64,000 nt of DNA from a virus (taxonomy: Duplodnaviria; Caudoviricetes): the IMG/VR virus record IMGVR_UViG_3300047551_002158. The stretch is one strand, 5' to 3'. Numbering within the stretch: the first letter of the stretch is position 1; every line of letters starts with the position of its first letter. This document shows, one piece after another, positions 1-64,000 of the stretch. Below the pieces are notes generated by a model. It made no database searches and had not been told where the DNA came from. It saw only the letters and a list, made by a program, of their open reading frames with translations. A program made the position numbers and the translations under genes.

Positions 1-1
1 T

Positions 2-115
2 AATAATCAACACGAACCTATGGAGCCTTGGGTATTCTGGGCGGGAATGGGTATTATGATATTTACAGTTATTATTTTTGTTGTATTTACTCTTTCAGTG
101 ATGTATTGGGGATAA
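2..115 (+). CDS. small membrane protein, probably 5'-truncated
   Basis: Open frame ...NNQHEPMEPWVFWAGMGIMIFTVIIFVVFTLSVMYWG* read by hand; one hydrophobic helix. Confidence 0.55.
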   Translation, partial: NNQHEPMEPWVFWAGMGIMIFTVIIFVVFTLSVMYWG

Positions 116-152
116 TATGTTCAATTCATAACAAAACCTTATCAACTGAAAT

Positions 153-190
153 AGAACTCCTTATAATTACTAAGGAGTTCTTTCTTTTTA
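153..190 (+). terminator. hairpin plus U-tract covering the talC ribosome-binding site
   Basis: AGAACTCCTTA/TAAGGAGTTCT perfect 11-bp inverted repeat followed by TTTCTTTTT; the 3' arm contains TAAGGAG. Confidence 0.6.
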
Positions 191-191
191 T

Positions 192-851
192 ATGAAGATC
201 TTTTTAGATACGGCAGATGTTTCATTAATTGGACCAGCATACGACACAGGATTATTAGATGGTGTCACTACAAATCCCACTCTAATCCTCAAAAGCGGTA
301 GACAACTTCAAGAAGTTATTACAGAAATCGCAAATACATTTACAGAGTTAGAAAGCATCTCTGCAGAAGTTGTTGTAGATACAGCAGAGGAAATGCTTAC
401 AGAAGCAAAGAATTATTATTCAATTTCTCCAAGTGTTACAATCAAAGTTCCTTGTACTGTTGAAGGATTGAAGGCTTGTAAGTTTCTTTCTGGACAAGGA
501 ATTAAAACAAATGTAACTTTGGTGTTTTCCGTTGCTCAGGCAATTCTTGCATCTAAAGCAGGAGCAACATTCATCTCACCATTTGTAGGTCGTTGGATGG
601 ATAATTCAGTTGATGGAATTGAACTACTCAAGAACATTCGTAAGGCATTTGATTATTCTGGAACATCAACTCAAATTCTTGCAGCATCTCTTCGTGATGT
701 TAGACAAGTTGAACAATCTGCACTGTATGGTGCAGATGTAATTACAATCCCACCAATCGTATTTTGGTCAATGTATAAAAACATTATGACCGAAAAAGGA
801 CTGGAGTTGTTCCAGAAAGATTGGAATGAAGTTCTTAAATCAAAAGAATGA
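192..851 (+). CDS. talC: transaldolase (TalC/FSA family, cyanophage type)
   Basis: MKIFLDTAD, GVTTNPTLI, TIKVP (Schiff-base Lys), NVTLVFSVAQA, SPFVGR, ILAASLR motifs; 219 aa. Confidence 0.97.
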   Translation: MKIFLDTADVSLIGPAYDTGLLDGVTTNPTLILKSGRQLQEVITEIANTFTELESISAEVVVDTAEEMLTEAKNYYSISPSVTIKVPCTVEGLKACKFLSGQGIKTNVTLVFSVAQAILASKAGATFISPFVGRWMDNSVDGIELLKNIRKAFDYSGTSTQILAASLRDVRQVEQSALYGADVITIPPIVFWSMYKNIMTEKGLELFQKDWNEVLKSKE

Positions 852-1054
852 AAAAGGAGCATCAGTGTTGGAATTTTATAATGTCATCATTCGCAAGATC
901 ATACGGGGTAAATAGAGTGATGATTGAACAGAAATTTCACGAAATTGCATTAGAATGGTGTGATGAGCACGATTACATTTGTGATGTTGAACTTGAAAGT
1001 TTATCTAAAGTTGATTTGTATTTTAGAAACATTTACGAAAACTGGGAGAAATAA
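848..1054 (+). CDS. hypothetical protein
   Basis: 68-aa ORF; its start overlaps the talC stop and its stop abuts the gnd start. Confidence 0.7.
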   Translation: MKKEHQCWNFIMSSFARSYGVNRVMIEQKFHEIALEWCDEHDYICDVELESLSKVDLYFRNIYENWEK

Positions 1055-2080
1055 ATGAAAGTTGGATTAATTGGACTTGGACGAATGGGAGAAGGAATGT
1101 CCCGTCGTATGATGAAAGCAGGTATCGAAGTATGGGGATATCGTAGAAATTATGAAAAGGCAAGTGAAGCATATGAGAAAGGTTATGTAAATGGAGTTGC
1201 TACAACCATCGAAAATCTTGTCAGAATAGTTAAACAAAGTGGATCACAACCAGGAATTTTTCAAATGGTTGTACCAGCAGAAACAGTAGAGGAAACGATC
1301 AATGAGTTACTACGATTTTGTGGTGAGGGAGATATTATTATTGATCATGGCAATAGCAATTTTAAAGACAGTCGGAAGAGAGCAGAACGTCTGGCAAAGA
1401 TGGGTATCCAATATATTGATTGTGGCACTAGCGGTGGTGTTTACGGTCTGGATCGTGGATACTGTCTTATGGTTGGTGGTGGAGATACTGCAGTCGCCAC
1501 TTGCAAAAGCATTTTTAATGCCCTCTCTCCAGACATCCACTCTGCCCCAAGGACTGATGCCTGCGACAACGTAACATCAGCAGAGCACGGTTGGTTGCAC
1601 TGTGGTGGTCCAGGAGCAGGACATTTTGTTAAGATGGTGCATAATGGTATTGAATATGGTATGATGCAGGCGTATGCCGAAGGTTTTAACATTCTAAAGA
1701 GTGCAAACAATGGAGCACAATACGTCAAAGAAGGAGATGCAGAGGTCGCACCTATGGCAGATCCAGAAAGTTACTGCTATGATATTGATGTTGCTGAAGT
1801 TGCTGAGTTATGGCGTCGTGGTAGCGTTGTTAGTAGCTGGTTACTTGACCTTACTGCTGATGTGTTGCGCGGCAGCCCACAGCTTTCTAACTTCTCTGGA
1901 GGAGTATCCGACAGTGGTGAAGGTCGGTGGACGGTTAATGCTGCTGTGGATCTGGGGGTTCCCGCTCCTGTCATCACCACTGCTCTTTATGAAAGATTTA
2001 ATTCACGCAATCTGGGCACTTTCGCAGCCAAGATTCTAAATGGTATGAGATACATGTTTGGAGGACATCACGTTCGATGA
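1055..2080 (+). CDS. gnd: 6-phosphogluconate dehydrogenase (short-chain, decarboxylating)
   Basis: GLIGLGRMG Rossmann motif, IIDHGNS, DCGTSGG, GAGHFVKMVHNGIEYG, DSGEGRW. Confidence 0.97.
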   Translation: MKVGLIGLGRMGEGMSRRMMKAGIEVWGYRRNYEKASEAYEKGYVNGVATTIENLVRIVKQSGSQPGIFQMVVPAETVEETINELLRFCGEGDIIIDHGNSNFKDSRKRAERLAKMGIQYIDCGTSGGVYGLDRGYCLMVGGGDTAVATCKSIFNALSPDIHSAPRTDACDNVTSAEHGWLHCGGPGAGHFVKMVHNGIEYGMMQAYAEGFNILKSANNGAQYVKEGDAEVAPMADPESYCYDIDVAEVAELWRRGSVVSSWLLDLTADVLRGSPQLSNFSGGVSDSGEGRWTVNAAVDLGVPAPVITTALYERFNSRNLGTFAAKILNGMRYMFGGHHVR

Positions 2081-2187
2081 TTACGACTGAGACACCTTAT
2101 AAACTGGCTGAGATCATTCGTGATACTTGGCCAGGTCTTTATAGACCTCCAGCAAAAGTTAACAAATCAACTCAAAAAACTAAATAA
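2077..2187 (+). CDS. 36-aa hypothetical peptide
   Basis: ATGA overlap with the gnd stop; MITTETPYKLAEIIRDTWPGLYRPPAKVNKSTQKTK*; recalled as a type of small ORF seen in cyanophages. Confidence 0.65.
   Translation: MITTETPYKLAEIIRDTWPGLYRPPAKVNKSTQKTK
2181..2186 (+). promoter_or_regulatory. putative T4-type late promoter
   Basis: TAAATA about 30 nt upstream of the repeat-protein ATG. Confidence 0.45.
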
Positions 2188-2215
2188 TACTTAGATGTAA
2201 TTGGAGATTTTGGTA

Positions 2216-3511
2216 ATGGAAGAACTGCAACTTGAAGAACAACAAAGAACTAATCAGCAGGCACAGGATCGTACTCCATATGATCCTAATGCTGCTGATC
2301 GTTTTGCAGAAGGTTATACTCCAGTGGGAGAGGGGAGAGATAATACTCCAGTAGAACAAGTAAATCCTGTTCGTGTTGGTGAAGTTGAAGCAACTACCGA
2401 AATAAACTCTGATCTTGGTATTAATAATCCACAGGATCTTGCTTCTGGTGGAAGTGATTTTGCTTTGAATGAAAGAGTTCCCAATCAAAATAATATTAAC
2501 TCAGAAGTTCCATTCAACGATCCATTAAGACCACTAAATGTCAATGCTAATAACTTACCTGACACTGCTAATATCCCTGTCAGTGTCAGCAATAGTCCTG
2601 AGGTTCCTGATAGACAAGTTCCACAAGAACCTGTAACTCCTACTCCAGAACCTCCTATAAATCCCCCTGATCCTCCAGTAGATCCTCCAGTTGATCCACC
2701 CGTAGATCCTCCAGTAGATCCTCCAGTGGACCCACCTGTTGATCCTCCAGTAGATCCTCCAGTAGATCCTCCAGTTGATCCTCCAGTAGATCCTCCAGTT
2801 GATCCTCCAGTTGATCCTCCAGTTGATCCTCCAGTTGATCCTCCAGTAGATCCTCCAGTGGACCCACCTGTTGATCCTCCAGTAGATCCACCCGTAGATC
2901 CTCCAGTTGATCCTCCAGTTGATCCTCCAGAAGACCCTGAAGATCCAGAAGACCCTGAAGATCCAGAAGACCCTGAAGATCCAGAAGACCCTGAAGATCC
3001 AGAAGACCCTGAAGATCCAGAAGACCCTGAAGATCCAGAAGACCCTGAAGATCCAGATAAAGGAAATAATGGATTTGGTAATGGAGATCAGGATGCTCCA
3101 GGTGGTTCAGGCCCTCATAACAACGCAGAAAATGACCAAACTCCAGGAGAGCAAGGTAACTCTCATCAAGATAATAATAATAATGGAGGAGGTGGAGGAA
3201 ACTCAGATAGTAAAGGCAATAATGGGTGGGGAAATGGAGACCAGGATGCTCCAGGTGGTTCAGGACCTCATAACAACGCTGAAAATGATGAAACTCCTAA
3301 TGGACATACTGCTGACCTTGTAGATAAGTTCCTCACAGAAAATCCAGTAGATCATTCAGACGACCATAATCCACAATTTGATATTCCAAATCAGGATACA
3401 GAGCATTCAGATCATTCAAATTATTCTGATTATGTAAGTGTAGAAGTTTATGACGTTCACAGTACTGATTTTGTAGATCATCACTATAATGATCATCATA
3501 ATGAATTTTAA
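2216..3511 (+). CDS. acidic Pro/Asp-repeat protein (DPPV and DPE tracts, duplicated GNNGxGNGDQDAPG motif, His/Asp-rich tail)
   Basis: Long ORF; ATG 2216 preferred over TTG 2201; repeats show synonymous variation consistent with coding. Confidence 0.8.
   Translation: MEELQLEEQQRTNQQAQDRTPYDPNAADRFAEGYTPVGEGRDNTPVEQVNPVRVGEVEATTEINSDLGINNPQDLASGGSDFALNERVPNQNNINSEVPFNDPLRPLNVNANNLPDTANIPVSVSNSPEVPDRQVPQEPVTPTPEPPINPPDPPVDPPVDPPVDPPVDPPVDPPVDPPVDPPVDPPVDPPVDPPVDPPVDPPVDPPVDPPVDPPVDPPVDPPVDPPVDPPVDPPVDPPEDPEDPEDPEDPEDPEDPEDPEDPEDPEDPEDPEDPEDPEDPDKGNNGFGNGDQDAPGGSGPHNNAENDQTPGEQGNSHQDNNNNGGGGGNSDSKGNNGWGNGDQDAPGGSGPHNNAENDETPNGHTADLVDKFLTENPVDHSDDHNPQFDIPNQDTEHSDHSNYSDYVSVEVYDVHSTDFVDHHYNDHHNEF
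2669..3058 (+). repeat. coding tandem repeats: ~21 x 12-nt (DPPV) then ~14 x 9-nt (DPE)
   Basis: GATCCTCCAGTW units at 2669-2920; alternating GACCCTGAA/GATCCAGAA at 2933-3058. Confidence 0.95.
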
Positions 3512-3568
3512 AATAATAATTAATTTTTTTTATAAATTAATATATAATTACATTGCATTTTATTGACT

Positions 3569-3805
3569 ATGAAATTTACAGTTTATTCGAAAGATGGATG
3601 TCCTTATTGCACTAAGGTTGAGCAAGTGCTACAATTAGCAAATCTTGAGCACGTTGTATACAAACTTGGAACTAATTTTGACAGAGATCAGTTTTATGCA
3701 GAGTTTGGGCAAGGATCTACCTTTCCTCAAGTGATTGTGGATGATAAACACATTGGTGGTTGCACTGATACTGTACAATATCTTAAGGAGCAAAAATTAG
3801 TTTAA
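3569..3805 (+). CDS. nrdC: glutaredoxin
   Basis: CPYC active site, TFPQV, IGGCTD. Confidence 0.93.
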   Translation: MKFTVYSKDGCPYCTKVEQVLQLANLEHVVYKLGTNFDRDQFYAEFGQGSTFPQVIVDDKHIGGCTDTVQYLKEQKLV

Positions 3806-4164
3806 TGGAAACGACATTTCACGAAGTTTATAATGATGTTGAAAAGGCAATTGATTATGCTTTTAATGGTAAATTTGTTTTAAATTTTTATGATTATTTA
3901 AAAGTTCGTGGAACAAGAAAATTGGAAGTTGAAGAATTTATTGAAAGTTCTACTGCTAATGAACTTAGCAATCTTGTAATGGACTTGGATGATTACCTTG
4001 AAGGTGGTTCTGATGAAATTCATAGACAACTTAGAGAAGGTTATGGTCACATTCCAAAACCACAAGCAAGAAAAATAAGAAATTACCTTTATGGTATTCT
4101 TGAAGATGCCTGGAGATATAATCATGATAAACGACCAGGAAGGAGAAAAAAGAAAACTAAATAA
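3805..4164 (+). CDS. conserved cyanophage hypothetical protein
   Basis: 119-aa ORF coupled to glutaredoxin; basic C-terminus. Confidence 0.8.
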   Translation: METTFHEVYNDVEKAIDYAFNGKFVLNFYDYLKVRGTRKLEVEEFIESSTANELSNLVMDLDDYLEGGSDEIHRQLREGYGHIPKPQARKIRNYLYGILEDAWRYNHDKRPGRRKKKTK

Positions 4165-4330
4165 GTCAGAACCTCAAATTAACAGAGGTGTTGAGTTATT
4201 ACTTAGGAATAGAAGGAGGAGATCATCAAAACCAAAAACTTTTCAAGTGAAGTTTGGTAAAATGATTTCTCTATTCCGTAGAGAGTTTCATTTTTTTATA
4301 GAATTTCACTTTGATATAAGGAAAAAATAA
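4124..4330 (+). CDS. basic hypothetical protein
   Basis: ORF with NRGVELLLRNRRR; start uncertain. Confidence 0.65.
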   Translation: MINDQEGEKRKLNKSEPQINRGVELLLRNRRRRSSKPKTFQVKFGKMISLFRREFHFFIEFHFDIRKK

Positions 4331-4349
4331 ACTCTCTGGAGAAAGGAAA

Positions 4350-4583
4350 ATGGAAACAGCATATGTAATAACATTCTCAGTAATGTTCACGTTGCTCTTT
4401 TTTATGGTTGGGGGTATAATAGGTTGGTTGACATATAGACACCTAATAGAAAATAGACCTCCTTATTTGCATCCAGAGTTCTTTGATGAAAATGGGCAGG
4501 TGATACCTGACGAAATAGTTGCAGTAACATTTGAAAATAACGATTACGATTATGACGACTACGAAGACGAGGAAGAAGACTGA
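4350..4583 (+). CDS. small membrane protein
   Basis: N-terminal TM helix, LHPEFFDENG motif, acidic tail; GGAG upstream. Confidence 0.8.
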   Translation: METAYVITFSVMFTLLFFMVGGIIGWLTYRHLIENRPPYLHPEFFDENGQVIPDEIVAVTFENNDYDYDDYEDEEED

Positions 4584-5118
4584 AGAATTAGTAGTATCTC
4601 TTCCGACAAATCCTTTTATATTTGAAATCTTAGAACTTGTTTCTAAGCAAAGATCAAATGCAAAAAAAGTTGAAGTTTTAAAGACTTATGAGCATGATGC
4701 TCTTAAAACAATTTTTATTTGGAATTTTGATGATAGTGTAATTTCCCTTCTCCCAGAAGGTGAAGTTCCTTACGGAGACGTAAAGGATCAGAATGTTTAT
4801 TCTGGAACCCTCTCAGAAAATCTCTCCAGAGAAGCAGTTGGTGGAGAAGCAGCTACTCTTCAAGATCTTCAAGGAAGAGACCGCACATCTATTCGTAAAG
4901 AATATCAAAATTTTTATCACTACGTTCAGGGTGGCAACAATACTCTGTCATCTATTCGTAGAGAAATGATGTTCATAAATTTACTTCAAGGACTTCATCC
5001 CAAGGAAGCAGAAGTAGTAGTTCTTACAAAGGATAAAAAACTTCAAACTAAATACAAAATAACTCACGAAAATGTTAAGGAAGCATATCCTGATATCAAG
5101 TGGGGAGGTCGTTCATGA
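4552..5118 (+). CDS. conserved T4-like cyanophage hypothetical protein
   Basis: REMMFINLLQGLHPKEAEVV motif typical of a core marine/freshwater myovirus protein. Confidence 0.8.
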   Translation: MTTTKTRKKTEELVVSLPTNPFIFEILELVSKQRSNAKKVEVLKTYEHDALKTIFIWNFDDSVISLLPEGEVPYGDVKDQNVYSGTLSENLSREAVGGEAATLQDLQGRDRTSIRKEYQNFYHYVQGGNNTLSSIRREMMFINLLQGLHPKEAEVVVLTKDKKLQTKYKITHENVKEAYPDIKWGGRS

Positions 5119-5453
5119 CGGCAACAATAGGAGCGAAGAAAAAAATGGCAGAATCTACAAAAAAAGAAAAGCAAATTCTGCCCCATGAATATGGATGTCA
5201 AATCCTTTTGGAAAAAACTACATTAGAAAAAGCAAAAGATACTTCATTCCCAAATGATGCATATTTGATTTGGTATGTTGAAAATGGGAAGCAGCATATT
5301 GATTTAACTCGCTGTCATAAAAGAGTTCAATTGTTTGATATGTATTATGATAAGTATGGTCCAGGAGCAGTTCAAAAAATTGATTTTGGATATGGTAGAG
5401 TAAATCCCAGACTTTGGGGAGTAAAACAACCTGAGAAAAAGAAGAGAAAATGA
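5115..5453 (+). CDS. hypothetical protein
   Basis: ATGA-coupled ORF within the operon. Confidence 0.75.
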   Translation: MTATIGAKKKMAESTKKEKQILPHEYGCQILLEKTTLEKAKDTSFPNDAYLIWYVENGKQHIDLTRCHKRVQLFDMYYDKYGPGAVQKIDFGYGRVNPRLWGVKQPEKKKRK

Positions 5454-5662
5454 GTTCTGGATTTGGTGGTCAAGGAAAAGAAAATAGAGTTGGTAAAGAT
5501 GCCAATATTACTATTGATTTAGACAATATAGATATAGTTCTAAAACAATATAAAAAAATTAAAAAATATCAAAAGTCATCTCTGTTCGCTATCAAAACAA
5601 TGGACGGCACAGAAGAGATTGTGAGTTCATTGATTAAGGAAGCGGAGGAAAATCCACTGTAA
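5450..5662 (+). CDS. hypothetical protein
   Basis: 70-aa ATGA-coupled ORF. Confidence 0.7.
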   Translation: MSSGFGGQGKENRVGKDANITIDLDNIDIVLKQYKKIKKYQKSSLFAIKTMDGTEEIVSSLIKEAEENPL

Positions 5663-5663
5663 A

Positions 5664-5990
5664 ATGGGGAAGCATTATTTACTTAACTTGTATGGATGCT
5701 CGTTTGTCCTTTTGGACGACGAGCGTTGTCTTATAGACCTATTAGAGTGTGCAGCAGAAGCAAGCGGTGCTACTGTGGTTCAAACTATCTCAAAAAAGTT
5801 TGAACCACAAGGAGTAACCGTTATTTGTTTGCTTTCTGAAAGTCATATTAGTATTCATACTTGGCCAGAAGAAGGTAAGGCAGCAGTGGATGTATATACC
5901 TGTGGAGATTGTAATCCAAAGATCGGGTGTGATATGATTATCCATCAACTCTTTGCTACTAATCATACGTTGAGTTACATAGAACGGTAA
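5664..5990 (+). CDS. speD: pyruvoyl-dependent S-adenosylmethionine decarboxylase family proenzyme
   Basis: MGKHYLLNLYGC, FEPQGVT, LSESHISIHTWPE self-cleavage motif, DVYTCG. Confidence 0.93.
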   Translation: MGKHYLLNLYGCSFVLLDDERCLIDLLECAAEASGATVVQTISKKFEPQGVTVICLLSESHISIHTWPEEGKAAVDVYTCGDCNPKIGCDMIIHQLFATNHTLSYIER

Positions 5991-6000
5991 CAAAAGTTAC
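5987..6000 (+). promoter_or_regulatory. NtcA-type binding box
   Basis: GTAACAAAAGTTAC = GTA-N8-TAC with GTAAC/GTTAC palindromic arms; TAATAT (-10-like) at 6013-6018. Confidence 0.65.
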
Positions 6001-6024
6001 AAAATAAAAATCTAATATATTATA

Positions 6025-6118
6025 CGTTCATCCCTTTGGGACGGAAGTAAGTTGACGCGGAACGGATCGTTCATTCGCTATTCTCAAATAGCGAACGCAA
6101 CCGCCGACTGAAGGAACG
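6025..6118 (+). ncRNA. glutamine riboswitch-like element (glnA / Downstream-peptide class)
   Basis: P1 CGTTC/GAACG, P2 TCCC-TTT-GGGA, E-loop GGAAGTA/GAAG, P3 AGTTG/CGACT; sits directly upstream of a YRGVxY peptide. Confidence 0.8.
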
Positions 6119-6149
6119 CTCTTTAACCTCAAAATTAAGGAGAACCCTA

Positions 6150-6287
6150 ATGTCAAAAGTAGTATATCGTGGTGTCGAATATGACACTCAAAAGCGTCTT
6201 GAATATCAACAACAGATGATGCAACAACCTCAACAATACAATGAAACCTATCGTGGTGTTAAATTTGTAAAAGAGGGGCATAAGTGA
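6150..6287 (+). CDS. DUF4278-like 45-aa peptide (putative GS-inactivating-factor-related)
   Basis: SD AAGGAG at 6137-6142; MSKVVYRGVEYDTQKRLEYQQQMMQQPQQYNETYRGVKFVKEGHK* with two YRGV motifs. Confidence 0.8.
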   Translation: MSKVVYRGVEYDTQKRLEYQQQMMQQPQQYNETYRGVKFVKEGHK

Positions 6288-6288
6288 A

Positions 6289-6390
6289 ATGAATACTTAC
6301 TTTGTTCGTTATCTTAAGAAAAAAGCAAAGAAGGAACAACTCCTTCATAATGCACAACTGAATATGGCAAAGCAACCTCAAGTTGCTTAA
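6289..6390 (+). CDS. 33-aa basic peptide
   Basis: MNTYFVRYLKKKAKKEQLLHNAQLNMAKQPQVA*; starts 1 nt after the previous stop and ends just before the terminator. Confidence 0.65.
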   Translation: MNTYFVRYLKKKAKKEQLLHNAQLNMAKQPQVA

Positions 6391-6396
6391 TATTTC

Positions 6397-6426
6397 AAAG
6401 AGGGTCTTGACTGACCCTCTTTTTTT
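6397..6426 (+). terminator. intrinsic terminator
   Basis: AAAGAGGGTC-TTGACT-GACCCTCTTT followed by a T tract. Confidence 0.85.
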
Positions 6427-6435
6427 ATGTATAAT
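6407..6435 (+). promoter_or_regulatory. sigma70-type early promoter
   Basis: TTGACT-17 nt-TATAAT; the -35 lies in the terminator loop. Confidence 0.8.
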
Positions 6436-6458
6436 TACCTTTGTGAGGGTTGATAAAA

Positions 6459-6701
6459 ATGGATAAAGAAAAGCTTAAACTCATCATAAGAAACTTAGAG
6501 TCTCTTGTAGACTGTCTTAAATCAGAAGTTTATTCTGATGTAGATTCATATAAACCAGAAACTCAATATGAAGATATTGCTCCTTATATTGACGATTATG
6601 ATGAGGTCTTCTATGATGAGGAAGATGATGAGATCTATGGACCAGTAAAAGTAAACAAGAAATACAAACTAACCAATGATGATGATGGAGATGGACTGTG
6701 A
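6459..6701 (+). CDS. acidic hypothetical protein
   Basis: MDKEKLKLIIRNLESLV... first ORF after the early promoter. Confidence 0.75.
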   Translation: MDKEKLKLIIRNLESLVDCLKSEVYSDVDSYKPETQYEDIAPYIDDYDEVFYDEEDDEIYGPVKVNKKYKLTNDDDGDGL

Positions 6702-7420
6702 AAGAAATGTTTGATGAATTTGAATTTATGAAACCAGAAGTTAAACTTGTTTCAGTGACGCCAGATGCAGAAAAACATATGGCATATTGTGCAAGGGTTT
6801 CAAATCCAAAAAATCAAGACAATGAAAGTTTTGAAGGACTTCTTAAGTATTGTATTAAACATCAACACTGGAGTATTTTTGAGCAAGCAAGTCTAACAGT
6901 AGAGATTAATACAACCAGAGGTATTGCTGCTCAGATTTTGCGACATAGGAGTTTTACTTTTCAAGAGTTTTCCCAAAGGTATGCTGACACAAATCTGTTG
7001 AATGAAACTATTCCTCTTCCAGAACTTCGTAGACAGGACAATAAGAATCGTCAGAACAGTATTGATGACCTTCCGGAGTATCTGAAACTGACTCTGTTAG
7101 AAGATATTAGAATGCATTTTGAGCAGTCTCAGAGGATCTACAACCGCCTTCTGGACAAAGGTGTGGCAAAGGAGTGTGCAAGGTTCGTATTGCCCTTAGC
7201 GACGCCTACACGCCTTTATATGACTGGTTCTGTAAGGTCTTGGATACACTATATTGATCTTCGTTCGGCTCATGGAACTCAAAAGGAACATATGGATATT
7301 GCTGAGGCAATTCGTTGTATTTTTACTTGTCAATTCCCAGCAGTTTCTACTGCTCTTGGTTGGACTCGTGATAACTGTGATGATTGTGAAAGTATCCAAC
7401 CATCAGTTCGTATAGACTAA
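6698..7420 (+). CDS. thyX: flavin-dependent thymidylate synthase
   Basis: HWSIFEQ, QILRHRSFTFQEFSQRY ThyX signature, ECARFVLP. Confidence 0.96.
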   Translation: MKEMFDEFEFMKPEVKLVSVTPDAEKHMAYCARVSNPKNQDNESFEGLLKYCIKHQHWSIFEQASLTVEINTTRGIAAQILRHRSFTFQEFSQRYADTNLLNETIPLPELRRQDNKNRQNSIDDLPEYLKLTLLEDIRMHFEQSQRIYNRLLDKGVAKECARFVLPLATPTRLYMTGSVRSWIHYIDLRSAHGTQKEHMDIAEAIRCIFTCQFPAVSTALGWTRDNCDDCESIQPSVRID

Positions 7421-7423
7421 ATA
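7418..7423 (+). promoter_or_regulatory. putative late promoter
   Basis: TAAATA upstream of GGAGG and the TTG start at 7450. Confidence 0.45.
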
Positions 7424-7449
7424 TTCTCATATAAAATGGAGGCATAAAT

Positions 7450-7698
7450 TTGGCAACGTACCCCGTTATCAATCAACAAACTGGTGAGCAAAAAGAAGTA
7501 ACGATGTCTGTTACTGAATGGGACCAGTGGAAAGTGGATAATCCAGACTGGACAAGAGATTGGAGTGATCCATCTACTTGTCCTTCGGCAGGAGAGATTG
7601 GGGAAGTCTACGATAGACTTAAGAAGTCTCATCCAGGATGGAACGATGTTCTTCGTGCTGCATCAAAAGCACCAGGCTCAAAAGTAAAACCAGTTTAA
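7450..7698 (+). CDS. conserved hypothetical protein
   Basis: TTG start with a good SD (GGAGG); MATYPVIN...GWNDVL, typical of the ORF preceding phoH. Confidence 0.8.
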   Translation: MATYPVINQQTGEQKEVTMSVTEWDQWKVDNPDWTRDWSDPSTCPSAGEIGEVYDRLKKSHPGWNDVLRAASKAPGSKVKPV

Positions 7699-7709
7699 AT
7701 TTTTTTTAT

Positions 7710-8465
7710 ATGGCAAGAAGAAAAAGAGTAGACGATCAACCAATTGGTGTTGGAATGACTGCTAAACAAATGAAACGCAAGAAACCAATTGGTCTGGATT
7801 TGATGAGAGATATTGAACCTCTCACGGATAATCAAAAACTTTTATATCAAGCATACGAAAAAGGACAAAATATTGTTGCTTATGGGTGTGCTGGAACAGG
7901 TAAAACGTTTATCACTCTTTATAATGCTCTTCAAGATGTTTTAGATGAAAGAAGTCCTTATGAAAAAATTTATATTGTAAGGTCTCTTGTTGCAACTCGT
8001 GAAATTGGTTTTCTTCCTGGAGACCACGAAGATAAATCATCACTTTATCAAATTCCTTATAAGAATATGGTAAAGTATATGTTCTCAATGCCAGATGACG
8101 CATCATTCGAAATGCTTTATGGGAACCTCAAACTTCAAGGAACTATTAGTTTTTGGAGTACTTCTTTTATTCGCGGAACTACTCTGGACAATGCTATCAT
8201 TATCGTAGATGAGTTTCAAAACTTGAACTATCACGAACTTGATAGTATAATTACCCGTGTAGGCGAGAACAGTAAAATTATGTTCTGTGGTGATGCCACT
8301 CAAACTGATTTGATTAAAACAAATGAGAGAAATGGTATCATTGATTTTATGAAAGTTCTTCGTATTATGCCTTCAATTGATATTATTGAATTTGGAGTTG
8401 ATGATATTGTTCGCTCTGGATTAGTGAAAGAATATATCCTTGCGAAAATGGAAGTTGGTGTATGA
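7710..8465 (+). CDS. phoH: PhoH family ATPase
   Basis: GCAGTGKT P-loop, IGFLPG, FIRGTTLD, IVDEFQN, CGDATQTD. Confidence 0.95.
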   Translation: MARRKRVDDQPIGVGMTAKQMKRKKPIGLDLMRDIEPLTDNQKLLYQAYEKGQNIVAYGCAGTGKTFITLYNALQDVLDERSPYEKIYIVRSLVATREIGFLPGDHEDKSSLYQIPYKNMVKYMFSMPDDASFEMLYGNLKLQGTISFWSTSFIRGTTLDNAIIIVDEFQNLNYHELDSIITRVGENSKIMFCGDATQTDLIKTNERNGIIDFMKVLRIMPSIDIIEFGVDDIVRSGLVKEYILAKMEVGV

Positions 8466-9142
8466 GTTTTATTCATTGTAATTTTTTAGGTGATCTTGAA
8501 TTAGAAAAGAAAGAACAAAATGGCATCCGTCTGTACCATCTCCCCGATGGGCAGTGGGTGCCTTCAATTACTTCAGTTACTTCTTTCTACAATCGTCAGA
8601 TCTTTATTGATTGGAGAAAGCGTGTAGGACTTGAAGAAGCAAATCGTATCACAAAAAGAGCAACAGCAAGAGGAACTGACTTTCACCAAGTCTGTCAGGA
8701 CTATCTTGAAAATAAAGAACTTGTCTGGGATGATTACCAACTCCTGACAAAACATATGTTTCATCACGCGAAACCTTATCTTGATAAGATAAATAATATT
8801 CACGCGATTGAACGAACTCTCTATTCTGAATACCTTGGACTTGCAGGACGAGTTGATTGTATTGCTGAATATGAAGGAGAGTTGGCAGTCATTGACTTCA
8901 AAACATCAGATAAAATTAAACCTGAGCAGTGGATTGAAAATTACTTCGTTCAAGAAACATTCTACGCAGCTGCTTACTACGAACTGACAGGAAAAGTTGT
9001 TAAAAAACTCATTACGTTAATGGTTACTCCTGGTGGAGAAGTCAAAGTATTTGACAAAAGAAACAAAGGGGATTATATTAAACTACTAGTTCGTTATATT
9101 AAAGAATTTGTACATCACAATACTGGGTCAGATGGAGAATGA
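8462..9142 (+). CDS. PD-(D/E)xK exonuclease (phage Cas4-like/exonuclease A family)
   Basis: PSITSV, RGTDFH, AGRVDCI, IDFKTS motifs. Confidence 0.85.
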   Translation: MSFIHCNFLGDLELEKKEQNGIRLYHLPDGQWVPSITSVTSFYNRQIFIDWRKRVGLEEANRITKRATARGTDFHQVCQDYLENKELVWDDYQLLTKHMFHHAKPYLDKINNIHAIERTLYSEYLGLAGRVDCIAEYEGELAVIDFKTSDKIKPEQWIENYFVQETFYAAAYYELTGKVVKKLITLMVTPGGEVKVFDKRNKGDYIKLLVRYIKEFVHHNTGSDGE

Positions 9143-9389
9143 ATTAGAAAAAGCATTAGAAAATAAGTTCTTTTGTCCATCACGTTTCGCACAAGAGATT
9201 GAAAATCTTGTGCAAGTCAATGTGGAAATGAATTACATCGATGCTATTATTCATTTCTGCGAAAACAATAATATTGATTTGGAGTCCGTTCCGAAACTGA
9301 TTTCAAAACCACTGAAGGAAAAGATTAAGTATGAAGCAATGGAACTTAACTTCCTTAAGAAGACTTCCAGAGCAAAATTGGTCTTTTAA
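9132..9389 (+). CDS. gp33: late promoter transcription coactivator gp33
   Basis: NYIDAIIHFCENNNID, LKEKIKYEAMELNFL; T4 synteny before gp59. Confidence 0.85.
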   Translation: MENELEKALENKFFCPSRFAQEIENLVQVNVEMNYIDAIIHFCENNNIDLESVPKLISKPLKEKIKYEAMELNFLKKTSRAKLVF

Positions 9390-9444
9390 TCCATTTTTGG
9401 GCGAAAAAAATCCCGGCAAAAATTTCCCTATATTACTTTTTTGA

Positions 9445-10041
9445 ATGATGCCTTACGATGCCTATCGAGAATATCTTGCTCTGAAAAATCATTTTACGAA
9501 AGATAACTACGATTATTTTAAGTATAATAAAAAAGTAAGAGCAACTGTTCAATCTTTCTATAAACGAAAGGATAGAATGTGGTTTGAAAAAATCTCAAGA
9601 CAAAAATCAGACAAAGAAGTTGTAGATTTTTTTGTTTCTAATTTTGTGTCTTGTCCAGATCCAGAGACCCTTTGGATTGGTGAAATGATTAAAGAAGGTG
9701 AAGGAAGATATCAACAATGGCAGAAGAAAATTCAATCTCTTTCATACTTCTTTAAAGAGGAAAGTCAATCACTATTCGGTGAAAATAAATTTCAAGATGT
9801 ATTCAAATGTTCAAAAGGACATCCTGTTCTCTTAAAAAAACATTTGAGTGGTCAAGTATCTCTTGAAACGATGGTACTTTTAGACAAAGTATTTGCTTAT
9901 TCAAAGAATTTTGATAAAAAACTCCAAGATCCAGTGTGGGAAACCGTCAGTCGTAGAGTTAAAAAATATAATCCATTTCTAAATATTGATGTACTTAGTT
10001 ATCGTAAAATTTTGAAAGAGATCATTCTGGAGGATCAATGA
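9445..10041 (+). CDS. gp59: helicase loader gp59
   Basis: YLALKNHF...YDYFKY N-terminus; position between gp33 and gp32. Confidence 0.85.
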   Translation: MMPYDAYREYLALKNHFTKDNYDYFKYNKKVRATVQSFYKRKDRMWFEKISRQKSDKEVVDFFVSNFVSCPDPETLWIGEMIKEGEGRYQQWQKKIQSLSYFFKEESQSLFGENKFQDVFKCSKGHPVLLKKHLSGQVSLETMVLLDKVFAYSKNFDKKLQDPVWETVSRRVKKYNPFLNIDVLSYRKILKEIILEDQ

Positions 10042-10382
10042 GTTTTTTTAGTTCCGAAGTCGTCCGTGCAGAGATGACTGAAATTGCAGAACTTCAGGAA
10101 CAAATCTACGGAAATATTTTTAAATTTCCTACGATGAGTAAAGAAGAAAAAATTGAGCACGTTGAAGTTCTTGAACGACTTTTGGATAAACAAAAAGTTC
10201 TTTATACAAGAATGAGTTTGTCTGATGATCCCGAAGCAAGAGAAATGAAGGAGCGTATTATGAGCTCTGCAATTATGATGGGTATGCCCCCAAACACTGA
10301 TATGAATATTATTTTTAACAATATGTCCAGAATGCTGGATGTAATGAAAGAACAGATTGACAAAATGGGTTCAGACCTGTAG
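10038..10382 (+). CDS. conserved helical hypothetical protein (DUF1825-like)
   Basis: MSFFSSEVVRAEM...RMSLSDDPEA; position between gp59 and gp32. Confidence 0.7.
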   Translation: MSFFSSEVVRAEMTEIAELQEQIYGNIFKFPTMSKEEKIEHVEVLERLLDKQKVLYTRMSLSDDPEAREMKERIMSSAIMMGMPPNTDMNIIFNNMSRMLDVMKEQIDKMGSDL

Positions 10383-10431
10383 AATAACGAAGTACACAAA
10401 GGCCAAATCCTACTAATACGAGGTAATCCGA

Positions 10432-11376
10432 ATGTCTTTTGAAGCACTTAAAAAGCAATCCAAACTGGGTTCTCTGACTTCTAAACTGGTAAAAGAAGTT
10501 GAGAAGATGAGTACCGCAAGCAGTGGAGAAGATGATCGTCTCTGGAAACCTGAGATGGACAAAACTGGAAACGGTTTTGCTGTTATTCGTTTCCTTCCTG
10601 CCCCTGAAGGCGAAGAACTTCCTTGGGCAAAGATGTATTCTCACGCTTTCCAAGGTCCTGGTGGTTGGTATATTGAGAACTCTCTGACTACGATTGGTCA
10701 GAAAGATCCTCTTGGTGAACACAACCGCGAACTTTGGAATACTGGTTCTGAAACGAACAAAGAAATTGTTCGCAAGCAAAAGCGTAAACTGTCTTATTAC
10801 AGCAATATCTACGTTGTAAAAGATCCCACAAACCCTCAAAACGAAGGTAAAGTTTTTCTCTACAAGTATGGTAAGAAAATCTTTGACAAGATTATGGAAG
10901 CAATGCAACCTGAGTTTGAGGATGAAACTCCTATCAATCCTTTTGACTTCTGGCAGGGTGCGAATTTCAAACTCAAGATCGTAAAGAAAGATGGGTATTG
11001 GAATTACGACAAGTCAGAATTTGGTTCTGTTGAACCACTACTGGATGATGACGATGCTCTGGAAACCATCTGGAAGAAAGAGTATTCTCTGACTGCAATT
11101 ACTGCTCCCGACCAGTTCAAGTCTTATGAAGAACTTGAGCGTCGTATGAATATGGTTCTGGGTCTGAAGACTGCTTCTCCAACTCGCTCTCGTGCAGTTG
11201 TGGAACAGGAAGATGAACTTGAAGAGTATACTTCTACTCCTTCTGCTCAAGATCGTGTTGTGGAAGAACTGGAGCAATCTTATGCTCGCTCTAAGTCTCC
11301 TTCACTTCCCAAGATCACTCAGGATGATGATGAAGATGATGCTCTCTCCTACTTCCAAAAACTGGCAGAGGATTGA
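10432..11376 (+). CDS. gp32: single-stranded DNA-binding protein gp32
   Basis: DDRLWKP, AVIRFLPA, GGWYIENS, GANFKLKI, YWNYDKSEF; acidic C-tail. Confidence 0.96.
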   Translation: MSFEALKKQSKLGSLTSKLVKEVEKMSTASSGEDDRLWKPEMDKTGNGFAVIRFLPAPEGEELPWAKMYSHAFQGPGGWYIENSLTTIGQKDPLGEHNRELWNTGSETNKEIVRKQKRKLSYYSNIYVVKDPTNPQNEGKVFLYKYGKKIFDKIMEAMQPEFEDETPINPFDFWQGANFKLKIVKKDGYWNYDKSEFGSVEPLLDDDDALETIWKKEYSLTAITAPDQFKSYEELERRMNMVLGLKTASPTRSRAVVEQEDELEEYTSTPSAQDRVVEELEQSYARSKSPSLPKITQDDDEDDALSYFQKLAED

Positions 11377-12069
11377 TCAAGAATAAAGTCTGATATTATC
11401 AGCACGTTTAAGGGTCTCAGTCTTATATTGACTGGACCCTTCTTTATATCTCATCATATTATCTGTATCATCGAGAATAATATTCAAGTATCTTGGTTTG
11501 AGTACGAATATATTTCTTTTTGCGTCTTCAAGTTTTTCTTCGTATTCGTAGTTGGTGACTGGAACTGCAATATTTCCACTATCTATTTGTTCACGCATTG
11601 AGTAATCATAAAAACTAACAGAATAAGTTGAAGGAACTTGAAGTCCAGCGGGAAGTATTGTTACACCTCTGCTATTTTTAACTTCTGTTGTTTCATAATG
11701 GTGTACACCATTGTAAATGTTATTATAAATTTCTTCTTCTGTAGATAATCCAACACCATATTTTTCTTTCAAATATTCATCAAATGAATTTTGTGTCATT
11801 GGCCATTCAGTTTGAATATTTGTAATATTATTAGATAGAAGGATTATCCAATCAAATTTGGGATCTTCATAAACTTTATATGAAACATTATCGGGTCTTT
11901 CATTACCGATAATTTTATACTTTTCAAAAAAGGCAACATTTTCAAAAATGTCTGGACGAATTTTTCCTCTTTTGAAAAGGTTTTTTACTTGAATATAATC
12001 GGATATCTTAGCATCAGGAAGTCTACTGACATATTCAAATGATGGAAGTTTTTTGAAATATGAAGACAT
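11377..12069 (-). CDS. gp53: baseplate wedge subunit gp53
   Basis: ERPDNVS..YEDP..DWIILLSNNI LysM-like motif; NYEYEEKL...I.VLKP. Confidence 0.85.
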   Translation of the reverse strand: MSSYFKKLPSFEYVSRLPDAKISDYIQVKNLFKRGKIRPDIFENVAFFEKYKIIGNERPDNVSYKVYEDPKFDWIILLSNNITNIQTEWPMTQNSFDEYLKEKYGVGLSTEEEIYNNIYNGVHHYETTEVKNSRGVTILPAGLQVPSTYSVSFYDYSMREQIDSGNIAVPVTNYEYEEKLEDAKRNIFVLKPRYLNIILDDTDNMMRYKEGSSQYKTETLKRADNIRLYS

Positions 12070-12070
12070 T

Positions 12071-13432
12071 TTAGTAACCTACATTTAGGATTTGATCTGG
12101 ACTTTCGTTGCCATATTCATCATCAAATACTGGTTCAAGTTCTTGGAACTGTAGAGAAATACTATAAGAAATCATAGATCTTTCATCTGGTTTTGAACCC
12201 ATATATGTCATATATTGACCTTCTGGAGTATAGTCAACATTAAATCCAGTTAATGCACACTCTTTAAATTTATTTAAGTAAGGGTGTTGTTTGTTTGAAG
12301 TTAGATAAGAAATAGCAAAAGTATGTGGAGATTTGAGAAGAAGAGATGTTTTGCTTCTTTTAACTGACATTGCTTGTTTAAAGAAGCGAATAATTTTCAT
12401 AATATTTTTTGCTTCTATAGGATTTCTTGGTGATAATTTAAATGTGAATGAAAAACTTCTGAGAGAAGGACTAGTAAAAAGTAATTCTAAGTTATTATTG
12501 AAGATCGAACCATACGCTCTTTGTTGTAATTTATCACTGCCAACAGCAAAACTTGCTATTTTTCCAGCAAGGCCTTGCTGCAATTCTCCACTTTTTATTC
12601 CACCTGCTGCTTGTTCTCCTGCTTTAGTTACCGCACCCTCAGCTTCTTTTGCTCCTCCAACTACAAATCTTGAGGCAATATCTCCTGCAGCTTTTTGCAA
12701 ATCATTTATAGTATCTTCTTGCCAACTGACTTGGTTACTATCATTAATGCCAGCAGGAATTGGAAGAGTTATTGTGCCTAAAATTTCTTTTCCTATTGTT
12801 GGATTTCCTTTTGCATCAATTGTTACTGCTCTTGATACTCCAGAAGATGAACTTCCAGATGATCTAGAAGTTGCCGATGCTAGAGATGGTCTATATTTTA
12901 AAATTGAAAATTTAATACAGTCTTGATATTTTACTGATAAATCTTCTGGGTATTTAACATCTCCATATTTAAGTCTTGTATTTTCTTTGAAAGAATTATT
13001 TTCTTCGTTAAATTCTTTCTTTGCTTTATCATCAGCAGGTTTTCCACCCTCACCATCTTTTGCTTCTGGTTTTGTTGCTTGATTTGCTTTTCCTGCGGAT
13101 TTATTTAAGGCTTCTTTTTGTTGTGCCGTTCCTCCAGTTGCTCCAAAAAAATCATCTTCCGTTGATTGAACTTGCTGCCTTCTAACTTGATTGAGTTGTG
13201 AATTTGGATCGGCAAGAAGTTGCTGCTCTTCTGCAGTTGCATTTGTTGTGTTTATTTCTGTAGAAGTTGTAGTACCCGCACCACCATATCCTGCTATGGG
13301 AACTTCATTTCCTCCATTCGCATCAGTTCTGAATAAAGTAGATCCATAAGTTCCATCGCCATTATCTACTACTTTTGTTCTATAGTAGTTATCTCCTACT
13401 TTGCTAGCATCACTTACTACAGATTGAGCCAT
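12071..13432 (-). CDS. gp48: baseplate tail tube cap gp48, with N-terminal extension
   Basis: NNNLELLFTSPSLRSFSFTFKLSPRN, FKECAL, LQFQELEP; synteny. Confidence 0.8.
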   Translation of the reverse strand: MAQSVVSDASKVGDNYYRTKVVDNGDGTYGSTLFRTDANGGNEVPIAGYGGAGTTTSTEINTTNATAEEQQLLADPNSQLNQVRRQQVQSTEDDFFGATGGTAQQKEALNKSAGKANQATKPEAKDGEGGKPADDKAKKEFNEENNSFKENTRLKYGDVKYPEDLSVKYQDCIKFSILKYRPSLASATSRSSGSSSSGVSRAVTIDAKGNPTIGKEILGTITLPIPAGINDSNQVSWQEDTINDLQKAAGDIASRFVVGGAKEAEGAVTKAGEQAAGGIKSGELQQGLAGKIASFAVGSDKLQQRAYGSIFNNNLELLFTSPSLRSFSFTFKLSPRNPIEAKNIMKIIRFFKQAMSVKRSKTSLLLKSPHTFAISYLTSNKQHPYLNKFKECALTGFNVDYTPEGQYMTYMGSKPDERSMISYSISLQFQELEPVFDDEYGNESPDQILNVGY

Positions 13433-13447
13433 TAGATACAGCGTTTT

Positions 13448-13834
13448 TTATTTATTTAGACGGAATTTTGCATAAGGTATGGAAAGCATTTCATCGAGTT
13501 CATCATATTCTACAACGTGAAGTTTGCCTGCAACTTCTTCCCAAGTATATTGTCTACCTTCTCTCCAATGAAAATTAATTGCCTTAAATCCCCACCTTTC
13601 TAAAGAAGTGCAAGCAATTAATGGGTGTTGATCGTATTCAATCTCAGGTGTCTTTGGATTGTAAATAAATGTATAAAACTTTCCTGGTTCTGGATATAAT
13701 ACTTCTTTTTTTAATACATCCATAATAATAAGCATCAAGTCTTCTGGATCGTTTATATTTGCAGTATCAATTCTTTTCCTCAATTCTCGCATTCTTGGTG
13801 GAACGTTTGTGTATTTTCCAAAACCTTCTGCCAT
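13448..13834 (-). CDS. DNA end protector gp2-like protein
   Basis: PGKFYTFIYNPKT...YDQHPLI...INFHW resembles the gp2 core; synteny with gp4. Confidence 0.55.
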   Translation of the reverse strand: MAEGFGKYTNVPPRMRELRKRIDTANINDPEDLMLIIMDVLKKEVLYPEPGKFYTFIYNPKTPEIEYDQHPLIACTSLERWGFKAINFHWREGRQYTWEEVAGKLHVVEYDELDEMLSIPYAKFRLNK

Positions 13835-14277
13835 TATTTGATACCTAATTCATTTTCGGTGATTACTTTAAACTCTAACATTCTATCAGCACACCATTCT
13901 TTAGCAGCAGACCACTTTGCCTGATTGACTGCATATGTTCTACATTCGTGCAAATATGATTTGGTCACTCTTGACTTTTGTTTTGGTGGGATTGTTTGTT
14001 TTTGTGGTTTAACTTCAATCACATATGTCTTAATATTTCCTGATTGTTCTTTAACTTTAATAAGATAATCTGGAAAGTATCTATGAACTCTACCATCAAC
14101 TGGAGACACATAAGGAACGGAAAATTCTTCCGATGCCCAAGATATTATACTTGGGTTGTGATCGCACCAATAACAGAAACGCCTTTCCCAACTACTTCTG
14201 CAGATTATATTGTTGGCATCACCTTGATATTTTGCTGGATATGATGGTTTGTATTTACTCTTAATACTTTCTGCCAT
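13834..14277 (-). CDS. gp4: head completion nuclease gp4
   Basis: RSSWERRF, WASEE, HRYFPD, IEVKP, VNQAKW, FKVITE. Confidence 0.9.
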   Translation of the reverse strand: MAESIKSKYKPSYPAKYQGDANNIICRSSWERRFCYWCDHNPSIISWASEEFSVPYVSPVDGRVHRYFPDYLIKVKEQSGNIKTYVIEVKPQKQTIPPKQKSRVTKSYLHECRTYAVNQAKWSAAKEWCADRMLEFKVITENELGIK

Positions 14278-14319
14278 TATCCTTACTACATAATATATAC
14301 GCTCAAAAAGTATTTATAA

Positions 14320-15249
14320 ATGCCTAAGGCAAGAACTATAGCGGATATCAAATCGAAGTTATTGCATCCTGCACTGACTTCTCATTTTGAAGTAACCATT
14401 CCAGTTCCTACTGGATTGCAGGGTAGTGGTGGACAACAATATTTTGCAGCAAATGGAATTTCTCAATTTACTGGTATTAATCAAGATACCTTAAATCTTC
14501 TTTGTTGCGATACAGTTCTTCCTGGTTCTAATATTGGTACTATGGATATTACTGGTGATTACCACGGCGTCACTGTGAGACACGCAAATCGTAGAATTTA
14601 TGATGATAGAATTGATATGACTTTTTATGTTGATGCTGAAAATTATTTACCAATTAGATATTTTGAAACTTGGATAAAATATATTGTTGGCGAAAGTATG
14701 TCTGAAACTGGTAATAGACCAGGATCAAAAAAACCTAATTATTTTTATAGATTAAACTATCCAGATCTTTATATTGCAAAGCAAGGTCTATCTGTGACTA
14801 AGTTTGAAAGAACTGGATCCAAATCTTCTTATACTGGGAAAACCTTAACGTATCAATTTGTAAATGCTTTTCCAATTTCGATTACATCAATGCCCGTTTC
14901 TTATGAAACATCTTCATTATTAAAATGCACTGTTTCATTTTCATATATTAGGTATTATGTGGAACCCACTTCATCAAATGATCCACCACCTGCAGATGGT
15001 AGTTCTGGAGAAAAATCTCCTGCAGTCGGAGATCCATCAAGTCCAGCAAATCAAGCAGCATTTAATAATCCTCAATTTACTGTCGCTTCAGATAATTTAA
15101 ATTTACCTGGTCTTGAAGGTGCTGGAGCATTAAATACTGGCGGAATACCTCAATCTGCAGCAAATGCTTCTGGTAATACTGTAAAAGGAGTAACCCAATC
15201 AGATCTTAATTCTGCTCTCGCTGCGGAGAGAGCATTATTGAATCGATAA
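14320..15249 (+). CDS. baseplate tail-tube initiator (gp54/gp19-like)
   Basis: LCCDTVLPG, FYVD, YQFVNAFPISI, VSFSY tail-tube fold motifs; divergent from gp4. Confidence 0.7.
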   Translation: MPKARTIADIKSKLLHPALTSHFEVTIPVPTGLQGSGGQQYFAANGISQFTGINQDTLNLLCCDTVLPGSNIGTMDITGDYHGVTVRHANRRIYDDRIDMTFYVDAENYLPIRYFETWIKYIVGESMSETGNRPGSKKPNYFYRLNYPDLYIAKQGLSVTKFERTGSKSSYTGKTLTYQFVNAFPISITSMPVSYETSSLLKCTVSFSYIRYYVEPTSSNDPPPADGSSGEKSPAVGDPSSPANQAAFNNPQFTVASDNLNLPGLEGAGALNTGGIPQSAANASGNTVKGVTQSDLNSALAAERALLNR

Positions 15250-15290
15250 TACCATCTAAATAATCACACCTGAATTTTCTATAAGACATT

Positions 15291-16010
15291 ATGCCTTTAC
15301 CTAAGATTTCTACGCCGACTTATGAACTTGAATTGCCTTCAACTGGAAAGACAATTCGTTATAGACCCTTCTTAGTGAAGGAAGAAAAACTGTTAGTAAT
15401 TGCTTTAGAGAGTGAAGATAATAAGCAAATTACTAATGCTATTAAAGCAGTCATTAAGAACTGCATTTTAACAAAAGATATTAAAGTAGAAACTTTACCA
15501 ACTTTCGATATTGAATATTTGTTCTTAAATATTCGTGGAAAATCTGTTGGTGAAGAAGTAGAAGTTAATATTATTTGTCCTGATGATAATGAAACAAATG
15601 CTACAGTTAGTATCAATTTAGATGATATTAAAGTTCAGAAGAACGAGGAGCATACAAATAAAATTAAAGTAGATGATAGTATTATGATGGAAATGAAATA
15701 TCCATCACTTGAGCAATTTATTAAAACAAACTTTGATTTTAAAAATGAGAATGCTATGGACCAGTCTTTTGATCTGATTGCATCTTGTATTGATAAGATT
15801 TATACCGAGGATGAGGTATGGTCTACTGCAGATGTTACTAAAAAAGAACTGACTGAATTTTTAGATCAAATGAATTCATCTCAATTCAAGCAAATTGAGA
15901 AGTTCTTTGAAACAATGCCAAAACTGTCTCATAAGATTACTGTTAAAAATCCAAAAACGGAAGTGGAGAGTGAGGTTGTTCTCGAAGGGTTAGCGTCTTT
16001 TTTCGCATAG
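15291..16010 (+). CDS. gp26: baseplate hub assembly protein gp26
   Basis: MPLPKISTPTYELELP, YRPFLVKEEK, FDIEYLFLNIRGKSVGE, FFETMPKL. Confidence 0.92.
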   Translation: MPLPKISTPTYELELPSTGKTIRYRPFLVKEEKLLVIALESEDNKQITNAIKAVIKNCILTKDIKVETLPTFDIEYLFLNIRGKSVGEEVEVNIICPDDNETNATVSINLDDIKVQKNEEHTNKIKVDDSIMMEMKYPSLEQFIKTNFDFKNENAMDQSFDLIASCIDKIYTEDEVWSTADVTKKELTEFLDQMNSSQFKQIEKFFETMPKLSHKITVKNPKTEVESEVVLEGLASFFA

Positions 16011-16012
16011 GA

Positions 16013-16195
16013 ATGGTCCATATGGACCTTGAAAACTATTTCAGATTGAACTTTGCTTTGATGCAGTACCATAAATATTCATTATGGGAAATTGAAAGTA
16101 TGATGCCTTGGGAAAGAGACATTTATGTTGGTCTCCTGGAGCAACACCTTGAAGAAGAAAGAATGAAGCAACAACAGCAAAGTTCACAACTCTGA
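16013..16195 (+). CDS. gp51: baseplate hub assembly catalyst gp51
   Basis: YFRLNFALMQYHKYS..EIESMMPWERDIYV. Confidence 0.85.
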   Translation: MVHMDLENYFRLNFALMQYHKYSLWEIESMMPWERDIYVGLLEQHLEEERMKQQQQSSQL

Positions 16196-16206
16196 AGTAA
16201 AGTAAG

Positions 16207-18576
16207 ATGGCAGTAAATCAGCAAAAATTGATGGGCAGAACATCAACAGTTCAATCTGCTGCCATTGCTCCTCAACAACAACTTGTTGCTTCTCCTGCTG
16301 ATACTGCACTTCTAAAAGATATATCAAAGTCCCTTACAAATATTATTCAACTTCTTTCTCAGCAGAATGTTCAAACAAAAAGAGATGCTGACGAAACAAG
16401 AAAAACGCAAGAAAGAAGTAGAAGACAAGGAATAGAAACTGGATTAGAGAAAACATTTGCAACAGTTAAGAATGTAGCAAGTGCAGTTGTTGCTCCTGTT
16501 AAGAGTATATTAGATCAAATTATACAGTTTTTTGTAACTGTATTCCTTGGTAGAGCACTTATATTATTGTTGAATTGGTTTGCTGACGAAAATAATAGAA
16601 GCAAGGTTCGCTCTATAATGAGGTTCCTGCAAGATTGGTGGCCTTCTCTTGTTGCTGGTTATATTTTATTTGGAACTGGATTTGGTAGAGTAGTAAGAAA
16701 AGTTGCTGGAGTTGCGATAGGAGCAACAGCAAGACTTGCTGTAATTGCTGCAAGACTTGTAAAAGCAATTGCAACTGGAAAAGGATTAAAAGGTGCTGCT
16801 GCGGCATTTTCTGGTGGTGGTAAACTTGGTGGATTAAAAGGTTTTGCTCTTAGAGGTGGTATTGCTGCGGCAGCAACAATTGGTACTGGATTTGCAATTA
16901 ATAGAATGATGGGAGGTGGTGAAGAACAAGCACCGCAAATTAATGTTCCCGAAGCACCAGCAGTTCCTGCTCTTGGAGCATCTACTGGTGGATTAGCAAA
17001 TTTAAAAGACTTATTTAATAATTCAACCTCTGGATTAAGTTCTAAGTTTAATCCTTTTACATCATTCTTCTCTTCTGGTGGTCTTGCAAGTTTGATGCAA
17101 GGAATGAATGGAGTTGTTTCTGGACCTAAAGGAATTGATAAAGTCCCTGCGATGCTTACTGATGGTGAGTTTGTTATGTCTCGTGGAGCAGTACAAAAGT
17201 TTGGAGTTAGCACTCTTCAATCTATGAATGCTGCTGGTGGCGGAACAAATCAACCAAAAATTATTCGCGGTGTTCCTCACGCTGCTGGTGGTGGATTGAT
17301 TGGTGGTGTTGATGAGTTGCGTCAGAAGTATGATGCAAAACACGGTGCAGGTACATATGATAAAGAAAGTGCAAGGAGAAGAGCATCTTTAGCACAAGAA
17401 GATGCTGCAGCGGAAGCAAAGAAAGGTAAAAAACCAACTTATGTTCAAAGTGATTATGTTAGACAATTAAAAGAAAGAGCAAGAACTCAAGGAAATACAA
17501 ACTACACATCAGTAAATGGAATTAGAATACCTGGTGTTAAATTTGATCCAAAAATGCTTTCATCAAAACCAGGATCTATTTCGGGAGATCAGATAGCAAA
17601 TAGTGCCTCATCAAAGGCTAAAAATCTTTTTGGATCTGTTAGTGCAGCAACTGGAATTGGTAGTGGAAAATTAACGGCAGAACAACAGAGAAGAATTAAT
17701 GCAGATAATGCACAAAGAAACTCTATAATGCAACAGAGGCAACAAAGAAGAGATGCTTCAAAAGAGGCAAGAGCAGAATATTTAAAGATTTTGAGAGATC
17801 AAAGTCATCCTCTTCACGATCAAGCTGCTTTTGGTAATTTAACTCTTAGTGAATTTAAGAAAAACTATAAACCAACAATTACTGCACCAACTACACCTGC
17901 AGCAACAGGTTCTAAACCTGGAATGGGATATACTCCATATCAATCTAAATTTGCAGGTGCTCGTGATGCTGCATTTGCAAAAGCAAGAACAATGGGTGGT
18001 AGTCCTGCATTTAAATCACAAGATTATTATAAAGCAAATACTGCTGCAAGAGAAAAGCAATTGAGTGGTCTTACTTCTCAGCAGAGATTGAATGCATTAA
18101 GTCTTGAAGGAAAAAATCCAAGAGGATCAAAAGGAAAAAGATTTGATGCTCAGTCAAAAGCACAATCTGCAGAAACTGCAAGTCGTGGTGGTATGATGGG
18201 GCAACTTGGAAGATCTTTCACTAAGATGTTTGGTAGTGAAAAAGATAAGGCAAGAGTAGTATCACAAGATAAAGCATCGGATGCAAGAGTGAAGCAAGCA
18301 GGTGCTGCTTCTATTGGACGCTATTATTCCTCATCTGATGGAAAGTATTATGCAAATTTTGCTGCGGCAAATAAAGCAAGGATCGCAAGACAAAAACCAA
18401 AAGCAAGAGGTATAACTCCTACACCTAAACCAAAACCAAAAGTAGTAACAAAACCAATCGGATCTGGTAAGGGGGGTGGACTATCAAAACCAAGAGGAGG
18501 TAAACCTTCAACACCTAAATTTAATGCATCTAGTGGATCTAATAGAAAGTCTGCGAATATTTACGGCATTAAGTGA
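16207..18576 (+). CDS. tape-measure/baseplate hub-like structural protein
   Basis: Helical Ala/Gly-rich; GPKGIDKVPAMLTDGEFVMS motif; basic C-terminus; follows gp51. Confidence 0.55.
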   Translation: MAVNQQKLMGRTSTVQSAAIAPQQQLVASPADTALLKDISKSLTNIIQLLSQQNVQTKRDADETRKTQERSRRQGIETGLEKTFATVKNVASAVVAPVKSILDQIIQFFVTVFLGRALILLLNWFADENNRSKVRSIMRFLQDWWPSLVAGYILFGTGFGRVVRKVAGVAIGATARLAVIAARLVKAIATGKGLKGAAAAFSGGGKLGGLKGFALRGGIAAAATIGTGFAINRMMGGGEEQAPQINVPEAPAVPALGASTGGLANLKDLFNNSTSGLSSKFNPFTSFFSSGGLASLMQGMNGVVSGPKGIDKVPAMLTDGEFVMSRGAVQKFGVSTLQSMNAAGGGTNQPKIIRGVPHAAGGGLIGGVDELRQKYDAKHGAGTYDKESARRRASLAQEDAAAEAKKGKKPTYVQSDYVRQLKERARTQGNTNYTSVNGIRIPGVKFDPKMLSSKPGSISGDQIANSASSKAKNLFGSVSAATGIGSGKLTAEQQRRINADNAQRNSIMQQRQQRRDASKEARAEYLKILRDQSHPLHDQAAFGNLTLSEFKKNYKPTITAPTTPAATGSKPGMGYTPYQSKFAGARDAAFAKARTMGGSPAFKSQDYYKANTAAREKQLSGLTSQQRLNALSLEGKNPRGSKGKRFDAQSKAQSAETASRGGMMGQLGRSFTKMFGSEKDKARVVSQDKASDARVKQAGAASIGRYYSSSDGKYYANFAAANKARIARQKPKARGITPTPKPKPKVVTKPIGSGKGGGLSKPRGGKPSTPKFNASSGSNRKSANIYGIK

Positions 18577-21500
18577 TGGCGAAAATAACTTCACCATTTA
18601 CATTAACATTTAAGTCTCTCAAGAAGCAATTTATTACAAAAGAGAAACTTGTCAAGTCCTCATTGGTTATTCAAAAAAAGAACATTGAGGATAAAAGAAA
18701 AAATTCAGAAAGAGAAAGTAGAATTAGTTATGAAAATAAATTAGAAAGAACTTTAAGTTTTCTTGGAAGACCTGTAAAAACTGTTGGAAAAAAACTTGGA
18801 TTTCTTGATTCTATAAGACAATTTATAGTGAATGTGTTATTAGGTTTTATAGCAGTTCGTCTTTTGAAGTATCTTCCGCAATTGATGAATGTCTTTAAAG
18901 TTATGTTGAAAGTTGGTGACTTTATACTTGATATGAGCGGAAAGTTACTAAATGGATTGGTTACTTTTGTTGATAAAGGATATCAAGCTGCTGATAATGC
19001 AAGAAAGTTAGTTGGTAAAATTGGAGGAGAAAAGGCAATTAATGCTCTTGATGAAGCAAGCAATCAAACGAATTCTTTACTGAATTCAATTGCAATTGCT
19101 GGAATGTTGTTCAGTGATTTTGGTGGTATTGGTATGGGTTCTATTGCTTCTGGGAAAGCAATAGATGCTGGAGTTGATATTATTGAAGATCAAGTAAAGA
19201 AACAAGCAGTTCAGCAAGCAGCAAATCAAGCAGCAAAGCAAGGTCTAAGAGCAGCAGTTGGTCCTATGGGTGCAACTGCAATTGTTATTGGGGCAGGATT
19301 GCTTGCATCTGCTGTGGGTGAAGGTGCTTTCCAGATTAAAAAACTTGGTAGAGGATTGCAGGGATGGATTGTTGGAAAACTAACAGAGTCTTCTCAAGAT
19401 AAAAATCCTGTTACAAGATTTCTAAAGAAAGGATTTTTTGGTTGGATGAATGCAACACTTGGACCTGCGATATGGTTATTGAATGGAACAGGAGTTTTGT
19501 TTGATGTTGTTGGTGCCCCATTCAGATATGGTATTGAATTAATTCGTGCCGCAGTTATGAAATTAAATGATGATCGTAAAGGTCTTGAGGAGCAGAATAA
19601 AAATCTTGGGAAGTTTGATGCAAGAGTTCGTGATGGTATTCGAGAACATTTTTCTGTACTTTCACCTTTGTTTAACCTTATGGGTATGAAAGGAGTTTCT
19701 CAAAAACTACAAACTCCAGGTTCTTTTGGAAGTCTTTATGGAGAAAAAGCGGCGAGAGATATTGGATATTATCGTGGAGGAGTGGTTAAGAAGTTTGCTG
19801 GTGGTGGATATACAAGAAGTGTTGGAGATGAAAATAAAAAAGCAGAGATACCAAGAACTTTTAATGCTTCTATGGGTGGTATAGATCCTGGTTCTGCAGT
19901 CGGTGGATCCTTTGTGGTTACAAAAGTATTTCCATACCAAGACAAAAATGGAGTAATGGATCAATATAGTTATTTAAAATCTTCTTATGGGGAGTTTGGG
20001 CAAGTGAATTCTTTGGGATCTTTAATGCAGTTGACTACAAAAGTTGTACTTGGGGATAAAATAACCGATAAAGATTATTCAAATATAGGTGATTCTTTAT
20101 CTATCTTTTTATTGAATGGTATTAAAGAAGAAAATCCTCAAGCATTTAATCAAATAAGTTCTGTTTTAGGAACTGATAAATTGGGAGGTATTATTAAGGG
20201 AGAACTTGTAAAAATTTTAAACGACAAATTTAATCAAATACAAGGTCAATTGAGGTTGCAGTTAGGATTAAAAGAACTAAAATCATCGGAGGGATTTTCT
20301 CCTACCAGTGAAGATTGTGCTTGTCCAGAATCTGATCAACAATTTGTTGCAACTGGAAATCAATATGAAAAAGCACTTTTGGAGACTATCTCTCAAGTTG
20401 AGGGAACATCAGGACCCGATGGATATAGAACAATGTTTGGTGGTGGAAAGTTTCAAGCACCTCCTTGGAGACATCCTGATACTGTTGTTAGATCTGGTGG
20501 TTATGCGTCAGCGGCTGCAGGTAAGTATCAATTTATGCCAGGAACTTGGGCAAATGCAGCAAAAGCATTAGGTCTTTCTGATTTTTCTCCAGCTAATCAA
20601 GATAAAGCTGCTTTATGGTTAGCAAAGGGTCGTGGTGTTAATCCTTCTGCACAACTTACTGTTGCTGATTTTGAAAAGTTGGGTAGAGAGTGGGCTGGAT
20701 TATCTCCGCATTATGGGCAAACTTCAAGAACGGCATCTCAGAGTTATAACATTTATCTCGAAAAACTTAAAAGTTCTGGAGCAACTTCCACTACTGCTAA
20801 AATTTCTCCAAGTTCTCCTGCTGCTAATGTCTCTGATTGTGTTTGTGATCCTGAAGTTCCTGATGCTACTAATATTGGAGGTCAAGTCCAACCTGCGGGA
20901 GAGACTGCAGGAGCAACTGTTAGTGGATATCCAATTACTTCGAGGTTTGGATGGAGGTGGGGAAGAAATCACGGGGGTATTGATGTTGGTGCTCCTTCAG
21001 GAAAACCAATAGCAATTAGAGCACCTGGAGAAGTTGTATTTGCTGGATATGCTGGCGGATATGGAAATGTTGTTGATATTTGGGTTCCATCTTTACGACA
21101 GATGTTTAGAATGGCTCATATGAGAGATACTCCATCAGTAAAAACAGGACAAACAACTGCGGCTGGACAACTTCTTGGTTATGTTGGAAGTACTGGAAAT
21201 TCAACAGGTCCTCACGTTCACTTCGAATCTCACGATACCAAAACAACTGCGTATGGAAATAAAGATCCTATGCCCTATATAAACTATTTGACAATAGGTA
21301 GAGAGTATGGTGGTCCAACACTCTCTGGTGGCATTAGACTTCTTCACAAAGGTGAGTATGTGATTGATAAGGACTCCGTAGATTTGTTTGGTGGAATTCC
21401 ATTCTTCAGTTTAATTAATAATGTTGAAAATGAAAGTCAAAGAGCACAAAAATCTTCTCAACTTATACAACATTTGAGTAAATATACCGGAAGAAAAATA

Positions 21501-21644
21501 GATCAAAGACCAGAGGTGATTGTTGAAAATGATGAAGATACTGTAGTAATGTCTCCTCCAGTATATGTTCAATCACCTTCTTCCGGTTCTTATGGGGGAG
21601 AAACTCCTAATTATGAACAAGATATGTGCTATGCAAGAGGATAA
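18573..21644 (+). CDS. tail-associated protein with lysozyme-like (GH24/GH104-type) and M23 peptidase domains
   Basis: ISQVEGT...AAGKYQFMPGTW...FSPANQD; HGGIDV, AGGYGN, RMAHM, STGPHVHFE. Confidence 0.8.
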   Translation: MMAKITSPFTLTFKSLKKQFITKEKLVKSSLVIQKKNIEDKRKNSERESRISYENKLERTLSFLGRPVKTVGKKLGFLDSIRQFIVNVLLGFIAVRLLKYLPQLMNVFKVMLKVGDFILDMSGKLLNGLVTFVDKGYQAADNARKLVGKIGGEKAINALDEASNQTNSLLNSIAIAGMLFSDFGGIGMGSIASGKAIDAGVDIIEDQVKKQAVQQAANQAAKQGLRAAVGPMGATAIVIGAGLLASAVGEGAFQIKKLGRGLQGWIVGKLTESSQDKNPVTRFLKKGFFGWMNATLGPAIWLLNGTGVLFDVVGAPFRYGIELIRAAVMKLNDDRKGLEEQNKNLGKFDARVRDGIREHFSVLSPLFNLMGMKGVSQKLQTPGSFGSLYGEKAARDIGYYRGGVVKKFAGGGYTRSVGDENKKAEIPRTFNASMGGIDPGSAVGGSFVVTKVFPYQDKNGVMDQYSYLKSSYGEFGQVNSLGSLMQLTTKVVLGDKITDKDYSNIGDSLSIFLLNGIKEENPQAFNQISSVLGTDKLGGIIKGELVKILNDKFNQIQGQLRLQLGLKELKSSEGFSPTSEDCACPESDQQFVATGNQYEKALLETISQVEGTSGPDGYRTMFGGGKFQAPPWRHPDTVVRSGGYASAAAGKYQFMPGTWANAAKALGLSDFSPANQDKAALWLAKGRGVNPSAQLTVADFEKLGREWAGLSPHYGQTSRTASQSYNIYLEKLKSSGATSTTAKISPSSPAANVSDCVCDPEVPDATNIGGQVQPAGETAGATVSGYPITSRFGWRWGRNHGGIDVGAPSGKPIAIRAPGEVVFAGYAGGYGNVVDIWVPSLRQMFRMAHMRDTPSVKTGQTTAAGQLLGYVGSTGNSTGPHVHFESHDTKTTAYGNKDPMPYINYLTIGREYGGPTLSGGIRLLHKGEYVIDKDSVDLFGGIPFFSLINNVENESQRAQKSSQLIQHLSKYTGRKIDQRPEVIVENDEDTVVMSPPVYVQSPSSGSYGGETPNYEQDMCYARG

Positions 21645-21648
21645 GTAA

Positions 21649-24573
21649 ATGGCATATATACAACCCAAAAATTTAACATTAAATTTAATAAAAAAACAGA
21701 CTGTTAAAGTAGAGAAACTTGTAGGAGAAAAATATAAAATCAAAGATACTTCTATTAAGAAGCAAAGATTCTTAAATGAACGAAAAAGATTTGAAGATAA
21801 AGAAAGAAAAATTGAGGATAGGGGTGATAGTGATGAAAAACAAGTCTCAAATAAGATGCCAGTTCCAAAACTGGGATTTCTTGATGTAGTTAAAAATTTC
21901 TTATTTAAAGTTTTATTAGGTGCTTTTGCTATTAAGTTGTTACCACAGTTACCAAAACTAAAGGGGCTGCTGATTGGTGCAATGAAGTTTAGTGAATTTA
22001 TTCTTCAGTTTGCTGGTTCATTATTAAATGCTTTAGTGACTTTTGTTGATAAAGTATATAAAATTGTTGATTTTGGAAAGCAGCAAGCAAAACTTTTGGG
22101 TGGTGATGCTGGATTAAAGAATTATAATAAAACTCTTGATTTAGCAAATAAGGTAATGAATTCTATGTTCATTGCTGGTATGCTGTTCTCTGATCTTGTT
22201 GAAAGTGATGCGAAAGGATCAGTGATGCAACAAGGAGTTGATGCTATAAAGGATAGAGTAATTCAGCAAGGAGCACAAAGAGCAGCACAACAAGCAGCAA
22301 TAAGAGGTGCTGCACAATTTGGTGCTCGTGCTGCTGCTGGAACTATTGCTGGTGTTGGTTTAATATCTTCTGCTTTGGGTGAAGGGGCATTTCAACTTAG
22401 AAAGTTTACACTAAAAATTCAAAAGGATGCAGATGAAGCTTATGTTGAAGCATTGAAAGATAAAAATCCATTTATGAGATTTATTAAGAGTGCGTTTTAT
22501 GGTGGTTTTGTGAGACCTGGAATGATGTTTACCAATTACTTATTGAATGGATTGGGAACATTATTGGATGTTGTAGGTGCCCCATTTAGATATGCCGTAG
22601 AATTGATTAATTATGGTATTATGTTATTGACTGGCGATGCTGAAGGAATAAAAAAACAAAGAGAAAATCTTGGCAAATTTGATGCAAGAATTCGTGAACA
22701 AATAAGAGAGATGGTGAATACTCTTAGTTTTGGAACTCTTGCAAAAGAAAGAGGATCATTTGGAAGTTTGTTTGGTAGTGATGCAACAAAGGCAATGGGT
22801 TATGCTCAAGGTGGTGAAGTTAGTCGTGGTGGTGTTTATGCTGGAGCAGTTACGCGAACAGTTGGAAAGACTGCAAAAGCAAAAAGAGTTGTTTCGGTTC
22901 CAACTGCACCATTGCAACCAGGATCTGATGTTGGTGGAACACTTCCATATGGACAAGAGAAGGTATCAAAAATAGAAACATTTTATCCAAATCCAACTGA
23001 TCCCGGAACAGTCAGTTCTTACAGATATTTGAAAAGTGCATATGATATTGCTGGTGCCACTAAGTTTCTTCATCCATTACTTGAAATAACTATCAAAGTT
23101 TTATTTGGAGACAAACCACCAGAAAGTGATTTTAAAGCAGTTGGTGCTGGATTAAACAATTTTATAAATGATATTTTAGATACAACTAAAGTTCCTGGAA
23201 AAGATATTTCGATAAGTGATCAAACTGGACCTGTTGATATTTCAAATTGGGTTTCCAGTATTGCAAAAAGTTCTATGATGAATCCTATAAATTCCATCTT
23301 ATCTAATTTAATAGTGCAACTTACTCTTAAGAAGAGTAGTGCGACTGGCAAAGAACAAAAACAGCAGACTGGTGGTGGAGGTGGAGGAACTGAAAATCCT
23401 TTAGCACAATTTGGAGGAGAAGCACAATTTGTAATTGGTGATAGTATTGCTCACGGATTTGCTGGAAGATCTGGTAGTGGATCCGAAAGTGGAGATACAA
23501 TGGTTGGTAGAAATGCTGCTGCAGTGCTTGCAATTTTAAAAGCAAAAGGTGATGCATTAAAGGGTGCTTTGATTGATCTATCAACAGGTATTGCAAATTC
23601 AACAGCAGATTTTAATTCGGTTGAGGAGCAATTAAAGTACTTAAAGTCTATTGGAGTAAGAGCTAGAATTCTTGGTGTTGGTAATGAATTTAGTAAATCA
23701 AAAGGTGGAATTAATGAAAAACTTGCACAACTTGCAAGTAAGTATGGATTCTACTTTTATGGTGGGTATAAGGGAGGAAAAGATAAGCTCCACGGAACTG
23801 ATGAAGATTATACTAATTTGAAATCGAAGAGAGAAAAAGAAACTGCTGCTGGTCTAAAAGCAGGTTCAATCCCACAAGGAAACATCAGTATGTCTCAATT
23901 AGTTCAACTTGCAACTGCTGCTGGATTTGCTCAAAATGAAATACCAACAATGGTGGCAATTGCAATGGCAGAATCTGGAGGAAATTCCAGAGCACATAAT
24001 CCTGTTCCTCCTGATAATTCTTATGGATTGTGGCAGATTAATATGATTGATACTCTGGGTCCTGATAGAAGAAAAAGATATGGACTTTCTTCTAATGAAG
24101 AACTTTTTGATCCTGCAACTAATGCCAGAGTTGCAAAAAGGATTCGTGACGAACAAGGATTGACTGCTTGGACAACCTATTCTGGTGGTGCTTATAAGAA
24201 GTTTTTATCTATGGTACAAATGCCATCTAAACAACAAGGTGGTCCAGTTTATAAAACTGAAGAAGTATTAACTCATCCAGGAGAATATATCATTGATGCT
24301 GATTCTGTAAAACTTTTTGGAATTAATTTTTATGATATTATTAATAAAGTAGAAACAGCATCTCAAAGAAAGAACGCCGCAGATTCTTTGGTTTCTATTC
24401 TCAGTCAATATACTGAGGATGGATATCCAGAAACTGAAGATGATTATACTTATGAGGTTCCTGAAAGTTCAACTGTAACTGTTATCCCGCCAGAGATTAT
24501 TCCTATAAGTGGTGGATCTTCTGGATTTGGTGGAGGTGGAGAAGATCCATCTCAAGATGGACTTTATATGTAG
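21649..24573 (+). CDS. tail-associated paralog with SGNH-like and lytic transglycosylase domains
   Basis: N-terminus paralogous to the previous ORF; VIGDSIAHG; AIAMAESGG...NSYGLWQINM...LFDPATNA. Confidence 0.75.
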   Translation: MAYIQPKNLTLNLIKKQTVKVEKLVGEKYKIKDTSIKKQRFLNERKRFEDKERKIEDRGDSDEKQVSNKMPVPKLGFLDVVKNFLFKVLLGAFAIKLLPQLPKLKGLLIGAMKFSEFILQFAGSLLNALVTFVDKVYKIVDFGKQQAKLLGGDAGLKNYNKTLDLANKVMNSMFIAGMLFSDLVESDAKGSVMQQGVDAIKDRVIQQGAQRAAQQAAIRGAAQFGARAAAGTIAGVGLISSALGEGAFQLRKFTLKIQKDADEAYVEALKDKNPFMRFIKSAFYGGFVRPGMMFTNYLLNGLGTLLDVVGAPFRYAVELINYGIMLLTGDAEGIKKQRENLGKFDARIREQIREMVNTLSFGTLAKERGSFGSLFGSDATKAMGYAQGGEVSRGGVYAGAVTRTVGKTAKAKRVVSVPTAPLQPGSDVGGTLPYGQEKVSKIETFYPNPTDPGTVSSYRYLKSAYDIAGATKFLHPLLEITIKVLFGDKPPESDFKAVGAGLNNFINDILDTTKVPGKDISISDQTGPVDISNWVSSIAKSSMMNPINSILSNLIVQLTLKKSSATGKEQKQQTGGGGGGTENPLAQFGGEAQFVIGDSIAHGFAGRSGSGSESGDTMVGRNAAAVLAILKAKGDALKGALIDLSTGIANSTADFNSVEEQLKYLKSIGVRARILGVGNEFSKSKGGINEKLAQLASKYGFYFYGGYKGGKDKLHGTDEDYTNLKSKREKETAAGLKAGSIPQGNISMSQLVQLATAAGFAQNEIPTMVAIAMAESGGNSRAHNPVPPDNSYGLWQINMIDTLGPDRRKRYGLSSNEELFDPATNARVAKRIRDEQGLTAWTTYSGGAYKKFLSMVQMPSKQQGGPVYKTEEVLTHPGEYIIDADSVKLFGINFYDIINKVETASQRKNAADSLVSILSQYTEDGYPETEDDYTYEVPESSTVTVIPPEIIPISGGSSGFGGGGEDPSQDGLYM

Positions 24574-24600
24574 TAAATAGTATATAAGACAAAGTAAGAT

Positions 24601-25995
24601 ATGGCTAATACACCAATCACTGCTGCCCAATCTAAAGACTATAATATTGCAAAGTGTCTTATTACTTCAAATGACCAGAAGAATAAGAAAGATATATCGA
24701 CAATCATCAGTGATTTGTACTATTATGAAAGTATATTGAGTCCAAATATAAAAGTTGATTTGATTTATGTTGAAACTGGTAAAACTGTTGAAGCGGATGG
24801 GGGACTTAAAACTTTAATTGAGGGAATGCCATTGGTTGGAACTGAAAAAACCGAACTTAAAATATCAGATCCAAATGAAGAAGAAATTGAAGTTGAATTA
24901 TATGTCGATAATATAAAACCATTGACGCAAGATACACAGAAAACTGCTGTTGGATTGAAATTAGTTTCTAAAGAATCTATATTAAATTATAAAACAGTCT
25001 TAAACACCAGATTTGATGGAAAAATATCAGATCATATTAAAAAAATATTGACAGAACAAACTTATCTTGGAACTAAAAAAGAATTGGATATTGAAGAAAC
25101 AGAGAATAATTATAACTTTATAGGAAATAATCGTAGACCATTTTATGTTTTGCTTTGGTTAGCAAGAAAATCTGTACCAAAAACACAAAAAGCAAAGGGA
25201 AATAGTGCGGGATTTTTCTTTTTTGAAACTTCTCAGGGATTTAAATTCAAATCAATAGAAGGTCTTCTATCAGAAACTGATCCCAGTGGTGGGAAGAAGG
25301 AGTATAAAAGTTTTGTAAATAACCAAACACCTGATGGTAGAGGTGCAACAATTCCTGAAGGATATTCGGGAAAGGTATTGGAACATAATGTTGAGACTGC
25401 TACCGGAGATGTTCAATCTAAGTTAGAGATTGGAACATATTCCACCAGAACTATTTTATTTGATCCATTTACGGGTTATTATGAAGTTGTTACGCCAAAT
25501 GCAAGTGCTGATGGAGGAAAACCTGGAGCAGAAAGCAATCTCCAAAAAGCAGGAAAAGAACTTCCAAAGTATAATAAAGAGTTTAATCGAACAGAAAATA
25601 ATAAGGATTTTTCCAGAACTCAATATATGCTAATTGATAAAGGTTCTCTTCCAACAGGAGACACTCAACAACAGATTGAAAAGTCAAAAGAAGAAAACTT
25701 TGATCCAAAAAATGTTTTGAATCAATCTGTAATGAGATACAATCAATTCTTCTCAACCAAAGTTACTATCACAATTACGGCAGACTTTAGTTTACACGCA
25801 GGAGATTTAATTTTCGTAGATTCTCCTGAGTTGTCCAACAAAGATACTCAAGAATACAACCAACAATTTGGTGGATTTTATGTAATTGCAGAACTATGTC
25901 ATTACATAAGTTTATCTCAAGGTGGATATACAAAACTAACTTTAGTCAGAGATTCTGTTGGAAAGAAGGGAACTCCAAATTATAATGCAATATAA
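24601..25995 (+). CDS. putative baseplate hub protein (gp27-like position)
   Basis: FFFFETSQGFKFKSI and LHAGDLI...YVIAELCH motifs of hub-type proteins; TAAATA at 24574. Confidence 0.5.
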   Translation: MANTPITAAQSKDYNIAKCLITSNDQKNKKDISTIISDLYYYESILSPNIKVDLIYVETGKTVEADGGLKTLIEGMPLVGTEKTELKISDPNEEEIEVELYVDNIKPLTQDTQKTAVGLKLVSKESILNYKTVLNTRFDGKISDHIKKILTEQTYLGTKKELDIEETENNYNFIGNNRRPFYVLLWLARKSVPKTQKAKGNSAGFFFFETSQGFKFKSIEGLLSETDPSGGKKEYKSFVNNQTPDGRGATIPEGYSGKVLEHNVETATGDVQSKLEIGTYSTRTILFDPFTGYYEVVTPNASADGGKPGAESNLQKAGKELPKYNKEFNRTENNKDFSRTQYMLIDKGSLPTGDTQQQIEKSKEENFDPKNVLNQSVMRYNQFFSTKVTITITADFSLHAGDLIFVDSPELSNKDTQEYNQQFGGFYVIAELCHYISLSQGGYTKLTLVRDSVGKKGTPNYNAI

Positions 25996-26001
25996 AGTTG
26001 T

Positions 26002-26007
26002 TAAATA
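26002..26007 (+). promoter_or_regulatory. putative late promoter for cp12-gp5
   Basis: TAAATA 26 nt upstream of cp12. Confidence 0.5.
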
Positions 26008-26032
26008 GTAGTATCAAATAATAACGCTAACT

Positions 26033-26245
26033 ATGGACAGCGTAGAAAAGCATATTGAACACGATAAACAAATTCTTGATGATCCATTGGTATCCTCTCA
26101 AGCAAGAAGACATACTCAAGAAGAATTAGAGGCACTTGAAAGATGGGTAGAAACTCATCCAGAAGATCATCACGATCCAACTTCTCTGGAATTATATTGC
26201 AATGATAATCCAGATGCCCTTGAATGTAGAATGTATGACGATTAA
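26033..26245 (+). CDS. cp12: CP12 Calvin-cycle inhibitor
   Basis: ARRHTQEELEAL...DPTSLELYCNDNPDALECRMYDD C-terminal Cys pair; 70 aa. Confidence 0.93.
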   Translation: MDSVEKHIEHDKQILDDPLVSSQARRHTQEELEALERWVETHPEDHHDPTSLELYCNDNPDALECRMYDD

Positions 26246-28038
26246 TGACTGAAGGAACTTTATTTAACTCAGGTTTTCTTGGCGCAAGTTTTAGTTGGTG
26301 GATTGGACAGATTGCTGCCGATTCCACTTGGCGAGATAATATGCTTGCCGGAAAATTTGAAAGTAAAGATCAAATTCCCGGATGGGGTCGTCGTTATAAA
26401 GTTCGCATCATAGGTCTTCACGATCAAGGAGAAACTGAAGTTCCTTCAGATCAACTTCCTTGGGCTCAATTGATGTATCCTGTGACCGCTGGTGGTGGTC
26501 AAACAAATGCGGGTGCAACACCAAACCTAAGACAAGGAATGTTTGTCTTTGGTTTCTTCCTTGATGGACAGGAGCAACAAGTTCCTGTGATTATGGGAGT
26601 TCTTGGGAATAATGCTCAGACAGAACTTGCAACGAAGATTGGTGATAACCGAGTAACGAATACTCAACCAGGAAGTCTTGCAACAAGTGGATATGCAACT
26701 CCTGCAGATGGAAATAAGGATCCAAATGCAAAAGTTCCTGATGATGGACTTGTAATTAATAAACCAAAATCTAAAGAACAATCTGAAGAATGTGCTCCTG
26801 CACCACCTGGGGTGTCTACAAATGAGTTTGGATTAAGAGCAGACAAATCTTTAACCTCAACTCAATTCAGAGATCAGCAAAGTGCTATTGCAGAAGCAGA
26901 GGCAAGAGGTCTAACTGGTACTGAAAGAAGTAATTTTATACAACAATCAGTTGCTTCGGGAATTAAAGCAAGGTGTCAGGAAGCAAATTCTCCAACTTCC
27001 CCATCTCAACCTGGAGCAACAAAAGAAAATGTTGATGCAGTTCACGAGCAATCAAAAGCAGATGTAACCAGAAACGATTATTATAGTAAAAAGACTGTAA
27101 TGATGTCTCCTTGTGATGTACCGGGTTCTGCATTAAAAGGTGTTCAAACTGCTATTGAAAATCTTACGAAGGATATTGATAAAATTCTGAATGCTGCTGA
27201 AAGTTATGTTGATGCAGTTTCGAATACTTTGGGTGGTGACATTGATGCTTTGATCGGAAAATTTTCAAAGGAAATTTCCAAGTATATGAAAGTAGTCTTT
27301 GATAAGATTATGGAATTTACCACAAAATTAATTAATAAAGCAATTGCCCCAACAGTGGATTTAATTCCACCAAATATGAGGAACAGACTTTTTGATGTTA
27401 AGACAAAGATAACCGAATTGATATCTTGTTTGTTTAGTAAAATAACAAATGCATTGGGTGGACAAATACAAGGATTGTTGAATGATCAATTAAGCAAAGA
27501 ACTGCCACCAAAAGAAGATTCTCCCAGTGGTAATCCAATTGCTAAAACTCCAACCACTCCAATTTGTTCTGTTGAAAAACTAACAGGTGATTTAATCTCA
27601 TTAAATTTAAATGATATAACTACTGGAGTAGATGGCATAGTAAATAATGTAAATAATTTACTCAAAGATATTCAATCCGAAATAGGGGAAGTTAGTGATG
27701 CTGTATCCTCTGCCACAAGTATGATTGGAGATATTAGTGGAAGCATTACTTCTGCATTAAGTTTTGAAAATCTTACATTAAATATATTTGGTTGTGATCT
27801 GAAACCAAATTGTCCCGCATCTGATTTTTATACTCTTCAAACTGGAAGTGGTGCTGCAGAAGATCCACAACAACCAAGACCTGCAGAAGTTGATAAAGCA
27901 GCACAACAACCAACAGCACCAGTTCAATCAACTGAAACTCCTTATGCTCCACCAAGTCAAAATCAACCAGATGTTGACTTTGGAACAAGAGAAGAAGCGG
28001 TACAGGCAGTTCAGTCTGGTCAGGTATCCTTTTACTAA
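26245..28038 (+). CDS. gp5: baseplate hub/needle gp5 (N-terminal OB-fold)
   Basis: RYKVRIIGLH, DQLPWA, GMFVFGFFLDG...PVIMG; no lysozyme motif recognised. Confidence 0.8.
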   Translation: MTEGTLFNSGFLGASFSWWIGQIAADSTWRDNMLAGKFESKDQIPGWGRRYKVRIIGLHDQGETEVPSDQLPWAQLMYPVTAGGGQTNAGATPNLRQGMFVFGFFLDGQEQQVPVIMGVLGNNAQTELATKIGDNRVTNTQPGSLATSGYATPADGNKDPNAKVPDDGLVINKPKSKEQSEECAPAPPGVSTNEFGLRADKSLTSTQFRDQQSAIAEAEARGLTGTERSNFIQQSVASGIKARCQEANSPTSPSQPGATKENVDAVHEQSKADVTRNDYYSKKTVMMSPCDVPGSALKGVQTAIENLTKDIDKILNAAESYVDAVSNTLGGDIDALIGKFSKEISKYMKVVFDKIMEFTTKLINKAIAPTVDLIPPNMRNRLFDVKTKITELISCLFSKITNALGGQIQGLLNDQLSKELPPKEDSPSGNPIAKTPTTPICSVEKLTGDLISLNLNDITTGVDGIVNNVNNLLKDIQSEIGEVSDAVSSATSMIGDISGSITSALSFENLTLNIFGCDLKPNCPASDFYTLQTGSGAAEDPQQPRPAEVDKAAQQPTAPVQSTETPYAPPSQNQPDVDFGTREEAVQAVQSGQVSFY

Positions 28039-28060
28039 ATATCAATAACTAAAAGGGAAT

Positions 28061-31000
28061 ATGTCTTTTAATTTATCAGCAGCACCTATTAAAGAAGACA
28101 TTAAGGTTGGATACATTGATCCAGTCTTAGGATATGTTGATGGTGTTACTATTTGCGAAGCAAATCAATATGCTAAAGATAATCCTGGAACTACTTTTAT
28201 TTTTAAAAATGGAGATAATAATCTTCAGTATTTGAATATTAATGAGGTTAATCAATTAACTCCAAAAGATTTATTTTCCACAAAGTCTGATGAGTGTGGT
28301 GGAATTCAGCAATACAAAGAGTGTGGTCCTCCCAGAGTTCAGTTTTTTGGTGGAGGTGGAGTTGGAGCAGTAGGAAATCCTGTAGTGGGTTTAGATGGTT
28401 CTCTACTTGCTGTTGATCTTGTGAGTGGTGGAAATGGATATCAGTATCCTCCACTTGTTGCTGCAAGAGATGATTGTCAGTTTGGAAATGGTGCAGTTCT
28501 CAAATCTGTTTTGGGAGAAACTCCAGATCAAACTGAAGTTTATGAGGGAGAAGAAGACTTTGAAGAATATGAATTATGTGATAATGCTGAGGTTAGTTTT
28601 GGACTTAAGTATGGTGCTGATGGAGAACCTATAGGTGAATGGGATCCAGACGCTTATACTCAGGAACCCAATGCAGATCCTATACAAAGAGAAATTGAAA
28701 TATTTCAAAAGGTTTTAGAAAGACCATTTTGGACTACAAGAAAAAAACAGCCAGATAGAATTAATGCTGAAAATAAGCAGTATGAAAGATCATATAAAGT
28801 AACTCATCCAGAATGGAATGAGTTTATGAATGAATATGCAGTTTCTCCAGTCAAACCCTCAGAAACAACGGGAACTGATGAGGCTGGTAAAGTTTTTACT
28901 ATAGAGTGGGAACATAATTTTCCTATAACAGGAGAATATATTTTTAGAGGTCTTTGTGACAACAAGGCAGAAGTTTTTATTGATGATGCTAAAGTTGGAG
29001 ATTTAAAACCATTTAATCAGGATCCAAAACCATTCCAATCAACAATTCAGGAAGGGAATCATATTATTAAAGTGGAGTTATTTAACACTCCAGATGAGGT
29101 CAATTCTGGTTCTGGATCTTTGCCTGCTAAGTTTATCATTCAAAATTCTGTTGCCTATTTGCAAGTTGATGGTACTGGAACTGGACAAGTATCCTTTTCA
29201 ATGAATGTTGATGACAACCCAAATATTGCTGGACTTGCTGCTAAAGAAGTTGTTATTCCTTCAGATAGTGGAAATATTTCATTAAGAAGAGACATATCAA
29301 AAGAAAAAGATAGTGATAGTGGTTCTGGAACCTTTACTGGTGGTAAGACGTATGGACCAATTCAGATTATAGGTGCTGCATCTGGTGCTCAAAGTCCAAT
29401 TATTAGTAAGAGTGGTGCAAATACTCTTGCATTAAGAGATTCTGATGGAGACGATGAGAATATTACGATTACAGTATCTTCAGTATCTTCAGTTACTTCG
29501 TCTACAGAAAAAGTAATATCTCCAAAATCTTGGCAAGAAAATCCTATGGGTGTTTCTATGATTATAGAACCACCAGAACCAACTGTTCCCCAGGAACAAC
29601 CACCAGAGCAAACTGGAAAGTGTCCTCCAAATCCGATTTGGTCTACCAGATTTCCTGGATCTTCTGAAAAGTGGTATCCTGTAAGGTATACTCGCTATGA
29701 ATTCAGGCAAGGACCAAATGATACAAATCCTGGAGTATTGGGGGCAACTGCGATTAATAATGCTCTTTCGGATGGATTGACTACTGAACAAATTAGGGCA
29801 GAAGCGGAAAAACAAGGACTTAAATTTAATGAAAATGCATCATCAATTCTGAGTGCAACTCCTTCTGCTTCAACATCTTCCAATAGTTCTGGCGGAGTGT
29901 GGAGTGATTTTATGAATCGATATGCACTATCACCAGTTCTTCCGCTTGACACTCCAGGGAGTGATTCTTCTGGAGTTACTTTTACAAACTCTTGGGACAT
30001 TGATCTTCCCTATGCTGGATTTTATGGCGTCAAAGGTGCGATAGACAATACTGGAAGAGTATTAATTGATGGAGTAGAAATATCTAAATTAGACAATCCA
30101 TCTTCCGATAATCCAGAAATAACGAAAGTCCCTTTAACCAAAGGAAAACATACAATAACAATAGAGGTATCAAATAATCCAGTTGAGACTCAATCCAAAA
30201 TAACCAATAAAATTTTTAATACTAAGGATTGGAGAGTTGCATCTCCTTCTTCTTCATCTTCTTTAACCGCCAAATTTATTATTCAAAATTCGAATGCTTA
30301 CTTACAAGTTGATGGAACTGGATCTGGTGAAATATCTCTTTCAATGGATGTTGATGATAATCCAAATATTGCTGGACTTGCCGCTAAAGAAATTATAATT
30401 CCTGCAGATAATGGTAGCATAAGTTTAAAAAGAGATGAACTTAAGCAAAAAGATAATTCTAACGGAACTGGAACTTTTACTGCTGGTAAGAAATATGGAC
30501 CAATTCAAATTATAGGTGCTGGTCCTGCTGCCAGAGGTCCAATTGTTAGTAGCTCAAACCGATTGGGTATTAGAGATGCTGATGGTGACGATGAAAATAT
30601 AAAGATTACGATTGGTAGTATAACTTCATCTTCCCCATCAACACAGACATCTCAAAGTCCAACAAAAAATGGTGTTACTTATGAGGGACCAACTATCTTT
30701 GGTTGGACTGATAGTAGGTGGAGCAAATTTATGAATAATGCTTCAGTATCTCCGAAGGTTTTTGGTTCCACAGGTGATCCTGATGAAAGAGTTGTTGGAA
30801 AATATACTTTAGCGTGGAAAAATGTAAATTTTCCAGAAACTGGAATTTATAAATTTGCATTCCAAGCAGATAACGTCGCATCATTTTCTGTAGGTGGAAA
30901 GAAAATTTATGAGACAACTGACTTTATTGGAGACAAAGTTCAATATACATTCAACATCACGCAAGGGAAATATGATATTGTAATCGAATTGGAGAACAAA

Positions 31001-31792
31001 AAGACTGATAAAGGCGGTGATGATGATTTTACGTTCTCGAAAAATCCTATGGGGGTTGCTCTTTCTATTACCAGAGACACTCTTGTTGGTGATAGCGGAA
31101 AAACTTCTTGGAAAGTTAACCCTATGGCAATTTCTGCCATTCTTATTCCACCTCCTTGTGCCAAAAAAATTGGAGGTAAGGGTGTAGTTGAAAAAGTAAT
31201 TGTTGAGGATCCTGGGAATGGATATTTACCACCACAAGGTAATGGATATCCTGCAACTCTTGTCCTGGATCAAGTAATTGTAGAGAATCCCGGAATTAAT
31301 TATAGTTGTGGGCAAGATCAAATAAGAATTGTTCCAAGCAATGGGGCGGAGCTTTCTTATAATTGCGATTCTTTTGGTAGAATTAATTCTGTAAATGTAT
31401 TAAATCCAGGCGTTGGATTTAACATCTATCCTGAAATTAGTCTTCCATCAGAGACTGGAGTGAATGCATCTTTTAGACCAGTATTTCGTGTTGTTAGAGA
31501 TCCACTTCTTCCTCCAGATAAACTTATTCAAGTTGTTGACCTGGTTGGTCTTAAGCAAACTGGATATGTGGATGGAAGAGCATACTATGGTGCTGTTTAC
31601 TATGATCAAGGTATTCCATATGCAGGATATTATAAGACTGCTGGAACTCAGGTAAGAGTTTATGCAACTCTTCAAGAAAGTATTACGGCTCAGGTCACTA
31701 CTCCTGCGAGTGCTATTCAGAGATCTGGTACTGATATTACAAGTAACGATCCAAGACTTAATATTCCAGGAACTCCAGAGTCAACAACATAA
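28061..31792 (+). CDS. large structural protein with PA14-like modules and an internal duplication
   Basis: Three W..FMN..AxSP modules; duplicated AKFIIQNS...DGDDENI domain; TAAATA at 28036. Confidence 0.65.
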   Translation: MSFNLSAAPIKEDIKVGYIDPVLGYVDGVTICEANQYAKDNPGTTFIFKNGDNNLQYLNINEVNQLTPKDLFSTKSDECGGIQQYKECGPPRVQFFGGGGVGAVGNPVVGLDGSLLAVDLVSGGNGYQYPPLVAARDDCQFGNGAVLKSVLGETPDQTEVYEGEEDFEEYELCDNAEVSFGLKYGADGEPIGEWDPDAYTQEPNADPIQREIEIFQKVLERPFWTTRKKQPDRINAENKQYERSYKVTHPEWNEFMNEYAVSPVKPSETTGTDEAGKVFTIEWEHNFPITGEYIFRGLCDNKAEVFIDDAKVGDLKPFNQDPKPFQSTIQEGNHIIKVELFNTPDEVNSGSGSLPAKFIIQNSVAYLQVDGTGTGQVSFSMNVDDNPNIAGLAAKEVVIPSDSGNISLRRDISKEKDSDSGSGTFTGGKTYGPIQIIGAASGAQSPIISKSGANTLALRDSDGDDENITITVSSVSSVTSSTEKVISPKSWQENPMGVSMIIEPPEPTVPQEQPPEQTGKCPPNPIWSTRFPGSSEKWYPVRYTRYEFRQGPNDTNPGVLGATAINNALSDGLTTEQIRAEAEKQGLKFNENASSILSATPSASTSSNSSGGVWSDFMNRYALSPVLPLDTPGSDSSGVTFTNSWDIDLPYAGFYGVKGAIDNTGRVLIDGVEISKLDNPSSDNPEITKVPLTKGKHTITIEVSNNPVETQSKITNKIFNTKDWRVASPSSSSSLTAKFIIQNSNAYLQVDGTGSGEISLSMDVDDNPNIAGLAAKEIIIPADNGSISLKRDELKQKDNSNGTGTFTAGKKYGPIQIIGAGPAARGPIVSSSNRLGIRDADGDDENIKITIGSITSSSPSTQTSQSPTKNGVTYEGPTIFGWTDSRWSKFMNNASVSPKVFGSTGDPDERVVGKYTLAWKNVNFPETGIYKFAFQADNVASFSVGGKKIYETTDFIGDKVQYTFNITQGKYDIVIELENKKTDKGGDDDFTFSKNPMGVALSITRDTLVGDSGKTSWKVNPMAISAILIPPPCAKKIGGKGVVEKVIVEDPGNGYLPPQGNGYPATLVLDQVIVENPGINYSCGQDQIRIVPSNGAELSYNCDSFGRINSVNVLNPGVGFNIYPEISLPSETGVNASFRPVFRVVRDPLLPPDKLIQVVDLVGLKQTGYVDGRAYYGAVYYDQGIPYAGYYKTAGTQVRVYATLQESITAQVTTPASAIQRSGTDITSNDPRLNIPGTPESTT

Positions 31793-31834
31793 TAAATTAA
31801 AGTGATTAAATAGTAGTATATTGATTTTTCAATA

Positions 31835-32500
31835 ATGGCGACTGCTCAAAATAGTAATAATACAAAACTTGGAACTCCACCGAAGGCGGGTAGGGAAGAA
31901 CTTGCTGCTGGAAATGTTTCTGGAAATAATACTGCAAAACAAAATTACACTGCACTTCGTTATGGAAATGATCACGGTTCAATAAATTTTGGTCATATTC
32001 ATAAGCAAGGTGATGTAACTGCAGATGTGATGGTTCAGGGTTCTGATTCGAGACAATCAATCGTTCTTGATAAGGATGGACCAAGAAAAGGATGTACTCA
32101 AATTACTGCTCCTGGTCGTATCTCAATAGAATCTGGTACTGATAAGGAGGAAGCTGAGGATACTTTGTTTATCCATTCTTGGAATGGAAACATTGTAATT
32201 AATGCATCCAACGGAAAGTTGAGACTTCAGGGAACAGATATTGAATTGATTGCTGTTGGTGAAGGAGGTTCAAAAGGAAATATTAGACTTAAAGCAAGTG
32301 AGAGTATTGAACTTGATTCCAAGAAAATATCAATAAATGCAAAGTCAAGTTATAAGTTAGCAACCTCAGGATCTGCGGAAATTGCTGCAAATGGTGGAAT
32401 GTCTTTATATGCTTCAGTTATTCGTGGAGTGAGTGATGCTGTTGCAACTAAAGATTCTAAGGTTGGTGGAAAAGTAATTCAAGCAAACAATAACAAATAA
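31835..32500 (+). CDS. putative baseplate spike-related beta-rich protein
   Basis: Beta-strand-rich sequence like gp5 C-terminal repeats; late promoter at 31807. Confidence 0.5.
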   Translation: MATAQNSNNTKLGTPPKAGREELAAGNVSGNNTAKQNYTALRYGNDHGSINFGHIHKQGDVTADVMVQGSDSRQSIVLDKDGPRKGCTQITAPGRISIESGTDKEEAEDTLFIHSWNGNIVINASNGKLRLQGTDIELIAVGEGGSKGNIRLKASESIELDSKKISINAKSSYKLATSGSAEIAANGGMSLYASVIRGVSDAVATKDSKVGGKVIQANNNK

Positions 32501-32511
32501 GGAGAACGATT

Positions 32512-33171
32512 ATGTCATTTTTAATGGATGATATTGCTGCAGGTGGTCAGGTTGTTGTTGGTGCAGGAGTTCCAAAAGCACTTGGGATTGGTCCAGCAAA
32601 AATAAGAGGTTCTGGATTTGTAGAAGGTCCACTTCAGGTTGGAAAAGCGGGAGAGTATTCAATTCCAAAGGCAACAATGCTAATTGGAAGACTTGCAAAC
32701 TCGGATGCTGGTACTACTTTATATTCATTATGGTGTAGACTTTATGCAAGATTTCAAAGTTTTGTAAGAGTTGATACCCTTCTCAAGTCAACTTTTGTTG
32801 AAGCAAAGGTCGTAAGAACAAAAATTCTTCAAGCATCAATTAAAAACTTTGTAATTGATCACCCAACAAAAAAAGGTAAGAAGTTAGTTCATACTTGTCT
32901 TGAGGGTCCTGAAAATGGTGTTTATGTTCGAGGAAGATTGTTAAATAATACTGAAATTGAACTTCCAGAATACTGGACAAACTTAGTAGATGCAGATTCA
33001 ATAACAGTATCACTTACTCCTGTTGGTGCTCATCAGGATATTATTGTAAAAAGAATTTTGGACAACAAAGTTTACCTACAAGCAAAACCAGGAATACCTA
33101 TAAATTGTTTTTATCATATTTTTGGAACAAGAAAAGATGTTCCAACTTTAATTACGGAGATTGAAGAATAA
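32512..33171 (+). CDS. structural protein with KNFVIDHP...CLEGPE domain
   Basis: 219-aa ORF; C-terminal domain shared with the next ORF. Confidence 0.7.
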   Translation: MSFLMDDIAAGGQVVVGAGVPKALGIGPAKIRGSGFVEGPLQVGKAGEYSIPKATMLIGRLANSDAGTTLYSLWCRLYARFQSFVRVDTLLKSTFVEAKVVRTKILQASIKNFVIDHPTKKGKKLVHTCLEGPENGVYVRGRLLNNTEIELPEYWTNLVDADSITVSLTPVGAHQDIIVKRILDNKVYLQAKPGIPINCFYHIFGTRKDVPTLITEIEE

Positions 33172-33899
33172 TGTCATTTACCTTTGAAAAATACGGAACT
33201 TTTACTGGACCAGGAACTCCTATTGAATATCGAGATAATGATGATTTTTCAGTAGAACCTTTCGAGGGTGGTGGGTTTACCCTTGACGATGTTGCAATGG
33301 TTCTTGCCAACACCACAAAGTCTCCTGAAGATTATGCTTATTTAAAGTTAAATGGCACAAGTACAGCACAAGTTACTTTAGGTAGAAACACTGGACCTCT
33401 CTCTATTTTTAATGCCCAAGCGAATGTTTCTACTTTTAGTGGAGAAGTTTATTCTAATGGTGGAGGACATAGACTTTCTGCTAAAAAGAACTTTGATATT
33501 CCACATCCAAATAAACCAGGATGGAGATTAAGACATACTTGCATTGAAGGTCCAGAGAATGCTGTATATTTTAGAGGAAGATTAACGAACAATAATACTA
33601 TTGAACTTCCAAATTATTGGGATGGATTTATAGATCCTGAAAGTATTACAGTAAACCTTACTCAAATTGGATCTCAACAAGATTTGATTGTTGATAAGAT
33701 TGAGTGGGGGAAAAGAATTATCGTTCGTTCTGGATCTGGATCTACTATAGATTGCTACTATATAATTCATGCGAATAGAAAAGATGGTGAAGATTTAATC
33801 GTAGAGTATGAAGGAAATACTCCAAATGATTATCCTGGAAATAATGATGAGTATTCTATTGTTGGGTGGAATTATGATGTAAGACAACCCAAGAATTAG
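33171..33899 (+). CDS. structural protein, paralog of the upstream ORF
   Basis: KNFDIPHP...[17 protein letters not shown]. Confidence 0.7.
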
Positions 33900-33907
33900 A
33901 AGTAAAA

Positions 33908-36472
33908 ATGGCTTTTGAATACACGAAGAAATATTCAATATCAACAACAACAGAATATGCTGTAGGTATTGACACGTTTTCTGGAGTTGAATATTCAATT
34001 CCAGATAATCTTGAAGATTTAGAAGTTAATAATATAAAAATCAATCAAGCAATATATGATGCTTTTGCCACTACTGGAGTTAGTGGACAGGTTCTTTTAA
34101 CGGATTCCACAAAAGCTTATTGGGGAAATGTCTCTGCCGGTAGTAGCATTACTGGGATTGGAATTAATAGTAATGGTCAAAATATAGGATATGGTGCGAC
34201 TATTTTAGATTTCAGAGGGGTTGGAGTATCTTCTATAGTTGTTGCTTCTGGTGTTGGTACAATTTATATTCAGGGTGGAGGTTCTCAAGGTCTTCAAGGT
34301 ATTCAGGGAATTTCGGGATCTCAAGGACTTCAGGGTACTCAAGGCATTTCAATTCAAGGTATTCAGGGTATTACAGGTTCTCAAGGACTTCAGGGTACTC
34401 AAGGTATTTCAATACAAGGTATTCAGGGTACTACAGGTTCTCAAGGATCAACAGGTTCTCAAGGTTTTAATGGTTCTCAAGGTATTCAAGGTACTACAGG
34501 TTCTCAAGGATCAACAGGTTCTCAAGGATCAACAGGTTCTCAAGGTATTCAAGGTTCCCAAGGTTCCCAAGGTTCTGTAGGTGCCCAAGGTGCTATAGGT
34601 TCCCAAGGTATTCAAGGAATCACTGGTTCTCAAGGTATTCAAGGTATTCAAGGAATCACTGGTTCTCAAGGAATTCAAGGAATTGCTGGTATTGGAACAT
34701 CTGGTTCTCAAGGACTTCAAGGAATTCAGGGAACTACAGGATCTCAAGGTATTCAAGGAATTCAGGGAGTTCAAGGACTTCAAGGTATTCAAGGTGTTCA
34801 GGGAATCCAAGGTACTCAAGGACTCCAAGGACTCCAAGGTATTCAAGGTCTTCAAGGAACTCAGGGTATTCAAGGTTCAAATGATGGTGGAGTTACTGTA
34901 GTCAACGATGTCTCCACAAATGCAACAAGATTCATTGCTTTTGAAGATGTAACATCAGGTGTTTCTACAAATATTGGTATTTCAAGTACGAAACTAGTAT
35001 TTAATCCATCAACTGGAAATCTTGGAATAGGAACTACAAATCCACAGGTTCTTTTAGATGTACCTGCAAATACTCCAACTACAAATACAGCACAATTTGG
35101 TAGTTTTGGCATTCAAAGTTTTGATAATGTAAATGGATTCTTATCCAATAATGGATATTGGGATGGAACAAAATGGATCTATAGAAGAAATGGACACTCA
35201 TCATTACTACAGTTCTTTAATGGCAATATTTGGTTAAGAACTTTACCTGTTGGAACTGCAGGTTCTACAAATAATATAGATACAAGATTTGCAGTACAAA
35301 ATAATGGAAATATTGGTATTGGTACTAATAATGCTTTAGTAAGGTTCCAAGTTAATGAAAACTCATCAAATGTAGTTGCTATTACCTCTACTGGATTTGT
35401 TGGTATAGGAACTACAAATCCAACAGCAACTTTAGATGTTCGTGGTGATGTTAATATTACTGGTGTTTCTACTTTTGGTGGAAGTGCTTATTTTGGCGAT
35501 AATGATATTTTATATTTTGGTGATGGTAATGATTTAGCAATTTATCATACTGGAACTAACAGTTTTATTTCTGATGCAGGAACTGGAAATTTAGCGTTAT
35601 TAGGTAATAATGAAGTTTGGATTGGAAATACTGAGGCAACTGAATATAAAGCAAGGTTCCTTACAAATGGTGCGGTAGAACTTTACTACGACAACTCTAA
35701 AGAATTTGAAACCACTGGATACGGTGCAACTGTCTTTGGAACTTTACAGTCTCAAGGACTCCAGGTTTCTGCTGCATCTACTTTTGGTGGAACTATTGAA
35801 TTAGATGGTGCATTAAGAGATTTTAACAATCAGCTAGGTTCTCCTGGTTCTATTTTAATTTCTACAGGTGCTGGTGTAAGTTGGAGTAGTCCTGTTGGTT
35901 CTGGTTCTCAGGGTATTCAAGGATCAACAGGTTCTCAAGGTATTCAAGGCTCTATAGGTTCCCAAGGTGCTATAGGTTCCCAAGGTGCTATAGGTTCCCA
36001 AGGTACTATAGGTTCCCAAGGTACTACAGGTTCTCAAGGTGTTCAAGGTATTCAGGGACTTTCAGTTCAAGGAATTCAAGGGACACAGGGAAGTACAGGC
36101 ACTCAAGGTCTTCAAGGTACTCAAGGTCTCACTGGTTCTGGTTCACAGGGTATTCAGGGAATTCAAGGTGCATTAATTGCAGGTATTCCCGCAAGTACAA
36201 CAGGAGTTACAATCGTTTCATCGGACGCAGGAAAATATATTGGCACAACTGGAACAATCACTGTAAGTTCTACTACAGGATTTGCGGCAGGTGATATGGT
36301 TACAATTTATAATAATAGTAACGCAACCATTGGCATAAACACCTCAGCAGTAACACTTCGTTTTGCTGGAACATCATCGGTAGGAAATAGATTTTTATCA
36401 CAGAGAGGTCTTGCAAGTATTCTTTGCGTTGCTTCTAATGATTACGTGATTTCTGGAGCAGGTTTAACTTGA
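33908..36472 (+). CDS. collagen-like tail fibre protein
   Basis: Two Gly-X-Y (GxQ) tracts, [10 protein letters not shown] fibre repeats, YFGDND..FGDG module. Confidence 0.85.
34280..34878 (+). repeat. collagen-like 9-nt repeat tract
   Basis: CAAGGTATT/CAAGGT-type repeats encoding GIQ/GSQ/GTQ. Confidence 0.9.
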
Positions 36473-36473
36473 T

Positions 36474-37352
36474 ATGACTGTTCAACAAGTTCCATTTTTT
36501 CAAGCACAACCAGCAAGTCAACAGTTATTCACAACTACAGGTACATCAAGTTTTATAGTTCCCAATGATGTTCGTCATATTTCTGTTGTATGTGTAGGTG
36601 CTGGTGGAGGTGGTGGTGATGGCGGTGCAAACGCAGAAACTCCTGGTGGGGGTGGAGGAGCTCTTGCTTGGGCATCAAATTTACCAGTAACTCCAGGCGA
36701 AAGTTTAACAGTTGTAGTTGGTGCTGGTGGAGCTGGCGGTGCTACTGGTTCTGCTGGAGCAAGTAGTATCGCAAGAGGTGGAACAGTTCTCGTACAAGCA
36801 AATGGTGGAACTAATGGAGGAACCACTGCAAACGCAACTTCAAGAGCAGGAGGAACATTCACTTTTGATGCGTCTATAACAGGAGTTGCTGGTATTGCTA
36901 CTGGTGGTGGTAATGGTGGTAATGGTGGCGGTGCTACGAACGCTGCTGGTGGTAATGGTGGCGGAGGAGGTGCTGGTGGATATAATGCTGCTGGAGGTGC
37001 TGGTGGTGACGGTGCTACTGCAAGTTCCGATGGTATTACAAGTACTGGCGGTGGTGGAGGTGGTGGAGAAGCATCTGCCGCAGGTAACAACACATCTGCC
37101 GGTGGTGGAGGAGGTGTAGGAGTTTCTACTACTGCAGTAACAAACGGCACTGGAGGTTCTGGAAATATATCCGCTCCAGGTACTGGAGGTTCTGGTGGAG
37201 CATCTGGTTCTGCTTCTGCTGGTGGACTTTATGGTGGTGGAGGAGGAGGTTCGGCAGGAAACGGAATTGCTGGAACAGGAGCAAATGGTGCTGTGAGGAT
37301 TATTTGGGGACCAAATCGCCAGTTTCCAACTACCAATGCAATTGACCAATGA
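36474..37352 (+). CDS. glycine-rich virion/fibre-tip protein
   Basis: VVCVGAGGGGG, VVGAGG, GANGAVRIIWG Gly-rich family motifs. Confidence 0.75.
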   Translation: MTVQQVPFFQAQPASQQLFTTTGTSSFIVPNDVRHISVVCVGAGGGGGDGGANAETPGGGGGALAWASNLPVTPGESLTVVVGAGGAGGATGSAGASSIARGGTVLVQANGGTNGGTTANATSRAGGTFTFDASITGVAGIATGGGNGGNGGGATNAAGGNGGGGGAGGYNAAGGAGGDGATASSDGITSTGGGGGGGEASAAGNNTSAGGGGGVGVSTTAVTNGTGGSGNISAPGTGGSGGASGSASAGGLYGGGGGGSAGNGIAGTGANGAVRIIWGPNRQFPTTNAIDQ

Positions 37353-37357
37353 ACCCC

Positions 37358-37386
37358 TTGACACCAGGACGCAGACCTGCTATGAT
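37358..37386 (+). promoter_or_regulatory. sigma70-type early promoter
   Basis: TTGACA-17 nt-TATGAT. Confidence 0.8.
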
Positions 37387-37411
37387 ACTTGGGTAATCAC
37401 GAAACGAACTG

Positions 37412-37594
37412 ATGCAAGATGAGTACCTGACACGATGCGTGGTTGATCCTATCAAGCGTACTGTGTATCTTTATTCTAATGAAGGTGATACTAAAGAAGT
37501 AACGTGTGATACGGTTGAAGAGTTTATGAATGTTTTAGACTTTGTTCGTGCTACAGTAGATGAAGAAACACTCTCATACGCAAGTCCCCTATGA
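37412..37594 (+). CDS. hypothetical protein
   Basis: 60-aa ORF after the early promoter. Confidence 0.75.
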   Translation: MQDEYLTRCVVDPIKRTVYLYSNEGDTKEVTCDTVEEFMNVLDFVRATVDEETLSYASPL

Positions 37595-37797
37595 GTTTTT
37601 ATAAAATCAACTATAAAAACCTCAAAGAGGAACCAGTCAAAACGACTCCTCTAAATGTCCAACAAGCAAATGAAGGTTTGTTTTATGCTAAAATGAATCT
37701 TCCTGAAGCAGCAAAACACTGCGGAATGTCGCAAAAAGAAATGAAGTTGACATTTCGTGAGTATCTCAAGTATAATCCTATCACGTACAAAGCGTGA
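37591..37797 (+). CDS. hypothetical protein, possible helix-turn-helix
   Basis: MNLPEAAKHCGMSQKEMKLTF resembles an HTH. Confidence 0.65.
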   Translation: MSFYKINYKNLKEEPVKTTPLNVQQANEGLFYAKMNLPEAAKHCGMSQKEMKLTFREYLKYNPITYKA

Positions 37798-37804
37798 TTT
37801 TTGT

Positions 37805-37889
37805 GGGAGCGTGGTGGAATCGGTAGACACACCTGACTTAAAATCAGTTGGGCATTACGCCCGTGGGAGTTCAAGTCTCCCCGTTCCTA
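37805..37889 (+). tRNA. trnL: tRNA-Leu(UAA)
   Basis: Acceptor GGGAGCG/CGTTCCT, anticodon loop CTTAAAA, long variable arm, T-arm GGGAG-TTCAAGT-CTCCC; no intron and no encoded CCA. Confidence 0.95.
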
Positions 37890-37937
37890 TTAGAGGACTT
37901 AACCTCCTCTAAATAATCAAAAGTAAAGGACTATTCT

Positions 37938-38207
37938 ATGAAATACAGAATAGACGCCAGATACGTTTGGTACAATAAAGGGTCTCAATTGGTCCTGATG
38001 TACTTCATCCAGAATATTCCCTTTACCTTTGATGATGTTCCAGATAGTCTTATGTACGATATGGAACTCATAGAATTAGCAGACAACGAAAGACGCTTTG
38101 AACCAGAACATCTCTATCAGGCATCATATTATTTGATGTGTGAAGAATGCCACCCTCTTATGTTTGAAGTTGAACTGGAAAATCCAGAAATGATGCCTGC
38201 TGATTAA
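37938..38207 (+). CDS. conserved hypothetical protein
   Basis: 89-aa ORF between the tRNAs; AAGGA upstream. Confidence 0.8.
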   Translation: MKYRIDARYVWYNKGSQLVLMYFIQNIPFTFDDVPDSLMYDMELIELADNERRFEPEHLYQASYYLMCEECHPLMFEVELENPEMMPAD

Positions 38208-38210
38208 TTT

Positions 38211-38283
38211 GCCTCTAAAGCATTAAGTGGCGATGTACCGCTCTTGTAAAGCGGAGAGGACGGTTCAATTCCGTCTGGGGGCT
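38211..38283 (+). tRNA. trnT: tRNA-Thr(UGU)
   Basis: Acceptor GCCTCTA/TGGGGGC, anticodon arm CCGCT-CTTGTAA-AGCGG, T-arm GACGG-TTCAATT-CCGTC. Confidence 0.93.
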
Positions 38284-38304
38284 TTAGTTCTTATAAAACT
38301 ATAA

Positions 38305-38478
38305 ATGAAGATACAACTCTGGTATTGTGAATCTATGAAGCAGTGGCGTTGGATTTTAACTGACGATTCAAGACCTATTCTTAAACAAGAATCCGGACAA
38401 CAACCATTTCTTCGTGATGCTATGAATGATGTAGCAAGTACTGTAGAATATATGATGGATTGTAAGCAATTTGAATGA
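38305..38478 (+). CDS. 57-aa hypothetical protein
   Basis: MKIQLWYCESMKQWRWILTDD... read by hand; ATGA overlap with the next ORF. Confidence 0.75.
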   Translation: MKIQLWYCESMKQWRWILTDDSRPILKQESGQQPFLRDAMNDVASTVEYMMDCKQFE

Positions 38479-39122
38479 AATCTGATTTCTATATTGACGT
38501 AGTTTCTAAAAAGCAAGCAGAGGAACTTTTACTTCAATATCATTATCTCAAAGATTTTTCCAAAGGATTTAAGTCTGGATATAATTACGGATTGTTTCAG
38601 AGAAATGAGTTCTCACCTCTAAATATTGGCGGACTGAAAGGTGTAGTAATTTTTACAGGATTACCAGTTCCAGAAATTGCAAAAGGCGCTTTTGGACTTG
38701 AAAGAAATGAGCAACAAGGACTCTTTGAACTCTCAAGACTCTGCATTCATCCACAAACTCAACAGAGCGAGTATAATATCACTTCTTGGTTCGTTTCAAA
38801 GGCGATTAGACAGTTGCGAAAAGATACTAAAGTCAAAGCAATCCTCTCATACGCTGATAATGACTTTCATAGCGGTACAATTTATAGGGCTTGCAACTTT
38901 AAGTATTACGGTCTTACAGATGCAAAAAAAGATTTCTACTATTCAGACGGAACTAAACATTCGCGGGGTAAAGTAAAAGGTTCTGAAGGTGAATGGAGAG
39001 AAAGAAGTCGTAAACATAGATATTTGATGGTATTTGATAGACAACTTCAAAAAAACTTGACTTGGAAAGAAGAGAAGTGGTATAATAATCAAGGCGATAC
39101 TAACCAAACTCCTTCCGTGTGA
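38475..39122 (+). CDS. Mom-like GNAT-fold protein (putative DNA adenine modification)
   Basis: YHYL, ELSRLC, SWFVSKAIRQL, ILSYAD, GTIYRACNFKYYG pattern of the Mu Mom family. Confidence 0.65.
   Translation: MKSDFYIDVVSKKQAEELLLQYHYLKDFSKGFKSGYNYGLFQRNEFSPLNIGGLKGVVIFTGLPVPEIAKGAFGLERNEQQGLFELSRLCIHPQTQQSEYNITSWFVSKAIRQLRKDTKVKAILSYADNDFHSGTIYRACNFKYYGLTDAKKDFYYSDGTKHSRGKVKGSEGEWRERSRKHRYLMVFDRQLQKNLTWKEEKWYNNQGDTNQTPSV
39057..39086 (+). promoter_or_regulatory. sigma70-type promoter inside the 3' end of the Mom-like gene
   Basis: TTGACT-18 nt-TATAAT. Confidence 0.55.
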
Positions 39123-39127
39123 CTTGT

Positions 39128-39153
39128 AAAACCTCCTTTCGGGGAGGTTTTCT
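39128..39153 (+). terminator. intrinsic terminator
   Basis: AAAACCTCC-TTTCGG-GGAGGTTTT. Confidence 0.85.
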
Positions 39154-39196
39154 TGTAGATAAATAACTTATAACGGAAACTATAAGTATTAATAAG

Positions 39197-42100
39197 ATGG
39201 GTCTTTCACGCCTGGAAAATTTTCTGAAGTCTGTTCGTGGTAATATTCTATATGTCGATCCAAACAGTCTTGATGCTACTGATAGCATTGAAAATCAAGG
39301 AAATAGTTTAACTCGTCCGTTTAAAACTATTCAAAGAGCTCTGATTGAAGCGGCAAGATTTTCATATCAACGTGGTCTGAACAACGATAGATTTGGAAAA
39401 ACTACAATTTTAGTTTATCCAGGTGATCATATAGTTGATAACCGTCCTGGTTGGATACCCGATGGTGCAAATAACTTTAGGTTGAGAAGTGGTGTAACCT
39501 CAAATGATTTTCCTCCATTTGAATTATCAACTAATTTTGATCTTAGTGATCCATCCAATGCTCTTTATAAATTAAACAGTATTCACGGTGGTGTAATTGT
39601 ACCAAGGGGGACTTCTTTAATTGGTTTAGATCTTCGTAAGACAAAAATTCGTCCAAAGTATGTCCCAAATCCAGTCAACGATAACATTGAAAGGTCTTCA
39701 ATTTTCCGCGTAACTGGTGGATGTTACTTCTGGCAGTTTTCTCTCTTTGATGCTGATCCAAATGGTCAGTGCTATATTGATTATACTACTAATTTATTTG
39801 TTCCAAACTTCTCTCACCATAAACTCTCTTGTTTTGAGTATGTTGATGGGGTCAATCCAGTATCAATTAAGGATGAATTCCAAACATATTCTACAGATCG
39901 CACAGATCTGGATATGTACTATGAAAAAATTGGTCTTGCTTATGGAGCATCTTCTGGTCGTGCAATTGAACCAGATTATCCTTCATCTTCAATTGATATT
40001 GAACCAAAGATTGACGAATATCGTATTGTAGGTTCTACTGGATTATCGGTAGGAATTACCAGTATTCGTTCTGGAAATGGTATTACTCCATCAACTACCA
40101 TTACAGTAACCACAGAAACTGCTGTTGCTGGATTAGATGTAGATACACCATTTAGAATAGAAGGAATATCTGCTGATGGATATAATGGACAGTACGTTGT
40201 AACTGAAAAGTTAAGCGATACGCAGATTACATATAAAGTTCAAAACGCTCCAATAGATGCTCTTCCCTCTCCTTTAGGGGGATTATTGTCTTTAACATCG
40301 GATACTGTTACCTCAGCATCTCCATACATCTTCAATCTTTCATTGAGATCTGTTTATGGAATGTGCGGTGTTCTTGCCGATGGTGATAAAGCATCTGGAT
40401 TTAAGTCTATGGTTATTGCCCAATTCACTGGAATTGGTCTACAGAAAGATGATAATGCATTTGTTGTTTATGATCAGAATACTGGTACTTATACGGACAA
40501 CACTTCTGCCGGAAATGAAACTATAAGCACAAATTCGAGAGCAGTATATAAACCAGAATACAGAAACTTCCATATCAAATGTATTAATGATGCATTTATT
40601 CAGAACGTTTCTATTTTTGCGATTGGTTATGCTGAACATTTCTCAGCAGAAAGTGGTGGTGATCAATCAGTAACAAACTCTAATTCAAACTTTGGTGCAA
40701 AAGCACTTGTAGCTTCTGGATTTAGAAGAAACGCATTTCCTCAGGATGACTTTGGATATATTACTCATATCATTCCACCAAAAGAGTTATCAAATGAAGA
40801 AACATCAATTGAATTTAATGCAATAGATGTTGCTACTACTGTAGGTGTTGGTACTACAAACGAGAGACTTTATCTTTATGATCAAAATAATCAGGATTCT
40901 CTGCCAGAATATGTTTTAGATGGATATAGAATAGGTGCAAGAGAAAATGATTCTCTTAAGGTTTTAATTTCTGTTGGTGGTTCAACTACGGAATATAGTT
41001 CTCGTATTGTGATGCAAAATTCTCAGACAAGTTCTGAGAAATCTTTTAGAGCAGATAGAAGTCCAATTGGAATTAATAGCATTGGATCCAATAGTATTGG
41101 TGGAAATGCAAATGAAATTACTTTAATTAGTCCACATACTTTTGAGAATGGAGAGACAATTCGTGTTTTAAGTGACACTGGATATCTTCCAGATGGATTA
41201 AGACCAAATACAGTTTATTATGCAATTACATCTGGTCTAAGTACAACCAGAAATGTCAAAATTGCAAAAACTTTAAATGATGCTCAGGATGGAAATGAAT
41301 TAACAATTAATAATAAGGGTGGATCATTAACTATTGTAAGTAGAGTATCTGATAAAATTCCTGGTGATATTGGACATCCAATTCAATATGACACTTCTTT
41401 AGGTCAGTGGTACGTTAAAGTATCTACTTCTTCTACTGATAATACAATTCAACCAATTATTACAAGCTTAGGAACTGGTACTCTTGGATCCGCAACACCA
41501 AGAACTTATATTAAACGTAGAAAGTATGATAGAAATGCTTCAGATACAATTTATAGAGTTCGTTATGTGATTCCAAAAGGAACTGCTGAAGAATATGCAA
41601 GACCTCCCGGCGATGGTTTTATCCTTCAAGAATCTAATAGTGCCACTGGATCTACTGATGCAGAAATTCAAACGTATTTCAATAGCGGAACAATTGATGC
41701 CAATCAACAAAGAAACTTTAGATTTATTTCTGGTGCAAGTTGGACTCCAAATACTGCTAAAATTTCAACAGAACTCCCACACAATTTAAAAGTAGGAGCT
41801 CAGGTTGAATTAGTTAATGTTACCAGTACTTTTAACACAACTGGAATAGGAAACTCTGGATTTAATGGAACATTTGTAGTTGCAGGAATTAGTAGTGCTA
41901 AAGAATTTACTGTTGGTCTGAGCACAGATCCAGGAACATTTACTAATAATACAACATTAAGAACTACTTCTCTTCCATACTTTAAGAGAAAGAAATATAA
42001 TAACATTTATTATATCTACAGAAATCAAGAAGTACAAAAATATGTCCCCGAAGAACAAGATGGTATCTACTATCTAACAATAGTTAACGCTTCAAATACT

Positions 42101-45022
42101 CCATCGGTTGCTCCATTTACAGAAGAAAGCTATTCTCAACCAGTTAAGGAACTTTATCCACAAATTAATCGTGATAATCCAGTATCCGATCCAGAAGAAG
42201 CAAAGTCTTTCGCATCACCTTCTTTAATTGGAGAAGTTGTCGTAAATGATGTTCGTGATAGCATCACAAAAGAAACAATTTCCAAAGTCTTCTCAGATAT
42301 TGATGTTGGTGTAGGAATTACTAACGTTGTTTCTACCAATGCAACTACACATACAGTTTATACTTCAATAGATCACGGATTAAACAGAGTTACTAAGGTT
42401 AGCATTGTTTATGGTGGTGTTGGATATGGTGGTGGATCTGGCGGAACATACTATAATGCAAAATTAGTAGGATTTGCAGGATCTACAACTGGATATCACG
42501 CAACAGCAAGAGTTGCTGTAAACCCATCGGGTAATATTACCGATGTTAGAATTATGGATGGTGGTAGTGCCTATGGAATTGGTAATACCCTAACTGTTGT
42601 TGGAATTGCTACAACTACAGGATTTGCAGGAGCAGTAGTACAAGTTACTCAAATTTATAATAATGTTGGAGATACAGTAAGAATTACTGGAGTTTCTTCA
42701 GAAAGTTATGCAGATTATAATAATCTTTATAGAATTACTGATGTTCCTGTCGGTGCAGATAAGAGATTTACTGTTCTTTCTTCAAATTCAATATCTAATT
42801 TCACGACATCAGGAGTTGGAGTAACCCTAACACAAAATGCTTATGGTTACCTAACTGGACAGACAAATAGAGTAAGTAGCATTTCGTATAGCAATGTAAC
42901 TGGATTAGCAACAGTTACAACCCAGAGTAGTCACGGTTTCTCCGTAAACAATAAAATTAGAATTTCTGGGTCAACACAAGGTCTTTACAATGGAGATTTT
43001 GTTGTTACCAAGAATGTTGGTCTCACAACATTTATTGTTAATATTGGAAAATCAAGTACTGTCCCAGCAGTATCTGGCACAATCTATGTACATAGAGAAG
43101 GATTAACTTCAAACGATGGTGTAATTTCTTCGGAATATGAAAATATTTCTGGAAGAATGGTTCCAACTTATGCAGGAATTAGCACAACTCTTCGTCTTGG
43201 TGTTTCTAATGAAACCACAACAAGTATATACATTACTGGTATCAATAAACTTGATATTAAAATAGGAGATTATCTCCAAATTGATGACGAACTCGTAAGA
43301 GTTAAGACTACACTATCTAATAGCATTGCATCTACAGATCCAATTGATGTCTTCCGTGGAGTTCTTGGAACAAAAGCAGCTAAGCACTCTATCAATTCTG
43401 TAGTCAGAAGAGTTAATGTAACTCCTATTGAACTTCGCAGACACTCTATCATTCGTGCATCAGGACATACTTTTGAATATGTTGGTTTTGGTCCTGGTAA
43501 CTATTCTACTGCATTCCCAGATAAGCAAGATCGTCAGATTTCTGCACAGGAAGAACTTCTTGCACAGTCAACCAGAAGAGAAGGTGGTATTAACTTCTAT
43601 ACTGGTATGAATGACAAGGGTATTTCATACTCTGGCAATAAGAAGTTAAGCACAGTTACTGGACAGGAAGAAATTTTTGATACTCCAATTCAAACTATAA
43701 CTGGTGAGGATATTGGCAACGAACCAGCATTGAATGTTATTAATCCAATTGAAGGTAGTTTTGCACGCTCAATTCGTGTTGAAGGTGGTTCCGATGGAAA
43801 GGCAATTTCCGAATTCAATGGATCAGTAATTTTTAGAGATAAAGTTACTTCAACTTCATCAAAGGGTATTGAAGCAAATTCCTTGTTCTTACAAGGTGAT
43901 GTTGATGTATCGAGAAAGTATACAGTAGGAACTTCTCAACCTACTATTGCTGGAAACCCAGGTGATGTTCAATACAATGCAAATCCAACAAGCACAGGAT
44001 ATCTTGGATGGGTATATACAACAAATAATGAATGGAAGGAATTTGGTGCTATTGGATCTGGTGGAGGTGCTGGTGCTGGAGGAACTACTGGAGTTGGAAT
44101 TAGAACCACTGGTGGATATGTTGGGTTCTCTACCTTAATTAATTTTGTAGGAACAAATATTTCAATCAATCCACAATATAATTCTACTTTAGGAATTACA
44201 ACTTTAACATTTGTTGGTCTCGGAACGGCTGATATTTTAGGTAGTAATATTTCGGTCGGCAGTTCTTCTGGAAATCGTTGGGATATTGTTCCTGTTGTTT
44301 CCGCTGGCGGAACAATGGAAATTGGTAGATATATTGATTTCCACAATACTGATACAGATACCTCTGATTACACTTACAGACTTGATAATAGTTCCAATGG
44401 AGTTCTTCAAACTTCAGGATCACTAACGATTGGTAACAGTGGAGAACTTAATTTCACTCCAGCCAATGATCATTATGTTGAATTCTATACCAATACGAAT
44501 GATGTAGTTTATCTAAGACTTTTAGTTGATGATACCAATTATCATAATGGATTAACGATGGTGAGAGGTGGTGCAGTTACTTTGTATCACAACGATGCAT
44601 CAAAACTTGCAACTACATCAGTTGGTATTAGTATTACCGGTAATGTTTCTGCAACGGGTGATGTTTCTGGAGTAAATGGAACATTTAGTGGAAGTATTTC
44701 TGCAGTCAACGGAAACTTTAGTGGAATAGTTACTGCAACTGATCTCAATTCAACTTCAGATATTAAACTTAAGACCAATATTCGTGATATTAAAAATCCA
44801 CTGAATAAAATTCTCCAAATTCGTGGTGTTAACTTCGAATGGAAAGAAGATAACAGACAATCCCTTGGTGTTATTGCTCAGGAAATCGAAGAAGTATTAC
44901 CAGAACTTGTGAGTGATGGGGAAATTAAAACTGTCAACTATAATGGACTGATTGGTGTTTTGATTGAAGCAATTAAAGATCAACAAAAACAAATTGATGA
45001 GTTAAAGAAAAAAATTAATTGA
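39197..45022 (+). CDS. giant tail fibre/structural protein with N-terminal beta-helix-like region and C-terminal S74 chaperone
   Basis: ILYVDPN...PFKTIQRAL; C-terminal SDIKLKTNI...RGVNFEW...GVIAQE...VNYNGLIGVLIEAIK; TAAATA at 39160. Confidence 0.85.
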   Translation: MGLSRLENFLKSVRGNILYVDPNSLDATDSIENQGNSLTRPFKTIQRALIEAARFSYQRGLNNDRFGKTTILVYPGDHIVDNRPGWIPDGANNFRLRSGVTSNDFPPFELSTNFDLSDPSNALYKLNSIHGGVIVPRGTSLIGLDLRKTKIRPKYVPNPVNDNIERSSIFRVTGGCYFWQFSLFDADPNGQCYIDYTTNLFVPNFSHHKLSCFEYVDGVNPVSIKDEFQTYSTDRTDLDMYYEKIGLAYGASSGRAIEPDYPSSSIDIEPKIDEYRIVGSTGLSVGITSIRSGNGITPSTTITVTTETAVAGLDVDTPFRIEGISADGYNGQYVVTEKLSDTQITYKVQNAPIDALPSPLGGLLSLTSDTVTSASPYIFNLSLRSVYGMCGVLADGDKASGFKSMVIAQFTGIGLQKDDNAFVVYDQNTGTYTDNTSAGNETISTNSRAVYKPEYRNFHIKCINDAFIQNVSIFAIGYAEHFSAESGGDQSVTNSNSNFGAKALVASGFRRNAFPQDDFGYITHIIPPKELSNEETSIEFNAIDVATTVGVGTTNERLYLYDQNNQDSLPEYVLDGYRIGARENDSLKVLISVGGSTTEYSSRIVMQNSQTSSEKSFRADRSPIGINSIGSNSIGGNANEITLISPHTFENGETIRVLSDTGYLPDGLRPNTVYYAITSGLSTTRNVKIAKTLNDAQDGNELTINNKGGSLTIVSRVSDKIPGDIGHPIQYDTSLGQWYVKVSTSSTDNTIQPIITSLGTGTLGSATPRTYIKRRKYDRNASDTIYRVRYVIPKGTAEEYARPPGDGFILQESNSATGSTDAEIQTYFNSGTIDANQQRNFRFISGASWTPNTAKISTELPHNLKVGAQVELVNVTSTFNTTGIGNSGFNGTFVVAGISSAKEFTVGLSTDPGTFTNNTTLRTTSLPYFKRKKYNNIYYIYRNQEVQKYVPEEQDGIYYLTIVNASNTPSVAPFTEESYSQPVKELYPQINRDNPVSDPEEAKSFASPSLIGEVVVNDVRDSITKETISKVFSDIDVGVGITNVVSTNATTHTVYTSIDHGLNRVTKVSIVYGGVGYGGGSGGTYYNAKLVGFAGSTTGYHATARVAVNPSGNITDVRIMDGGSAYGIGNTLTVVGIATTTGFAGAVVQVTQIYNNVGDTVRITGVSSESYADYNNLYRITDVPVGADKRFTVLSSNSISNFTTSGVGVTLTQNAYGYLTGQTNRVSSISYSNVTGLATVTTQSSHGFSVNNKIRISGSTQGLYNGDFVVTKNVGLTTFIVNIGKSSTVPAVSGTIYVHREGLTSNDGVISSEYENISGRMVPTYAGISTTLRLGVSNETTTSIYITGINKLDIKIGDYLQIDDELVRVKTTLSNSIASTDPIDVFRGVLGTKAAKHSINSVVRRVNVTPIELRRHSIIRASGHTFEYVGFGPGNYSTAFPDKQDRQISAQEELLAQSTRREGGINFYTGMNDKGISYSGNKKLSTVTGQEEIFDTPIQTITGEDIGNEPALNVINPIEGSFARSIRVEGGSDGKAISEFNGSVIFRDKVTSTSSKGIEANSLFLQGDVDVSRKYTVGTSQPTIAGNPGDVQYNANPTSTGYLGWVYTTNNEWKEFGAIGSGGGAGAGGTTGVGIRTTGGYVGFSTLINFVGTNISINPQYNSTLGITTLTFVGLGTADILGSNISVGSSSGNRWDIVPVVSAGGTMEIGRYIDFHNTDTDTSDYTYRLDNSSNGVLQTSGSLTIGNSGELNFTPANDHYVEFYTNTNDVVYLRLLVDDTNYHNGLTMVRGGAVTLYHNDASKLATTSVGISITGNVSATGDVSGVNGTFSGSISAVNGNFSGIVTATDLNSTSDIKLKTNIRDIKNPLNKILQIRGVNFEWKEDNRQSLGVIAQEIEEVLPELVSDGEIKTVNYNGLIGVLIEAIKDQQKQIDELKKKIN

Positions 45023-45065
45023 TTATAAATAACTAATAATAAAAAAGGGTGGAGAGTGAAACCCA

Positions 45066-47798
45066 ATGGCGATTAATAAGAATTTCGTCGTAAAACACGG
45101 TTTAGAAGTAGATACCAATCTAATTTTTGCAAATGCCGATACTAATAAGGTCGGTATTGGTATAACTAATCCACAACACACTCTCCACGTAAATGGTGGT
45201 ATTGGAGTAACTAATTTATCTTCTGTTGGGGTTGCCACTTTTAATAATTTAGTTCTTGGTGGCAATATTAGTATTGGTGGAACCACTGGAAAAAGAAATT
45301 ATCTTCTTACATCAACAGGTATTGGAATAACTTGGAAGAAAATTTCAAAAAATTCTGTATATTCTGAAGCTGTTGCTGGACAAGATACATTTTATCTCTC
45401 TTATGAAGTAGGCACAGTAGAAGTTTATATAAATGGTGTTAGGTTAGCACCTAATGAATTTACTGCTATAGATGGTTCAACCATAGTCTTGACAACGCCT
45501 TGTTTTGGCGGAGAAATAGTAGAAATACTTGCAAATGAAACAGTACCTGTAGCTGAAACAGAAGTTACCTTAGTTGGTACTGGACTAACAGTTCAAGATG
45601 AAGGAACGTTAGTTAACAGTCCTGGACAAACTTCTCTAATTAATTTTGTTGGTGCCGGTGTTACAATAACAAGCACAAGTGCTTATGGAATTGATGTTAC
45701 AATTGATGGTGTCAATAATCCTCCAGGAAAAACTATTTACGTTGCAGTAAACGGAAGTGACAGTAATGATGGATTGACATTAGATTTTGCAAAAAGAACT
45801 ATTAAAGACGCAGCATCTGTTGCTACCAGTGGAGATACTATAAAAGTTTCCCCAGGAACTTATATAGAAAATAATCCAATCACTCTTCCAGAAGATGTCT
45901 CCGTTGAAGGAGCAGAACTTAGAAATTGCATTGTAACACCTCAAAATCCAGGTTCTGATTTGTTCTGGGTATCAAACGGAAATCATATTACTGACCTATC
46001 TTTCCAAGGACAAACCTCAACATTTGGTGCTGCAGTAGTTGCATTTAAACCGCTTGTCGGTGTTGCGTCAGATAGATTTTTTGATGCCGCAAGGATAATA
46101 CGTTATAACTTAGATTTCATTGCAGCAGAAGCAGTTGGATACCTAACAAGTACAGATTATAGATCACCTGCATTTACCTTGAGTGGTGGTGATTATACTT
46201 CTTGTAAGGATGACATTAAAGATATTTTCAGAGCAGTTTGTCACGATATAACCAGAGGTGGAAATTCTAAATGTGTAGGTGCGGGTCTTTCATATTATAA
46301 TGGCGGTGTTTTACAGCACATTGTTGGAGTAAAGACTGAAACAATTGATACCATTCGTTATGCTGCAGGAATTGCAAAATCTTGTATCAATAATGTTTCC
46401 TGGACTGGAAATTATCAAACTCATTTTACCCAACTTAAAGATGTAAGCATTCAAGCAGACGCTCTTACTGGGTCAAATATTGATATAAATTCCTGTGCAA
46501 ACGTTGTTTCTGCAATCAACTCTTGTGTTGGAGTTGTAACAACAATTATTGGAATTGGAACAACTGCAATAGGAACATTATTCAATAGAACTTATCCAGG
46601 AAATGCGGGAATTGGAACAACAAATCCAAATGATCCTTCTTATTCTCCTGGAGTTGGAAATGTAATAAAAGGTCCTTATATTCGCAACTGCACCAATTTT
46701 ATTCCAAGTAGCATTGGTATGAAAGTTGATGGGTTCAATGCGGATCCTGGAGATAAAGATGATATGGGCATCACTGGTATGATGAGTGTTGATAGTTACA
46801 CTCAATATAATCAAGGTGGTATTGGAGTTAAAATATCGAATGGAGCATATGCACAGTTGGTTTCAATCTTTACAATCTGCTGCGATCAGGCAATTGTAAC
46901 TGAAAGTGGAGGTCAATGCGATATTACTAACTCCAACTCTTCATTTGGAACAAAAGGATTAGTTTCGAATGGAGTTAGTTCTCCCACAACTTTATCAAAC
47001 TATCGTTACACTGGTACAATTTCAGCAAATTCCGCTGAAGGTGGACTAACAGTATCAATTAGTGGAATTGGAAATGAGAGACCATACTCAGGACAAGCAT
47101 TATACTTTGGTGAACTATATTATGAAATTGAAAGCGTAACTGTTCTTAATGGAGGATCTGGATATACTGATCCACCAACGGTTGTCTTCCTAACGGATAC
47201 TGATCCAGTAAATGGAAATCCATCTGGACCTTCTGCAATTAAAGCAGAAGCAATTGCTCAGGTTGAAAATGGAACTGTTACTGCAGTTAATATGATTGGT
47301 AATGGTAGAAATTACAGAGCAGTTGATATGGCAAACGTTACTTTCACTGCTCCTGTTGGTGGAGGGACAACAGCATCTGGAATTGTAAACTTAAGACCTT
47401 TATATTATCAAGTTCGTTCTGCAACTCTTCCTGTAGCAGGAGTTTCTACAGTCACTCTGGCACAAACTTTAAATAATGATGTAGGAATAGGAACCACAGC
47501 ATATCTCCAGAGACAGAGTTTGCAAATTGTATCTTCGCATTCATTTGAATATATTGGTGCAGGAAATACGATTGAAACGGCAAGACCATCAAAAGGTGGT
47601 GTGACAATTCAAGCAAATGAAGTTGTGAAAGTGGATGGTGGTGAAGTTGTTTATACAAGTACAGATCAAGATGGAAACTTTGCAATTGGTGAAGATTTAG
47701 TCATTGACCAAGCAACTGGTACAATTCGCGGAAGAGCGTTTGAACGCAGTCTGCTAAATACAGTAACACCATTTATTATCGCATTAGGGGCAAAATAA
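45066..47798 (+). CDS. tail fibre/spike protein with putative beta-helix domain
   Basis: MAINKNFVVKHGL; TIYVAVNGSDSNDG...KRTIKDA; TATAAATA at 45024. Confidence 0.75.
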   Translation: MAINKNFVVKHGLEVDTNLIFANADTNKVGIGITNPQHTLHVNGGIGVTNLSSVGVATFNNLVLGGNISIGGTTGKRNYLLTSTGIGITWKKISKNSVYSEAVAGQDTFYLSYEVGTVEVYINGVRLAPNEFTAIDGSTIVLTTPCFGGEIVEILANETVPVAETEVTLVGTGLTVQDEGTLVNSPGQTSLINFVGAGVTITSTSAYGIDVTIDGVNNPPGKTIYVAVNGSDSNDGLTLDFAKRTIKDAASVATSGDTIKVSPGTYIENNPITLPEDVSVEGAELRNCIVTPQNPGSDLFWVSNGNHITDLSFQGQTSTFGAAVVAFKPLVGVASDRFFDAARIIRYNLDFIAAEAVGYLTSTDYRSPAFTLSGGDYTSCKDDIKDIFRAVCHDITRGGNSKCVGAGLSYYNGGVLQHIVGVKTETIDTIRYAAGIAKSCINNVSWTGNYQTHFTQLKDVSIQADALTGSNIDINSCANVVSAINSCVGVVTTIIGIGTTAIGTLFNRTYPGNAGIGTTNPNDPSYSPGVGNVIKGPYIRNCTNFIPSSIGMKVDGFNADPGDKDDMGITGMMSVDSYTQYNQGGIGVKISNGAYAQLVSIFTICCDQAIVTESGGQCDITNSNSSFGTKGLVSNGVSSPTTLSNYRYTGTISANSAEGGLTVSISGIGNERPYSGQALYFGELYYEIESVTVLNGGSGYTDPPTVVFLTDTDPVNGNPSGPSAIKAEAIAQVENGTVTAVNMIGNGRNYRAVDMANVTFTAPVGGGTTASGIVNLRPLYYQVRSATLPVAGVSTVTLAQTLNNDVGIGTTAYLQRQSLQIVSSHSFEYIGAGNTIETARPSKGGVTIQANEVVKVDGGEVVYTSTDQDGNFAIGEDLVIDQATGTIRGRAFERSLLNTVTPFIIALGAK

Positions 47799-47801
47799 AA
47801 A

Positions 47802-48137
47802 ATGGCTGGAGCATTAGCACTTAACACATATAAAACAGTTAGTATAGCAGTTACAACAGGTGTGACAACTGCTTATACTGTTCCTAATGGCGTTTCTTCT
47901 ATACATTTATTTTCAGTAGTATCTAATATTTCATCTGGTCTTTCAACTGTTACTGTTTATTTTAATAGATCGGGAACACAAACTGAATTGATTAAAAACG
48001 CAAAAATTCCCACAACAGATGCATTAAATCCAATATCTGGAAGTTTAGTTCTTGAAGTTGGAGATAGAATTGAAGTGGAGGGATCTGCAGACAATACTAT
48101 GAAATTTACTATGAGTATTTTAGAATCAGCGAAGTAA
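47802..48137 (+). CDS. small beta-rich structural protein
   Basis: 111 aa, LVLEVGDRI motif; in the fibre operon. Confidence 0.7.
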   Translation: MAGALALNTYKTVSIAVTTGVTTAYTVPNGVSSIHLFSVVSNISSGLSTVTVYFNRSGTQTELIKNAKIPTTDALNPISGSLVLEVGDRIEVEGSADNTMKFTMSILESAK

Positions 48138-48142
48138 GTTAA

Positions 48143-50413
48143 ATGGCAACTTTAAATAGCGGTCAGGTTATAGGTGCAGATGGTCAGTTTATCTCTCTTG
48201 AGCAAACGGAGAGATATCTTGGCATACCTACTACTAGTGGTCAAGTATTAGCATCTTTAACCGATGGAACAAGATATTGGACTAATAATGGTGCCCAAGG
48301 AACTACTGGAACACAAGGTCCTCAGGGCATTCAAGGAATTCAGGGTGCTGGAGTTCAAGGTGTTCAAGGAATTCAAGGCACTACAGGATCCACTGGTAAT
48401 ACTGGTTCTCAAGGAATTCAAGGAACTCAAGGAATTATAGGTATTACAGGCCCTCAAGGCATTCAGGGAACCACAGGTAATACTGGATCTCAAGGTACTC
48501 AAGGAACCACAGGTAATACTGGTGCTCAAGGAACCACGGGTAATACTGGCACTCAAGGAACTACAGGTAGCACAGGTAACACAGGTCCTCAAGGAGATCC
48601 TGGAAATACTGGATCTCAAGGTATTCAAGGTTCTGCGGGATCTACCGGTACTACCGGTACTCAAGGTATTCAAGGTACTCAGGGAATTTTAGGTAACACA
48701 GGTCCTCAAGGTATTCAAGGCACTACAGGAACTACAGGTAACACAGGTTCTCAAGGTGTTCAGGGAACTCAAGGTATTATAGGTAATACTGGTTCTCAGG
48801 GTATTCAGGGTACTACAGGATCCACAGGTAATACGGGTTCTCAGGGTACTCAAGGAACTCAAGGTATTATAGGTAATACTGGTTCTCAAGGTATTCAAGG
48901 CACTACAGGTAATACTGGTTCTCAGGGTATTCAGGGAATTTCTATTCAAGGAGCTACTGGAACATCAGTTACTATTGTTGGTTCTATACCATCAAAAACA
49001 ACTGGTGCCGGTTCAACAGTATTAACTGCAAATGATACAATATATCCTTGGTATCCTCCATCTGCCGGCGAAGGTGTAGTCGCTCAAGATACTGGAAATC
49101 TTTGGGTATTTGATGGGACTATTTGGAACGATGTTGGTAAAATTGTAGGTCCACAGGGACTTCAAGGAATTACTGGTGCTGGCACTCAAGGTATTCAAGG
49201 TAGACAAGGTATTCAAGGAACCAATGGTAATACCGGTGCTCAAGGTATTCAAGGAACCACAGGTAGCACTGGAGGAACAGGTTCTCAAGGTATTCAGGGT
49301 ATTCAAGGTACTCAAGGAACTACAGGATCTACGGGATCTACAGGTTCTCAAGGTATTCAAGGAACTATAGGTAACACTGGAGGAACAGGTTCTCAAGGTT
49401 CTCAAGGCATTCAGGGTATTCAGGGATCTACAGGATCTACAGGTTCTCAAGGTATTCAAGGAACCACAGGTAACACGGGAGGAACAGGTTCTCAGGGTAT
49501 TCAGGGTAGACAAGGTATTCAAGGAACTACTGGTAATACAGGTGCTCAAGGTATTCAAGGAACTACTGGTAATACTGGCTCTCAAGGAACCACTGGAAAT
49601 TTAGGTGTTCAAGGATTCACGGGTAATACTGGTCCTCAAGGATCTCAGGGAACTCAAGGAATTACTGGTAACACTGGACCAACAGGTGCTCAAGGTACTC
49701 AGGGACTAACTGGTGCTGGAACTCAAGGTACTCAAGGAATTACTGGTAGCACTGGGGGAACAGGTTCCCAAGGTATTCAAGGTAGACAAGGTATTCAAGG
49801 TACTCAAGGAACTACTGGTAATACTGGTTTAACTGGAGGAACTGGAGCTCAAGGCACTCAGGGAATTATTGGTCCCACTGGTCCAACAGGTCCTCAAGGT
49901 ATTCAAGGTATTCAGGGAATTTTAGGTAACACTGGATCTCAAGGTGCCACTGGACCTGCCAACCTCTTAAATGCTACAGGAACAACTACAAATGCTACTT
50001 TTTATCCAGTTTTTGTTGCTGGTACTGGAAACCAAACACCAAGTATAAGAACAACTGCGACTGCATTTACATTTAATGCAAGTACAAGTGATCTGACTAT
50101 TGGAGGTACACTCACTGCTGGAGACATTAACTCAACTTCTGATATTAATCTGAAGGACAATGTTGAAACAATTTATAATGCTCTCGAAACACTTGAAAAT
50201 CTTCGTGGCGTGAGGTTTGTGTGGAAGGAAAGTGGTAAATTGTCTTTAGGTCTTATTGCACAAGAACTGGAAGAATTTATACCAGAACTTGTAGGAAGTG
50301 TAAATGAAGGAAAGAATAAGACTGTAAATTATAATGGTTTGATTGCTATTCTGATAGAATCCATTAAAGAATTAAAATCAAGAGTTGAACTTCTTGAAGC
50401 AAATTCTAAATAA
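48143..50413 (+). CDS. collagen-like tail fibre with C-terminal S74 chaperone
   Basis: Two long Gly-X-Y tracts split by a [12 protein letters not shown] domain; SDINLKDNV...GLIAQE. Confidence 0.88.
48290..49960 (+). repeat. collagen-like 9-nt repeat region
   Basis: [12 protein letters not shown] triplets; one non-repetitive insert near 48960-49150. Confidence 0.9.
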
Positions 50414-50431
50414 TAATATAAGGAGAAGGCA

Positions 50432-51796
50432 ATGTCCATAACAAGAAACAGAGAACTTTCGCAATTTGGATCTTTTCTTTATATTAATGATAGTTCGCAA
50501 AACATTGGAATTGCGACAGAAACAACACCATTTATTGGCATAGGAACTGAAAATCCAACTTCCAAATTGACAGTTCGTGGTGATATAAATGTCAGTGGTG
50601 TTATAACAGCCTCTGCTTTCTACGGGACATTTGCTGGAGTAATAGGAAATTCTAATTATTCATCAGTTGCTGGTGTGGCAACAGTAGCAGTTGGGTTAGG
50701 AACGACTTCCAGTGTCAATACATCTGGAATTATTACTGCTTCATCATTTTATCAAAATGGAACATTATTAGTAAATCCAGATCTTCAGACTTGGTTTATT
50801 GGTACTGGAAGTTCTATCTATCGTTTGAATGGAAATATTGGAATAGGACTGAGCACTCCAACAGAAAAACTAACTGTAAATGCTAACGTTAGTGCAAGTC
50901 GTTTTATATCAACAATAACATCAGGAACTTCGCCATTTACTGTATTATCAAACACTCTTGTTACAAACTTAAATGCAGATTTCCTAAGAGGCAAAACACC
51001 TCCTTCTGGGGATATTGTTGGTACAACAGATTCTCAAACATTAACTAATAAAACTCTCACAACTCCAACAATTGGAAGTGGTGGTGCTAATTTCAGTGGA
51101 ACAACTGGATCTACAAATTTAAGAGCATCAACAACTGCATCTGGTACTTTAACATTACCCGCAGAAACAGGGACTTTAGTGAGCACCGCAAGCACAGGAG
51201 CGGTTACTTCAAGTATGATTCTTGATGGTACAATTGTAAATGAAGATATCAGCAATTCCGCTTCTATTGCAATTACAAAATTAGCAGCATCTACAATTTC
51301 TGGCATTTCTCTTGGCAACAATTTAGGAACTTTGACGATTGGTTCCTATTTAAATGGAACTTCTTATAATGGTTCATCGGCAGTTACAATTTCTGCAAAC
51401 GCATCTTCAAGCAATACTGCAGATACATTAGTTGCTCGTGATGCATCTGGTGATTTTACTGCAGGTACAATTAGTTGTTCATATTTAAATGCAACATTTG
51501 ATGTAACTGGAGCAAATATCAATTCAACATCTGATGAGAACTTAAAAACAAATATCAAGACAATTGAAAATTCATTAGAAACTGTCAAATCTTTAAGAGG
51601 AGTTTCTTTTGACTGGAAAGAAACCGCAAAACCTTCTTATGGTGTGATTGCACAAGAAATTGAAGAGATTTTACCAGAACTTGTTACAACTGCTGAAAAT
51701 AAATCAGTAAATTATAATGGTTTGATTGGAGTTCTGATTGAAGCAGTAAAAGAACTTTCTGCTGAAGTTGAAGAACTCAAGAGTAAACTAATATAA
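50432..51796 (+). CDS. tail fibre protein with C-terminal S74 chaperone
   Basis: GNIGIG repeats, QTLTNKTLT, SDENLKTNI...GVIAQE. Confidence 0.85.
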   Translation: MSITRNRELSQFGSFLYINDSSQNIGIATETTPFIGIGTENPTSKLTVRGDINVSGVITASAFYGTFAGVIGNSNYSSVAGVATVAVGLGTTSSVNTSGIITASSFYQNGTLLVNPDLQTWFIGTGSSIYRLNGNIGIGLSTPTEKLTVNANVSASRFISTITSGTSPFTVLSNTLVTNLNADFLRGKTPPSGDIVGTTDSQTLTNKTLTTPTIGSGGANFSGTTGSTNLRASTTASGTLTLPAETGTLVSTASTGAVTSSMILDGTIVNEDISNSASIAITKLAASTISGISLGNNLGTLTIGSYLNGTSYNGSSAVTISANASSSNTADTLVARDASGDFTAGTISCSYLNATFDVTGANINSTSDENLKTNIKTIENSLETVKSLRGVSFDWKETAKPSYGVIAQEIEEILPELVTTAENKSVNYNGLIGVLIEAVKELSAEVEELKSKLI

Positions 51797-51830
51797 ATAA
51801 CAACAGTAAACGCCTAGTGGAGACACGAGG

Positions 51831-52190
51831 ATGGCAATCCAGATATCAGGAACGACTGTTATTGATAACAGTCGTAATCTAGCAAATATCGCAACGTTTG
51901 ATAGTACTGTTACATCTGCCTGGGACACCGTTACAGTTACTGCTACAGGTAAAACTCTTGTGAATAGAGAGTATTGTACTGTAACTGCAGCAGGTCAAAC
52001 AATCACTCTTCCAGCATCTCCAAGTGCAGGATGGGAAGTAGTTGTAAGTGTAGGTGATTTCACTAATACTGTTGTAGCAAGAAATGGCAGTAATATTATG
52101 GGACTTGCCGAAGATATCACTCTAGATAAAGCATGGGCTGTAATGAATTTCCTTTACACTGGTGCATCACAAGGTTGGAGGTTATATTGA
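51831..52190 (+). CDS. small fibre-associated protein
   Basis: MAIQISGTTVIDNSRNL; TITLPASPSAG; TATAAATA at 51792. Confidence 0.7.
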   Translation: MAIQISGTTVIDNSRNLANIATFDSTVTSAWDTVTVTATGKTLVNREYCTVTAAGQTITLPASPSAGWEVVVSVGDFTNTVVARNGSNIMGLAEDITLDKAWAVMNFLYTGASQGWRLY

Positions 52191-52191
52191 T

Positions 52192-53115
52192 ATGTCACTC
52201 TTAAGTCAATTTTCAACTGGTGGCGTCACTAAAGAGGTAATGCTAGTCGAAATCTTCGGTGTCGGAGGTGGAGGTGGAGGTGGTGCTCAAAATCCTCCTA
52301 CTGGCGATGCAGGTGGAGGCGGAGGTGCTGGTGCTGTTATCTATCAACAACTTGAAGTTGGTATTGGTGTCACATATACAATTAGTATTGGTGGAGGTGG
52401 TGCTGCAGGGACAGGGAGCACCGTTATTAGTACTAGAGAGGGAAACTCTGGAAATAGCACTTCTTTTGGTAATAATATTTTTGGATACACTATCTGCTAT
52501 GGAGGAGGAGGTGGCGGCGGCGGAAATGTTAGTTGTCCTGCCTCTTTAGGGAGCACTGGAGGAATGGGAAGAAATACTGAGTATGGAGAATTTACAATTG
52601 TTACTCCATATATTTCTCCAACTAGAACGGCATTTGAAAATGCCACAAATTCAAATTATCTTTATTTAACATCTCCGGGAAATGTTGACGCAATTACTTC
52701 TCCTGGTCCGAGCAGCCAAAATATTGTTTCTTGTGGTGGAGGTGGTGCAGGTGGACAATTTGATACTCCGGGAATTCTTGGAGTAGATGGAGTTCCTGGG
52801 GATTATATTGGAATTCCCGGTTCTTCTTTTGGTGGCGGCGGTGGGGGTCATCCTGGCGGTGCTGGAGGTACTGGTGGCGGTGGAAATGGAGGAGCTTCTC
52901 CAACAAATATTGGTTCGAACGCAACAGCGAATACTGGTGGAGGTGGAGGAGGAGGAGTACCCGCTGGGGGTTCTGGGGGTTCTGGAGTTTTCTTTGTTCG
53001 ATATCCAACCTCATATGCTGCAGCAACAGTTACAGGAAATACTCCAACACCAGCTCAATCGGGATATTATGTTTATCGTTGGAACTCCGGTCCAGGAACC
53101 ATTATATTTAATTAA
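52192..53115 (+). CDS. glycine-rich fibre-tip protein
   Basis: MSLLSQF; VGGGGGGG; SGVFFVRYP C-terminus. Confidence 0.75.
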   Translation: MSLLSQFSTGGVTKEVMLVEIFGVGGGGGGGAQNPPTGDAGGGGGAGAVIYQQLEVGIGVTYTISIGGGGAAGTGSTVISTREGNSGNSTSFGNNIFGYTICYGGGGGGGGNVSCPASLGSTGGMGRNTEYGEFTIVTPYISPTRTAFENATNSNYLYLTSPGNVDAITSPGPSSQNIVSCGGGGAGGQFDTPGILGVDGVPGDYIGIPGSSFGGGGGGHPGGAGGTGGGGNGGASPTNIGSNATANTGGGGGGGVPAGGSGGSGVFFVRYPTSYAAATVTGNTPTPAQSGYYVYRWNSGPGTIIFN

Positions 53116-53134
53116 TTAAAGGAGTTATAGTAAT

Positions 53135-54103
53135 ATGTCACTTTTAAGTCAATTTTTCCCTAAAGGTTATTCATCATCCAATACAATTCCAATTGAAATT
53201 TTCGGCGTTGGAGGTGGAGGAGGAGGTGGAGGTGGAACATCTAGTCCTCTAGGCAGTAAAAATGGTGCGGGTGGAGGAGGAGCAGGACAAGTTGTTTATC
53301 AAAGATTAAATGTAAATATTGGTATAGCTTACACTATTAGTATTGGTGCTGGTGGGGGTGGGGGTGGACCTGCCCCAGCAGGCGGCGATGGAACCCCCGG
53401 AGGTAGTGGTTTTGATGGAACTTCTACATCTTTTTCCGGATTTTCTTGTTTTGGTGGGGGAGGGGGGCAAGGTGCTGCCCCGGGACAGGTTTCTAATAAT
53501 GTTTATGGCAGTTCAGGTGGAAGAACTGGTAGTGGTTCTATATTAACTCCGGGTGCTACTATATTAGGATCGATGATATCTGCTGACGGATTTAGACTTC
53601 AACATACTGGATCTTTTGGAGGAAGTTCTGGAAATGATGCTGGTGCGGGTGGTGGAGCAGCAGGAGGTGCTTCATCAGCTCAATTCCAAAGGTTTGTAAC
53701 AGAGGCTACCTCTATAATTGGATATGATGGCATTTCAGCAGAGACTATTGGAATTTCTACTTACTTTGTTGGAGGTGGAGGTGGTGGTGGATTAGGACCT
53801 ACAGGACCAGCATTTAGACCAAGTGGTCCGGGTGCTGCTGCTGGTGGTATTGGTGGCGGAGGCACCAGTGGTACTGGATCTAATACTCCAACAAGAAATG
53901 GAACAACAAATACTGGTGGTGGTGCAGGTGGTTCTGGGGGTACCGGCAGCGCAGGAGGTACTGGTGGATCTGGCGTTTTCTTTGTTCGATATCCAACAGA
54001 ATACGCGGCTGCAACAGTTACCGGCAATTCTCCAGCACCATCGCAACCAGGATATTATGTTTACCGCTGGAACTCTGGTCCAGGAACAATTACATTTAAC
54101 TAA
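53135..54103 (+). CDS. glycine-rich fibre-tip protein (tandem paralog)
   Basis: MSLLSQF; C-terminus nearly identical to the upstream ORF. Confidence 0.78.
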   Translation: MSLLSQFFPKGYSSSNTIPIEIFGVGGGGGGGGGTSSPLGSKNGAGGGGAGQVVYQRLNVNIGIAYTISIGAGGGGGGPAPAGGDGTPGGSGFDGTSTSFSGFSCFGGGGGQGAAPGQVSNNVYGSSGGRTGSGSILTPGATILGSMISADGFRLQHTGSFGGSSGNDAGAGGGAAGGASSAQFQRFVTEATSIIGYDGISAETIGISTYFVGGGGGGGLGPTGPAFRPSGPGAAAGGIGGGGTSGTGSNTPTRNGTTNTGGGAGGSGGTGSAGGTGGSGVFFVRYPTEYAAATVTGNSPAPSQPGYYVYRWNSGPGTITFN

Positions 54104-54117
54104 GGAGGTAATGAATA

Positions 54118-54363
54118 ATGGCACATTTTGCTGAACTTGATGACAATAACGTTGTCATAAGAGTTTTAGTAGTCAATGATGACTATCTAAAAGATGAAAA
54201 TGGAAATGAGGTAGAAGCACTTGGACGTTCTCATATGGAATCAGTTCACGGTGGAAGATGGATACAAACATCATATAATGGTAATATTAGAGGTTCTTTT
54301 GCCAGTATAGGTAAAATTTATGATGAAGCAACAGATACGTTTATTCCAGCAAATCAACAATAA
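54118..54363 (+). CDS. small fibre-associated protein
   Basis: MAHFAELDDNNVVIRVLVV...WIQTSYNGNIRG; AGGAGG SD. Confidence 0.75.
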   Translation: MAHFAELDDNNVVIRVLVVNDDYLKDENGNEVEALGRSHMESVHGGRWIQTSYNGNIRGSFASIGKIYDEATDTFIPANQQ

Positions 54364-54386
54364 CTTTAATTATTAAATAAAATCTT

Positions 54387-54414
54387 AAAAGAGGGTTCAT
54401 AACCCTCTTTTTTT
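54387..54414 (+). terminator. intrinsic terminator ending the fibre operon
   Basis: AAAAGAGGGTT-CAT-AACCCTCTTTT plus a T tract. Confidence 0.88.
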
Positions 54415-54473
54415 ATTGTCTTTCTCCGATCAATCATATATAATGAAGTTGAATATATTATAGGAGCACAAAA

Positions 54474-55109
54474 GTGGCTTTTCAAAGTATATGGTATTAC
54501 ACAAATCTTCCAGATAAGATTATTGATGTAATAGAGGAGGATCTTTCGGAAAATTTTGATCCTCAGCTTCAAGACTCAAGAGTTGGTGAAGGTGATTTCG
54601 GAACAGTAGATAAAGACAAAAGAAATGCAAAAAATGCTTGGGTTCCAACAACTCACTGGGTTGCTGGATTTGTTTGGCATTATGTAATGAGAGCAAATCG
54701 TGAGAATTTTCTTTATGATTTGTCAAATATTGATGGAGAATCACTTCAATATACTGTGTATGGAGAAGGTGAATATTACGGTTGGCATAGTGATGCTGGA
54801 CTTTCCTCTCACTATAAACCATTGTCAGCAGGGAATCGTGGACACGATGGAGATATTCTCAACGATTTTGTAAACGAAAATTGCGAAAAGGTAAGAAAAC
54901 TTTCATTCAGTCTTCTTCTTTCAGATCCAGAAACTTATGAAGGTGGTAATTTGCAACTTTTAGATGAAGCAGGAAAATCTTATATTGCACCAAGACAGCG
55001 TGGAACTATCATTCTTTTTGATTCCAGATCACAACATAGAGTTCAAAAAGTGACAAAAGGAGTTCGCAAAAGTCTGGTAGGTTGGACAGTCGGCCCAAGG
55101 TGGAAGTGA
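54474..55109 (+). CDS. 2OG-Fe(II) oxygenase (prolyl-4-hydroxylase/PKHD-like)
   Basis: YGWHSD, RKLSFS, YEGGNL, HRVQKVTKGVRKSLVGW. Confidence 0.9.
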   Translation: MAFQSIWYYTNLPDKIIDVIEEDLSENFDPQLQDSRVGEGDFGTVDKDKRNAKNAWVPTTHWVAGFVWHYVMRANRENFLYDLSNIDGESLQYTVYGEGEYYGWHSDAGLSSHYKPLSAGNRGHDGDILNDFVNENCEKVRKLSFSLLLSDPETYEGGNLQLLDEAGKSYIAPRQRGTIILFDSRSQHRVQKVTKGVRKSLVGWTVGPRWK

Positions 55110-55117
55110 GGTGAATT

Positions 55118-55828
55118 ATGGCAGAACGTATGTCACAAGACCAAATAGACTTTCAGGAAAGACTAAATGCAAATACTTCCCCCACAAATAATGAACAATT
55201 TGATAAGGATGGATATCTTGTAATTAAAAATCTATGGGATCCAAAAGATCTTTATTGCGAACCTCCAAAAGTTAAAGGTCAATATAATTATTTTGGCAAA
55301 CTTGATAAGTTTTATCACATTCAATCAGAGAATCAAGTTGAAGGATCTACATCAAGATATTATTATCCACCATATAAGTATGCTCACTCACAGATTCGTT
55401 TAAAACTTGAGAAAGCAATTGGTAAAAAACTTTATAATACTTATTATTATGATCGTTTTTATAATCCAGGACAGGAACTAACAAATCACGCAGATCGTCC
55501 TGCTTGTGAGATTTCAGTAACTATTCATATAGGATCTAATTTAGATCAACCCTGGCCAATTTGGATTAAAACACCAGATACTTATGATGACCCCAAAAAG
55601 AAAACTAATATTCTTAAAAAGGGAGAAAATCGTTCAGTAATTCTTCAACCTGGGGATGGAATGATCTATAAAGGATGTGAAAGACCACATTGGAGAGATC
55701 CAATGCCAGGAGTTAAAAGAAATAAAATACGAAAATTATTCAAAATGAAAGAACTTTATTATCATCAAATCTTTTTTCATTATGTTCTTGCTGATGGTCT
55801 GAGAGCAAATTGTGCTGGAGACCGATAG
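55118..55828 (+). CDS. 2OG-Fe(II) oxygenase
   Basis: LTNHADRPACEISVT, GDGMIYKGCERPHWR, QIFFHYV. Confidence 0.85.
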   Translation: MAERMSQDQIDFQERLNANTSPTNNEQFDKDGYLVIKNLWDPKDLYCEPPKVKGQYNYFGKLDKFYHIQSENQVEGSTSRYYYPPYKYAHSQIRLKLEKAIGKKLYNTYYYDRFYNPGQELTNHADRPACEISVTIHIGSNLDQPWPIWIKTPDTYDDPKKKTNILKKGENRSVILQPGDGMIYKGCERPHWRDPMPGVKRNKIRKLFKMKELYYHQIFFHYVLADGLRANCAGDR

Positions 55829-55833
55829 GCATA

Positions 55834-55889
55834 GACACTTTAAAATCTGTCCACTGATACCCCGCAGCGACCCTGTGGGGTTTTATAGT
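55834..55889 (+). promoter_or_regulatory. early promoter/stem-loop cassette
   Basis: GACACTTTAAAATCTGTCCAC, then hairpin ACCCCGCAG/CTGTGGGGT, then TATAGT; -35 not consensus. Confidence 0.5.
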
Positions 55890-55911
55890 AGGTACATAAC
55901 GCACAAGACCG

Positions 55912-56016
55912 ATGAGGTTCTCCAATCTAGACCGACTACTTTTTGTTGGATCCTTCGTATGGTTTGTTCACTGGGCATCAAAAGTTTCTGAAGCAGTATT
56001 AAACTTTGTATTCTAA
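55912..56016 (+). CDS. 34-aa hydrophobic peptide
   Basis: MRFSNLDRLLFVGSFVWFVHWASKVSEAVLNFVF*; TAATG overlap with the next ORF. Confidence 0.6.
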   Translation: MRFSNLDRLLFVGSFVWFVHWASKVSEAVLNFVF

Positions 56017-56444
56017 TGCACTACCTTCATATTAGTGGATATGGTGCTCGTAAAAGGCGTTTAAAGGACGTTGTAGCGTGGTTTCTAAACAAGTACCTAC
56101 CCAGACACTACATTGCCTTAGAAGTCCTCCACAGAGGTCTTAGAAGAGAGCACTCTTATGGTTATTGTTCAGTCACTGGAGACATTTATCGTCCTCGTGA
56201 GTTTCTGATTGAGATTGATCCTAAATTGGATATCGAACTTTACACAAAAACAATCATACACGAATTAATTCATCTTCGTCAATCAGTTCTGGGATTACTC
56301 AGAGAACGTAAAGGCAAGATGTACTATAAAGAAATTAATTGCGATGATTTAGATTACTGGGAACAACCACACGAAGTAGAAGCACATGGTCTTGAAGAAT
56401 CTTATTACTTTGAATATCTTCAGGAGACTAAACAAAATGCTTGA
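56016..56444 (+). CDS. putative zinc metallopeptidase
   Basis: IIHELIHLRQ (HExxH) plus downstream EVEA. Confidence 0.7.
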   Translation: MHYLHISGYGARKRRLKDVVAWFLNKYLPRHYIALEVLHRGLRREHSYGYCSVTGDIYRPREFLIEIDPKLDIELYTKTIIHELIHLRQSVLGLLRERKGKMYYKEINCDDLDYWEQPHEVEAHGLEESYYFEYLQETKQNA

Positions 56445-56469
56445 CACACCTATAAAAACTCTGTACAAT
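56441..56469 (+). promoter_or_regulatory. sigma70-type early promoter
   Basis: TTGACA-17 nt-TACAAT. Confidence 0.75.
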
Positions 56470-56493
56470 GACCTTTGTGGAGGTTGAAAAATT

Positions 56494-56712
56494 ATGAACT
56501 CTATGAAAACTCTAAAGATGAAGAAACGATTCGTAAGTGTAACTCCAAAGAGTTCTAAAGCAAAAAACCGTTTTGTGAATATTATGCAATCACTTCATTC
56601 TTGCGAAGTAGAGCAAGAAACTTCCGATAAATTCTTCTTGGTTTCACTCAATCGTCAATACTGCTTCTGGATTCAGAAAGAAGGTAATGAACATTGGGAG
56701 GTGAGTAAATGA
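56494..56712 (+). CDS. conserved hypothetical protein
   Basis: RFVSVTPKSSKAKNRF...HW. Confidence 0.75.
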   Translation: MNSMKTLKMKKRFVSVTPKSSKAKNRFVNIMQSLHSCEVEQETSDKFFLVSLNRQYCFWIQKEGNEHWEVSK

Positions 56713-57020
56713 TCGGACTGATTGCTGGACTGACTTGTGGTATAACTACATTTTACGGTTTAGGAGACGGATTTCATGGACAAACTACGGCAAATGGTGA
56801 GCGGTTTGATGCTTATCGTTGGACTGCAGCTCATCCTTATCTACCTATGGGAAGTAAAATACGGGTGACAAATCAAGATAATGGAAAACAAGTTATCGTT
56901 CGTGTTAATGATAGGGGTCCTTACTCTCACGCTGACTTGGACCTCTCTTATGCTGCATTTGCACATATTGAATCGGTAAAAAAAGGTAACGCTACTGTTT
57001 GTTGGAGAGTTGTTGGATGA
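56709..57020 (+). CDS. RlpA-like double-psi beta-barrel protein (lytic transglycosylase family)
   Basis: FYG..FHGQTTANGERFD, TAAHPYLPMGS, VIVRVNDRGP, DLDLSYAAF. Confidence 0.88.
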   Translation: MIGLIAGLTCGITTFYGLGDGFHGQTTANGERFDAYRWTAAHPYLPMGSKIRVTNQDNGKQVIVRVNDRGPYSHADLDLSYAAFAHIESVKKGNATVCWRVVG

Positions 57021-57373
57021 AAAAACTGATTGCACTGATGCTTCTTCTACCTATTCCTGCTTTTGCTGGTCCTCCGTTCAAGTATCAGACTAATTGTTTT
57101 CTTGAACAAAAAGATGGAGTGTATCAGGAAGATATTTGTACTGTGGTAGAAACCCGCGAGAAAGGTGGAGCACTGAAGACACGAAACATCTATTCGAATC
57201 GTTGGGAACTTACAATCAAATCCCGATATGATGCAGAAAAAGGATTTGTGACTTGGGATAGTCACAATAAGTTTGAATATAAATGGGAATATAAAGTTGG
57301 TGGAGTTGGTGATCAAGCTGCAGTGACTTATGTAATGCCTGGTGTTATGGTTGAGAATGTGAGCTGGGATTGA
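57017..57373 (+). CDS. hypothetical protein with signal peptide
   Basis: MKKLIALMLLLPIPAFA-G N-terminus. Confidence 0.7.
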   Translation: MKKLIALMLLLPIPAFAGPPFKYQTNCFLEQKDGVYQEDICTVVETREKGGALKTRNIYSNRWELTIKSRYDAEKGFVTWDSHNKFEYKWEYKVGGVGDQAAVTYVMPGVMVENVSWD

Positions 57374-57543
57374 TGGAAGTTACTGAACATAATGTATCCG
57401 AATGGGAACTGAATCTGGACGAAATCCGAGAACTGATTCGTCTTGTAAAAAATCAAATTAAACTCTATGAAGGTGATAGAGTTACTCAAAACTATTATGG
57501 AGAAATATTGTCAAAACTTGTATTGATGAAACTCCAAAAATAA
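57373..57543 (+). CDS. hypothetical protein
   Basis: TGATG-coupled ORF MEVTEHNVSEWELNLDEIRELIRLV... read by hand. Confidence 0.55.
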   Translation: MEVTEHNVSEWELNLDEIRELIRLVKNQIKLYEGDRVTQNYYGEILSKLVLMKLQK

Positions 57544-57567
57544 ATAGTAAAAGAATAGGGAAGAACT

Positions 57568-57753
57568 ATGGTTGGGTTATTTGCTACAACCATTATTAAT
57601 TGCTCTGATGCTGTTTCTATTATCAATCGTCTCACTAAAGTTGTAGGTCTTACAAATCAACAAAGAATAGAAATCATTCAAACAATTCAAAAGTCTATTC
57701 CATCTTGTCCTTTAGTTATCAAACAAAATGAAAGATCAAAATCCAGTTCCTGA
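57568..57753 (+). CDS. hypothetical protein
   Basis: 61-aa ORF; TAAATA at 57541. Confidence 0.6.
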   Translation: MVGLFATTIINCSDAVSIINRLTKVVGLTNQQRIEIIQTIQKSIPSCPLVIKQNERSKSSS

Positions 57754-57922
57754 TGGTGAATCGCAAGAAGTCAAGTGGAATAGAGGGCTTGATTTGTTTA
57801 TTGAATCGGTACATAAACCCGACACTGATCTTCGTCAATGTGCTCATAATCAAAAGTGTTATAATGAATTGATGGATGTTCGTGAAAATGTATTAGAATA
57901 TCTGAAGACATTAAGAAAATGA
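57728..57922 (+). CDS. hypothetical protein
   Basis: KWNRGLDLFIESVHKPD..LRQCAHNQKCY. Confidence 0.7.
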   Translation: MKDQNPVPDGESQEVKWNRGLDLFIESVHKPDTDLRQCAHNQKCYNELMDVRENVLEYLKTLRK

Positions 57923-58164
57923 GCTCATCATACATATACCTGATTATATTCTTTTGTATTGCTTATCTGATACTTACGGACCAATCAGTAGCGAGGGCAT
58001 TTTATATGCTGACACAACTTGCAAGAGTGCAATACGAAAAGGTAAAGTGGTGGGCAATTCACAATCCCACCAATCCAATCATCAAGTATCTGATGTGGCG
58101 TCGTTCTATGAAGATTGCTAAAGAATTGATGGAAGAACTTGCGGAAAAAGATAAAAAGGTATAA
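57919..58164 (+). CDS. membrane-anchored hypothetical protein
   Basis: N-terminal hydrophobic helix; ATGA overlap. Confidence 0.7.
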   Translation: MSSSYIYLIIFFCIAYLILTDQSVARAFYMLTQLARVQYEKVKWWAIHNPTNPIIKYLMWRRSMKIAKELMEELAEKDKKV

Positions 58165-58193
58165 AATAGTATGTGTAATTGAGGAATGGAATT

Positions 58194-58421
58194 ATGTCCA
58201 GGACTTACCGCAAAATTGATTACATTGGCAAATGTGCTCTTCGTCACCCTAAAACATCAAACGAACGAAAGCATTTGATTGGAATTCTTCAGGATAGTTA
58301 TGTGGAGGACTATCAAATTTCAGGTCTAAATCATCTACATCATCGTCTGTCTAACTGCCCAACAGCAAATTATGATAAAGTCGTAAGCGGTTATTATCAG
58401 GAGGATTATAAAACCGCATAA
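58194..58421 (+). CDS. hypothetical protein
   Basis: MSRTYRK..ALRHPKT..ERK. Confidence 0.7.
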   Translation: MSRTYRKIDYIGKCALRHPKTSNERKHLIGILQDSYVEDYQISGLNHLHHRLSNCPTANYDKVVSGYYQEDYKTA

Positions 58422-58450
58422 ACTAAATACACTATATCTGGATAGTACTT

Positions 58451-58759
58451 ATGCTCTCTCATCAATATCGTGTTCGTCTGGAAAATATTTGTGAAAGGAT
58501 TATAAATGGTCAATCAGTAGAGTTAAACGACATTATATGGGCAGAAAAATTAGCACAACACAATCGTTCAGCAGCATCAATCCTGAGGAGAGCAAGAAGA
58601 AAATCATTAAATCCTGATATGACTGAAGATAGTTTGGATGGATTTCTAAATGCTCTGGATTTAGGAGACCCAGACCCATCAAACCATCGCAATCATTTTG
58701 ATGGAGCAGATGATATTGCTGATTTCTTCCGTAATGATGATAATATGAGACGGGACTGA
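58451..58759 (+). CDS. conserved hypothetical protein
   Basis: MLSHQYRVRLENIC...WAEKLA...LDLGDPDPSNHR. Confidence 0.78.
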   Translation: MLSHQYRVRLENICERIINGQSVELNDIIWAEKLAQHNRSAASILRRARRKSLNPDMTEDSLDGFLNALDLGDPDPSNHRNHFDGADDIADFFRNDDNMRRD

Positions 58760-58781
58760 ACCAGTTTCCAAACCGTCTATT

Positions 58782-58815
58782 GACCCTTGACTTTTGCAGT
58801 CAGGGGTCTTATAGT
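58782..58815 (+). promoter_or_regulatory. sigma70-type early promoter within a stem-loop
   Basis: TTGACT(58787)-17 nt-TATAGT; hairpin GACCCTTGAC/GTCAGGGGTC. Confidence 0.75.
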
Positions 58816-58837
58816 AGGTGCATACAAATCAAGAGCA

Positions 58838-59452
58838 ATGACCTTCACCGCTAAAATCAAAATTCAATATGATAGTGAGTGGACTAACACCAGCAGTTAC
58901 TACTCAAGTTATCAAGATGAAATGCTGCCAGAGGAGCATATCACGATGGAGATTCCTGCAGAAGATTTGACCACGACTCAACTCTTCAAGTTTTTTTCTA
59001 ACTTCCTCCGTGCCATTGGTCATAATGAGATTGGCATTATGAAAGGTGCTTGTGGAACTGCATTCAATGAATCTCTGACTGTAGAGGATATGCGTAAGGT
59101 TGCTGATGAGTATGACCTGAAACTTGCCGAAGATTATGGTAAAGAGATTGGTAAGTTGCGGGATGAGATTTATGACCTGAAAGCAAAACTTTCTCGTTGT
59201 CAGCAACCTGATAATCCCAACTACACAGAGGAAGAAATGGAAGCGATGACTGCTCAAAATGAAGTGACCGCACAAACTCTTAAGAACGCACAAGTGGTTT
59301 GTCACGATTGCGGAGACAAGTATGGCACTTATAGTGTTGGTTGTTCTTCTACTTGGGAAGGTAAGTGTGGAGTTTGCGGAGAAACCAAAGGTGTAACTGA
59401 AGTTCGTGATTATGCGTATCTGACTAAAGGTATCAAGGAGTTGTCTGAATGA
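58838..59452 (+). CDS. hypothetical protein with C-terminal Zn ribbon
   Basis: CHDC...CGVC; coiled-coil middle. Confidence 0.7.
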   Translation: MTFTAKIKIQYDSEWTNTSSYYSSYQDEMLPEEHITMEIPAEDLTTTQLFKFFSNFLRAIGHNEIGIMKGACGTAFNESLTVEDMRKVADEYDLKLAEDYGKEIGKLRDEIYDLKAKLSRCQQPDNPNYTEEEMEAMTAQNEVTAQTLKNAQVVCHDCGDKYGTYSVGCSSTWEGKCGVCGETKGVTEVRDYAYLTKGIKELSE

Positions 59453-59643
59453 CGGAAAGAGCACAAGAGTTTATGAATGCTATCTGGGAGGCACGAAATG
59501 CTGGTGCTGATACTGAAGAAAAGTTAGTTGCTGCTATTCTTTGTCTTGCTGCGGAGAATGTAAGGTTTTATAATGCACAAAACGACTTGATTGTCCTTGA
59601 TAAAAATGACCTACTACAACTCGCAGAGGAACTGAATTCGTGA
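59449..59643 (+). CDS. hypothetical protein (MTERAQ family)
   Basis: Coupled ORF; paralog at 63562. Confidence 0.7.
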   Translation: MTERAQEFMNAIWEARNAGADTEEKLVAAILCLAAENVRFYNAQNDLIVLDKNDLLQLAEELNS

Positions 59644-59876
59644 AACTCTTTGATTACCGTAAAAAAGAAGACTTTGGAGTGGAGCACATATTCACTCTTG
59701 TCAAAGGCAAAAGACGTTCATTTCTCCAAGTGAGTGTTGATTGGCACGAATATCCTTCTGGTTTTTATCTTCAAGTTGGAATTGGAAATAGTCGTCTGTT
59801 GGATATTCTCTTCTGGTGCTGGAAATTTGGTGCGGAAGTAGAATTGTTTGGTATTACTTGGGGGAGTTGGGAATGA
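59640..59876 (+). CDS. hypothetical protein
   Basis: GTG start overlapping the previous stop; Trp-rich. Confidence 0.65.
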   Translation: MKLFDYRKKEDFGVEHIFTLVKGKRRSFLQVSVDWHEYPSGFYLQVGIGNSRLLDILFWCWKFGAEVELFGITWGSWE

Positions 59877-60166
59877 GTGAAGATATGCCTTGGGTGATTG
59901 GACTGACTGATGAGGAAGTCCAAGAACTCCGCAAGAACAAACAAGAACTCACAGAATACGGAAAGGAGAAAATCCGCAAACTTATGAATAAAGACATTCA
60001 ACAACCGAATGGTGACTTCTTAAAAAACTATCCCGATGTAACCCGTGTAGAGGTTATCACCAACAACGGAAGAGAGTTTGTTCGATATGAATGCTCTAAT
60101 GTCCAAGTAAGTTTACAAGACGACGGACAAACAATCAAAGTATTTCTATTTTCGACTTATGACTGA
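59873..60166 (+). CDS. hypothetical protein
   Basis: ATGA overlap; TRVEVI...LQDDGQTIKVF. Confidence 0.65.
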   Translation: MSEDMPWVIGLTDEEVQELRKNKQELTEYGKEKIRKLMNKDIQQPNGDFLKNYPDVTRVEVITNNGREFVRYECSNVQVSLQDDGQTIKVFLFSTYD

Positions 60167-60362
60167 AAACTATCCTGATTACATCTTTGAAGAGGCAGCA
60201 CGAAGAGAGTTAGCAAATAAAGAATTCAAAGACCTCACAGACCAAGAAAGAGTTCAACTTGCATTAGAAGAACTCGACTGGATTGTTGTAGGTGGACAAG
60301 ATGGTGAAGAGTTTTATAACTCTATTCAGTTTATTCGTAGAGTATTGAAGAGTTTTCGATGA
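60159..60362 (+). CDS. hypothetical protein
   Basis: 67-aa coupled ORF. Confidence 0.65.
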   Translation: MTENYPDYIFEEAARRELANKEFKDLTDQERVQLALEELDWIVVGGQDGEEFYNSIQFIRRVLKSFR

Positions 60363-60544
60363 GTAGATTTACTGAAAATCCCGATGAGATTGTCCTTCAA
60401 GACATTCAAATGTTTCACCTGGAAAGTATGAATGAAAGGACACTCTGGATTGGGTGCTATACCAAAGACAATAAAATCTATCACCTGAATATCTCTGCTG
60501 ATGGTAATAAACTGAAATACTACTGGAGTAATGAGACACTCTGA
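60359..60544 (+). CDS. hypothetical protein
   Basis: MSRFTENPDEIVL...YHLNISADG. Confidence 0.65.
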   Translation: MSRFTENPDEIVLQDIQMFHLESMNERTLWIGCYTKDNKIYHLNISADGNKLKYYWSNETL

Positions 60545-61434
60545 TGCCTAAAATTCAGAAACCACTTCTTGCAGGAAACTTTGATCCCACAAAGGCAAAG
60601 TTTCCTTATATTGCAAGTCCAAAAATTGATGGAATTCGTTTTCTAATGATTGATGGGGTAGCAGTATCAAGAACCTTCAAACCAATTCGCAACAAACACA
60701 TTCAATCTCTTCTTTCACAGTATCTCCCTGATGGTGTGGACGGTGAACTTACCTCTGGAGATACTTTCCAATCATCCACTTCTGCTGTGATGACGATTGA
60801 AGGTGAACCGGAGTTTAAGGTATGGATTTTTGATTATGTAAATCCAGAATGGACTGAAATCTTTCCATATTATTATCGACTGACCTTCATGAATTTTGAA
60901 ATGGTTGATTATAACTTTGATCTTCCATTTGAACTAAACTTTTTCGGTGGTGATGTTGTATCCAATATGAAAGAATTGGAAGATTATGAAAAATGGTGTT
61001 TGGATCAAGGATTTGAAGGAGTCATGCTTCGGGATCGTAATGGAACATATAAGTTCGGTCGTTCTACTGTAAATGACAACATTCTTCTCAAGGTGAAAAG
61101 GTTTGAGGATGATGAGGCAGAACTGATTGCGATTGAAGAAAAGATGAGTAATCAAAATGTTGCAGAGAAAGATGCTTTTGGTTATGTAAAACGATCTGCT
61201 TCTTTGGATGGTATGGTTCCGATGAATACTGCTGGAACTTTGATTGTGAGAAATAGGGATGGGTTAGAGTTTGGTATTGGTAGTGGATTGGATGATAAGA
61301 CACGGGAAGAACTGTGGAACAATAAAGAAAAATATATTGGCAAGTTGGTTAAATACAAATACTTTCCTCAAGGTGTAAAAGAACTACCAAGACATCCAGT
61401 ATTTCTTGGATTTCGTGATGAGGAGGACACTTGA
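60544..61434 (+). CDS. lig: ATP-dependent DNA ligase (minimal, 296 aa)
   Basis: Motif I SPKIDGIR, DGEL, IFDY, FEGVMLR, LLKVKRF; OB-fold YFPQGVKELPRHPVF. Confidence 0.93.
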   Translation: MPKIQKPLLAGNFDPTKAKFPYIASPKIDGIRFLMIDGVAVSRTFKPIRNKHIQSLLSQYLPDGVDGELTSGDTFQSSTSAVMTIEGEPEFKVWIFDYVNPEWTEIFPYYYRLTFMNFEMVDYNFDLPFELNFFGGDVVSNMKELEDYEKWCLDQGFEGVMLRDRNGTYKFGRSTVNDNILLKVKRFEDDEAELIAIEEKMSNQNVAEKDAFGYVKRSASLDGMVPMNTAGTLIVRNRDGLEFGIGSGLDDKTREELWNNKEKYIGKLVKYKYFPQGVKELPRHPVFLGFRDEEDT

Positions 61435-61436
61435 AT

Positions 61437-61481
61437 AACTGGCACACCACTTCCCACAAGGAGGTGGTTTTGCCTTATAAT
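61437..61481 (+). promoter_or_regulatory. early promoter/stem-loop cassette
   Basis: AACTGGCAC, hairpin ACCACTTCC/GGAGGTGGT, TATAAT at 61476. Confidence 0.55.
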
Positions 61482-61504
61482 AGTCTCATAGACACAAAGG
61501 ACTG

Positions 61505-61696
61505 ATGACTGACTTCTCTCAAAAACGATTTGTTGATTTGGGACAAACTCTTTATACTGAATGGTTGAAGTCCGCAACTGGTCTTCAAACTATCACAGAG
61601 GAAGAACGACGGAAACTATTCAAATTCGCAGCACAGACTGCCTTTGAGGCAGCAGAAGAGTTTGCTGATGTGTTTCGTAATCAGGAGGACAACTGA
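61505..61696 (+). CDS. hypothetical protein
   Basis: 63-aa ORF with AAGGA SD. Confidence 0.65.
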   Translation: MTDFSQKRFVDLGQTLYTEWLKSATGLQTITEEERRKLFKFAAQTAFEAAEEFADVFRNQEDN

Positions 61697-61697
61697 A

Positions 61698-61928
61698 ATG
61701 ACTGACACCGAACAACTCACATTTCTTCTCAAGGTTCTCAAACAATACGCAGAGAGGGAGCACTGCTATGAGTATAATGAAGAATACCGATCAGATGTTC
61801 CACCCAACTATCCTTTTGATGAAATCTTTGATACTGGTTCTGAATTTGGTGAAATCCTCTTTGCCCGCACACTTTTAGAACAAATTGGTGTAGAATTTGA
61901 ATACCCTGTGATGAAGAAAAATGACTAA
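61698..61928 (+). CDS. hypothetical protein
   Basis: GGAGG SD; coupled ORF. Confidence 0.65.
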   Translation: MTDTEQLTFLLKVLKQYAEREHCYEYNEEYRSDVPPNYPFDEIFDTGSEFGEILFARTLLEQIGVEFEYPVMKKND

Positions 61929-62106
61929 CCTCAACTACCTTTGTTTTGTTGATGGACTGCTGGAGTATGCCAGCACCGACCCTGCTTCTTTCGCACACTA
62001 TCAGTTAGTTTATGCTGAAGAACACAGGGATGCTGACGTTCAGTATCTTACTCTGACTGATGAAGAGTATGATGAAATGTTCCCTTACGAAGAAGATGAA
62101 ACTTGA
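61921..62106 (+). CDS. acidic hypothetical protein
   Basis: 61-aa coupled ORF. Confidence 0.6.
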   Translation: MTNLNYLCFVDGLLEYASTDPASFAHYQLVYAEEHRDADVQYLTLTDEEYDEMFPYEEDET

Positions 62107-62392
62107 ATTCAACTTTGTGAAACCAGGAGTTTTCAATCTTCCTGAGATCGACTGGTGGGGGTTTGATCCTGACGATCACATAGAAATCCAACCACACTGG
62201 ACGATGGCACATATCGCAGTAGAAATGGAACTGTTCCCATCAGTCGGACAGGCACGAAAGAATGGATGGGACAAACCTATTCCACACGGATTTACCGAAC
62301 AACGACGCATCGGTAAAATGAAAAAGAGTATGTTTATTCACAATCCATCTGAAGAATTTATCAACGATCCTAACTGGGGTAAAGAAGAATGA
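62096..62392 (+). CDS. hypothetical protein, possible S4-like RNA-binding motif
   Basis: HIAVEMELFPSVGQARKNG resembles the S4 helix pair. Confidence 0.5.
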   Translation: MKLEFNFVKPGVFNLPEIDWWGFDPDDHIEIQPHWTMAHIAVEMELFPSVGQARKNGWDKPIPHGFTEQRRIGKMKKSMFIHNPSEEFINDPNWGKEE

Positions 62393-62601
62393 CTTACGAT
62401 CAACTCTACGAGCACATTGTTAAATATGTTGCTATGCCACATACTACCATCACAGAGCACGATCATCGTCGCACTTGTTTGATTCTCAGTGCATTTATGG
62501 AGTTTATTCTTGACTGCCAAGAAGAAGGTGTAGATGCAAATACTATTGATGTGACTGATTTTATTCACGAAAAACTTGACATTCTGGAGGGTAAGAAATG
62601 A
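62389..62601 (+). CDS. hypothetical protein
   Basis: ATGA-coupled 70-aa ORF. Confidence 0.65.
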   Translation: MTYDQLYEHIVKYVAMPHTTITEHDHRRTCLILSAFMEFILDCQEEGVDANTIDVTDFIHEKLDILEGKK

Positions 62602-62897
62602 GTGGTGGGCACTTTACTGATTGCGGATACGATTACTATAAGGTAGCACAGTTTGCTGATGAGTTGGAAGTAGAGATTGGGAATAATGGTAAGGCGAGAA
62701 ATGAAGACCGCACATATGGTTATGAATGGTATCCTAACCATGACCCTGATGTGATTGATGTTTTACGAGAGCAAATTCCTAAACTTCGTAAGATAGCAGA
62801 GATTATGAAGCACATTGACTATCTCTACAGTGGTGACATTGGTGATGATGGATTCCTGTTACGAATGAAAGAAACGGAGGTTAAGTATGACTTTTAA
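62598..62897 (+). CDS. hypothetical protein
   Basis: MSGGHF...IDYLYSGDIGDDGFL. Confidence 0.7.
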   Translation: MSGGHFTDCGYDYYKVAQFADELEVEIGNNGKARNEDRTYGYEWYPNHDPDVIDVLREQIPKLRKIAEIMKHIDYLYSGDIGDDGFLLRMKETEVKYDF

Positions 62898-63153
62898 ACT
62901 CTTCCAATACGATAAAAAAGTTTGGGATAATGATGAAACTGACCGCACTTGGCAGTTCGGTGTCATCAACAATCGTTCATTACTTTGGGTGAATTATGAG
63001 AACCCCAGTAGTTTAGTCCATAGTAATGGTGGATTACACATCCTACTCTCATTTTTTACTTCTTCTTCTCTTTTTGGAGCAGATTTTCAAGTTGGTAAGG
63101 TTGGTTTCAGTTTTAACTTTTTCACAGAATACTTTGATGGGTGGGAAGAATGA
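62887..63153 (+). CDS. hypothetical protein
   Basis: 88-aa aromatic-rich ORF. Confidence 0.65.
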   Translation: MTFKLFQYDKKVWDNDETDRTWQFGVINNRSLLWVNYENPSSLVHSNGGLHILLSFFTSSSLFGADFQVGKVGFSFNFFTEYFDGWEE

Positions 63154-63359
63154 CTAACACAGCATACCAAATCTGGGAAACATTCAAAGCAGAATTGATT
63201 GTAGAACCCACAGATGATATGAAAGAAGCATTAGCATCTTCTATCCGTGTGATTTCTTCTATCATTCATAGAGATGGAGTGCTTGCAAATGAACCTTGGC
63301 TTACTCATACTGCTCAAGAACTAAATGAAATTGCTAATGAATTGGAGGCACTCAAATGA
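63150..63359 (+). CDS. hypothetical protein
   Basis: ATGA overlap; C-terminus ELEAL shared with 63562. Confidence 0.65.
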   Translation: MTNTAYQIWETFKAELIVEPTDDMKEALASSIRVISSIIHRDGVLANEPWLTHTAQELNEIANELEALK

Positions 63360-63565
63360 TTTTAGATGAAGAAGTCATCAAACTTGTAAAAGAACACTTT
63401 GAAGAAGATTGGGATGAGAATGATGGTTGGGAGTATTCTGGAAACTTTGATGCCTTTGCAAAGTTTGCCCGAGCACTTTATGATGAGGGTTATACTAAAG
63501 GTTTCAAAGTAGGGCACGATGCTGGTTGGGAACTAAATGAAGAAGTATCACGCAGAGGATTATGA
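63356..63565 (+). CDS. hypothetical protein (MILDEE family)
   Basis: Paralog at 63762. Confidence 0.68.
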   Translation: MILDEEVIKLVKEHFEEDWDENDGWEYSGNFDAFAKFARALYDEGYTKGFKVGHDAGWELNEEVSRRGL

Positions 63566-63762
63566 CTGAACGAGCACAAAGGATTATGGAAGCATTTTAT
63601 CTCACTTTCGCAGATAAAAGACAAGATTTTATTATTCAAAAACTTAATAATGATGCTCTTGCTGCTACTCTTCGTGAAGTCATCAACCAACTCCAACAAA
63701 GCCCTGGTGTGATTATGTGTGCTGATGTGTTAGAATTGTGTGAAGAATTGGAGGCACTCTAA
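63562..63762 (+). CDS. hypothetical protein (MTERAQ family)
   Basis: Coupled ORF. Confidence 0.68.
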   Translation: MTERAQRIMEAFYLTFADKRQDFIIQKLNNDALAATLREVINQLQQSPGVIMCADVLELCEELEAL

Positions 63763-63941
63763 TGATTTTAGATGAAGAAATTATTCAACTTGCTAAACAA
63801 CATCTTGAATGGGAAGTAGATGATAATGATGAAACCTGGATAGAATACTTTTCAACTTCTCAACAAATTATTGAGTTTGCCCAAGAAATCTTTCAAATGG
63901 GTTATAATGAAGGTAGTTATGATATGTCCTACTATGATTGA
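63762..63941 (+). CDS. hypothetical protein (MILDEE family)
   Basis: MILDEEIIQLAKQHLEWEVDD...MSYYD* read by hand. Confidence 0.65.
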   Translation: MILDEEIIQLAKQHLEWEVDDNDETWIEYFSTSQQIIEFAQEIFQMGYNEGSYDMSYYD

Positions 63942-64000
63942 AATTCAAAAGAACTACAAAATCACACTCACAGAAGAACAATCACGACAACTCTATCGTC
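63934..64000 (+). CDS. hypothetical protein, 3'-truncated by the window edge
   Basis: MIEIQKNYKITLTEEQSRQLYR... Confidence 0.5.
   Translation, partial: MIEIQKNYKITLTEEQSRQLYR

Follow-up and report, generated by a model that had tools for sequence, protein, structure and literature searches.

A candidate nitrogen-responsive cassette with two glutamine aptamer units and two small peptide genes in T4-like cyanophages

In Synechocystis sp. PCC 6803, the leader of gifB, the gene for IF17, combines an NtcA-repressed promoter with a type 1 glutamine riboswitch (Klahn et al. 2018, PMC6212724). A locus in a virus sequence from IMG/VR (record IMGVR_UViG_3300047551_002158) resembles such a leader, raising the question of whether a phage carries a comparable nitrogen-responsive unit and what its products would do in the infected cell. 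We analyzed the locus within the whole stretch of DNA, 64,000 nucleotides, in which it lies (the window). We consider it probable that it is a host-derived, widespread T4-like cyanophage cassette whose two small peptides are expressed according to host nitrogen status.

Setting and conservation of the cassette

The window comes from a T4-like cyanomyovirus with best partial matches to S-SRM01, DSL-LC02 and S-CREM1 (all Kyanoviridae), and freshwater metagenomes were the main source of DNA nearly identical to it. Picocyanobacteria, marine and freshwater, are the likely hosts. The cassette lies between speD and an 80-aa ORF that precedes thyX. A preliminary description of this DNA had listed an NtcA-type box, a -10-like element, an RNA of the glutamine riboswitch type, a Shine-Dalgarno (SD) sequence, two peptides and a terminator; the window sequence, Rfam, and scans for ORFs and terminators placed every one of them where it had been drawn. 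The features are as follows.

5664-5990: speD (AdoMet_dc, E 2e-34), the gene upstream of the cassette
5987-6000, strand not given: NtcA-type box GTAACAAAAGTTAC (GTA-N8-TAC), its first bases overlapping the speD stop codon (5988-5990)
6013-6018, plus strand: -10-like TAATAT with no good -35 element; predicted start at about 6024-6026
6025-6065, plus strand: aptamer unit 1, with CGTTC (6025-6029), a hairpin (6031-6034/6038-6041), CGGAAGTA (6042-6049) and GGAACGG (6059-6065)
6068-6118, plus strand: aptamer unit 2, with CGTTC (6068-6072), a 9-bp hairpin (6074-6082/6087-6095), CGCAA (6096-6100) and GAAGGAACG (6110-6118)
6119-6142, plus strand: putative SD-sequestering hairpin, CUCUUUAA (6119-6126) pairing with UUAAGGAG (6135-6142); SD AAGGAG at 6137-6142
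6150-6287, plus strand: peptide 1, 45 aa, two YRG repeats (YRGV), DUF4278/phrog_5049
6289-6390, plus strand: peptide 2, 33 aa, a basic helix; its ATG lies 1 nt after the peptide 1 stop
6397-6428, plus strand: intrinsic terminator, a 10-bp stem and 6-nt loop (6397-6422) followed by a T-run
Downstream: the 80-aa ORF, then thyX (6698-7420)

With its NtcA box, glutamine aptamer, DUF4278 peptide and terminator, the locus forms a self-contained unit like the gifB and Downstream-peptide genes of the hosts, as had been proposed. The terminator has a predicted stability of -16.4 kcal/mol (z -4.83), which none of 200 shuffled sequences matched.

A pattern scan of IMG/VR with the unit 1 core returned at least 120 loci. 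The IMG/VR matches listed, together with isolate genomes, gave 110 non-identical phage loci; these were gathered by matching motifs that flank the unit 1 hairpin, and the recurrence of those motifs among them follows from the selection. The proposed check for conservation across cyanophages thus returned the cassette in 110 non-identical loci listed, and the arrangement is a conserved T4-like cyanophage cassette rather than a product of chance.

Two aptamer units and a putative hairpin over the ribosome binding site

The putative glutamine riboswitch was recognized by Rfam: the glnA model (RF01739) matched 6023-6122 with 46.1 bits, above the gathering score of 35. The preliminary description had read this RNA as a single riboswitch with a P3 stem, and the Rfam alignment is drawn in the same way, pairing CGTTC at 6025-6029 with GAACG at 6114-6118 and placing 53 nt in P3. 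That alignment fuses the 5' half of unit 1 with the 3' half of unit 2. Each unit has its own CGTTCA, hairpin, CG(G/C)AA junction and GGAACG, and each carries the features of the type 1 aptamer, namely a CGUUC/GAACG P1 and a covarying P2 hairpin. Among the relatives listed, the hairpin of unit 1 occurs in 72 distinct sequences and that of unit 2 in 30, all of which fold. A P3 hairpin between CGGAAGUA and GAAGGAACG inside one aptamer was absent from both units.

Two readings of the RNA can be weighed against each other. A single type 1 riboswitch would have P1 at 6025-6029/6114-6118, an E-loop of GGAAGUA and GAAG, and a P3 interrupted by the 53-nt insertion. The combined alignment does score highest, since scored singly against RF01739 unit 1 reaches 26.2 bits and unit 2 33.4 bits, both below the gathering score. 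In addition, GGAAGUA occurs in unit 1 without GAAG and GAAG in unit 2 without GGAAGUA, so that both strands of the E-loop come together only when the units are combined. However, the P3 of the single-aptamer reading consists of 3 bp (AGU/ACU) around the insertion, and it is lost in relatives, where AGC faces ACU. The supposed insertion has its own junction and CGTTCA, along with a hairpin that covaries, and in S-PM2 cmscan matches the two units separately. An identical 9-bp hairpin is found in unit 1 in some phages and in unit 2 in others, and tandem glnA RNAs are on record (PMC2864571).

The relatives hold a further argument against the single aptamer. In 52 of 54 other loci listed, unit 1 is compact and the hairpin loop of unit 2 contains a whole ORF of about 150 nt (49-67 aa; phrog_504). 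The ATG of this nested ORF lies within the 5' arm of the unit 2 hairpin, its last codons (DAKAD-stop) form the conserved junction, and the hairpin arms around it pair (TCTAT with ATAGA, for example); the DUF4278 ORF follows downstream. The window holds a simple form of the cassette, without the nested ORF. These comparisons support reading the RNA as two tandem aptamer units, whose sequences fit that arrangement better than one riboswitch with a P3 stem, and we regard the single type 1 riboswitch as rather unlikely.

The other RNA family named in the preliminary description fared less well. For RF01704 (Glutamine-II, formerly Downstream-peptide) we looked for at least 33 bits, the gathering threshold, and a 3' hairpin enclosing GGAACG. 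The window's best score was 17.9 bits (unit 1), and unit 2 gave 15.2 bits.

Directly 3' of the unit 2 P1, the SD-sequestering hairpin is predicted to form 8 bp with a stability of -8.6 kcal/mol (z -2.96). It is invariant across the window's subgroup and not evident in other subgroups; because of this invariance, covariation gives no evidence on it. For gifB, bases 3' of P1 have likewise been proposed to pair with the ribosome binding site, and glutamine is thought to melt the duplex (Klahn et al. 2018, PMC6212724). Reporters with either host aptamer type rose in expression after an ammonium upshift (PMC6212724).

The NtcA-type box and the direction of control

On its own, GTA-N8-TAC is not a rare motif, occurring 17 times in the window where 10.1 +/- 3.3 are expected. 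Of these 17, all but the box at 5987-6000 fall within long ORFs. A perfect GTA-N8-TAC precedes the aptamer CGTTCA by no more than 100 nt in 92 of the 110 non-identical phage loci listed, where the background of 0.31 per kb in those loci predicts 2.6%. A perfect copy also lies 4-23 nt upstream of the aptamer in all 13 host loci (the 12 fetched peptide 2 matches described below and one Prochlorococcus DUF4278 locus). In 8 of these 13 the gap is 20-23 nt, close to the 24 nt of the window.

Could the palindrome at 5987-6000 be something other than an NtcA site, such as an RNA hairpin that ends speD or the site of another protein? It adjoins the speD stop codon and could fold into a 5-bp hairpin (-3.9 kcal/mol). 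No T-run follows it, however, and the box is present whatever the upstream gene (speD, nrdB or others) as well as upstream of the host homologs. Its sequence is also at odds with a hairpin. Among the loci listed there are 70 distinct boxes, in which GTA and TAC are retained and the inner 8 nt vary, often so that they cannot pair. Because the inner bases vary while GTA and TAC are kept, a protein site fits better than a hairpin, and we give very little credence to a role unrelated to NtcA. Sites with this motif have been predicted in the same phage group (Sullivan et al. 2010, PMC3037559); they were interpreted as NtcA-driven promoters in general, whereas the window site is tied to one cassette.

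The distance between box and aptamer is sharply peaked among the 110 loci listed. A spacing of 39-48 nt (mode 44-45) is found in 74, and one of 24-25 nt in 11, including the window, S-CREM1 and DSL-LC02. Boxes at 5-7 nt occur in 15 of the 110; in these metagenomic loci 9 of the 15 boxes are one palindrome variant, GTATGCTAACATAC, co-occurring with a box at about 44 nt, and because they are mostly this variant with a second box we did not count them as independent NtcA sites. In the majority class, a TTGACT/TTGCAT-17-TAnnnT promoter lies between box and aptamer, its -10 in the loop of a palindrome with covarying arms. The window's class is without this promoter segment of about 20 nt. Both spacing classes have a TAnnTA/T element 12-13 nt after the box.

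Where the box stands relative to the start of transcription depends on the promoter. From TAATAT, the predicted start near 6025 would put the center of the box near -31. A promoter scan returned an alternative, GTTACA-16-TATTAT at 5996-6023, from which the start would fall inside unit 1. In the majority class (74 of the 110 loci listed), the gap from box to promoter is such that the predicted start follows the box at about 50 nt. To judge from these predicted promoters, the position near -50 in most relatives is not a classical repressor position. Set against a gifB-type site, in which the box lies within the core promoter, the window motif is perfect and conserved, with the value of -31 resting on the predicted start and the majority lying near -50. 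By analogy with the hosts, repression is the more likely function of the window's NtcA site.

The opposite assignment, in which NtcA activates, relies on TACGTT (a TAN3T element), which follows the box at the canonical class II distance of 22 nt and would place the start near 6035. The window and S-CREM1 match this distance exactly and DSL-LC02 has it as well, a good -35 is absent, and NtcA sites of cyanophages have been interpreted as promoters (Sullivan et al. 2010, PMC3037559). The transcript, however, would be without the 5' strand of unit 1, and the CGTTCA common to all 110 collected loci (whose recurring flanking motifs reflect how they were gathered) would be lost. The spacing is missing from the majority class. 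In the host homologs the box lies inside or next to the core promoter, and nitrogen starvation is described as repressing such genes in the hosts (PMC6212724; PMC2864571). Activation in nitrogen-poor cells would moreover contradict translation at high glutamine. We therefore think activation improbable.

Under the preferred reading, with NtcA as repressor, transcription would start near 6025 from a promoter with a -10 element only, and host NtcA, bound at about -31 when 2-oxoglutarate is high and nitrogen poor, would block it. Without glutamine, the SD would be locked in the hairpin with the bases just 3' of the unit 2 P1. Glutamine binding would release the SD and allow translation of peptide 1 and, by coupling, of peptide 2. 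With NtcA repressing and glutamine freeing the SD, the peptides would be made only in nitrogen-replete infected cells. Repression by NtcA and the switch to translation by glutamine, like any effect on glutamine synthetase (GS), are what we infer for this cassette. If they hold true, the phage's auxiliary genes here are not constitutively expressed but depend on two nitrogen signals of the host.

Two metatranscriptome libraries contained contigs on 6039-6369 and none on speD, and one such contig matches the window without a difference over 6105-6364. These contigs are compatible with transcription but no proof of it, since the flanks are less conserved than the module and carry-over of DNA is possible; a pile-up of sequences from relatives is another possible source. 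Nor do they locate a transcription start.

Two peptide modules shared with the hosts

Peptide 1 belongs to the DUF4278 family, as had been proposed from its YRGV motifs. The window protein scores 19.1 bits against Pfam DUF4278 (PF14105), under the cut-off of 25.3, but all of 29 diverse relatives match the domain, the best with E 1.8e-13. Among 151 cyanobacterial genomes, 36 supplied IF17-type proteins for comparison. These proteins have three YRG repeats followed by an IF7-like or another helical C-terminus. The phage family aligns with the IF17 N-domain by hhalign (96.6%, E 4.7e-10), the middle repeat being the one missing in the phage. The basic, IF7-like C-terminal region of IF17 was absent from peptide 1, and a PDB search with the peptide returned no match. 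When peptide 1 was compared with three relatives that encode the identical protein, all nucleotide differences (10, 18 and 14) fell in third positions and were silent, suggesting that the peptide is translated and under strong constraint.

The pattern of substitution likewise indicates that peptide 2 is a real gene. Its family is conserved (28-39 aa), nucleotide differences fall mostly at third codon positions, and in most loci its start overlaps the peptide 1 stop as ATGA. On this sequence evidence, purifying selection acts on both peptides, and the adjacent ORFs are probably coupled. Sequence searches of Pfam, NCBIfam, PHROGs and the PDB gave nothing meaningful for peptide 2.

A profile of peptide 2 matched proteins in 46 of 201 picocyanobacterial genomes. 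All 12 host matches that we fetched lie directly behind an RF01704 (Glutamine-II) RNA scoring 37.7-56.1 bits. Aligned by hhalign with the N-terminal helix of these host proteins (consensus MNxLxLIRxxILKxQRLHxAQ), peptide 2 gave 96.3% and E 1.6e-9, and by BLASTP it is 35% identical to a 33-aa host peptide (E 3e-4). The homology of peptide 2 to the helix of riboswitch-controlled host peptides had been overlooked in the preliminary description. Some of the host proteins consist of the helix alone (33 aa); in the others (57-83 aa), two or three YRG repeats come after it.

The two modules are also fused in some phages. The YRG part precedes the helix in S-CREM1, L030, L035, L047 and L094, the helix comes first in L096, L100 and P0171, and in P0154 this helix-first pair is repeated. 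Together, the helix and YRG homologies and these fusions indicate that the phage operon corresponds to a host two-module peptide that has been split and reordered. Like the window, the RF01704 loci of the hosts have an NtcA box upstream and encode the helix and YRG modules. A host locus has a single aptamer and a single ORF, which encodes either the helix with YRG repeats after it or just the helix. In the phage, two aptamers precede two ORFs, the YRG peptide coming before the helix, and the RNA reaches only 17.9 bits with RF01704.

With gifB of Synechocystis the window shares a GTA-N8-TAC near the promoter, a 5' UTR that contains a glutamine aptamer, P1-flanking bases predicted to pair with the ribosome binding site and a DUF4278 domain in the product. 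In contrast to gifB, the unit is phage-borne, has two tandem aptamer units without P3, and encodes a product that has two YRG repeats where IF17 has three and that lacks the IF7-like C-terminus; the helix ORF follows. Among published phage RNAs, the glnA riboswitch annotated in S-CREM1 (PMC9964418) comes close: its leader shows 86% identity, and there too the box stands 24 nt from the aptamer. S-CREM1, however, encodes a single fused peptide with YRG motif and helix. In that paper the RNA was linked neither to the downstream peptide nor to NtcA (PMC9964418).

What would the peptides act on? We would guess that the target lies in the host's nitrogen assimilation or signaling; GS is one candidate, though the sequence does not point to it specifically. 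The preliminary description had gone further, proposing a complete copy of the gifB logic that tunes host GS. This was overstated, because peptide 1 corresponds only to the N-terminal DUF4278 part of IF17 and lacks the IF7-like C-terminus. The stronger form of the proposal, that the peptides are GS inactivating factors equivalent to IF17/IF7, draws on the homology of peptide 1 to the IF17 N-domain, on control logic that matches gifB, and on a YRG module plus basic helix that parallels the DUF4278 plus basic IF7-like helix of IF17. However, interaction with GS in Synechocystis depends crucially on C-terminal sequences that picocyanobacterial IF17-like proteins lack (PMC6212724); the IF7-like region is missing from peptide 1, and peptide 2 has no detectable similarity to it. 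We consider this equivalence possible but doubtful. Two specific versions of peptide 2 as an IF17 C-terminus were tried and rejected: a split IF17 with peptide 2 as the IF7-like end reached 0.3% in hhalign, with or without the host helices in the profile, and the other C-terminal class of DUF4278 proteins about 1%.

The two peptides may act together as a split, reordered version of the hosts' helix-plus-YRG peptide, an effector gated by the riboswitch that would bind a host protein of nitrogen assimilation or signaling such as GS, PII or PipX. This we put forward tentatively. Nitrogen-replete infected cells would then be pushed toward accumulation of 2-oxoglutarate, and NtcA would feed back on the cassette. 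Were this the case, the phage would hold an auxiliary gene whose regulation reads two host metabolites. A structure prediction for the complex of peptide 1 with peptide 2 scored 0.00 with low pLDDT, which speaks neither for nor against an interaction.

Glutamine riboswitches in T4-like cyanophages (PMC9964418, PMC9602691), NtcA sites in T4-like cyanophage genomes (PMC3037559) and the joint occurrence of NtcA box, riboswitch and DUF4278 in hosts (PMC6212724) have each been published. Our literature search found no paper that joins these ingredients in phages or describes the helix module. Peptides with no proven function lie behind the glutamine riboswitches of the ocean's most abundant phototrophs, and the homology of peptide 2 to the helix module of the hosts widens the "IF17-like" picture beyond DUF4278. 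Because the sensor and both peptide modules are kept in more than 100 loci listed, under strong purifying selection, the peptides are likely to matter during infection. S-PM2 p190/p191 and the fused gene of S-CREM1 offer small, tractable test cases. Relatives of peptide 1 found among genome contigs lay for the most part on phage contigs that had been placed in MAG or SAG bins; the genuine host homologs of the peptides came from our searches of cyanobacterial genomes.

Promoter sequences 5' of the aptamer and at the terminator

Related phage loci of the majority class, where the NtcA-type box stands 39-48 nt from the aptamer, carry a TTGACT-17-TAnnnT promoter 5' of the aptamer, and its -10 element falls within the loop of a palindrome (L003:1730-1760, L018, L045 and other loci of this class). 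The palindrome arms around the -10 element covary among phages, for example GGTCTA..TGACC versus GTGTTA..TAACAC. The window, a member of the 24-25-nt class, is without this palindrome and promoter segment. At the 3' end of its cassette, a promoter with an 11/12 match to consensus begins inside the loop of the cassette terminator and precedes a phrog_878 gene, which adjoins the cassette in other phages as well. These features and two tRNA genes of the window are as follows:

6407-6435, near-consensus promoter, TTGACT-17-TATAAT
6459-6701, phrog_878 gene, the next gene 3' of this promoter
37805-37889, tRNA gene with a long variable arm (Rfam, 53.3 bits)
38211-38283, tRNA gene (Rfam, 46.0 bits)

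An ORF nested in aptamer unit 2

Among the matches listed, 52 of 54 related phage loci (L127, L129, L004, L011 and 48 others) hold an entire phrog_504 ORF of 49-67 aa within the hairpin loop of the second tandem aptamer unit. Its ATG lies within the 5' arm of the hairpin, and the conserved junction of the aptamer supplies its final codons (DAKAD-stop).

Peptide modules in phages and hosts

The basic helix module and the YRG (DUF4278) module are fused in either order among phage loci P0154, P0171, L096, L100, L002, L030, L035, L047 and L094, and in one case the fused pair is tandemly duplicated. A C-x3-C motif forms the C-terminus of many helix peptides. In host picocyanobacterial genomes (L176-L187), the peptide 3' of Glutamine-II riboswitches takes two forms, a helix alone (33 aa) or a helix with two or three YRG repeats; Pfam DUF4278 does not cover the helix module. 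A perfect NtcA box lies 4-23 nt 5' of the aptamer in all of these host loci.

Cassettes filed under cellular genomes

The phage cassette was also found on contigs assigned to Bacteroidota, Acetobacteraceae, Poseidoniales, Dehalococcoidia and Rhodospirillaceae MAGs, and likewise on a 189-kb contig from a Prochlorococcus single-cell genome (together L135-L139 and L141/L143). These contigs are probably phage DNA, either co-binned with the genomes named or captured in them.
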